A DNA stretch of 36,057 bases from the sequence record SRR20825019_882; one strand, given 5' to 3'. Below are positions 1 through 36,057 of the stretch, in pieces. A program made the position numbers and the translations under genes. Within the stretch, counting starts at the first letter, position 1. Each line of letters opens with the position of its first letter. Under the pieces are notes generated by a model, which saw only the letters and a program-made list of their open reading frames with translations, did no database searches and was not told the origin of the DNA.

Positions 1-1
1 A

Positions 2-277
<276 letters not shown>

Positions 278-299
278 AACTATCATTTTTATGATTATT

Positions 300-333
300 A
301 ATCCTCGTTTTTAACTAAACGAGGATTTTTTTT
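300..333 (+). terminator. Rho-independent terminator after ahcY
   Basis: AATCCTCGTTT-ttaact-AAACGAGGATT, 11-bp perfect stem followed by a T run. Confidence 0.85.
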
Positions 334-416
334 ACAACAAATATTACTGTCCGTTATAAATAATTAAAAAGTGTTAACTTATTTTAGGTTAGGTGGTTAG
401 ATATCTATAAAAAGCA

Positions 417-424
417 TATTTTTG
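417..424 (+). promoter_or_regulatory. Bacteroidota sigma70 -7 element (TATTTTTG)
   Basis: Matches TAnnTTTG, 17 nt before ATG 442. Confidence 0.6.
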
Positions 425-441
425 CCACAAAAACCCCAATT

Positions 442-894
442 ATGAGGACAAACTCCTTTTTTCTGTTATGTATTTTTGTTGCAAGCTTAATTTCTTGCTC
501 AGATTCTACAGAAGATTTAGACGTAGATTATGAAGATAGTGCCATAAATAGAGCAGCTTTAATTATTGGAACTTGGCAATTATCTAATCAAACACAAAAC
601 GGCGAAACAGTCACGCTTAATGAATGTAACAAAAGCGGCACAATTACTTTTGATGGTGAGCAAGTAACAACCACAACATATAGAATAAACTCAGACACAG
701 AAGACTGTAATTTAAACAGTACAAAGTCTTTACTGTATGAGTTTGAAGCAGATGATGCTTTATTATTTATTGAAAACCAAAATCAATCTCAAATTGAGAT
801 AGGTATTATAAACGATAGTATTTTAAGCCTTATAGAAGAAGGTTACACATCTTCTGGAGAACTTATTTCTTTTGAAACTACATTTACCAGATAG
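442..894 (+). CDS. Lipocalin-like domain lipoprotein
   Basis: Hydrophobic leader with lipobox LIS-C, acidic residues after Cys, LIIGTWQL (lipocalin GxW motif), beta-rich, ends in TTFTR. Confidence 0.75.
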   Translation: MRTNSFFLLCIFVASLISCSDSTEDLDVDYEDSAINRAALIIGTWQLSNQTQNGETVTLNECNKSGTITFDGEQVTTTTYRINSDTEDCNLNSTKSLLYEFEADDALLFIENQNQSQIEIGIINDSILSLIEEGYTSSGELISFETTFTR

Positions 895-914
895 TTTCTT
901 TTTATAAAACGTAT

Positions 915-953
915 TAAAAAAGCTTCTATCATCATTATGGTAGAAGCTTTTTA
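915..953 (+). terminator. Rho-independent terminator (probably bidirectional)
   Basis: AAAAAGCTTCTATCAT-catt-ATGGTAGAAGCTTTTT inverted repeat with A/T tails. Confidence 0.8.
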
Positions 954-973
954 AGTTTTAATAAACTTCAAAC

Positions 974-1004
974 TTTGATAAGCCTAAACAACAACGTACC
1001 TTTG
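974..1004 (+). promoter_or_regulatory. serS promoter: -33 TTTG, 19-nt spacer, -7 TACCTTTG
   Basis: TTTG at 974-977 and TACCTTTG at 997-1004 match the Bacteroidota consensus and spacing. Confidence 0.8.
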
Positions 1005-1029
1005 AAGCTTCAATTTAGTAAAGACCATT

Positions 1030-2301
1030 ATGTTACAAGTCAACAACATTAGAGCGCACAAAGACGCTTATATCACAGCTTTAAAAAAGAGAAATTTTGA
1101 TGCCACTTCATTATTTGAAGATGCTTTAAAATATGATGATATGCGCAAGGCTTCTCAAACAGATTTAGATGCTGTTTTGGCAGAAAGCAATCGCCTTTCT
1201 AAAGAAATTGGTATATTGTTTAAAAGTGGTGAGCACCAAAAAGCAAATGCTGTAAAGGCGCAAACTGCAGACTTAAAAGAAAACTCTAAGCGACTACAAG
1301 ATGAACTTCGTGACGCTGAAGAAAAGTTACAAAATGTTTTATTTGAGATTCCTAATATTCCTAATGATCTTGTTCCTGCAGGTGTAGATGAAGCAGATAA
1401 TGAAGAGGTCTTTAATGAAGGTGATGTTCCTGTATTGGCAGAAGGCTCTCAACCACACTGGGAACTTGCAAAAAAATATGACATTATAGATTTTGAGCTT
1501 GGTAATAAAATTACAGGTGCAGGTTTTCCTGTTTATAAAGGTAAAGGAGCTCGTTTACAACGTGCTTTAATAAGTTATTTTTTAGATAAGAATACTGCTG
1601 CTGGATATAATGAAGTACAAGTGCCACATTTGGTAAATGAAGCATCTGGATTTGGAACTGGCCAGTTACCAGATAAAGAAGGGCAAATGTATGAGGCTAC
1701 TGTAGATAAGTTATTTCTTATACCAACTGCAGAAGTGCCTATAACTAACTTATATCGTGGCGATTTATTAGATGAAAAAGATTTACCTATAACTCACACA
1801 GGTTACACACCTTGTTTTCGTCGTGAAGCTGGAAGTTATGGGGCACACGTTAGAGGCTTAAACAGGTTACATCAATTTGACAAGGTAGAAATTGTACGTA
1901 TTGAAAAAGCAGAAGATTCTTATGCCGTTTTAGACCAAATGGTAGAACATGTAAAAGATATTCTTAGAGAGCTTAAATTACCATTTAGAATTTTAAGACT
2001 TTGTGGTGGTGATCTTGGCTTTACAAGTGCTTTAACTTATGATTTCGAAGTGTTTTCTACAGCACAAGACCGTTGGTTAGAAATTTCTTCTGTCTCAAAC
2101 TTTGAAACCTTTCAAGCTAACAGATTAAAGCTTAGGTATAAATCTGCAGATGGCAGTAAGCAATTAGCACACACCTTAAACGGTAGTGCTTTAGCATTAC
2201 CAAGAGTACTTGCAGGTATCTTAGAAAATTATCAAACACCAGATGGTATAAAAATTCCAGAAGTACTAGTGCCTTATTGCGGGTTTGACGTTATAAACTA
2301 A
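1030..2301 (+). CDS. serS: Serine--tRNA ligase
   Basis: N-terminal coiled coil, LIPTAEVP, CFRREAGSYG, RLHQFDKVE, EISSVSNF, HTLNGSALALPR class II motifs. Confidence 0.98.
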   Translation: MLQVNNIRAHKDAYITALKKRNFDATSLFEDALKYDDMRKASQTDLDAVLAESNRLSKEIGILFKSGEHQKANAVKAQTADLKENSKRLQDELRDAEEKLQNVLFEIPNIPNDLVPAGVDEADNEEVFNEGDVPVLAEGSQPHWELAKKYDIIDFELGNKITGAGFPVYKGKGARLQRALISYFLDKNTAAGYNEVQVPHLVNEASGFGTGQLPDKEGQMYEATVDKLFLIPTAEVPITNLYRGDLLDEKDLPITHTGYTPCFRREAGSYGAHVRGLNRLHQFDKVEIVRIEKAEDSYAVLDQMVEHVKDILRELKLPFRILRLCGGDLGFTSALTYDFEVFSTAQDRWLEISSVSNFETFQANRLKLRYKSADGSKQLAHTLNGSALALPRVLAGILENYQTPDGIKIPEVLVPYCGFDVIN

Positions 2302-2364
2302 TACCGTAAATGCTTCGGCTTAGTTTTTGATTTATTTCCTTTTTCAAATGTGTATCTTTAGCCT

Positions 2365-4146
2365 ATGCGTTACCTTATATTCTTTATTCTGCTATTTATA
2401 AATCTAGCTGTTCTCGCACAAAATGAACAGTTGGCAAGAAACTATGTAGAGCAAGGTGAATATGCAAAAGCAAAAGCCATCTATGAAAAGTTGTATAAAA
2501 AACAAAAGTTTAATACAACCTATTTTATGGGGTTGGTCAACGCGCATCAGCAGTTAGAAGAATATATGGAAGTAGAAAGCTTACTTTTAGAAAAGATTAA
2601 GCAATCGCCTCAATTTCCAAACACCTATATAGAGTTAGGGCATAATTATGAGCTTCAAGATAAAATTACAGAAGCTAATACTTATTATCAAGAGGCTTTG
2701 GCGCTAATAGACCAAAATCCTAATAGCGCTTATATTATTGGGTCTACCTTTCAAAAGTACAATAAGTTAGATGAGGCTATTACAGCTTACGAAAAAGGGA
2801 TGACTTTAAACCCTAAGTCTAATTTCGATATACAATTAGCAAGACTTTATGGCGAACAAGGTAATATCGAGAAGATGTTTAATAGTTACCTAGATTTAGT
2901 TAATAAAAACCCTCAATATATGATAACTGCTAATAGAAATATAGAGCAGTTTATAAGTGAAGATCCATATAATGATGGCAATGTTATTTTAAAGACCTTA
3001 TTACTAAAAAGGCTTCAGCAAGATCCCAAAGTCTTGTATAATGAAATGCTTAGTTGGTTATTTATTCAACAAAAAGAATATAAAAAAGCATTTCTCCAAG
3101 AAAAAGCGGTGTACTTAAGAACTCAAGAAACTTTGGAAGGCATAATTGATGTTGCCCTAATAGCTATTGAAGATAACGATAATGATGCCGCAAGAGATAT
3201 TTTAAGCTATATAGTTAAAGAAGCAAGATTACCAGAAACCAAACTAAGAGCACACGAGTTAAAATTAGGATTAGATATTAAAAATGCAACACCTAAACAT
3301 TGGGATTATATAGAAGATGAGTTTTCTTCTTTGTTTCAAGCTTACGGTAAAAGCATTGAAACCATGTCGCTACAAATTGCTTATGCTAATTTTTTAGCCT
3401 TTAAAAAGGAGCAAACTGCAAGTGCTATTTCAACTTTAAAAAACTTACTAGACCAAGATAAAAATAGATTTCAGGAAGCGACAATTAAAATGGCCTTGGC
3501 AGATATTCTGGTTCTAGATGAAAAATTTAACCAAGCATTAATTTACTATTCTCAAATTCAGAACATTGTAAAAAATAACACCTTATCTCAAGAAGCACGC
3601 TTTAAGGTTGCTAAAACAAGTTACTATAAAGGCGATTTTTCTTGGAGTGAAACTCAACTAGATGTTTTAAAAGCCTCGGCATCACAACTTATAGCAAACG
3701 ATGCTATGGAGCTGAGTTTACTTATAAAAGACAACTCTCTAGAAGACAGCACCCAAACTGCGTTAAAAAAGTTTGCAAAAGCAGACCTATTAACTTTTAA
3801 AGGGAAAAATGAGGCTGCCATTGCGGTGCTTGATGAGATTTTAATGCAGCATAAAGGTGAAAAAATTGAGGACGAAGCGCTGCTAAGACAAGCAAACCTC
3901 TTTATTGAAGCTAAAGAATTTGAAAAAGCAGAAGCCAATTATAAAAAAATTATAACCTTTTATCCCACAGATATATTAGGCGATGATGCCTATTATGGCT
4001 TAGCAAAATTATATGATGAACACCTTGCAAGACCAGAAGATGCAAAAGCAAATTATGAAAAAGTAATTTTTGATTATGCAGACAGTATCTTTTATGTAGA
4101 TGCAAGAAAACGTTACCGCACTTTGCGTGGTGACGCTATAAACTAA
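2365..4146 (+). CDS. Secreted tetratricopeptide-repeat protein
   Basis: Signal peptide ending AVLA-Q; repeated TPR helices (A..YY..G, AI.AYEK, A.ANYKK, DDAYYGLAKLY). Confidence 0.85.
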   Translation: MRYLIFFILLFINLAVLAQNEQLARNYVEQGEYAKAKAIYEKLYKKQKFNTTYFMGLVNAHQQLEEYMEVESLLLEKIKQSPQFPNTYIELGHNYELQDKITEANTYYQEALALIDQNPNSAYIIGSTFQKYNKLDEAITAYEKGMTLNPKSNFDIQLARLYGEQGNIEKMFNSYLDLVNKNPQYMITANRNIEQFISEDPYNDGNVILKTLLLKRLQQDPKVLYNEMLSWLFIQQKEYKKAFLQEKAVYLRTQETLEGIIDVALIAIEDNDNDAARDILSYIVKEARLPETKLRAHELKLGLDIKNATPKHWDYIEDEFSSLFQAYGKSIETMSLQIAYANFLAFKKEQTASAISTLKNLLDQDKNRFQEATIKMALADILVLDEKFNQALIYYSQIQNIVKNNTLSQEARFKVAKTSYYKGDFSWSETQLDVLKASASQLIANDAMELSLLIKDNSLEDSTQTALKKFAKADLLTFKGKNEAAIAVLDEILMQHKGEKIEDEALLRQANLFIEAKEFEKAEANYKKIITFYPTDILGDDAYYGLAKLYDEHLARPEDAKANYEKVIFDYADSIFYVDARKRYRTLRGDAIN

Positions 4147-4154
4147 ACAACCTT

Positions 4155-4478
4155 ATGATTATTTACAACGTTACCACAAACGTAGAAGAAAGCGCTCACA
4201 ACGAGTGGATACAATGGATGCAGAAAGAACACATCCCTATGATGTTAGACACTAAAAAGTTTTCAAGAGCCATTATGTCTCGTGTTCTTGTTGAAGAAGA
4301 AATGGGAGGTTTTACTTACTCTGTACAGTATTTTACAGAAGATAAAGCTATGTTAGAACGATATTATAGTGAAGATGCAGATAGATTAAGGAATGAAAGC
4401 AAACGCTTTGCAGGTAAATTTGTATCCTTTAGGACAGAAATGGAAGTTGTAGGAGAAGCTATGGCTCAAGCAAAATAA
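4155..4478 (+). CDS. DUF4286 family protein
   Basis: MIIYNVT.NVE....EWI.WM...HIP, TYSVQY, F.GKFV.FRT.MEV pattern. Confidence 0.85.
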   Translation: MIIYNVTTNVEESAHNEWIQWMQKEHIPMMLDTKKFSRAIMSRVLVEEEMGGFTYSVQYFTEDKAMLERYYSEDADRLRNESKRFAGKFVSFRTEMEVVGEAMAQAK

Positions 4479-4499
4479 GCAACAACTTAAAACTACAAT

Positions 4500-5309
4500 G
4501 TGAGCGATCCGGTAAGAGCAAAAAAACATTTAGGTCAGCATTTTTTAAGCGATGAAGAAACAGCCGAGAAGATTGGTAATACTTTATCATTTAAAGGTTA
4601 TGATCACGTATTAGAAATAGGACCTGGAACAGGTGTGCTTACAAAGTACCTTTTAGAAAAAGATGTAGCATTAACCGCTATGGATCTTGATCAGGAATCT
4701 GTCGATTATTTAAAAGATCATTTTAGCATAGAGCATGCTAGTAAGATTTCAAGCAAGTCATTTCGTGTATTATATGCAGATTTTTTAAAGTATGATTTGT
4801 CTCAATTGTTTGGTGATGAGCAATTTGCCATAACAGGAAACTTCCCTTATAATATTTCTACTCAAATAGTTTTTAAAACATTAGAGCTTAGAGATCAAAT
4901 TCCAGAGTTTACAGGAATGTTTCAAAAAGAAGTTGCAAAACGTATCTGTGAGAAAGAAGGATCCAAAGCATATGGTATTCTTTCTGTTTTGGCACAAGCA
5001 TTTTATAATGCCGAGTATTTGTTTACTGTACCACCTACAGTATTTAATCCGCCGCCAAAAGTTGAAAGTGGTGTGTTAAGACTCACAAGAAAAGAAGACT
5101 ACAGTTTAAATGTAGATGAAAAGTTATTTTTTAGAGTAGTAAAGCAAGCATTTCAGCAACGAAGAAAAACACTTAGAAATAGCTTAAAGACCTTTCAACT
5201 TTCAGATGAGTTACGCGTTAATGATATTTTTAACAAACGCCCAGAACAGTTATCTGTAGCAGCCTTTTTAGAGTTAACTGCACTTATTCAAAAAGATTTA
5301 ACGGTGTAA
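4500..5309 (+). CDS. rsmA: 16S rRNA adenine dimethyltransferase
   Basis: [54 protein letters not shown] start. Confidence 0.97.
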
Positions 5310-5341
5310 TTAAAAAGAGATAGTCACTAACTCCTATTCAC

Positions 5342-5349
5342 TATATTTG
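5342..5349 (+). promoter_or_regulatory. -7 element (TATATTTG) upstream of mgtE
   Basis: TAnnTTTG, 24 nt before ATG 5374. Confidence 0.6.
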
Positions 5350-5373
5350 TAATCGCACAAAACCATCTTAAAG

Positions 5374-6723
5374 ATGACTTTCGAAATTAGCACAGAACTT
5401 ATAGAAAAAATTAAGCTGCTTGTTCAAGAACAGAACAACGCAGAGCTCTTGCTTCATTTTGAAGACCTTCACTTTGCCGATATTGCAGAGATTTTAGATG
5501 AAATTTCATTAGAAGAAGCAACCTATATTGTAAAGCTTTTGGACAGTGAAAAAACTTCTGAAGCTCTTATGGAGCTAGAGGAAGATGTTAGAGAGCGCAT
5601 TTTAAACAAGTTATCTGCTAAAGAAATTGCAGAAGAGCTTGAAGAAATGGATACCGATGATGCTGCAGATATAATTTCTGAGCTTTCTGAAGAACGCGCC
5701 CAACAGGTCATCTCCGAAATGGAAGATGAAGAGCACGCAGAAAACATTGTCGAGTTATTACGCTATGATGAAGATTCTGCAGGTGGTCTTATGGCAAAAG
5801 AACTTGTAAGGGTTTATGAAGATTGGACTGTTACAGGCTGTGTTGCAGAAATGAGAAAACAAGCCGAAAATGTAACTCGTGTACATTCTATTTATGTGGT
5901 AGATGCTAAAGAGAAACTTAAAGGCCGTTTGTCTCTAAAAGACTTGTTAACTGCAAAACGAAATGCCCATATAAGCGATATTTTTATTCCTCAGGTAGAC
6001 TTTGTTACCGTGCACACAAAAGGTGAAGAAGTGGCAAGAGTTATGCAAAAGTATGACCTAGAAGCCATTCCTGTTGTAGATGAAATGAACAGACTTGTAG
6101 GAAGAGTTACCATAGATGATATTGTAGACTTTATAAAGGAAGAGGCAGAGAAAGATTACCAAATGGCTGCAGGTATATCTCAAGATGTAGAAGCAGATGA
6201 TAATGTTTGGCAACTCACTAGAGCACGATTACCTTGGTTAGTCTTGGGTTTATTTGGAGGTTTAGGCAGTGTTTATATCATGAAAGGTTTTGATGAAGCA
6301 CTTGCAAATTTTCCGATTCTGTTTTTCTTCACACCTTTAATTGCCGCTATGGCTGGAAATGTAGGCGTACAATCCAGTGCAATTATAGTACAAGGTTTAG
6401 CCAATGATAACATTAAAGGAAGCCTATTAAACAGGTTATTTAAAGAAGTTGGTTTAAGTCTTATAAATGGTACTGCTCTTGGGCTTTTAGTAATGCTTTT
6501 TGGCTTTGTGGTAGGGCAAGAACAAATGGTAAGTATAACGGTTGCCGTCTCTATGCTTTCTGTAATAATAGTAGCAGCCCTAATAGGAACATTTGTACCA
6601 ATAATTTTAGATAAACAAGGCATAGATCCAGCCATTGCAACAGGACCTTTTATTACCACAAGTAATGACATCTTCGGTATCTTCTTATTTTTCTATCTCG
6701 CTAAACTAATACTAGGGTTTTGA
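5374..6723 (+). CDS. mgtE: Magnesium transporter MgtE
   Basis: Acidic N domain, CBS pair, RARLPWL, AMAGNVGVQS, IDPAIATGPFITTSND. Confidence 0.96.
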   Translation: MTFEISTELIEKIKLLVQEQNNAELLLHFEDLHFADIAEILDEISLEEATYIVKLLDSEKTSEALMELEEDVRERILNKLSAKEIAEELEEMDTDDAADIISELSEERAQQVISEMEDEEHAENIVELLRYDEDSAGGLMAKELVRVYEDWTVTGCVAEMRKQAENVTRVHSIYVVDAKEKLKGRLSLKDLLTAKRNAHISDIFIPQVDFVTVHTKGEEVARVMQKYDLEAIPVVDEMNRLVGRVTIDDIVDFIKEEAEKDYQMAAGISQDVEADDNVWQLTRARLPWLVLGLFGGLGSVYIMKGFDEALANFPILFFFTPLIAAMAGNVGVQSSAIIVQGLANDNIKGSLLNRLFKEVGLSLINGTALGLLVMLFGFVVGQEQMVSITVAVSMLSVIIVAALIGTFVPIILDKQGIDPAIATGPFITTSNDIFGIFLFFYLAKLILGF

Positions 6724-7109
6724 AACGTAAATTCTCCAAAAATTTTGTGGTTACAAAAGCTGCTATAGATGATCTTAACCATGTAAATAATGTGGTTTAC
6801 CTACAGTGGTGTATGGATATTGCAGAACAGCACTGGGAAGAAAGAGCAGCACAATCTGTAAAAGATGAATATGTTTGGGTGGCACTTAACCACTACATAA
6901 GTTACAAAGCAGCATCTTTTGAAGGAGATGAGCTTGTAATTGAAACTTGGATAGTTTCTCTAGAAGGCGTAAAAAGTGAACGTAAGTATAAAATTTACAG
7001 ACCTAAAGACAACAAAACCATAGTTGAAGCTAAAACAGAATGGTGTCTTCTTAAATCTGAAACCAAAAGACCTTCAAGAGTACCAAAGGAGATTCAGGAT
7101 ATGTTTTAA
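6720..7109 (+). CDS. Acyl-CoA thioesterase (hot-dog fold)
   Basis: IDDLNHVNNVVYLQW motif; TTG start overlapping the mgtE stop. Confidence 0.85.
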   Translation: MKRKFSKNFVVTKAAIDDLNHVNNVVYLQWCMDIAEQHWEERAAQSVKDEYVWVALNHYISYKAASFEGDELVIETWIVSLEGVKSERKYKIYRPKDNKTIVEAKTEWCLLKSETKRPSRVPKEIQDMF

Positions 7110-7124
7110 TCTTAATAAAAGCCT

Positions 7125-7490
7125 ATGAAACCTATAAATGTAAAAGAGAAGTTTAAGAGTTTCAAAGCACAGTGGTCACCTCATCAAATAGCAGTTGTAG
7201 ACAATATGCAGGTGTTACTGGCTAAACTTAAGGATGAGTTTGTCTGGCATAAACACGAGCAAGAAGATGAGTTGTTTTTTGTACAAAAAGGAACTCTAGA
7301 AATGCACTTTCGAGATTCTATAGAAATTGTAAACCAAGGCGAAATTATTGTAGTTCCTAAAGGTGTAGAGCATTGCCCTAAAACGCAAAATGGTGAAGAG
7401 GTTCACGTCTTATTATTTGAAAAGCTGGACACCAAGCATACAGGCAACGTTATAGATAAAAAAACGAAAACCCACTATCCTAAAATTTAA
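7125..7490 (+). CDS. Cupin domain protein
   Basis: FVWHKHEQEDELFFV and GEIIVVPKGVEHCP cupin motifs. Confidence 0.88.
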   Translation: MKPINVKEKFKSFKAQWSPHQIAVVDNMQVLLAKLKDEFVWHKHEQEDELFFVQKGTLEMHFRDSIEIVNQGEIIVVPKGVEHCPKTQNGEEVHVLLFEKLDTKHTGNVIDKKTKTHYPKI

Positions 7491-7493
7491 GTT

Positions 7494-8429
7494 TTGAAAA
7501 TTTTACATCTAGATAATAATCACCCACTTCTTCTTAAGCAGTTATCTGATGCTGGTTATATTAATGAGGAAGATTACACATCATCTAAAGAAGATGTTGA
7601 GCAAAAGATTAAAAACTATCAAGGCATCGTAATTAGGAGTAGGTTCAATATAGATAAGCAATTTTTAGATGCTGCTACAAATTTAAAATTTATAGCTCGT
7701 GTTGGTGCTGGTTTAGAGAGTATAGATATTCCTTACGCAAACGCTAAAAACATAGCACTCTTCTCCGCACCAGAAGGAAACAGAAATGCTGTTGGAGAGC
7801 ATAGTTTAGCATTACTACTCAACCTTTTTAATAAAATTAATTTAGCAGATGCTACAGTTAAGTCTGGCCAATGGTTACGAGAACAACATCGCGGTGTAGA
7901 GCTAGAGGGCAAAACTGTCGGGCTTATTGGGTATGGTAATATGGGAAACGCTTTTGCAAAAAAACTAAAAGGGTTTAATTGTAATGTGTTGTGCTACGAC
8001 ATTAAAGATAACTTAGGGAATGAGCATGCAAAACAAGTCTCTCTAAAAACGCTTCAAGAAAAAGCAGACGTACTAAGCCTTCATACACCTTGGACACCAC
8101 TTACAGACAAAATGGTGAATGCTGAATTTATTAATGCATTCAGCAAGCCTTTTTGGCTTATAAATACCGCTCGAGGAAAGAGTGTTGTAACGGCAGATTT
8201 AGTTTCAGCTCTAGAAAATGGAAAAATATTAGGTGCTGGTTTAGATGTTTTAGAATATGAAAAACTGTCTTTTGAAAGCTTATTCTCTTCAGAAATGCCA
8301 GAAGATCTTTCTAAACTTCTTAAGTTTGAAAATGTAATTTTATCGCCACACGTTGCTGGTTGGACTATTGAAAGTAAAGAAAAATTAGCCCAAACCATTG
8401 TCGATAAAATTATAAAACACTTCAACTAA
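7494..8429 (+). CDS. D-2-hydroxyacid dehydrogenase (phosphoglycerate-dehydrogenase-like)
   Basis: ARVGAG, GLIGYGNMG Rossmann motif, INTARG, LDVLEYE, SPHVAG catalytic R/E/H. Confidence 0.9.
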   Translation: MKILHLDNNHPLLLKQLSDAGYINEEDYTSSKEDVEQKIKNYQGIVIRSRFNIDKQFLDAATNLKFIARVGAGLESIDIPYANAKNIALFSAPEGNRNAVGEHSLALLLNLFNKINLADATVKSGQWLREQHRGVELEGKTVGLIGYGNMGNAFAKKLKGFNCNVLCYDIKDNLGNEHAKQVSLKTLQEKADVLSLHTPWTPLTDKMVNAEFINAFSKPFWLINTARGKSVVTADLVSALENGKILGAGLDVLEYEKLSFESLFSSEMPEDLSKLLKFENVILSPHVAGWTIESKEKLAQTIVDKIIKHFN

Positions 8430-8443
8430 CCAAAAGCTATATT

Positions 8444-8830
8444 ATGAAAAAACGAGTAACAGGATTAGGTGGTTTCTTCTTTAAAACTCAAAATCCAGGT
8501 CAGATAAAAGATTGGTATAACACGCACTTAGGATTAAATACAGACGATTACGGCTGTACGTTTTGGTGGAAAGATGAAAATGGAAACAAATGCTCTACAC
8601 AATGGAGCCCATTTAAAGAAGACACTAAATATTTTGAGCCTTCTGAAAAACAATTCATGATGAATTTTCGCGTAGAGAATTTAGTTGAACTTCTTATAGT
8701 CTTAAAAGACGAAGGTGTTACAGTTGTAGGAGAAATTGAAGAATACGAATACGGAAAATTTGGTTGGATTTTAGATCCTGAAGGTAACAAAATTGAGCTT
8801 TGGGAACCTATTGATGCTGCGTTTTTATAG
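8444..8830 (+). CDS. VOC/glyoxalase family protein
   Basis: KRVTGLGGFFF, NFRVENL, YGKFGWILDPEGNKIELWEP. Confidence 0.9.
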   Translation: MKKRVTGLGGFFFKTQNPGQIKDWYNTHLGLNTDDYGCTFWWKDENGNKCSTQWSPFKEDTKYFEPSEKQFMMNFRVENLVELLIVLKDEGVTVVGEIEEYEYGKFGWILDPEGNKIELWEPIDAAFL

Positions 8831-8833
8831 GCA

Positions 8834-9562
8834 TTAGTTTCTACCAGACTCATCTGGATAAAGTGACATAACTGGGTCACTTTGCCATACATCTTTAGTG
8901 TTAACATCTATTATAGAGACAGCTCCTTTAAAGGCTGCTCCAGTATCTACATTCCAAACATTTTGATAATTTACAGGTACATCAGACCCTACACGTTGGG
9001 TTGGTGTGTGCCCAATAAATATTTCGTTATAAAGATCTAACCGCTTAGGATAATGCTTAAAAGCATCTTTTGGTTTATTAGCCATTGCAGAGACCATTTC
9101 CCATAAAGTGCGATCCCAATAACACATAGGCTTAAAATACTCATGTTGTGGCCCGTTAGGATTAGTAAATCCTGCATGAAGAAAAAGCCTGTTATCATTA
9201 TCTACCACATAATCTACCATTTGAGAATAAAAGGTATTGTGCTTCTTAGTTTCTTCATCTGTTAACTTACGGTAAGCATCTAAAGTAACTTGACCACCAT
9301 GTGCAAGCCACGTCTCATTAGTTTCTTCTGTTTTTAACCAGTTATGAACCAAATCATCATGATTGCCCCTTATAAACACACAACTGTTCTGTTTTGCTAA
9401 GTTTATTAAGTAAGACACTACTTTGGCACTATCACTCCAACCATCTACATAATCTCCTAAAAATATTAGTTTATCTTCTGGAGTTACCTCAGCACGCTTC
9501 ATAACTTGTTGCAGCGCCTTTAAACCACCATGTATATCTCCAATTGCAAGTACTCTTTTCAT
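8834..9562 (-). CDS. Metallophosphoesterase (PPP-like Ser/Thr phosphatase family)
   Basis: GDIHG, GDYVD, RGNHD, HAG, GHTP, VDTGA motifs. Confidence 0.92.
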   Translation of the reverse strand: MKRVLAIGDIHGGLKALQQVMKRAEVTPEDKLIFLGDYVDGWSDSAKVVSYLINLAKQNSCVFIRGNHDDLVHNWLKTEETNETWLAHGGQVTLDAYRKLTDEETKKHNTFYSQMVDYVVDNDNRLFLHAGFTNPNGPQHEYFKPMCYWDRTLWEMVSAMANKPKDAFKHYPKRLDLYNEIFIGHTPTQRVGSDVPVNYQNVWNVDTGAAFKGAVSIIDVNTKDVWQSDPVMSLYPDESGRN

Positions 9563-9578
9563 AGTCGTGTATATATAT

Positions 9579-9586
9579 CAAAAATA
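9579..9586 (-). promoter_or_regulatory. -7 element (TATTTTTG, minus strand) for the metallophosphoesterase
   Basis: CAAAAATA on the + strand, 16 nt upstream of the start. Confidence 0.55.
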
Positions 9587-9640
9587 CGATTTCTGATTAA
9601 TGACTGCTGAATTTTATATCTTTAGATTAAAATTTTGACC

Positions 9641-10711
9641 ATGAAACAATTTATCATTACTACTGTTTTCGCTTTGCTATTGTTAAGCTGTACAAATACA
9701 GTAAAAAAAGAAGACAAAACTGCTAGTACAAATGAAACAAACAACCCTAAAGATCATTTTGGAATTGTTATTCATGGTGGTGCCGGAACCATTCTCAAAA
9801 AAAACATGTCAGACTCTTTAGAAACTGCATATGAAGAAAAACTTGCTGAAGCTATAAAAACAGGTCATGCAATTTTAGAAAAAGGTGGTACAAGTTTAGA
9901 GGCTGTTACCGCAACCATTAATATTTTAGAAGATTCACCGCTGTTTAATGCTGGTAAAGGTGCTGTGTTTACGCATGATGAAACTAATGAATTAGATGCC
10001 TCAATAATGGATGGCAAAACGTTAAACGCTGGTGCTGTTGCTGGTGTTACACGAGTAAAAAACCCTATTAATTTAGCAAAATTAGTAATGACAAACTCTA
10101 ATCATGTCATGCTAGCAGGCAAAGGAGCAGAAGTATTTGCAGAAGATCAAGGTGTAAAGCTAGTGGACCCACAATATTTTTATACTGAAAAGCGATTCAA
10201 CTCCTTACAGAGATTAAAAAAGCGCAAACAAGCAGAATTAGATACTAATACGAAAACTGCACTTTTAGCTGAAGACCCTTTTATAAAAGATTCCAAATTT
10301 GGTACTGTTGGATGTGTCGCTCTAGATAAAGATGGAAATTTGGCCGCAGGAACCTCAACAGGAGGAATGACAGATAAGCGTTGGAACCGCATAGGAGATG
10401 CTCCAATAATTGGTGCTGGCACATATGCCAATAATGCAACTTGTGCAGTATCTAGCACAGGTTGGGGAGAATATTTTATAAGAGCTATGGTTGCTCATGA
10501 TATTTCAGCTTTAATGGAATATAAAGGCTTGTCTTTACAAGACGCTGCAGAGCTTGTGATACAGAAAAAAGTACCAGATTTAGGAGGTGATGGTGGTATT
10601 GTAGCCATAGACAATAAAGGGAATATTGCTATGGAGTTTAATACTGCAGGTATGTATCGCGCACATATGAATGCAAATGGCGAATTGAATATTGGAATTT
10701 ACAAGGAGTAA
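9641..10711 (+). CDS. iaaA: Isoaspartyl peptidase/L-asparaginase (Ntn hydrolase), lipoprotein
   Basis: IHGGAG, LEDSPLFNAGKG, autocleavage G-TVG, TSTGG, RIGDAPIIGAG, STGWGE; lipobox LLSC; ATG 9641 preferred over TTG 9635. Confidence 0.92.
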   Translation: MKQFIITTVFALLLLSCTNTVKKEDKTASTNETNNPKDHFGIVIHGGAGTILKKNMSDSLETAYEEKLAEAIKTGHAILEKGGTSLEAVTATINILEDSPLFNAGKGAVFTHDETNELDASIMDGKTLNAGAVAGVTRVKNPINLAKLVMTNSNHVMLAGKGAEVFAEDQGVKLVDPQYFYTEKRFNSLQRLKKRKQAELDTNTKTALLAEDPFIKDSKFGTVGCVALDKDGNLAAGTSTGGMTDKRWNRIGDAPIIGAGTYANNATCAVSSTGWGEYFIRAMVAHDISALMEYKGLSLQDAAELVIQKKVPDLGGDGGIVAIDNKGNIAMEFNTAGMYRAHMNANGELNIGIYKE

Positions 10712-10732
10712 CGGGTACTAGATTACGCTAGC

Positions 10733-11482
10733 TTAAAAGCCTCGTTCTTTTTGAATAGTCTCATAAGCCTCTTGAACTTTTTGAAACTTATCACGAGCCC
10801 CTTTTTGGTAAGCTTCATCCATATGTTGTAATTTATCTGGATGGTATTTTTTAGCCATAGTTCTAAATGCCTTCTTAACTTCGGCATCTGTGGCTGTCTT
10901 ATCTATCTCAAGTATTTTGTAGGCATTATTAGCATCCTTAACAAACATGGCTTTAATACTTTTAAAGTCATTTTGGTTAATTCTCATAAAACCTGCAATA
11001 GAGCTAAGTTGTGAAACCTCTGGAGAAGACACTCTACCATCTGCCTGAGCTATTCCAAATAAGAAGTGAAGTATTTGTAATCTCACCTCATAACGTGTTC
11101 TTGAATTTAGGTATGTACAAATACGCTGTGCAGAAACTTCTCTGTTTTTTATAACATCATTAAACGTCTTAAATGTAGCGTTAGCACGTTCCTTTCCATA
11201 AGCTTGTACAAAGTAAGCGCGTACATAATCTAATTCTGTTTGGCTTACACTACCATCTGCTTTAATAACTATAGATGCTAGAGATAACAAGTTAAGCTCA
11301 AAATCACTTGGAGAAACGTTTTGGCTTCTGCTGGTAGTAAACACTGTATCAAAACCTTTACGGCCAGATTTCTTATTACTTTCAAAAGAACTGTCTATTA
11401 ATGTGCCTATAAGATATCCTGCAATAGCACCTGGAAACCTATATATAAAATAACCTACCAAGGCCAACACCCACTTAACCAT
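10733..11482 (-). CDS. DjlA-like co-chaperone (TM + TerB-like + J domain)
   Basis: N-terminal TM, two ADG.VS..E TerB motifs, C-terminal J domain with KKYHPDK. Confidence 0.88.
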   Translation of the reverse strand: MVKWVLALVGYFIYRFPGAIAGYLIGTLIDSSFESNKKSGRKGFDTVFTTSRSQNVSPSDFELNLLSLASIVIKADGSVSQTELDYVRAYFVQAYGKERANATFKTFNDVIKNREVSAQRICTYLNSRTRYEVRLQILHFLFGIAQADGRVSSPEVSQLSSIAGFMRINQNDFKSIKAMFVKDANNAYKILEIDKTATDAEVKKAFRTMAKKYHPDKLQHMDEAYQKGARDKFQKVQEAYETIQKERGF

Positions 11483-11505
11483 GTTTATGTTTTATAATTG
11501 GTTGG

Positions 11506-11513
11506 CAAAAATA
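11506..11513 (-). promoter_or_regulatory. -7 element (TATTTTTG, minus strand) for the DjlA-like gene
   Basis: CAAAAATA on the + strand in the divergent intergenic region. Confidence 0.6.
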
Positions 11514-11604
11514 CGAATATGTTTCAGTTTTTTAGCCATAAGAAGTTTCAATACCTCTATAGGCGTCATTAACCTATGTTGTTATTAAGACGTAATAAAA
11601 TAAG

Positions 11605-11612
11605 TATCTTTG
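11605..11612 (+). promoter_or_regulatory. -7 element (TATCTTTG) for the bacilliredoxin
   Basis: TAnnTTTG followed by C, 33 nt before ATG 11646. Confidence 0.65.
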
Positions 11613-11645
11613 CGACTTAAAGAATAACAAAAAAATTCAAAATAT

Positions 11646-12056
11646 ATGTATCCACCAGAATTAGTAAAACCAATGAAGGAAGACCTTACAAACGTAGGGT
11701 TTAATGAGCTTACAACTGCATCTCAAGTAGACGACGCATTAAGCAAACCTGGAACAACATTAGTGATGGTAAATTCAGTTTGTGGTTGTGCTGCTGCAAA
11801 TGCAAGACCAGGCGCAAAAGCATCTATTCAAAATGCTAAAAAACCAGATCAATTAGTAACTGTATTTGCAGGTGTAGATAAAGAAGCTGTAGATTCGGCT
11901 AGAGCTAAAATGATTCCGTTTCCTCCTTCTTCACCGTCAATTGCACTATTTAAAGATGGTGAGTTAGTTCATATGCTTGAGCGTCATCATATTGAAGGTC
12001 GTCCAGCAGATATGATTGCAGACAACTTAAAAGATGCTTATAACGAGTACTGTTAG
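11646..12056 (+). CDS. BrxA/BrxB family bacilliredoxin
   Basis: VNSVCGCAAANARP (CGC motif), TVFAGVD.EA, PPSSPSIALFKDG, RHHIEG. Confidence 0.93.
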   Translation: MYPPELVKPMKEDLTNVGFNELTTASQVDDALSKPGTTLVMVNSVCGCAAANARPGAKASIQNAKKPDQLVTVFAGVDKEAVDSARAKMIPFPPSSPSIALFKDGELVHMLERHHIEGRPADMIADNLKDAYNEYC

Positions 12057-12098
12057 TTTAATCGTGCATTAAATTTTATGCACGCATACTTTATTTAA

Positions 12099-12138
12099 AA
12101 AAATAAGGTATTTCACTTGGTGTTATACCTTATTTTTG
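12099..12138 (+). promoter_or_regulatory. 13-bp inverted repeat (terminator or operator) overlapping the -7 element TATTTTTG of the plsC-desaturase operon
   Basis: AAAAATAAGGTAT(12099-12111)-N13-ATACCTTATTTTT(12125-12137); TATTTTTG at 12131-12138. Confidence 0.6.
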
Positions 12139-12154
12139 TGCTTTATAATTACTT

Positions 12155-12904
12155 ATGAAGAAGCTTCTATCATATCCTTTAACAGTGCTATTTTATCTGT
12201 TTTACGGACTTGCACTATTAATATTTCATCCCATACAATGGGTTTGTTTTAACGTGTTTGGTTACCAAGCACATAAAAAGAGTGTAGATATTCTTAACTT
12301 TTTCCTTATTGCGACAACGTATATATTGGGAACACGTAATACATTTAGCAACCCTCATAAGCTACCAAAAGGCGCTCCTTGTATTATTGTAAGCAATCAC
12401 CAAAGCCAGTACGATATATCGCCATTAATCTGGCACTTAAGAAAGCTACATCCAAAATTTGTAAGTAAGATAGAGTTAGGTAAAGGGATTCCTAGCATTT
12501 CATACAATTTACGCCATGGTGGTTCCGTTTTAATAGATAGGAAGAATCCTAGACAATCGTTACCAGCTCTAAAAAACTTTGCAACTTACCTACAAGAAAA
12601 TAACAGAAGTACAGTTATTTTTCCAGAAGGAACTCGTGGTAAAAAAGGGATGCCAAAACGATTTGCTCCAAACGGATTAAAAACATTATTTAAGTATATG
12701 CCTAATGCGTGGATTGTTCCTGTTACTATAAACAACTCGTGGAAACTTGTAGAACATGGTGCTTTTCCTATGAATATTGGCGTACATTTAAAACACAACG
12801 TGCACAAACCATTTCCTATTTCAGAATTTGATGATGTAGAGGAACTATTAGCACATATTGAACATACGATTACTAAAGACATACTAATTACAAAACAAAC
12901 ATAA
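12155..12904 (+). CDS. Lysophospholipid acyltransferase (PlsC-like)
   Basis: SNHQSQYD (HX4D), IDR, IFPEGTR, IVPV motifs. Confidence 0.9.
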   Translation: MKKLLSYPLTVLFYLFYGLALLIFHPIQWVCFNVFGYQAHKKSVDILNFFLIATTYILGTRNTFSNPHKLPKGAPCIIVSNHQSQYDISPLIWHLRKLHPKFVSKIELGKGIPSISYNLRHGGSVLIDRKNPRQSLPALKNFATYLQENNRSTVIFPEGTRGKKGMPKRFAPNGLKTLFKYMPNAWIVPVTINNSWKLVEHGAFPMNIGVHLKHNVHKPFPISEFDDVEELLAHIEHTITKDILITKQT

Positions 12905-13905
12905 TGGCCTTAACGAATGTAAGATTAGAAGTAATGCAGCTTTTAGAAAAGAAAGTTGATGGCTTTTTAGAAGAGTTTCTTATTCCTGTTGATACCATTT
13001 GGCAGCCAACAGATTTTCTTCCTAACTCACAAAATGAAGATACATTTTTTGACGAGGTAAAAGAAATAAGAGAGCTTGCTAAAGAACTACCCTATGATTT
13101 TTGGGTAACCTTAGTAGGAGATACAATTACAGAAGAAGCGTTGCCTACCTATGAGTCTTGGCTTATGGATGTAGAAGGTATTAACCAACATGATGGTGTA
13201 CAAGGTAACGGTTGGAGTAAATGGGTACGCCACTGGACAGCCGAAGAAAACCGTCACGGTGATACGTTAAACAAATACTTATATCTTTCTGGACGAGTAG
13301 ACATGAAAGAAATTGAGCGTACTACACAACACCTTATTATGGATGGTTTTGATATTGGTACTGGACAAGATCCATATAAGAACTTTGTGTACACTAGCTT
13401 TCAAGAACTAGCAACGTACATTTCTCACAATAGAGTTGCTAAGTTGGCTCGTAAATACAAAAACAAATCCTTGTCTAAAATGTGTACTATCATTTCTGGA
13501 GATGAAATGAGACACTACAACGCTTATAGCCGTTTTGTTCAAGAAATCTTTAAGGTGGATCCTAGTAATATGATGATTGCATTTAAAGATATGATGGTTA
13601 ATAAAATTGTCATGCCTGCTCAATTTTTACGAGAATCTGGAGACTCTCTTGGTGCTGCGTTCGAAGAATTTAGTAATGCTGCCCAACGTATTGGTGTTTA
13701 TACTGCTCAAGATTATGTAGACATTATGCGTAAGCTTATCGTAAAATGGGACATTGCCAATTTAAATGAATTAACAGATGAAGCTCAAAAAGCTAGAGAT
13801 TTTGTGATGGCATTACCCAACCGTATGGAACGTATTAGCCAACGCATTAAGATACCACAAGAAGTAACTCATTTTAAATGGGTTAATCCTGCTATGGTGA
13901 AGTAA
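12904..13905 (+). CDS. Soluble acyl-ACP desaturase (di-iron, ferritin-like)
   Basis: WQPTDFLP, ITEEALPTY, WTAEENRHG, YTSFQELAT, DEMRH: the two EXXH iron ligand motifs. Confidence 0.93.
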   Translation: MALTNVRLEVMQLLEKKVDGFLEEFLIPVDTIWQPTDFLPNSQNEDTFFDEVKEIRELAKELPYDFWVTLVGDTITEEALPTYESWLMDVEGINQHDGVQGNGWSKWVRHWTAEENRHGDTLNKYLYLSGRVDMKEIERTTQHLIMDGFDIGTGQDPYKNFVYTSFQELATYISHNRVAKLARKYKNKSLSKMCTIISGDEMRHYNAYSRFVQEIFKVDPSNMMIAFKDMMVNKIVMPAQFLRESGDSLGAAFEEFSNAAQRIGVYTAQDYVDIMRKLIVKWDIANLNELTDEAQKARDFVMALPNRMERISQRIKIPQEVTHFKWVNPAMVK

Positions 13906-13911
13906 TTGCAT

Positions 13912-14574
13912 ATGGTTTCTTCTGAAGAATTAAAGGTAATAAACAATACTATTACCTACGTAAAAACAACCTTGAGAAATGCTGAAGGTGGTCATGATTG
14001 GTTTCATATACAACGTGTCCTAAATACAGCCATTACTATTGTTAAGCGCGAAAATGCAAATGAGTTTGTAGTACAGCTTGGCGCATTATTACACGATATT
14101 GCAGACTCTAAATTTCACAATGGCGATGAAACCGTAGGTCCTAAAATTGCACGTGAGTTTCTTTTTTCTCAAAATGTAGACTCTTCTGTTATTGAGCATG
14201 TCGTTAATATTATAAATGCTGTATCCTACAAAGGTGGCCACAACTCTAGTACTTTTAATTCTTTAGAGTTACAGATAGTTCAAGATGCAGACAGATTAGA
14301 TGCTTTAGGAGCTATAGGTATTGCTCGTACATTTAATTACGGCGGTTATAAAAACAGAACTTTATATGATCCTGATGTTAAGCCTAATCTTAATATGACT
14401 AAGGAAGAGTATAAAGCCTCTAACGCTCCTACTCTTAATCATTTCTACGAAAAGTTATTGCTACTGAAAGATTTAATGAATACAGAAACAGGAACATCTT
14501 TAGCCAAGAAACGACACGAATTTATGAAGCTTTACTTAGATCAATTTTTAAATGAATGGGAAGGCCAACTTTAA
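13912..14574 (+). CDS. HD domain phosphohydrolase (YedJ-like)
   Basis: GHDWFHIQRV, ALLHDIAD, VQDADRLDALGAIGIAR, HFYEKLL; ATG 13912 preferred over TTG 13906. Confidence 0.9.
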   Translation: MVSSEELKVINNTITYVKTTLRNAEGGHDWFHIQRVLNTAITIVKRENANEFVVQLGALLHDIADSKFHNGDETVGPKIAREFLFSQNVDSSVIEHVVNIINAVSYKGGHNSSTFNSLELQIVQDADRLDALGAIGIARTFNYGGYKNRTLYDPDVKPNLNMTKEEYKASNAPTLNHFYEKLLLLKDLMNTETGTSLAKKRHEFMKLYLDQFLNEWEGQL

Positions 14575-15641
14575 AATAAAGATAATTGCCCTGTTTTATA
14601 GTGTTGGTGTAAATCACAGTTTAGAGAGATTTTAGCAGAATCTCTTAAATATTTTGCCTTCGCAATTGCAAATTGTTGATGTATATAATGTGCCATTTCA
14701 CCATCACCTGTCATACGTTTTCCAAATCGAGAATCGTTTAAAGTACCACCATGACATTGTTCTATTTGGTGTAATACTTTATCTGCCCTGTCTGGCATAG
14801 TAGCTCTAATCCATTCGCTAAATATATGGCTTATAGCTCCATTTAACCTTACAATGGTAAACCCTACGCGATGGGCTCCTCGTTGAGATACTTCTTTAAC
14901 CAATGGTAAGATTTCATGACTATTAATACTGGGTATTATAGGTGCCATCATAACACCTGTTGGTATGCCAGCTTCAGTAAGTTTACTTAATGTTTCTAGT
15001 CGTTTTTTTATACTTGCTGTTCTTGGTTCTAATAGGCGTCGAGTTTGTTCATTTAAACTTGTGATAGATAGATATACAGATACCAAATTGTCTTTTGCCA
15101 GTTCAGTTAATATATCTAAGTCACGTTGTATTAAAGCATTTTTAGTTATTATCCCAACAGGATGTTTATATTTTAAAAATACCTTAAGCAATTGTCTTGT
15201 AATCTTAAGCGATTTTTCTATAGGTTGATAGCAGTCTGTATTTCCCGATAAGGCTATTGTCGCAGCCTTCCATGACTTGCTTTGTAGTTTCTTTTCTAAA
15301 AGTTGAGGCGCTGTCTTTTTTATTAAAATTTTACTTTCAAAATCTATGCCTGCGCCATATCCCCAATATTCGTGTGAATTTCTAGCATAACAATACACGC
15401 AACCATGTTCACAACCTTGATACGGATTTAATGAATAGGACATCCCAACATCTGGGCTTGTTACCTTGTTAATAATGCTTTTAGGAAATGTTTCAGTAAA
15501 TGTGGTTTTTACAGTTCTATCTTCATCTTCAACAGCACAATAATTAAGGAAATCATCTCGCTCTTCATGGGAAAGCTTAAAAAATTTATTGTGTACTTGA
15601 GATTGTGCACCTCGACCTTTTATAAAATTTGGAGTTTTCAA
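14571..15641 (-). CDS. PA0069-family radical SAM protein (spore-photoproduct-lyase-like)
   Basis: KGRGAQ, SLNPYQGCEHGCVYCYAR (CX3CX2C), SGNTDCYQP.E, ITK, LEPR; C-terminal QLSLF. Confidence 0.92.
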   Translation of the reverse strand: MKTPNFIKGRGAQSQVHNKFFKLSHEERDDFLNYCAVEDEDRTVKTTFTETFPKSIINKVTSPDVGMSYSLNPYQGCEHGCVYCYARNSHEYWGYGAGIDFESKILIKKTAPQLLEKKLQSKSWKAATIALSGNTDCYQPIEKSLKITRQLLKVFLKYKHPVGIITKNALIQRDLDILTELAKDNLVSVYLSITSLNEQTRRLLEPRTASIKKRLETLSKLTEAGIPTGVMMAPIIPSINSHEILPLVKEVSQRGAHRVGFTIVRLNGAISHIFSEWIRATMPDRADKVLHQIEQCHGGTLNDSRFGKRMTGDGEMAHYIHQQFAIAKAKYLRDSAKISLNCDLHQHYKTGQLSLF

Positions 15642-15655
15642 TAATGGATTTTAAA

Positions 15656-15676
15656 CAAATATATGGAATATATCCA
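15656..15676 (-). promoter_or_regulatory. Radical SAM promoter (-7 TATATTTG) with abutting TGGA-N5-TCCA SOS-box-like operator
   Basis: CAAATATA at 15656-15663 directly followed by TGGAATATATCCA at 15664-15676. Confidence 0.7.
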
Positions 15677-15690
15677 ATATTAGAGACGAA

Positions 15691-15719
15691 ATAAAACCGA
15701 AGTTAAACTTCGGTTTTAT
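15691..15719 (-). terminator. Rho-independent terminator of the 15724-17271 gene
   Basis: ATAAAACCGAAGT-taa-ACTTCGGTTTTAT perfect stem immediately after the stop codon. Confidence 0.85.
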
Positions 15720-15723
15720 GATA

Positions 15724-17271
15724 TTATAGAGTTAGTTTAAGTAGTTGTTTCTTTCTTCCGCGCTGTCCTAAAAATATAATTTCGTTAGAGAAGTCATAAA
15801 TACCATTTCCAACTCTAAAAGGAACCTCGGCGTCTTTATCATCTATTAAACTTTTATAGTCATAAGTGCCTTCACTATCAATTGTAATCACATAAAGGTT
15901 ACTTTTCTTGGCTTTAATTCCTTTAAACTCTAAACGATCATTACGTAACTTTCTAACTTTATCTGAGCAATTTATAAAAATGTAAGCCTTGTCATTATGA
16001 TAGGTAGAAGTGAAAGATAAATAATCACTTGGTGCACTAGATGCCTGTTTTTTGTTTATGTTTCTAGCCCAAATTAAATTGCCTTCCTTACCTAGTTTCA
16101 AGCTTACAATGTCTCTATAGTGATAGGTGTATCTCCAAGTACCTCCATATTGGTTGGATACATAATGTGAGGTTACGTAAAACTCTTCACCATTAATAAG
16201 GCATTCACCATCGCTTGTAATTAATATATCTCTGTAAGAAATGTTTCTTAATTCTTTGTCTTTACTTTTTCCATATTTATCCATAATAAACTGCTCTGTA
16301 AAAGGAGAGAATTTTTTACTGGTTATGGTAAGAGTTTCTGGGTCTATGTTGAAGTACCCAACACCTTTAAACCTATTGTCGTTTTTTTCTGAATAAAACC
16401 CTACACAAAATACTCGGTCGTTATCAAAAACTGGAGTAAGTGATCTTACAAATTTATCGTCTGTATCAAAACTTAAAGATTTGCTACTTTTTGCATTTAT
16501 ACGGTATAGCTCATATTGATATTTGCCGCCTTCCTTCTTCTTTCTCTTTTGATCTGTATAAGCTTTCCCCAAGAGATAAACAGTACCATTATTATCATCT
16601 ACACTTATATCTTTTAATGTAAACTTTCTGTCTTTAATGTCCCTCTTAAACGTATTAGTAAAAACTTCTTCAAAATTTTTATTAAACACATGAATTTTAT
16701 GTGTTTCCTCATCTTTGTTTTTAATATCAAAGTTTACAACAATGTAATTATTGTTTTTAGAAAGCGATATGCTTCCGAAGCTATCACCATCTACCTGCTG
16801 TAAACCAATACCATAAAACCCCACAAAACGACCTGAGGATTCCTTAATGTTTAATGACATAAGCTCTTTTGAAGAAAATTTGAAGTTATTTACAGAGGTG
16901 CTCTGTACAAGGCATTTTATTTCTCTTGAATCTCTATCATATTGCGTGGTTAACAAATGAAGCTCTCCATTGTTTACAAAGGCTTGCTGTACAGTCTCTC
17001 TATCTATCTCATAATCAAATTCCTTAACTAAGTTTAAGTTACTGTCGTAATGCTCAATATAATATCCTTTTAAGGTTTTAAGTAGGCCACCATAGTAGCT
17101 TCTACCCACAAAGAGACCACCTTTACCGTCTGATGCTGTAAAGCTTAATGTGGTATTTTTCTTTTTGTCTTTATAAACCTCGCTGGTTTTTATATCAACA
17201 TTTAAGTCTTGAGCAAGGAAGGCCTGCGTGTATCCTAAAAGAAACACGGTTACTAGTAATAATTTTTTCAA
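15724..17271 (-). CDS. Secreted hypothetical protein, beta-rich (possibly a propeller)
   Basis: Long ORF; in-frame TTG at 17271 gives signal peptide MKKLLLVTVFLLGYTQAFLA-Q; the ORF-track start 17307 lies inside an inverted repeat. Confidence 0.75.
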   Translation of the reverse strand: MKKLLLVTVFLLGYTQAFLAQDLNVDIKTSEVYKDKKKNTTLSFTASDGKGGLFVGRSYYGGLLKTLKGYYIEHYDSNLNLVKEFDYEIDRETVQQAFVNNGELHLLTTQYDRDSREIKCLVQSTSVNNFKFSSKELMSLNIKESSGRFVGFYGIGLQQVDGDSFGSISLSKNNNYIVVNFDIKNKDEETHKIHVFNKNFEEVFTNTFKRDIKDRKFTLKDISVDDNNGTVYLLGKAYTDQKRKKKEGGKYQYELYRINAKSSKSLSFDTDDKFVRSLTPVFDNDRVFCVGFYSEKNDNRFKGVGYFNIDPETLTITSKKFSPFTEQFIMDKYGKSKDKELRNISYRDILITSDGECLINGEEFYVTSHYVSNQYGGTWRYTYHYRDIVSLKLGKEGNLIWARNINKKQASSAPSDYLSFTSTYHNDKAYIFINCSDKVRKLRNDRLEFKGIKAKKSNLYVITIDSEGTYDYKSLIDDKDAEVPFRVGNGIYDFSNEIIFLGQRGRKKQLLKLTL

Positions 17272-17287
17272 AATGAAGGTTTTAGGA

Positions 17288-17319
17288 GTAAGCTTCAAAA
17301 TTAGCATTTTGAAGCTTAC
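17288..17319. promoter_or_regulatory. Perfect 14-bp inverted repeat containing a minus-strand -7 element (TAATTTTG)
   Basis: GTAAGCTTCAAAAT-tagc-ATTTTGAAGCTTAC; CAAAATTA at 17296-17303. Confidence 0.55.
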
Positions 17320-17343
17320 CTACAAATTGAAATATTGATGAGC

Positions 17344-18126
17344 TTATTTACCTGGAAACTCAGGTTTTCTTTTGTTTAAGAATGCAGTAGTACCTTCAGT
17401 AAAATCTTCTGTTCCAAAGCTTTTTCCAAATTGCTCTACTTCTACATTAAAGCCATTTACACCATCTTCGTAATTGGCATTAACAGCTGCAATTGCTGCT
17501 TTAATGGCTACGGTTGAGTTTTTCATGATTTTGCCAGCAAGCTTTTCTGCAAGTGGCATTAACTCTTCTGCTGTTGTTACATGATTTACAAGACCGTACT
17601 GTAATGCTTGGTTAGCATCTACCATGCCAGCTGTCATAATCATTTCCATGGCGCGCCCTTTTCCTACCAATTGTGGTAAGCGTTGTGTGCCACCATAACC
17701 AGGTATAACACCTAAACTTACTTCTGGCAATCCCATTTTAGCATTGTCACTTGCTATTCTAAAGTGAGCAGCCATAGCTAGCTCTAAACCGCCACCAAGT
17801 GCAAATCCATTTACGGCTGCAATAACTGGTGTTCCTAAGTTAGCGACTACATTAAAAAGAAGTTCTTGTCCTTTTGCTGCCAACTCTTTTCCTTTTTCAA
17901 CAGAAAAATCTGCGAACTCACTAATATCTGCTCCAGCAACAAAAGCTTTATCACCAGATCCTGTAATAATAACAACTTTAGTGTCTTTGTCTTCATCTGC
18001 TTCAGTAAATGCTTCGTGAAGTTCTTGTATAGTATCTCTATTAAGTGCGTTAAGCTTTTTAGGTCTGTTTATAGTAATGTAGGTAATGTTATTTTCAAAC
18101 TCTACTGTAATATTTTCGTAATTCAT
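17344..18126 (-). CDS. Enoyl-CoA hydratase/isomerase (crotonase family)
   Basis: INRPKKLNAL, AFVAGADI, AVNGFALGGGLELAM, GLPEVSLGVIPGYGGTQRL. Confidence 0.95.
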   Translation of the reverse strand: MNYENITVEFENNITYITINRPKKLNALNRDTIQELHEAFTEADEDKDTKVVIITGSGDKAFVAGADISEFADFSVEKGKELAAKGQELLFNVVANLGTPVIAAVNGFALGGGLELAMAAHFRIASDNAKMGLPEVSLGVIPGYGGTQRLPQLVGKGRAMEMIMTAGMVDANQALQYGLVNHVTTAEELMPLAEKLAGKIMKNSTVAIKAAIAAVNANYEDGVNGFNVEVEQFGKSFGTEDFTEGTTAFLNKRKPEFPGK

Positions 18127-18130
18127 AGTT

Positions 18131-19588
18131 TTAATGTTTTGGAAATTTAATTCTAAATGTTGTTCCTATGTGTTCTTGAGACTCAAAGGTAATGGTTCCT
18201 TTAAAGGTTTCCACAATATTCTTGACCATTGCTAATCCTAAGCCCATACCGCTATTCTTGGTGGTAAACTTAGGTTCAAAAACTTTAGGCTTGTTGTCTT
18301 CTGGAATTCCTACACCATTATCTTGTACCGCAATACAAACGTGATAATTATCCTGAGAGACATCTACTTTTATCATAGGGTTTTCTTGCTCTTCTGTAGC
18401 CTGAATAGCATTTTTAACTAAGTTGGTAACTACGCGTATAAGTTGAGTACGATCAAATTTTGCTAAGATTTCTTCATCTTCTGTTTGAAACTCGATATAA
18501 TCTTCGTTAAAAATATCTAACGCTAATTTTACAATCTTTGAGACGTTTAATGTTTCAGATTGTTGCGCTGGCATTTTCGCAAAATTGGAAAATGCAGAGG
18601 CAATACTACTCATTGTATCAATTTGTTGAATAAGTGTATTAGAGTACTCTTCTACTTTATGGTTAATTTCTGGATCTTGAGGATCAAATTTTCTTTGAAA
18701 ACTCTGTACGCTAAGACGCATTGGTGTTAACGGATTTTTAATCTCGTGAGCTACCTGTTTTGCCATTTCTCTCCAAGCTGCTTCGCGCTCGCTAGTGGCT
18801 AGTTTTGCTGCACTTCCTTCCAGCTCATCTATCATACTGTTATAGGCATTTACTAAAGTGTAAATTTCCTCGCTAGCATCATTTATCTCAATCTTAGCAT
18901 TTCGCTTATTAAGACGTGTCTCTGTTATTTTATCTGAAATTGTTTTAAGCGAACGGGTTATATATCTGGATAAAAAATAGGAAAGTGCTATGGCTACAAC
19001 CAACATAAGCAAGTATACTTCTCCTAAGCGTAATAAAAACTCTGCCAGCTCTTTATTTAAAAAGTCGTCTTCCTCTAAGTAGGGTAAATTTAAAATGGCT
19101 AGTGGCCTAAATTTATTGTCTGTTATATAGGTGAAGGAAGATTGAAACTTTTCGCCATTACGCTCACTCTTTAATATAAACCGTTTATCTACAGATGTTG
19201 AAAGATCTTCTAGTATTTCTGCTTTAATCTGTATATCTGTTGAGTCTTTAAAGAAGCTCTCCTTCGATTTTAAAAGCAAGTTGCCTTCTAAAGAATATAT
19301 ATTTAATGGTAAGTTATGTACCTGAGACATCTCATAAATCTTATTACGCTCTTTAAAGATTAACGCAATATTTTCTGGTGTTATCTCATAGGTTGTACTC
19401 CTTAGTACAAAATTAATATTCTCTCTTATAGCTTCTTCTTTTCGCTCTAAACGGTCTCTGTGATAGTCTTCACTTTCTTCTTTATATTGGTAAATTGTAA
19501 CACCTGCAATTAGTATAGATGCTCCCAATACCAATAGGATCATAAAGATGAAAATGCGACGTCTTAAAGACAATTTAAAATGCTTCAT
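18131..19588 (-). CDS. Membrane sensor histidine kinase (NtrY-like H box), orphan in this window
   Basis: Two TM helices, periplasmic domain, HAMP, WREMAKQVAHEIKNPLTP, NLVKNA, DNGVGI, FEPKFTTK, GMGLGL. Confidence 0.93.
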   Translation of the reverse strand: MKHFKLSLRRRIFIFMILLVLGASILIAGVTIYQYKEESEDYHRDRLERKEEAIRENINFVLRSTTYEITPENIALIFKERNKIYEMSQVHNLPLNIYSLEGNLLLKSKESFFKDSTDIQIKAEILEDLSTSVDKRFILKSERNGEKFQSSFTYITDNKFRPLAILNLPYLEEDDFLNKELAEFLLRLGEVYLLMLVVAIALSYFLSRYITRSLKTISDKITETRLNKRNAKIEINDASEEIYTLVNAYNSMIDELEGSAAKLATSEREAAWREMAKQVAHEIKNPLTPMRLSVQSFQRKFDPQDPEINHKVEEYSNTLIQQIDTMSSIASAFSNFAKMPAQQSETLNVSKIVKLALDIFNEDYIEFQTEDEEILAKFDRTQLIRVVTNLVKNAIQATEEQENPMIKVDVSQDNYHVCIAVQDNGVGIPEDNKPKVFEPKFTTKNSGMGLGLAMVKNIVETFKGTITFESQEHIGTTFRIKFPKH

Positions 19589-19618
19589 AGGGAAACTTTA
19601 TATCAATTATAACGCCAA

Positions 19619-20167
19619 TTACGCCTCTGGATTTTTTTCTCTTATGCGTTTGTACATTTTAAAACCAAGCATTAAGATTACAGAAAATAAAATGATGCCT
19701 ATTACGCCGTAAACCCAGTTTACTGCATCTCTTACAATAACTAAGAATATTACTGAAAACAGAATGATTGTGGATCCTTCATTCCATAATCTCATGTGAT
19801 TACTTGTCCATTTTACCACATCGATTTGTAACTCCTTAAATATTAAATGACATTTTACATGATAAGCAATAAGTAAAACAACAAAGCCAAGCTTAACCTG
19901 CATCCAAGGTAAAGAAAGCAGTCCTGGTTGAAGATGAAGTAAGACCAGCGCAAATAGCACAGCAAGTACCGCAGATGGCCACGTGATTATAAACCATAAT
20001 CGTTTTGCCATAAGCTTAAGTTGCTTGCCCAAAATAGATTTTTCTGGCTCATCTTTGCTGAATGCTTCTATTTGATACACAAACAATCTCGGAATGTAGA
20101 ACAGTCCTGCAAACCACGTGATAACGAATATAAGATGCAGACTTTTTATATAAAGGTAATATTCCAT
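19619..20167 (-). CDS. hemJ: Protoporphyrinogen IX oxidase HemJ (CopD-like membrane protein)
   Basis: KSLHLIFVITWFAGLFYIPRLFVY, M.KRL...I..P, W..VKL..V, YH, R.WNE; heme-gene context. Confidence 0.9.
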   Translation of the reverse strand: MEYYLYIKSLHLIFVITWFAGLFYIPRLFVYQIEAFSKDEPEKSILGKQLKLMAKRLWFIITWPSAVLAVLFALVLLHLQPGLLSLPWMQVKLGFVVLLIAYHVKCHLIFKELQIDVVKWTSNHMRLWNEGSTIILFSVIFLVIVRDAVNWVYGVIGIILFSVILMLGFKMYKRIREKNPEA

Positions 20168-20252
20168 ATGTATTTATATAGGCAAGACTCTTTTTGATAG
20201 AAGATCTGCCTTTAGTGTTTTTTAGGTTATTGCTCGAATTAGTATTTTGCTT

Positions 20253-23200
20253 TTACTCCTTATCCTCAACAAATAAATAATTCAACTTCAAATTATTAAA
20301 CTGTGTATTGAATTCTGAAATCTCTTGTGACACCAAATTGTCAAACTTCACCAACTCTGCATTTATTTGTTGTTCTAGTTCACGTTTAACTGCTTTGTCT
20401 TGCTCTGTTGGTGCAAAATCGCCCATTCCTACTAAGCTGTTCAAATGTCCTAATTTGTTAGTCAACTTGATTGGAAAATTTAAAGGGTCTTGTCCGCTAC
20501 GGTTTTTGGTTTGATATAACGCTTCTTCAATCGCTGTGAAGTCTTCTTGAAGTTTTTTGGCTTTTTCCCTCAACTCTTTTGTGCGCTCATCATCCTTATA
20601 CTGCTCTTGAAAATCTTTCAATTGCTTATTAATCGCTCGAATATTTTTAATGGATTTGTGCGCTTTATCTACTGTTTCGTTGACATCGCTAATAAATTCA
20701 TATTGGGCTTTCATATCTGCAGCAGTAGACTCACTGTTTGGATTCGGAATGATTTCAAACGCTTGTTCTTCATCTTTTCCATTCACATTCAATCTTACTT
20801 TGTAAGTATCTGGATAGGCTCTTGGCGCATCTAGATTTGCCCACCATAAAATCATTCCGTCTAAAACCTCAGCACCTTTGCTACGTGTATCCCAAGTTGT
20901 CAGATTCGCACCTTGTTCTACGTCTAACTTATCTTTCTTTGAATGGTTGCTGAAACTCTTCAACGTGTCATTCTGTTTATTTAAATAGGTCACTGAAATC
21001 GTGTCCTTTTTCTCATCATAATTCTTCAGATAGAAATACGTCATCACACCACTTGGATGATTTGTTCCTGAAGTTAACGAACCTTCACGACTTCCACCTT
21101 GCATCCTGTAGGTTGGTTTCGGCTTCATTAAAGCAACATCTTTATTGCTCATTTTCATCGCCTGATGAATAACACTCAAATCATCAATTATCCATAAGCT
21201 TCGACCTTGTGTTGCGACAATTAGATTGTTGTCTTTTATGGTTAAATCTGTAATAGGAACTATTGGTAAATTCAACTGAAATGGGTTCCAGTTTTTACCA
21301 TCGTTAAACGAAATATACATTCCTGTTTCTGTTCCTGCATATAGTAATCCCTTTTGTTTTGGGTCTTCACGAAGTACTCTTGTAAAATGTTCTTCGTTGA
21401 TACCGTTCGTTATCTTAGTCCAGGATTTTCCGTAATCTGTAGTCTTATATAAGTAGGGTTGGAAGTCTCCCCATTTGTAGCGCGTTCCAGCAACATAGCA
21501 CGTAGCTTCATCAAAAGCACTTGGCTCGATGCTATTAATCATTGTCCATTCCGGCATATTCTTCGGTGTAACGTTATCCCAAGTCTCGCCACCATTTCTG
21601 GTCACGTGCACCAAACCATCATCACTACCAACCCAAAGCAAGCCTTCTTTTAACGGATTTTCCTGAGCGGCGAAAATCGTACAGTAATATTCTACAGATG
21701 TGTTGTCTTGCGTAATTGGACCTCCAGAAGATTTCAACTTTTCTGGGTCGTTTCTAGTTAAATCTGGCGAAATTACTTTCCAGCTTTGGCCTTCATCTTC
21801 GGTAACGTGTACGCGGTTTGAAAAGGTGTACAATCTATCTGGATTATGCTTACTGAATTCAATAGGGAAATTCCACTGAAAGCGATATTTCATATCCTCA
21901 GCGCCGTGTCCCATAGGATTGTCTGGCCAAACACTAATGCTTCGCACCGTGTTTTTGTCGTGATTCACTCGTGTTAGAAAACCGTCATAACTTCCGCCAT
22001 AAACAATGTCATTATTTTCTGGGTCAACTGCAATATGAGCACTTTCGCCACCAGCTGTAGATTCCCAATCGTCCTCTGAAATCGAGCGACCTTCAGTTCT
22101 GTGAGCAATTCTCACTGTACTGTTATCTTGTTGTGCGGCATAAATTCGATATGGAAACGCATTATCTGTCGTCACACGATAAAATTGCGACGTTGGCTGA
22201 TTGTGATAGGTACTCCAAGTTTCACCACCATCATAAGTGACCTGCGCACCACCATCATCACCAATAATCATTCGAGTTGGGTCATTTGGTGCAATCCATA
22301 AATCGTGATGGTCGCCGTGCGGCGCGTTGTAAGTTTCAAAAGATTTTCCGCCGTTTTCGGATTTGTGGTAGCGCACATTTAACACATACACCACATCTTC
22401 ATCTTGTGTGTCGGCATAGAGTCTTGTGTAATACCAAGCACGTTGACGAATTTTTCTCTCGTCATTCACTTGGCTCCACGATTCGCCACCATCTTCACTT
22501 CGGTATAAACCGCCTTTGTCTTTATGCTCAACAATCGCCCAAACACGTTCTGAATTTACTGGAGAAACCGTTACGCCAATAATACCTAAAGTGCCTTCAG
22601 GAAAGCCTTTCATTTTTGAAATTTCTGTCCACGTTTCACCTTCATCGGTACTTTTCCAAAGTGCAGAACCATCACCACCAGAACTTAAACTGTATGGTGT
22701 TCTGCGGATATTCCAAGTTGATGCGTATAAAATTCGTGGATTATTTGGGTCGAAGGTTAAATCGACAGAACCTGCATCTTCATTGGCGAAAAGTTTTTTA
22801 GTCCAGGTTTTTCCACCATCTGTACTTTTATAAACGCCACGTTCCTGTGTGCCTTTGTAAAGGTTACCCATCACAGCAGCGTAAACAATGTCTGGATTTT
22901 TAGGATGAATTCTTATTCTAGATATGTGCCGGCTTTTTTCTAATCCTGATGCTTTCCACGTTTTACCAGCATCTACACTCTTCCACACACCATAACCTGA
23001 GGAAACATTACCACGAACGGTTTTCTCACCACCACCAACATAGATGACATTCTTGTCACTTTCAGCCACAGATATGGAACCGACAGAACCACCAAAATAG
23101 CCATCAGAAATATTTTCCCAAGTGCGACCTCCATTTAAGGTTTTCCAAACGCCACCACCAGTTGCTCCAAAGTAAAACAGATTAGGTTGGTCTGGCACGC

Positions 23201-23351
23201 CAGTTACTGCGGCACTACGACCACCGCGAAAAGGGCCAATTAAGCGATACTCTAATGCGTCATATAGGTCTTCGTTGACTGTTTGAGCTTCAGAAAAAAA
23301 TGAACAGAATAAAGTGGTTAGGAGAAATAGAATTTTGGTTGAATAATTCAT
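20253..23351 (-). CDS. Secreted BNR/Asp-box beta-propeller protein (VPS10/sortilin-like 'glycosyl hydrolase')
   Basis: Signal peptide SEA-Q; many S/T-x-D-x-G-x-T/S-W Asp-boxes; IGPFRGGR, HGDHHDLWI, RFQWNFP; C-terminal coiled coil. Confidence 0.85.
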   Translation of the reverse strand: MNYSTKILFLLTTLFCSFFSEAQTVNEDLYDALEYRLIGPFRGGRSAAVTGVPDQPNLFYFGATGGGVWKTLNGGRTWENISDGYFGGSVGSISVAESDKNVIYVGGGEKTVRGNVSSGYGVWKSVDAGKTWKASGLEKSRHISRIRIHPKNPDIVYAAVMGNLYKGTQERGVYKSTDGGKTWTKKLFANEDAGSVDLTFDPNNPRILYASTWNIRRTPYSLSSGGDGSALWKSTDEGETWTEISKMKGFPEGTLGIIGVTVSPVNSERVWAIVEHKDKGGLYRSEDGGESWSQVNDERKIRQRAWYYTRLYADTQDEDVVYVLNVRYHKSENGGKSFETYNAPHGDHHDLWIAPNDPTRMIIGDDGGAQVTYDGGETWSTYHNQPTSQFYRVTTDNAFPYRIYAAQQDNSTVRIAHRTEGRSISEDDWESTAGGESAHIAVDPENNDIVYGGSYDGFLTRVNHDKNTVRSISVWPDNPMGHGAEDMKYRFQWNFPIEFSKHNPDRLYTFSNRVHVTEDEGQSWKVISPDLTRNDPEKLKSSGGPITQDNTSVEYYCTIFAAQENPLKEGLLWVGSDDGLVHVTRNGGETWDNVTPKNMPEWTMINSIEPSAFDEATCYVAGTRYKWGDFQPYLYKTTDYGKSWTKITNGINEEHFTRVLREDPKQKGLLYAGTETGMYISFNDGKNWNPFQLNLPIVPITDLTIKDNNLIVATQGRSLWIIDDLSVIHQAMKMSNKDVALMKPKPTYRMQGGSREGSLTSGTNHPSGVMTYFYLKNYDEKKDTISVTYLNKQNDTLKSFSNHSKKDKLDVEQGANLTTWDTRSKGAEVLDGMILWWANLDAPRAYPDTYKVRLNVNGKDEEQAFEIIPNPNSESTAADMKAQYEFISDVNETVDKAHKSIKNIRAINKQLKDFQEQYKDDERTKELREKAKKLQEDFTAIEEALYQTKNRSGQDPLNFPIKLTNKLGHLNSLVGMGDFAPTEQDKAVKRELEQQINAELVKFDNLVSQEISEFNTQFNNLKLNYLFVEDKE

Positions 23352-23395
23352 TGGTAATACTTAGAAGATTAAAGTCTAAATATACAGAAAATACG

Positions 23396-24763
23396 TTAGT
23401 CTATCTTTAAGTTAGAGGACTTAGGAATCAACTTAGTTCTGATCTCTCTGTTTAAAAATATACCAGTAACAATTGTAGACAACACATCTGCAATTGGAAA
23501 ACTTATCCAAACACCAATTTCTCCAAAATAGTTAGGAAGTATTAAAACTAACGGTATAAAAAAGAAGCCTTGGCGTGTAAGGGTTAATAATAGTGCTGGA
23601 ATAGCTTTTCCTATAGCTTGAAAATAAGCAGAGCCAATTAATTGGATTCCTATTATAGGCACAGCCATAAATACAATGCGCATTGCTGTTGGTGTATCTG
23701 TTAGCACAAGTTCATCATCTGTAAATACGGATACTATTTCTGTAGGGAAAATCATTATAAATGCAAATACAAATAATCCTAAAACACCGGCGTATAATAT
23801 CGCTTTGTTTATACTTTCTCGTACTCTAGGAAACTTATATGCTCCATAATTATAACCAGCTATAGGCAGGAAACCTTGCGTAACACCTAGTACAGGAAAT
23901 AAGGCAAACATTAACATTCTTCCAATAATTGCATACACAGCCACTGAAGACTCTCCTCCCAAATCGAATAAAATATTATTCATTAAAAGATAGGTGATAC
24001 TCACTACAGCCTGTCTAGCTAATGTGACAAAACCTAAAGCAGACATTTCTTTAAGAATTGGCATATTTAAGCCAAAATCTGAAAGGCTTATACGTAACTC
24101 AGAATGTTTAGATAAAAAGAAATACAATATATAGGCAAAACAAAGCACGTAAGATACCGTAGTTGCCAATCCTGCTCCATACATACCCATATCTAGCAGG
24201 TTAATAAATACGTAGTCTAAAACCAAGTTTCCAACTGATGGTATAATCATTGCAATCATTGCAAACTTAGGCTTGCCTTCTGCGCGTATGACGTTGTTTC
24301 CCATCATACTTAACGCAAGTATGGGCACACCATATAATACAATTTTATAGTAAATTTTTGCAGGTTCAAAAATATCGCCCTTACCACCAAATGCAGGAAT
24401 AAGATCATTTATAAAGACTAAGCCTAAAATCACCATGGAAACGGTTAGTAAAAGTGTAACCGTAATCTGATTTCCAAATGTCTTGAGGGCTCGTTTTTTA
24501 TTGTTTGCTCCTAATGCTCTAGATATAATAGATGAGCCACCAATACCTATTGCCATTCCTAATGCTGCGATGAAAAAAGATACAGGAAGTACTACATTTA
24601 TTGCTGCAATAGCTATTGAACCTATCCAGTTTCCTACAAAAATAGTATCGACCAGAATGTTTAGAGACATGACCAAAATACCTATAGACGCTGGTAAGGA
24701 CTGTCTTATAAGTAGTTTGCTAATAGACTTTGTTCCTAAATCTTCTGAACTAAACTTGGCCAT
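23396..24763 (-). CDS. MATE family efflux transporter (MepA-like)
   Basis: About 12 TM helices; VDTIFVG, ISRALGA, IRAEGKPK, NLVLDYVFI, GYNYGA, YFQAIGKA. Confidence 0.93.
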   Translation of the reverse strand: MAKFSSEDLGTKSISKLLIRQSLPASIGILVMSLNILVDTIFVGNWIGSIAIAAINVVLPVSFFIAALGMAIGIGGSSIISRALGANNKKRALKTFGNQITVTLLLTVSMVILGLVFINDLIPAFGGKGDIFEPAKIYYKIVLYGVPILALSMMGNNVIRAEGKPKFAMIAMIIPSVGNLVLDYVFINLLDMGMYGAGLATTVSYVLCFAYILYFFLSKHSELRISLSDFGLNMPILKEMSALGFVTLARQAVVSITYLLMNNILFDLGGESSVAVYAIIGRMLMFALFPVLGVTQGFLPIAGYNYGAYKFPRVRESINKAILYAGVLGLFVFAFIMIFPTEIVSVFTDDELVLTDTPTAMRIVFMAVPIIGIQLIGSAYFQAIGKAIPALLLTLTRQGFFFIPLVLILPNYFGEIGVWISFPIADVLSTIVTGIFLNREIRTKLIPKSSNLKID

Positions 24764-25827
24764 TATGCAATTTGCGTTTCAGCCAAATTTACTGTATTAA
24801 TTGCAGATGGTTTCTCTATCCAATTAGCAATCCAGTTAGACATTACTTTTGCCCAATCATCTCTATCATTAAGGCAAGGAATGGTAGTGAATTCTTTTCC
24901 GCCTACTTCATGGAAAATTTCTTCACCTTCCATAGCAATTTCTTCTAAGGTTTCTAGACAATCACTTACAAATGCTGGTGTTACTATAGCCATATTTTTA
25001 ATACCTTCTTTACCCATACGCTCTATAGTTCTGTCTGTATAAGGTTGTAACCAAGGATCAAAACCTAAACGAGATTGAAATGATGTAGAGAATGTGCCAG
25101 GCTTTAACCCTAATTCTTCTCCTACTAAGCGTGTCGTTTCATAACATTGGTGACGGTAACAAAAACGATGTGCATCACTTTGAGCTTTGCAGCAACTGCC
25201 GTCTATTTGGCAATGAGAATTTGTAATGTCACTTTTGCGAATATGACGCTCTGGAACACCATGATAACTAAATAACAAATGGTCATAATTTGTTGTGTCT
25301 AGCTTCTCTTTAATGCTTCTAGACAACACCTCAATATAATCTGGTTTGTTATAAAATGGCGCTAGGCTTGTTAGTTTAATCTGTGGAAACTTTTCTTTGC
25401 GAAGCTTCTCTGCCAATACCTCTATAGTTTCTGTTGTAGCCATAGCAAACTGAGGATACAAAGGCACTAAAAGAATATCATTAACTCCTTTATCTGTAAG
25501 ACGCTTTAGTGCTTTTTCAATAGTCATAGACCCATAGCGCATAGCTAAATCTATAGGTATTTCTGTTTGCTTTTGAATTTTATCTTGAAGTCTTTCAGAT
25601 AACACAATTAGTGGAGAACCTTCTTCCCACCAAATTTTTGAGTAAGCTTCTGCAGACTTCTTAGGTCTTGTATTTAATACAATACCTTTTACAAGGAATG
25701 CTCGAAACCAATATGGAACATCGATAACTCGAGGATCCATTAAAAATTCGTCTAAGTATTTTTTTACATCTTTCGGGTCGGTACTTTCTGGTGAGCCCAG
25801 ATTAACCAATAAAACACCTTTGCTCAT
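24763..25827 (-). CDS. hemH: Ferrochelatase
   Basis: GVLLVNLGSP, GSPL, AMRYG, PLYPQFA, LFSYHGVP, SFQSRLG..PWLQPYT, FVSDCLETLEEI, PCLND. Confidence 0.97.
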   Translation of the reverse strand: MSKGVLLVNLGSPESTDPKDVKKYLDEFLMDPRVIDVPYWFRAFLVKGIVLNTRPKKSAEAYSKIWWEEGSPLIVLSERLQDKIQKQTEIPIDLAMRYGSMTIEKALKRLTDKGVNDILLVPLYPQFAMATTETIEVLAEKLRKEKFPQIKLTSLAPFYNKPDYIEVLSRSIKEKLDTTNYDHLLFSYHGVPERHIRKSDITNSHCQIDGSCCKAQSDAHRFCYRHQCYETTRLVGEELGLKPGTFSTSFQSRLGFDPWLQPYTDRTIERMGKEGIKNMAIVTPAFVSDCLETLEEIAMEGEEIFHEVGGKEFTTIPCLNDRDDWAKVMSNWIANWIEKPSAINTVNLAETQIA

Positions 25828-25859
25828 AGCTTTAGTTTAGCGAGTGTAAAATTACGATT

Positions 25860-25893
25860 TCTTATCATTTATAAACTTGAACAAATGATAAGA
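25860..25893. promoter_or_regulatory. 11-bp inverted repeat upstream of hemH, candidate operator
   Basis: TCTTATCATTT-N12-AAATGATAAGA, next to a variant -7 element TAATTTTA (minus strand, 25847-25854). Confidence 0.45.
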
Positions 25894-25951
25894 GTTTGTG
25901 ATAATACTATTGCAATTAGTATATACTTTAAAGCTGAAGCTTCTTAAATAC

Positions 25952-25987
25952 AAAAAACCTGAAGCGAGTGACTTCAGGTTTTTTTTT
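25952..25987 (-). terminator. Rho-independent terminator (bidirectional type)
   Basis: AAAAAACCTGAAG-cgagtga-CTTCAGGTTTTTT. Confidence 0.88.
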
Positions 25988-26009
25988 GATAAATTATTAA
26001 AAAGTGTAT

Positions 26010-26750
26010 TTATAATTTTCTTACAGTAGCGTCTCCAAAACTTAAACCTCTGCTTAATTTGGCATTACCTTTATAGGTTACAACAGCTTCTCCATAAGAC
26101 GTAACTTTTAATTTATCTGAAACGTTAAGTTGGAAAGTGCCTTCGCCATAAGCTGTTAATTTGGTTTCCTTATTATCTACATTTATTGCATTTAACTTAG
26201 ATTCACCATATGCTCTAATTTGTTGATAGTTTGTAGTCCCACTTTCAATCATAATGTAGCTTTCACCATAGGTTGCAATTTTAAGATTCTCAACTTCAAT
26301 TTCTTTCATGTATACTTGAGAGTCTCCATAAACACTTAATTTTAAGTCTTTTGCTTCTACATTATCTACAAAATCAAAACGCTCTTCGCCTCTTAATGAT
26401 AATGCACTTATAGTAGTATATGTTATCGTAGCTTTTACTACTGTACCATTATATACATCTTTTCTAATATTATTATTTTTCTCAGATTTAGTGTAAACTC
26501 TTGCATCATCTAAATATAGCTCTAGAGTCTCATCGTCTACCTCAACATTAAGCTTGTCTAAGGATTCTGTGCTGCTCTCGATAACTACAGAAGCTTTGTC
26601 ACCCTTTATAAATGTAACTTGTATGTGTGGATTTATAGTAATCTTATTAAAATTTGATACGTCATAAGTCTTTGTCTGTGCGCTTACAGAAAATACAGAT
26701 GCTAAAATTAAAGTTGAAAAAGCTATAATGTGTTTAATAGTAACTCTCAT
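26010..26750 (-). CDS. Head GIN domain (DUF2807) secreted beta-helix protein
   Basis: Signal peptide SVSA-Q; F.KI.I, repeated L....YG.S/G units, closing V.YKGN...G.A.VRKL. Confidence 0.8.
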   Translation of the reverse strand: MRVTIKHIIAFSTLILASVFSVSAQTKTYDVSNFNKITINPHIQVTFIKGDKASVVIESSTESLDKLNVEVDDETLELYLDDARVYTKSEKNNNIRKDVYNGTVVKATITYTTISALSLRGEERFDFVDNVEAKDLKLSVYGDSQVYMKEIEVENLKIATYGESYIMIESGTTNYQQIRAYGESKLNAINVDNKETKLTAYGEGTFQLNVSDKLKVTSYGEAVVTYKGNAKLSRGLSFGDATVRKL

Positions 26751-26816
26751 GATATGTTTTGTTTGGTTATGCTTTAAAGATGCATCAAATTTTAAATTGT
26801 TACAGTTAATTGAAAA

Positions 26817-27707
26817 TTAACTAAGTGCCATCACATATTTCTTGGGAGTAGTTCCATATTTCTTTTTAAATGCAGAAATAAAGTGACTTGCAGTACTGTA
26901 ACCCACTTTTAAGCCCACTTCATTTACATTGTGTGAGCCGCTTTCTAAAAGTTGTCGTGCTACTTCCATTTTATAATCAAACAAGAAACTAAAAACTGAG
27001 TCTCCATAAATTTGCTTAAAGCCTTCTTTTAATTTATTTAAGCTTAATTGTATTTCATCTGCTAACTCTTGTAAAGTTGGTGGTTCTGCCATGCGAGCAA
27101 TAATAATTTGCTTGGCTTTTTTAATTTTCGCAACATTATCTTCGTCTACCAGAAATGGGCATTGTTCAATATCTGCATTAGCTGGCCTATTAAAATAAAG
27201 GCTTAACAGTTCATAAGCTTTTCCTTTAAAGTATAGCGCTTGTATAGATGGATGCAAATTATAGTTCATAAGTTGGTTAAGCACAACTGCCATAGATGGT
27301 GAAATAATCTCGTCTTTATAGTACTTTCTATCCTTATTCTCTGCCGTTAAGAATGTAATATAGTTGGCCTCTGTAGAAAATAATGAGTGAAATTTTTTGA
27401 TAGGAATAAGTACCGAAACCACCCAAGAATCTTTTTCAATAGTAAGATCCATAGGCAAATCTCGCTGAGGATTGTAAAGTAATATGGAGTGCTCTTCATG
27501 TAATGGCAGTTGGTAACCACCATCATTAAATGCTAATTGAGCAGCACCTTTCACGCAAAAATGAAATTGTATAAAATCTCTACTTACTTCACGTATAAAC
27601 TGCTTGCTATCAGTCGTTTCATTTTGTAACCTCAGCACATAAAAACCATCTTCTATATGTGTTTCTTTAACCAAACTTTCAGCGTTATTTTTTATTGAAT
27701 GATCCAT
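26817..27707 (-). CDS. AraC family transcriptional regulator, divergent from hemA
   Basis: C-terminal double HTH: PPTLQELA...LNKLKEGFKQIYG, A.QLL, VNEVGLKVGYSTASHFISAFKKKYGTTPKKY. Confidence 0.95.
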   Translation of the reverse strand: MDHSIKNNAESLVKETHIEDGFYVLRLQNETTDSKQFIREVSRDFIQFHFCVKGAAQLAFNDGGYQLPLHEEHSILLYNPQRDLPMDLTIEKDSWVVSVLIPIKKFHSLFSTEANYITFLTAENKDRKYYKDEIISPSMAVVLNQLMNYNLHPSIQALYFKGKAYELLSLYFNRPANADIEQCPFLVDEDNVAKIKKAKQIIIARMAEPPTLQELADEIQLSLNKLKEGFKQIYGDSVFSFLFDYKMEVARQLLESGSHNVNEVGLKVGYSTASHFISAFKKKYGTTPKKYVMALS

Positions 27708-27722
27708 CGTTTTAAAAGCTAT

Positions 27723-27745
27723 TTATTTAGAATAGTTCTAAATAA
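27723..27745. promoter_or_regulatory. Fur-box-like perfect palindrome upstream of araC
   Basis: TTATTTAGAA-TAG-TTCTAAATAA (10-3-10); core resembles the flavobacterial Fur box ATTTAGAATnATTCTAAAT as I recall it. Confidence 0.75.
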
Positions 27746-27876
27746 TTTTAATATATACCTTGTTTCCCACCACTAAATTAGCTGAATTGCTTCAAATTTT
27801 ACCATTTTTAGATAATTTTCTGCGCCTATCGTTACAAATCGTACTTCTAGCGTTATTTTTTAAAAACTCTTCACTC

Positions 27877-27884
27877 TACATTTG
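27877..27884 (+). promoter_or_regulatory. hemA promoter -7 element (TACATTTG)
   Basis: TAnnTTTGC, 11 nt before ATG 27896; no TTTG at the -33 position. Confidence 0.7.
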
Positions 27885-27895
27885 CATCCGTCTTT

Positions 27896-29164
27896 ATGAT
27901 ACAAAACTTGAAGCGACATTTTCCCCAAGCGGCTAACGCCAATTTTTTTGCCATCGGTCTTAATTACAAAAAAGCCGATGCCGAAATACGTGGTCATTTT
28001 AGTATTTCTGAGCAAGCACAATCTGCAATTTTACAGCAAGCTAAAGATGATGGCATTCCTGCCATTGTTGTAATCTCTACGTGTAACAGAACAGAGATTT
28101 ATGGTTTTGCAAAAGACGAGATTCAACTCATTAAGTTACTTTGTGAGCACACTCATGGTACTGTAGATGAGTTTAAGAATGTCTCTTACATTTACAAGAA
28201 TACAATAGCTATAGATCATCTTTTTAAAGTAGGTACTGGTTTAGACAGCCAAATTCTCGGTGATTTCGAAATTATCTCACAACTACGACACGGTTTTAAA
28301 CAATCTAAAAAGATTGGTATGATTAATCCGTTTATGGAGCGATTAATTAATGCCGTTATACAAGCAAGCAAGCGCATAAAAAATGAAACAGAGATTTCTA
28401 GCGGTGCAACATCTGTAAGCTTTGCTTCTGTACAATATATATTGGCTAGAGTTCCTTATGTATCAGAAAAAAACATATTGCTATTCGGTACAGGTAAAAT
28501 AGGTAGAAATACGTGTGAAAACCTTATAAAACATACCAATAACGAACATATTACACTTATAAACAGAACTAAAGGCAAAGCTGAAAAAATTGCCGGAAAG
28601 TTTAACTTAGTTGTAAAAGATTATGCAGATATACAGTCTGAGATTTCTTCTTCAGACATACTAATAGTTGCAACTGGTGCGCAACAACCTACCATTAATA
28701 AAGATTTATTATTTCTTAAAAAGCCTTTATTAATTTTAGATTTATCTATTCCTAAAAATGTTTCAGAAGACGTTAAGGATTTAGATAATGTTACGTTGGT
28801 TCATTTAGATGATTTATCTGCCATTACAGACAAAACTTTAGAAAAGCGTTCTAAACAAATTCCGCAGGCAGAGCAAATAATTGCTGAGATTAAAGAAGAA
28901 TTTGATGCTTGGCTAAAAACAAGAAAGTTTGCACCTACTATAAAAGCACTAAAAGGGAAGCTTAATGATTTAAAAGATGCTGAAATAGATTTTCAGAGCA
29001 AGAAGATTAAAGACTTTAATCAACAACAAGCAGAAATTATTAGCAACCGTCTTATTCAAAAAATTACCACACAGTTTGCCAACCATCTTAAAAGTGAAGG
29101 TAAAACTATTGATGAAAGTTTAGAGATGATTCAACGTGTGTTTCACTTAGAAGATAACGTATAA
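27896..29164 (+). CDS. hemA: Glutamyl-tRNA reductase
   Basis: STCNRTEIY catalytic Cys, HLFKV..GLDSQILGDFEI, GTGKIG, INRT, DLSIPKNV. Confidence 0.97.
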   Translation: MIQNLKRHFPQAANANFFAIGLNYKKADAEIRGHFSISEQAQSAILQQAKDDGIPAIVVISTCNRTEIYGFAKDEIQLIKLLCEHTHGTVDEFKNVSYIYKNTIAIDHLFKVGTGLDSQILGDFEIISQLRHGFKQSKKIGMINPFMERLINAVIQASKRIKNETEISSGATSVSFASVQYILARVPYVSEKNILLFGTGKIGRNTCENLIKHTNNEHITLINRTKGKAEKIAGKFNLVVKDYADIQSEISSSDILIVATGAQQPTINKDLLFLKKPLLILDLSIPKNVSEDVKDLDNVTLVHLDDLSAITDKTLEKRSKQIPQAEQIIAEIKEEFDAWLKTRKFAPTIKALKGKLNDLKDAEIDFQSKKIKDFNQQQAEIISNRLIQKITTQFANHLKSEGKTIDESLEMIQRVFHLEDNV

Positions 29165-30081
29165 TGAGTAAAGTAATACGCATAGGTACTAGAGATAGTG
29201 AGTTGGCATTATGGCAAGCTAATACTGTAAAAGCACAACTAGAAAACTTAGGCTACAAAACTGTACTTGTACCAGTTAAGTCGACTGGAGATTTAATTTT
29301 AGATCAGCCACTTTATGAATTGGGCATTACCGGTATTTTCACAAAGACATTAGATGTGGCTATGGTTAACGGCGATGTTGATATTGCTGTACACAGCATG
29401 AAAGATGTCCCTACAGCATTACCAAAAGGTATCATGCAAGGTGCTGTTTTAAAACGTGCTACCACTAAAGACATACTAGTACATAAAGGGTTAGATTTTT
29501 TAGATGCAGAAGGAACTATTGCTACAGGAAGTTTACGCAGAAAAGCACAATGGTTAAATAAATATCCAAATCATAAGGTTGTAGATTTAAGAGGTAATGT
29601 GAATACAAGACTTCAAAAATTAGAAGACAATTCTTGGAACGGAGCTATTTTTGCCAAAGCAGGTTTAACACGTATAAATGTATTGCCTGAGCATTTTATT
29701 GAGTTAGATTGGATGCTACCTGCACCAGCACAAGGTGCTATGGTTATTGCAGTTATGGAGCAGGATGTATTTTGTAAAGAAGCTGTTTCCAAACTTAATG
29801 ATCACTCTTCAGAAATTTGTACCACAATAGAACGAGAATTCTTAAAAACTTTAGAAGGTGGCTGTACTGCTCCAATTGGTGCTTTAGCAGTTATTGAGGA
29901 TAAGGACATTTGGTTTAGAGGTTGTTTATTTAGTTTAGATGGCAAACAAAAACTAGAAATTGAGAAGCGAGTATCTCTTAAAGAAAATCGTAATCTGGGT
30001 AGAAATTGTGCTATCGAGATTTTAGATCAAGGTGGTAAAGATCTTATGGCAGATATTAAAGCTTCGCTAGACAAATCATAA
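29164..30081 (+). CDS. hemC: Hydroxymethylbilane synthase
   Basis: RIGTRDSELALWQA, DIAVHSMKDVP, TGSLRR, LRGNVNTRL, LPAPAQGA, LEGGCTAPIG. Confidence 0.97.
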   Translation: MSKVIRIGTRDSELALWQANTVKAQLENLGYKTVLVPVKSTGDLILDQPLYELGITGIFTKTLDVAMVNGDVDIAVHSMKDVPTALPKGIMQGAVLKRATTKDILVHKGLDFLDAEGTIATGSLRRKAQWLNKYPNHKVVDLRGNVNTRLQKLEDNSWNGAIFAKAGLTRINVLPEHFIELDWMLPAPAQGAMVIAVMEQDVFCKEAVSKLNDHSSEICTTIEREFLKTLEGGCTAPIGALAVIEDKDIWFRGCLFSLDGKQKLEIEKRVSLKENRNLGRNCAIEILDQGGKDLMADIKASLDKS

Positions 30082-30082
30082 A

Positions 30083-30736
30083 ATGGCTAGTATATTATCT
30101 ACCAAAATTCTTACACGCTCACAACGAGAGTTGGTTTTAAATACAGGAATTGGTCTGGTAGAATATAATGCCATAAACATTTCATTTACAAAGGTTAGTT
30201 TACCAAAAAAGATAGAGAATGGTATTTTTACTAGTCAAAATGCTGTTGCTGCTATAAAAGAAAAAAATATTGAGATTGAACACGTGTTTTGTGTAGGGCA
30301 AAACACTAGGAAAGCTTTAGAAAATCTAGGATATAACGTCATGTTACACGCAGAACATGCTAGAGCGTTGGGACAAAAAATTACAACTCAATATCCAGAA
30401 GCAAAATTTACTTTTTTCTGTGGAAATAAAAGAAGAGATGCATTACCAGAGCTTTTACACAAATATAATATAAACCTTACGGAGATAGAAGTTTACAAAA
30501 CAAGTTTAAACATAAAAGAATTCCAAAGAACATTTAATGCCATTATGTGTTTTAGTCCTAGTGGTGTACAAAGTTATTTTGGAGCAAATAAGCCACAAAA
30601 AGAAACTATTGTCTGTATTGGTAATACTACAGCTACGGCAGCAAAGCTCTATACAGATCAAATTGCAATTGCTAACACAACCTCGATTGAAAGTGTTATA
30701 GCAAAGACAGTAAAGGTTTTAAATAAGACATTTTGA
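30083..30736 (+). CDS. hemD: Uroporphyrinogen-III synthase
   Basis: [30 protein letters not shown]; between hemC and hemE. Confidence 0.92.
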
Positions 30737-30743
30737 TATAGTT

Positions 30744-31775
30744 ATGATAAAAAACGATTTATTTTTAAAAGCATTAAGAGGCGAGTCTGTTGAGCGTCCT
30801 CCAGTTTGGATGATGAGACAAGCAGGTCGTTATCTGCCAGAATTTATGGAGCTTAAGCACAAGTATGATTTCTTTACGCGTTGCCAAACTCCAGAATTAG
30901 CAAGTGAAATTACAGTGCAACCTATACGCCGATATGGTATGGATGCTGCTATTTTGTTTTCAGACATATTAGTTATCCCTCAAGCTATGAATATAGATGT
31001 AAAGATGAAGCCAGGCGTTGGTCCTTGGCTACCTACACCTATACGCACAGCAAAACAAGTAGAGCAAGATGTTATTGTCCCTAATATAGATGAAACCTTA
31101 GGTTATGTAATGGATGCTATTACTATGACTAAGGAAAAACTTAACAATGAAGTACCATTAATTGGTTTTGCAGGCTCACCTTGGACCATTTTATGTTATT
31201 GTGTACAAGGGCAAGGCTCTAAAAACTTTGATAAAGCTAAAGAGTTTTGTTTTACTCAACCCGTTGCTGCTCATTTATTGCTTCAAAAAATAACAGATAC
31301 TACTATAGCGTATTTAAAGCGTAAAGTTGAAACTGGTGTAAATGCAGTACAAGTTTTTGATTCTTGGGGCGGCATGTTATCTCCAGTAGATTATCAGGAA
31401 TTTAGCTGGCAATACATTCAACAAATTATTGATGCCTTAAAAGATATGGCACCAGTAATTGCATTTGGAAAAGGCTGTTGGTTTGCTTTAGACGAGATGA
31501 GCAAAAGTGGCGCATCTGCATTAGGGGTAGATTGGACAATAACTGCAGAAAATGCCAGAAAATTTACTAACAACAGTATAACACTTCAAGGTAATTTTGA
31601 CCCTACGCGTTTGTTCTCACCACCAAAAGAAATTAAGCTTATGGTTACTGAAATGATTGATGCTTTTGGTAAAGACAAGTACATAGTTAATTTAGGACAT
31701 GGTATTTTACCCAATATCCCTATTGAAAATGCAGGTGCATTTATTGAAGCTGTTAAGGAATATAAAAGTAAATAG
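30744..31775 (+). CDS. hemE: Uroporphyrinogen decarboxylase
   Basis: [53 protein letters not shown]. Confidence 0.98.
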
Positions 31776-31859
31776 TGATTTAATCTTGTCTCATTTAAGT
31801 GTATTAAAATAAAGACACAGATTTCTATAGAAATAAAGAGGTTCTAAACGATTAAGACT

Positions 31860-32336
31860 ATGAAAATCTGGTCCAGACTTAAAAAACTAAGTATAAAGCA
31901 ATTACTAAATTTAGGAGTTGTTTTTATACAACGTCCCTTGTTAATTCGCCCAACGCTTAAAGCTACCTCTAAGACTATGTCTATCTCTCAAAAGGAGTTT
32001 GGTAGTGCACAACATAAAAATGGAAAACCAAATGCATTTAGACATGCGTTATGGAACATTCTTTTGGCAAAAGTAGCTTACACAAAAAATGAGACAGCAG
32101 CAACAGGTTGGGCAGAACAAGTAACTACACTTCACGAAAAACTAGCACCTAATGCACCATTAGAAACTGTTATGGATTTACATAATAATATGGTAGGACG
32201 TCAGTTTTTTTCTGAAGCTTTAGATCTATCTGAAAAGGAATTAATTCAGTTTTTAAAAGAGAAGTCTAGTAATGCAAAACAAATTACCAAGGTAGAAGAC
32301 GTAGAGCGTTATCCTAATGAATTGGTTTATATTTAA
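31860..32336 (+). CDS. Hypothetical protein, DUF6973-like
   Basis: NAFRHALWN...HE...MDLHNN.VGR motif pattern. Confidence 0.65.
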   Translation: MKIWSRLKKLSIKQLLNLGVVFIQRPLLIRPTLKATSKTMSISQKEFGSAQHKNGKPNAFRHALWNILLAKVAYTKNETAATGWAEQVTTLHEKLAPNAPLETVMDLHNNMVGRQFFSEALDLSEKELIQFLKEKSSNAKQITKVEDVERYPNELVYI

Positions 32337-32339
32337 GCT

Positions 32340-33083
32340 ATGATAACATCAGTTTTTAAATCAATATCAGCCTACAGAAGTAGTTTCAGTTTAATTTCTA
32401 AATTAAAACTGTGGAAATACTTTGCTATCCCAATGGTTATTAGTTTTGTTACAGCTATGCTAATAGGAATTTCTGCTTGGGGATTGTCAGACAATATCGG
32501 TTCACTTATTTCTAAAGCTTGGATCTGGGATTGGGGCAAGGCAACATTTACTACAATTAGCACTGTTTTAGGTGGTCTTATAATTATTGCAATTGGCCTT
32601 ATACTTTACAAACACATTGTTATGGCATTAAGTGCGCCATTTATGAGTCCTGTTTCAGAAAAGATTGAGCAGCATTTTAACCCTCAAGCAGTTCATTCAC
32701 ACAGAGATACAAACAATGCACAACAATTATGGCGAGGTATAAAAATTAACGTGCGTAATCTTACTATGGAGTTATTGTTAACAGTGCCTATCCTACTTAT
32801 AGGGTTTATACCAGTTGTAGGTATTTTCTCTACTGTATTATTGTATGCTGTTCAAGCTTATTATGCAGGGTTTGGAAATATGGACTATACATTGGAGCGT
32901 CATTATAATTATATAGAAAGTATTTCATTTGTAAAACAAAATAGAGGCTTAGCCATAGGCAATGGTCTGGTGTTTATACTATTTCTTTTTATACCAATCA
33001 TAGGTATTATTCTGGTATTACCATTATCTGTAACTGCAGCAAGTAAGGTAACGCTAGAAAAGCTTCACAATGAGAAATTATGA
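32340..33083 (+). CDS. EI24/CysZ-like membrane protein
   Basis: Several TM helices; SAPFMSPVSEKIE, FIPVVG, GF..MDY.LER, FIPIIG. Confidence 0.82.
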   Translation: MITSVFKSISAYRSSFSLISKLKLWKYFAIPMVISFVTAMLIGISAWGLSDNIGSLISKAWIWDWGKATFTTISTVLGGLIIIAIGLILYKHIVMALSAPFMSPVSEKIEQHFNPQAVHSHRDTNNAQQLWRGIKINVRNLTMELLLTVPILLIGFIPVVGIFSTVLLYAVQAYYAGFGNMDYTLERHYNYIESISFVKQNRGLAIGNGLVFILFLFIPIIGIILVLPLSVTAASKVTLEKLHNEKL

Positions 33084-33670
33084 TGCTTGAAAAACGGATA
33101 ATTAATCAATTGGAGGAGTATTTTAATAGTCCAAAGGCTAGTTTCGAATCAATAGCTTTAGTTATTGTCAATTTAAGAATGTTGATTGAAATTAAAGAGG
33201 TGGCTAATGATTATCCAAAAGTTAAATTCTATTGTGATTGGTTTCTTCATTCAAAGCTAAGTTGGAATTCTGCAAAAGAAGTAGTGTTAAAAATTAAAGC
33301 TGCTATAATTGAAACTGAACTTAAGGATGACTTTCTTCTACAAGTGAGTAAAATAATTGGAGTACAAGAATTTGTAATTGAACTAAAAGAAATAATTTAT
33401 AAATACCTAAAGTCTAGGAATAATATAGATGATGATAGATTTTGGATAGATTTTTTAAAACTGTACCTTAATTTGATTACTCATAAGCCAATACTTTTTT
33501 CAAAAGAAATGAAAAGCTTAGATATGTCTGATATTGGATTTGACTTTAAAATATATGGTCTTCAGTTTGTTGATTATGAGGACTCTTTTAAGATTGAAAT
33601 ATTATCCGAACAACTAGAGGCATCAAATAAAAATTTGTATTTGGATTATAATTTATACAGAGAAAATTAA
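33080..33670 (+). CDS. Hypothetical protein, very low GC (likely acquired)
   Basis: 196-aa ORF overlapping the previous stop (ATGA); sampled lines 33361 and 33421 each have 13/60 GC; FYCDWFLH motif. Confidence 0.7.
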   Translation: MMLEKRIINQLEEYFNSPKASFESIALVIVNLRMLIEIKEVANDYPKVKFYCDWFLHSKLSWNSAKEVVLKIKAAIIETELKDDFLLQVSKIIGVQEFVIELKEIIYKYLKSRNNIDDDRFWIDFLKLYLNLITHKPILFSKEMKSLDMSDIGFDFKIYGLQFVDYEDSFKIEILSEQLEASNKNLYLDYNLYREN

Positions 33671-33722
33671 TATCAAGCACGAATAAATAAAACATGATTT
33701 CCGTTTTCCGGGAACTAAAAAG

Positions 33723-34625
33723 ATGAAAGACAAATTCTACAACTACATACAAACATTACAAGATACCATTACTGCAAAGCTAGAAGCGGTTGATGGCAAG
33801 GCCAAGTTTAAAGAAGACCTTTGGGAGCGCGAAGAAGGTGGCGGTGGCAGAAGCCGAGTTATAGAAAATGGAGATGTATTTGAAAAAGGCGGTGTGAATA
33901 TTTCTAAAGTTCACGGACCGTTAAACCCAGCAATGCAAAAATACTTTAACGTTGGCGATGTTAATTTTTTTGCGTGTGGCTTAAGTTTAGTATTACATCC
34001 TAAAAACCCTTTTGCGCCAACTGTACATGCAAACTGGCGTTATTTCGAAATGTATGAGAAAGACGGCACTTTGGTAGACAGTTGGTTTGGTGGCGGTCAA
34101 GATTTAACACCGTATTATTTGTTTGAGGAAGACGCTATTCATTTTCATAGCATTTGCAAATCTGTTTGTGATGCTCACGACCCTTCATTTTATGCGCTAT
34201 ACAAAAAACAATGTGACGACTATTTTTATAATGCTCATCGCGATGAAGCTAGAGGTTTAGGTGGTTTGTTTTTTGATCATTGTAAAGCAACACCAGAACG
34301 AAGTATGACAGATTGGTATAACTTTGTTACACAAGTGGGTGATAGTTTTTTAGATGCTTATGTGCCTATTGTAGAGAAAAGAAAAGATATACCGTTTACA
34401 CCAGAACAACGCGATTGGCAAGAAATAAGACGCGGTCGTTATATAGAGTTTAATTTAATACATGATAAAGGCACGTTGTTTGGCTTAAAAACAAACGGAC
34501 GTATAGAAAGTATTTTTATGAGCTTTCCGCCTCACGTACAATGGCGCTATAATTACGAACCAGAAAAAGGTACCAAAGAAGACAAATTATTACACGTATT
34601 AAAACACCCTAAAGATTGGGTTTAA
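33723..34625 (+). CDS. hemF: Oxygen-dependent coproporphyrinogen III oxidase
   Basis: GGGRSRV, FEKGGVNIS, HPKNP.APTVHANWRYF, WFGGGQDLTP, RRGRYIEFNL..DKGT.FGL. Confidence 0.97.
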   Translation: MKDKFYNYIQTLQDTITAKLEAVDGKAKFKEDLWEREEGGGGRSRVIENGDVFEKGGVNISKVHGPLNPAMQKYFNVGDVNFFACGLSLVLHPKNPFAPTVHANWRYFEMYEKDGTLVDSWFGGGQDLTPYYLFEEDAIHFHSICKSVCDAHDPSFYALYKKQCDDYFYNAHRDEARGLGGLFFDHCKATPERSMTDWYNFVTQVGDSFLDAYVPIVEKRKDIPFTPEQRDWQEIRRGRYIEFNLIHDKGTLFGLKTNGRIESIFMSFPPHVQWRYNYEPEKGTKEDKLLHVLKHPKDWV

Positions 34626-34636
34626 ACACAATTAAA

Positions 34637-35284
34637 ATGAAGCATATTTTCACAATACTAATCTTACTAATTACACTTAGTTCTTGTAAGAATAATAAAG
34701 AATTGGACATCTTATCAGATCCTGAGCCTTTAACAGAACTTAAATCACAAGAAGAGCACATGAGAGCTGCAGTAACCTATTTAACAGCTAGCAGAATAGA
34801 TGATGCTTTAAAGGAACTAACACAATGTATTAGAACTTACCATAACGAGCGCGCTTACATTATGAAAAGCGACATTCTTCTAAGAGAGAAGAGATACCAA
34901 GAGTATTTAGAAAATACAGAAGACGCCATGCGCTTCGAAGAATTTCAATCACCTACACTTTTTATGCATAATGGTTTAGGTTATGAACTTACTGGCGAAG
35001 AAGATAAGGCAAAGCCATTTTATGAGAAAGCATTGTTAAGGTGGACGCTAAACGGAACAACTCAAGAAAATTACAGACAAGTGCTAACACAAAAACCATT
35101 TTTAACAGCAGTGGTGTTTGGTAAAGACGTAGCCTTAAAAGACTTTGATAAAATCTTTTCAGATTTTGGTAAAACCCGCCAAGATACTATCATAAGAGAA
35201 CAATTTAGACCATTGCTAGAAACCTATGACGGTACAGGAATGAGTTATTTTTATTTTGAAATTGAAAAAAATCCTACAGAATAA
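34637..35284 (+). CDS. TPR-like lipoprotein
   Basis: MKHIFTILILLITLSS-C lipobox from ATG 34637; TPR-like helices (GLGYELTGEEDKAKPFYEKAL). Confidence 0.7.
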   Translation: MKHIFTILILLITLSSCKNNKELDILSDPEPLTELKSQEEHMRAAVTYLTASRIDDALKELTQCIRTYHNERAYIMKSDILLREKRYQEYLENTEDAMRFEEFQSPTLFMHNGLGYELTGEEDKAKPFYEKALLRWTLNGTTQENYRQVLTQKPFLTAVVFGKDVALKDFDKIFSDFGKTRQDTIIREQFRPLLETYDGTGMSYFYFEIEKNPTE

Positions 35285-36057
35285 TGTATCCATTAAGACG
35301 TAACCGAAGATTAAGAACTAACGCATCTATTAGAGGATTAGTTAGAGAAACCATGCTTTCACCTAATGATTTTATTGTACCACTTTTTATTACTGAAGGC
35401 TCTGGCGTAAAAGATGAAATAGCATCTATGCCAAATTATTACAGATATAGCTTAGATCTTTTAAAGGCAGAAGTAAAGTCGCTTTGGGATTTAGGGTTGC
35501 GTTCTGTGCTTTTATTTGTTAAAGTTCCCAATAACTTAAAAGACAACGCAGGAACAGAAGCATTAAATCCAGATGGACTAATGCAACGCGCCATAAAGAC
35601 CGTAAAAGATACATGTCCAGATATGGTTGTTATGACAGATGTGGCGTTAGACCCATATTCAATTTTTGGTCATGATGGTGTTGTGGGTGATGGCCAAATA
35701 ATAAACGACGACACTAATGCAATCTTGGCAGAAATGTCTTTATCTCATGCTAAAGCAGGTGCAGATATAGTTGCACCAAGTGATATGATGGATGGACGTA
35801 TTTTCGAAATTCGTAGCTTGTTAGAAGATGAAGGTTTTCATAATACCGGTATTATGAGTTATTCGGCTAAATATGCCTCTGCATTTTATGGACCATTTAG
35901 AGACGCTTTGGCATCTGCTCCTGTAGATGTAAAAGATGTTCCTAAGGATAAACAAAGTTACCAAATGGATCCAGCGAATAGAGACGAAGCCATTAAGGAA
36001 ACTATTATGGACGTACAAGAAGGTGCAGATATCGTTATGGTAAAACCAGGACTTTGT
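35284..36057 (+). CDS. hemB: Porphobilinogen synthase (ALA dehydratase); truncated by window end and absent from the ORF track
   Basis: ATG 35284: MYPLRRNRRLR..., DVALDPYSIFGHDG, GADIVAPSDMMDGR, MSYSAKYASAFYGPFRDA, EGADIVMVKPG. Confidence 0.97.
   Translation, partial: MYPLRRNRRLRTNASIRGLVRETMLSPNDFIVPLFITEGSGVKDEIASMPNYYRYSLDLLKAEVKSLWDLGLRSVLLFVKVPNNLKDNAGTEALNPDGLMQRAIKTVKDTCPDMVVMTDVALDPYSIFGHDGVVGDGQIINDDTNAILAEMSLSHAKAGADIVAPSDMMDGRIFEIRSLLEDEGFHNTGIMSYSAKYASAFYGPFRDALASAPVDVKDVPKDKQSYQMDPANRDEAIKETIMDVQEGADIVMVKPGLC

Follow-up and report, generated by a model that had tools for sequence, protein, structure and literature searches.

A conserved control region between araC and hemA as a candidate link of heme synthesis to iron supply in Flavobacteriaceae

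Gene content of the locus and the AraC-family regulator

The window, as the whole analysed stretch of 36,057 nucleotides is called here, harbors a set of heme biosynthesis genes and, in divergent orientation to hemA, a gene for an AraC/XylS-family regulator (Table 1). Both the divergence of araC and hemA across 188 bp (27708-27895) and the heme biosynthesis supercluster had been proposed in a first-pass annotation of this DNA. The open reading frames and the Pfam and NCBIfam assignments agree on the former; for the latter, Pfam and NCBIfam place hemA, hemC, hemD, hemE, hemF and hemB on the plus strand, and hemH together with a HemJ-family gene on the minus strand. The hemA reading frame scores 276 bits with TIGR01035 (cut-off 209.55). 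TIGR00212 and TIGR01464 exceed their cut-offs in the span of hemC and hemE, as do NF003727 and NF006762 for hemF and hemB, while hemD was assigned by the Pfam threshold only. No terminator-like sites were found in the plus-strand intergenic gaps from 27800 to 36057. On the other side, a DUF2807 gene and a terminator-like hairpin stand between araC and hemH. Neither a fur gene nor iron-uptake genes were found within the 36,057 nt.

Table 1. Genes and sequence elements around the araC-hemA gap (positions refer to the window).
Feature	Position	Strand	Remarks
hemH, ferrochelatase	24763-25827	minus	Pfam Ferrochelatase; TIGR00109 253 bits, above cut-off
araC, AraC/XylS-family regulator	26817-27707	minus	296 aa; Pfam HTH_18 (E 4.6e-18, residues 215-291)
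Cys183-Pro184 codons	27156-27161	minus	EQCPFL, residues 181-186; interdomain linker; candidate heme-regulatory motif
S0, candidate distal half-site	27676-27693	plus	CTTTCAGCGTTATTTTTT; within araC codons 6-9
P1, perfect 10-3-10 palindrome	27723-27745	none	19-nt core 27725-27743; Fur-box-like candidate operator
Candidate araC -7 box	27773-27780	minus	TAATTTAG; family consensus TATTTTTG; conserved CAAAAATA block in footprint
S1, candidate promoter-distal half-site of adjacent pair	27823-27837	plus	CGCCTATCGTTACAA
S2, candidate promoter-proximal half-site	27844-27861	plus	CTTCTAGCGTTATTTTTT; covers -33 zone of hemA promoter
hemA -7 box	27877-27884	plus	TACATTTG; conserved; consensus TActTTTG
hemA, glutamyl-tRNA reductase	27896-29164	plus	422 aa; Pfam GlutR_N, Shikimate_DH, GlutR_dimer
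hemC	29164-30081	plus	Pfam Porphobil_deam
hemD	30083-30736	plus	Pfam HEM4
hemE	30744-31775	plus	Pfam URO-D
hemF	33723-34625	plus	Pfam Coprogen_oxidas
TPR protein gene	34616-35284	plus	
hemB	35284 to window end	plus	incomplete; Pfam ALAD

The locus was compared with 80 loci of Flavobacteriaceae, the best 80 of 592 matches, with 67-78% protein identity; since they stem from one family, the counts given below are not independent events. Within these best 80 of 592, 79 loci have hemA next to araC, upstream and in divergent orientation, the sole exception (L017) having only 200 bp of DNA upstream. Non-conservation of the pairing, which had been named beforehand as evidence against a dedicated circuit, is therefore not what the relatives present. 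In the same best 80 of 592 loci, hemC comes after hemA in 75, and in 64 hemH lies on the araC strand, downstream of that gene. In some relatives hemH starts 7-19 nt after araC.

In the AlphaFold2 model (mean pLDDT 86.6), the regulator has a beta-rich domain at its N-terminus, followed by a helical region, a linker that is disordered and, towards the C-terminus, a double helix-turn-helix domain. The C-terminal domain reaches 65.7 bits with Pfam HTH_18 (cut-off 33.6) and 33 bits with HTH_AraC (cut-off 26.6), and its model superposes on the DNA-binding domains of AraC, AdpA and YesN with TM-scores of 0.78-0.86. The double helix-turn-helix of the AraC/XylS family is present, and the full-length model is of the ToxT/Rns fold. 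ToxT, Rns and CsvR (PDB 4mlo, 6xiv and 9gfp) are the best Foldseek matches over the full length (E 3.5e-13 to 1.3e-8), although the sequence identity is only 13-17%; whole-chain TM-scores are 0.31-0.41 because the orientation of the domains differs. These three proteins are fatty-acid-binding virulence regulators, unlike the role proposed here. The N-terminal domain, beta-rich with helices and modelled at high confidence, has only unnamed neighbours in the Atlas, no Pfam family was found for residues 1-190, and none of the NCBIfam equivalogs reaches its cut-off with the protein (best 54 bits versus 200).

The linker (residues 175-187 with pLDDT below 50) carries a Cys-Pro motif with the consensus C-P-F/Y-L/I. 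In an alignment of 32 sequences (A1), conservation of both C183 and P184 is 90% or higher. When representatives of 50%-identity clusters are included, Cys is found in 65 and Pro in 69 of 101 sequences, and the motif extends to subfamily members of 35-47% identity. A Cys-Pro with a hydrophobic residue in a flexible region has the sequence form of a heme-regulatory motif, and heme could bind AraC at this position; it is this conserved motif that makes the regulator a candidate for heme responsiveness.

Promoters, palindrome and direct repeats of the control region

The hemA promoter has the -7 box and lacks a TTTG at the -33 position, both as described in the first-pass annotation. Transcription would start near 27889 by the T-12 A-11 numbering given in the accessible text of PMC6847099. 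The earlier conclusion that the missing -33 TTTG calls for an activator is a weak argument, since the -33 motif is according to the same source 'much less evident' than the -7 element in 241 probable promoters of Flavobacterium johnsoniae (PMC6847099). The araC -7 box is regarded as a candidate because it fits the TAnnTTTG consensus (PMC6847099, accessible text) and coincides with a conserved block. From this box, araC transcription is expected to start near 27768, which would place P1 at about +24 to +46. A sigma-70 promoter scan of the gap was not used; it gave two promoters versus a mean of 2.4 in shuffled sequence, and its model is wrong for this phylum.

The perfect 10-3-10 palindrome reported earlier, 15 nt from the araC start, was found at its position, with arms at 27723-27732 and 27736-27745 of 10 nt each, 100% complementary and separated by a 3-nt gap. 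Of 5000 first-order Markov simulations of the 188-bp gap, 31 gave a comparable palindrome (perfect, 10-nt arms, gap of 0-6 nt); five such places occur in the window as a whole, whereas 30 simulated windows averaged 0.43 each. The core of P1, ATTTAGAATAGTTCTAAAT, was compared with the Fur box of Riemerella anatipestifer, a member of the Weeksellaceae. With this box, ATTTAGAATTATTCTAAAT, it is identical at 17 of 19 positions (PMC5609570, accessible text), which bears out the resemblance to a Fur box of Flavobacteriales claimed before. The Riemerella box is a predicted motif backed by gel shifts on whole promoter fragments, again in the accessible text of PMC5609570; neither footprints nor mutagenesis of the box appear in the accessible text. 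Riemerella Fur boxes are given at 9-91 nt from start codons (PMC5609570, PMC10986502), and the P1 core likewise is a 19-nt palindrome positioned less than about 100 nt from the start codon of the putatively regulated gene. A second paper describes, in its accessible part, Fe2+-dependent binding of Fur to a 194-bp promoter with a near-identical box. The literature is inconsistent, as the abstract of PMC5609570 and the accessible text of PMC7976709 cite an E. coli-type consensus instead. Unlike P1, the R. anatipestifer box is located upstream of iron- and hemin-uptake genes, and neither an AraC nor a hem gene is mentioned in the accessible parts of PMC5609570 and PMC10986502.

A TTTAGA-N5-TCTAAA core adjoins the araC start in all of the best 80 of 592 loci (without mismatch in 59, with one in 18 and with two in 3), so that the loss of the palindrome, the other outcome named in advance as refuting, was not encountered. 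Identity to the Riemerella consensus amounts to 14-18 of 19 positions in 81 of 81 sequences. Beyond the araC-adjacent position, the core has a single match, with one mismatch, in 528,385 bp of these loci (best 80 of 592), and a scan of the window allowing up to three mismatches returned the pattern at P1 only. From the likeness of the motifs, P1 is predicted to be recognized by Fur. A second, different palindrome (P2) was found in 33 of the best 80 of 592 loci and is absent from the window; in its appearance it is closer to the classical Fur consensus than P1.

Phased direct repeats had also been noted in the gap. They are present, starting with CGTTAC at 27830, CGTAC at 27840 and GCGTTAT at 27850, and the outer two are conserved: of the 79 sequences bearing S2, 76 have the CG of S1 at a distance of 21 bp upstream from that of S2. 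Beyond the earlier note, three direct-repeat candidate operator half-sites, S0, S1 and S2, with the core C-N6-CG-nn-A-y can be recognized. S2 is the most conserved block of the gap; the distance from its CG to the TA of the hemA -7 box is constant in the sequences stacked on S2, and its core would extend from about -45 to -33 relative to the probable hemA start. In S1, the C at -7, the CG and the A at +4 are conserved to 98-100%, and the same three features are invariant and common to the logos of all three sites. The hemA promoter does carry conserved, operator-like direct repeats, as seen in the spacing and the logos. S0 was detected as a direct repeat (D1) that shares 90% identity with the S2 region at a distance of 168 bp, corresponding to 16 turns of 10.5 bp. 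Of 79 sequences, 77 have S0 at 165-170 bp from S2 (mode 167), and 75 have the Fur box at 121-125 bp from S2. The spacers of the gap are free in sequence (0.2-0.3 bits per position) and fixed in length, while the motifs keep 1.3-1.5 bits. As part of the explanation preferred below, the 188-bp gap and the first araC codons probably constitute a single rigid, family-wide control region for heme synthesis.

S0 is preserved by synonymous-codon constraint. All of the best 80 of 592 loci have C at the wobble position preceding the Ala codon (20% background), and 76 of the 80 use GCT for the Ala itself (27% background). The residue encoded ahead of the Ala varies (Val 37, Ile 27, Asn 14, Thr 2; best 80 of 592), and its codon always ends in C. 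Measured against the codon usage of the gene itself, the binomial P is approximately 1e-56, a value uncorrected for shared ancestry.

A weight matrix of the S1-S2 pair scores 41 at the control region and stays below 8 everywhere else in the window. In the loci (best 80 of 592), its one weak match outside the control region is the S0 site of locus L049. The single half-site pattern has 10 matches in the window versus 5.4 expected, four of them in the control region; matches downstream of araC share no position among the best 80 of 592 loci. Scans of the window and the loci gave no S-type pair ahead of hemH or the remaining hem genes, and the regulon may for this reason consist of the hemA operon alone. 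A fourth site (S3, 27907-27921, hemA codons 4-9, 63 bp from S2) was discarded as a chance or lineage-specific match, being unconserved in the loci.

Proposed circuit and alternative explanations

The explanation we favor, with a probability of roughly 60%, is that Fur controls araC, while AraC controls the hemA operon and itself via a looping architecture similar to that of AraC/araBAD. P1 would be a Fur operator of the Flavobacteriales type. Because of its position at about +24 to +46 from the likely araC start, iron-loaded Fur is proposed to lower araC transcription; in the relatives with hemH 7-19 nt after araC, hemH would be lowered as well. AraC is predicted to bind S0, S1 and S2 at their common core and, from S1 and S2, would set transcription of hemA, hemC, hemD and hemE, probably on through hemF and hemB. 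S0 would permit autoregulation, a DNA loop around the Fur box and the araC promoter, or both. A ligand is thought to switch AraC between its states, the best candidate being heme or a tetrapyrrole, possibly acting via the conserved Cys-Pro in the flexible linker. Concerning the sign of regulation, we put about even odds on a regulator that damps hemA when iron is scarce, a guess following the logic of Irr and DtxR-HrrA (see below), by which a build-up of porphyrins is avoided. An activator fits the geometry of the sites equally well; repression of AraC by Fur under plentiful iron would in that case run against simple physiological logic.

P1 might instead be the operator of another dimeric regulator, either a Fur-family paralogue or an unrelated helix-turn-helix dimer, and the link to iron would then be spurious. 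The predicted nature of the Riemerella box and the disagreement of the papers on the consensus are in line with this, as are the occurrence of P2 in relatives (33 of the best 80 of 592 loci) and the lack of a second copy of the motif in the window, and thus of a copy tied to an iron gene. It is nevertheless an unlikely explanation, given the similarity to the Riemerella consensus in every sequence, the distance to the start codon within the range of the Riemerella boxes and the published Fe2+-dependent binding of Fur to the promoter of a near-identical box. That P1 functions as an RNA hairpin in the araC leader, affecting translation or mRNA stability, rather than as a DNA operator is hardly credible, even though it probably lies within the transcribed leader and could form a 10-bp stem. 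The fold energy is ordinary (z = -1.11; 28 of 200 shuffled sequences fold at least as well), each conserved pair keeps one base-pair type without compensatory change, more than half of the sequences cannot form the inner pairs, and no Rfam family reaches its gathering score. RNA readings of P1 were rejected on account of the z value, the missing covariation and the Rfam result.

The half-sites, for their part, could serve another factor or the architecture of the promoter itself (UP-like elements), with AraC regulating something else. Binding of AraC to S0, S1 and S2 is a prediction from the sequence, the T-run of S0 corresponds to Lys-Asn codons of the conserved N-terminal arm, and that of S2 coincides with an AT-rich zone near -28 which is common in F. 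johnsoniae promoters (PMC6847099, accessible text). However, the C at -7, the CG and the A at +4, common to all three sites, are located outside the T-runs, the wobble-C constraint at S0 cannot be an effect at the protein level, and the sites co-occur with the araC gene in 77-79 of 79 sequences. Direct repeats at 21 bp abutting a promoter are, moreover, a typical arrangement of the AraC family, as in araI1-araI2, and we give this alternative a small chance. An inherited gene order, with the adjacency of araC and hemA passed down in one family and the conserved blocks reflecting slow divergence, would suit a comparison set composed entirely of Flavobacteriaceae. It is very improbable in view of the contrast in information content between spacers (0.2-0.3 bits per position) and motifs (1.3-1.5 bits), the constancy of the spacing to about 2 bp over roughly 170 bp, and the synonymous constraint at S0 (P about 1e-56, shared ancestry uncorrected).

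Relation to known regulators and implications

The favored circuit of Fur, AraC and the hemA operon resembles several characterized systems in part. In E. coli, AraC acts in the divergent araC-araBAD region on the adjacent half-sites araI1-araI2 and the distal araO2, between which a 'light switch' loop operates. Common to both regions are the divergent regulator gene and a two-domain AraC with a flexible linker. S1 and S2, direct repeats 21 bp apart abutting the upstream element of the promoter, would correspond to araI1-araI2, and S0, in helical phase far upstream and inside the transcribed region of the regulator's own gene, to araO2. Between the half-sites, a global regulator has its site, CRP in E. 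coli and the Fur-like box here. The layout agrees with that of a looping switch, with an adjacent pair at the promoter and an in-phase distal half-site. Unlike in E. coli, S0 is located in the coding sequence (codons 6-9) at about 168 bp, compared to about 210 bp for the distal site, and no Pfam AraC_binding model is matched by the N-terminal domain, which is ToxT/Rns-like. At this locus the proposed target is heme synthesis, looping as well as dimerisation are predicted by analogy, and the ligand is putative.

PchR, YbtA, AlcR and RhrA are Fur-repressed AraC-type regulators of iron-acquisition genes. Like these, the present locus combines a putative iron repressor site on a local AraC gene with an adjacent, iron-related cluster as the likely target; the neighbours are hem genes, however, and not genes for siderophore synthesis or uptake. 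Irr of Bradyrhizobium, a member of the Fur family, contains a Cys-Pro heme-regulatory motif and is degraded on heme binding. The AraC described here would be a further Cys-Pro-bearing regulator coupling heme synthesis to iron, although its Cys-Pro is situated in an AraC linker and its heme binding is putative. Corynebacterium glutamicum has hrrA under repression by DtxR, and HrrA in turn is a repressor of hemA, hemE and hemH (PMC7337898, accessible text). The wiring from an iron regulator via a heme-related regulator to hem genes is the same as that proposed here (PMC7337898, accessible text), whereas HrrA is a two-component response regulator, the iron regulator is DtxR and not Fur, and the systems belong to different phyla and have no homology.

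A full-text literature search retrieved no paper describing a Fur-AraC-hemA circuit and none on aerobic Bacteroidota matching heme synthesis to iron supply. In iron-limited waters, algal carbon is degraded to a large extent by marine Flavobacteriaceae. The architecture points to an undescribed tie of heme production to iron supply in marine flavobacteria, and a Fur-linked control of heme synthesis would be relevant to the respiration of Flavobacteriaceae under iron stress. The locus provides a concrete, family-wide hypothesis, in which the bases to be mutated in the putative operators are specified and a candidate residue for sensing is named. In addition, the control region could be turned into a promoter that responds to iron or heme, as a tool for a phylum in which genetic parts are scarce.

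A more specific version of the circuit, which we put forward tentatively and consider doubtful, is a single looped nucleoprotein switch integrating iron and heme. AraC would bridge S0, within its own codons 6-9, and S1, and the resulting repression loop would contain the araC promoter and the Fur box. Occupancy of this box by Fur would report iron from inside the loop, and heme at the linker Cys-Pro would report the end product. The two signals would then decide whether AraC remains in the loop, hemA being off, or shifts to S1 and S2 at the hemA promoter. If this is true, the codon choice at the N-terminus of AraC is dictated by its own operator. An intragenic operator held by synonymous constraint and overlapping a protein-coding sequence, of which S0 appears to be a clear instance, would be missed by annotation pipelines and by codon-based selection tests, a problem known from other cases.

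Gene content and conservation of the araC-hemA neighbourhood

The window (35% G+C) harbors the divergently oriented genes araC, encoding an AraC/XylS-family regulator, and hemA, separated by a gap of 188 bp (see table). No NCBIfam equivalog came near its cut-off for the AraC protein (best 54 bits versus 200). On the plus strand, hemA is followed by hemC, hemD, hemE, genes for a DUF6973 protein, a CysZ/EI24-like membrane protein and a 196-aa protein without family, and by hemF, a TPR protein gene and hemB. Since no terminator-like site was found in the plus-strand gene gaps of this string, a long operon from hemA to hemB is possible. The DUF6973, CysZ/EI24-like, 196-aa (no Pfam or NCBIfam match) and TPR proteins have no known role in heme synthesis. 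On the minus strand, araC is followed by genes for a DUF2807 protein, HemH and a MATE transporter and, farther along, by a UPF0093/HemJ-family gene, the product of which is probably, but not certainly, a protoporphyrinogen oxidase, because the TIGR00701 score is below the cut-off. Neither a fur gene nor iron-uptake genes are present in the window; its remaining genes are housekeeping genes.

Features of the araC-hemA region and of the flanking hem genes. Positions relative to transcription starts are derived from consensus matches, with the -7 numbering of Flavobacterium johnsoniae (T-12 A-11 ... G-5; available text of PMC6847099).
Feature	Position	Strand	Remarks
HemJ-family gene	19619-20167	-	Pfam 134 bits, threshold passed; TIGR00701 117.4 versus 138.05
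Terminator-like hairpin	25956-25980, T-tract to 25952	-	AACCTGAAG-TCACTCG-CTTCAGGTT; read by eye
DUF2807 gene	26010-26750	-	between araC and hemH
araC	26817-27707	-	296 aa; double helix-turn-helix; Pfam HTH_18 (E 4.6e-18) and HTH_AraC
S0, candidate half-site	27676-27693		+76 to +93 versus araC start
P1, candidate Fur box	27723-27745		TTATTTAGAA-TAG-TTCTAAATAA; +24 to +46 versus araC start
Putative araC transcription start	about 27768	-
Candidate araC -7 box	27773-27780	-	one-off variant of TATTTTTG
S1, candidate half-site	27823-27837		core about -66 to -54 versus hemA start; CG near -62 versus araC start
S2, candidate half-site	27844-27861		core about -45 to -33 versus hemA start; CG near -83 versus araC start
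hemA -7 box	27877-27884	+	TACATTTG
Putative hemA transcription start	about 27889	+
hemA, glutamyl-tRNA reductase	27896-29164	+	TIGR01035 276 bits versus cut-off 209.55
Half-site look-alike	27907-27921	+	CTTGAAGCGACATTT; hemA codons 4-9
Inverted repeat	27789-27800 and 27903-27914		GCTTCAAATTTT / AAAACTTGAAGC
DUF6973, CysZ/EI24-like and 196-aa genes	31860-33670	+	inside hem string
TPR protein gene	34616-35284	+	inside hem string
Other perfect palindromes, arms at least 10 nt	301-326; 15693-15717; 17291-17316		at gene ends; resemble terminators
Other perfect palindrome, arms at least 10 nt	35838-35857		TCATAATACCGGTATTATGA; within hemB

Relatives of the AraC protein were collected by scanning one genome per species with a degenerate pattern. 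The best 80 of the 592 found were kept (67-78% identity), all from Flavobacteriaceae or unclassified close kin; all comparative data refer to this one bacterial family. The first-pass annotation had proposed a switch that places an AraC-type regulator of heme genes under Fur control. All sequence elements described there were confirmed. The underlying araC-hemA pairing proved to be conserved: hemA is the divergent upstream neighbour of araC in 79 of the 80 loci, the exception (L017) comprising just 200 bp of upstream DNA. The hemC gene follows hemA in 75/80 loci, and hemH is encoded downstream of araC, in the same orientation, in 64/80. The araC-hemH gap does not exceed 260 nt in 35 of these 64 loci and is 7 to 19 nt long in six, in which hemH is therefore almost certainly co-transcribed with araC; there, the Fur-like box would also govern hemH. 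In the window, araC is kept apart from hemH by the DUF2807 gene and the terminator-like hairpin, which is absent from the output of the scan tool. Since the DUF2807 gene was found in none of the 80 related loci, it is, judged by gene order, a lineage-specific insertion uncoupling hemH from araC. The AraC protein shows 74-99% identity across the 120 best matches listed, the named genera among them being Aequorivita, Dokdonia, Leeuwenhoekiella, Ulvibacter, Patiriisocius, Cochleicola and Marixanthomonas, and 106 of the 50%-identity cluster representatives match it at E <=1e-30. By these comparisons, its conservation is unusually high for a local regulator.

Palindromes upstream of araC

The perfect palindrome P1, first noticed by inspection, was recovered; it starts 15 nt from the araC ATG. 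When the 188-bp gap was simulated with a Markov model, an equally good palindrome arose in 31 of 5000 runs. All 80 loci carry the core, TTTAGA-N5-TCTAAA, immediately ahead of araC (59 exact copies, 18 with one mismatch and 3 with two), and the remaining 528 kb of locus DNA contained one further match, with one mismatch. Across 81 sequences, variation is found in the centre, whereas the arms keep their sequence; only one type of base pair occurs at each conserved pair, and over half of the sequences lack pairing at the two innermost positions. An RNA structure was considered and rejected: no conserved pair changes its type, the fold of the region is ordinary (z = -1.11) and no Rfam family scored above threshold for it. 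On these grounds, the signature of P1 in the alignment is that of a protein-binding site.

In Riemerella anatipestifer, ATTTAGAATTATTCTAAAT was derived from genes altered in a fur mutant, and four promoter fragments were shifted by Fur; the boxes described are 9-91 nt away from the start codons (Guo et al. 2017, PMC5609570, in part). The available text of a 2024 paper (PMC10986502) gives the box as ATTTAGAATTATCCTAAAT and reports that a 194-bp promoter is bound in an Fe2+-dependent manner. The accessible portions of the Riemerella papers conflict, with the E. coli-type GATAATGATAATCATTATC in the abstract of PMC5609570 and in PMC7976709 (2021), and ATTTAGAATTATTCTAAAT instead in the results section of PMC5609570 and in PMC10986502. 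Positions 27725-27743 agree with the R. anatipestifer consensus at 17 of 19 positions (14 to 18 among the 81 sequences), and the likeness to a Flavobacteriales Fur box assumed earlier is thereby upheld. The literature search on the motif returned only PMC5609570 and PMC10986502, the available text of which mentions neither AraC nor hem genes and describes neither footprints nor mutagenesis of the box. We predict that P1 is a conserved Fur-type DNA site.

A second palindrome, P2 (AAATATGAyA-N2-4-TrTCATATTT), is located in the araC-hemA gap of related loci (e.g. L005 and L056), in the stretch of the araC promoter bounded by the putative -33 and -7 positions. P2 was detected in 33/80 loci with a strict pattern, which occurs nowhere else in those loci, and in 37/80 with a loose one, and is absent from the window (equivalent zone about 27781-27810). 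Since P2 is closer in appearance than P1 to the classical Fur-family consensus, araC may be subject to a second repressor in many genera.

Candidate half-sites and spacing in the control region

Alignment of the araC-hemA gaps of the window and 69 loci (those of up to 220 nt, from 73 loci in which both start codons could be set) revealed four conserved blocks: P1, CAAAAATA, a long block and the hemA -7 box. On the araC strand, CAAAAATA reads TATTTTTG. The long block, aaCGAyAy-N15-GCGTTAyTTTTT, of which no second copy exists in the window or the loci, contains S1 and S2, candidate direct-repeat half-sites of the AraC protein. The phased repeats described previously, CGTTAC (27830), CGTAC (27840) and GCGTTAT (27850), were found again. 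A repeat finder paired 27843-27862 with 27675-27694 inside araC, which yields a third site, S0. In all three logos, an invariant CG is accompanied by an invariant C at -7 and an A at +4.

The spacing was counted in the 79 sequences with S2 (L023 and L035 failed the S2 pattern). The distance between the CGs of S1 and S2 is exactly 21 bp in 76/79, that between S0 and S2 165-170 bp in 77/79 (mode 167; 168 bp, i.e. 16 turns of 10.5 bp, in the window), and that from the Fur box to S2 121-125 bp in 75/79. The stretches separating the motifs are of fixed length but almost unconstrained in sequence (0.2-0.3 bits per position). On the complementary strand, S0 coincides with araC codons 6-9. The residue ahead of the alanine encoded there differs among loci (Val 37, Ile 27, Asn 14, Thr 2), whereas its codon ends in C in 80/80 loci; elsewhere in araC, C-ending codons account for 20% of these amino acids. 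The alanine itself is encoded by GCT in 76/80 loci versus a background of 27%. Because the wobble C is fixed while the residue varies, and given the GCT bias, the codon pattern indicates that the S0 CG is held at the nucleotide level. These counts are phylogenetically non-independent, but the changing residue shows that substitution occurred repeatedly under this constraint. The predicted three-site control region with rigid spacing is a new finding of this analysis. A look-alike at the start of hemA, 63 bp (3 x 21) from S2, was rejected as a fourth half-site, as it is not conserved at its distance (78 loci). An inverted repeat of 12 nt (92% complementary, 102 nt apart) flanks the hemA promoter and start codon.

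The hemA -7 box lacks a TTTG at -33, as noted at first, from which dependence on an activator had been deduced. The absence stands, the deduction less so: among 241 probable promoters of F. johnsoniae, the -33 motif stands out far less than the -7 element (PMC6847099, available text), and the missing TTTG is thus weak evidence for activator dependence.

The regulator and the proposed circuit

An AlphaFold2 model of the AraC protein built from 32 sequences (mean pLDDT 86.6) predicts a beta-rich domain (residues 13-102), helices up to residue 172, a linker (residues 175-187, pLDDT <50) and a DNA-binding domain from residue 189. Foldseek matched the model to ToxT, Rns and CsvR at full length (E 3.5e-13 to 1.3e-8, 13-17% identity) and to isolated DNA-binding domains of the AraC type (TM 0.78-0.86). 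The N-terminal half matched no Pfam family; the Atlas clusters closest to it consist of unnamed proteins from Bacteroidota. A heme-regulatory motif consists of Cys-Pro followed by a hydrophobic residue within a flexible segment. The linker contains EQCPFL, in which Cys183 and Pro184 each reach at least 90% conservation across the 32 aligned sequences. In a wider alignment (the window protein and 100 cluster representatives of 270-350 aa, from 150 listed), Cys is present in 65/101 and Pro in 69/101 sequences, and the motif is lost in the most distant clusters. The linker Cys-Pro is a lead, as a candidate heme-regulatory motif.

The wiring Fur to AraC to hem genes is a well-supported prediction from sequence comparison; an activator role and heme-responsiveness of the regulator are hypotheses. 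Iron-loaded Fur on P1 would lower transcription of araC, and of araC-hemH where both form one unit. The AraC protein would occupy S1 and S2 at the hemA promoter as well as S0, within the first codons of its own gene, and might form a loop of 16 DNA turns around the Fur box and the araC promoter. A ligand, perhaps heme at Cys-Pro, might tip the balance between its states. Four elements are known in kind: the Riemerella Fur box, Fur-controlled AraC-type regulators of siderophore systems, AraC looping, and iron-coupled regulators of heme synthesis (Irr, HrrSA and HemKR). Full-text searches, covering few subscription journals and hence no proof of absence, found in print neither a hem-gene regulator of the AraC family from Bacteroidota, nor a Fur box on an AraC-type hem regulator, nor an operator within the codons of one.

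Whether the AraC protein would activate or repress hemA stands at about even odds, with a slight lean towards a brake. S2 abuts the -33 zone, which is the geometry of a class-II activator. Repression is favoured by the possible looping, since loops usually strengthen repression, and by physiology: a regulator derepressed at low iron would make sense as a brake on hemA, which together with more ferrochelatase would limit free porphyrin. The layout of the control region corresponds to that of araC-araBAD in E. coli. The proposed wiring matches that in Corynebacterium glutamicum, where, according to the available text of PMC7337898, DtxR represses hrrA and HrrA represses hemA, hemE and hemH.
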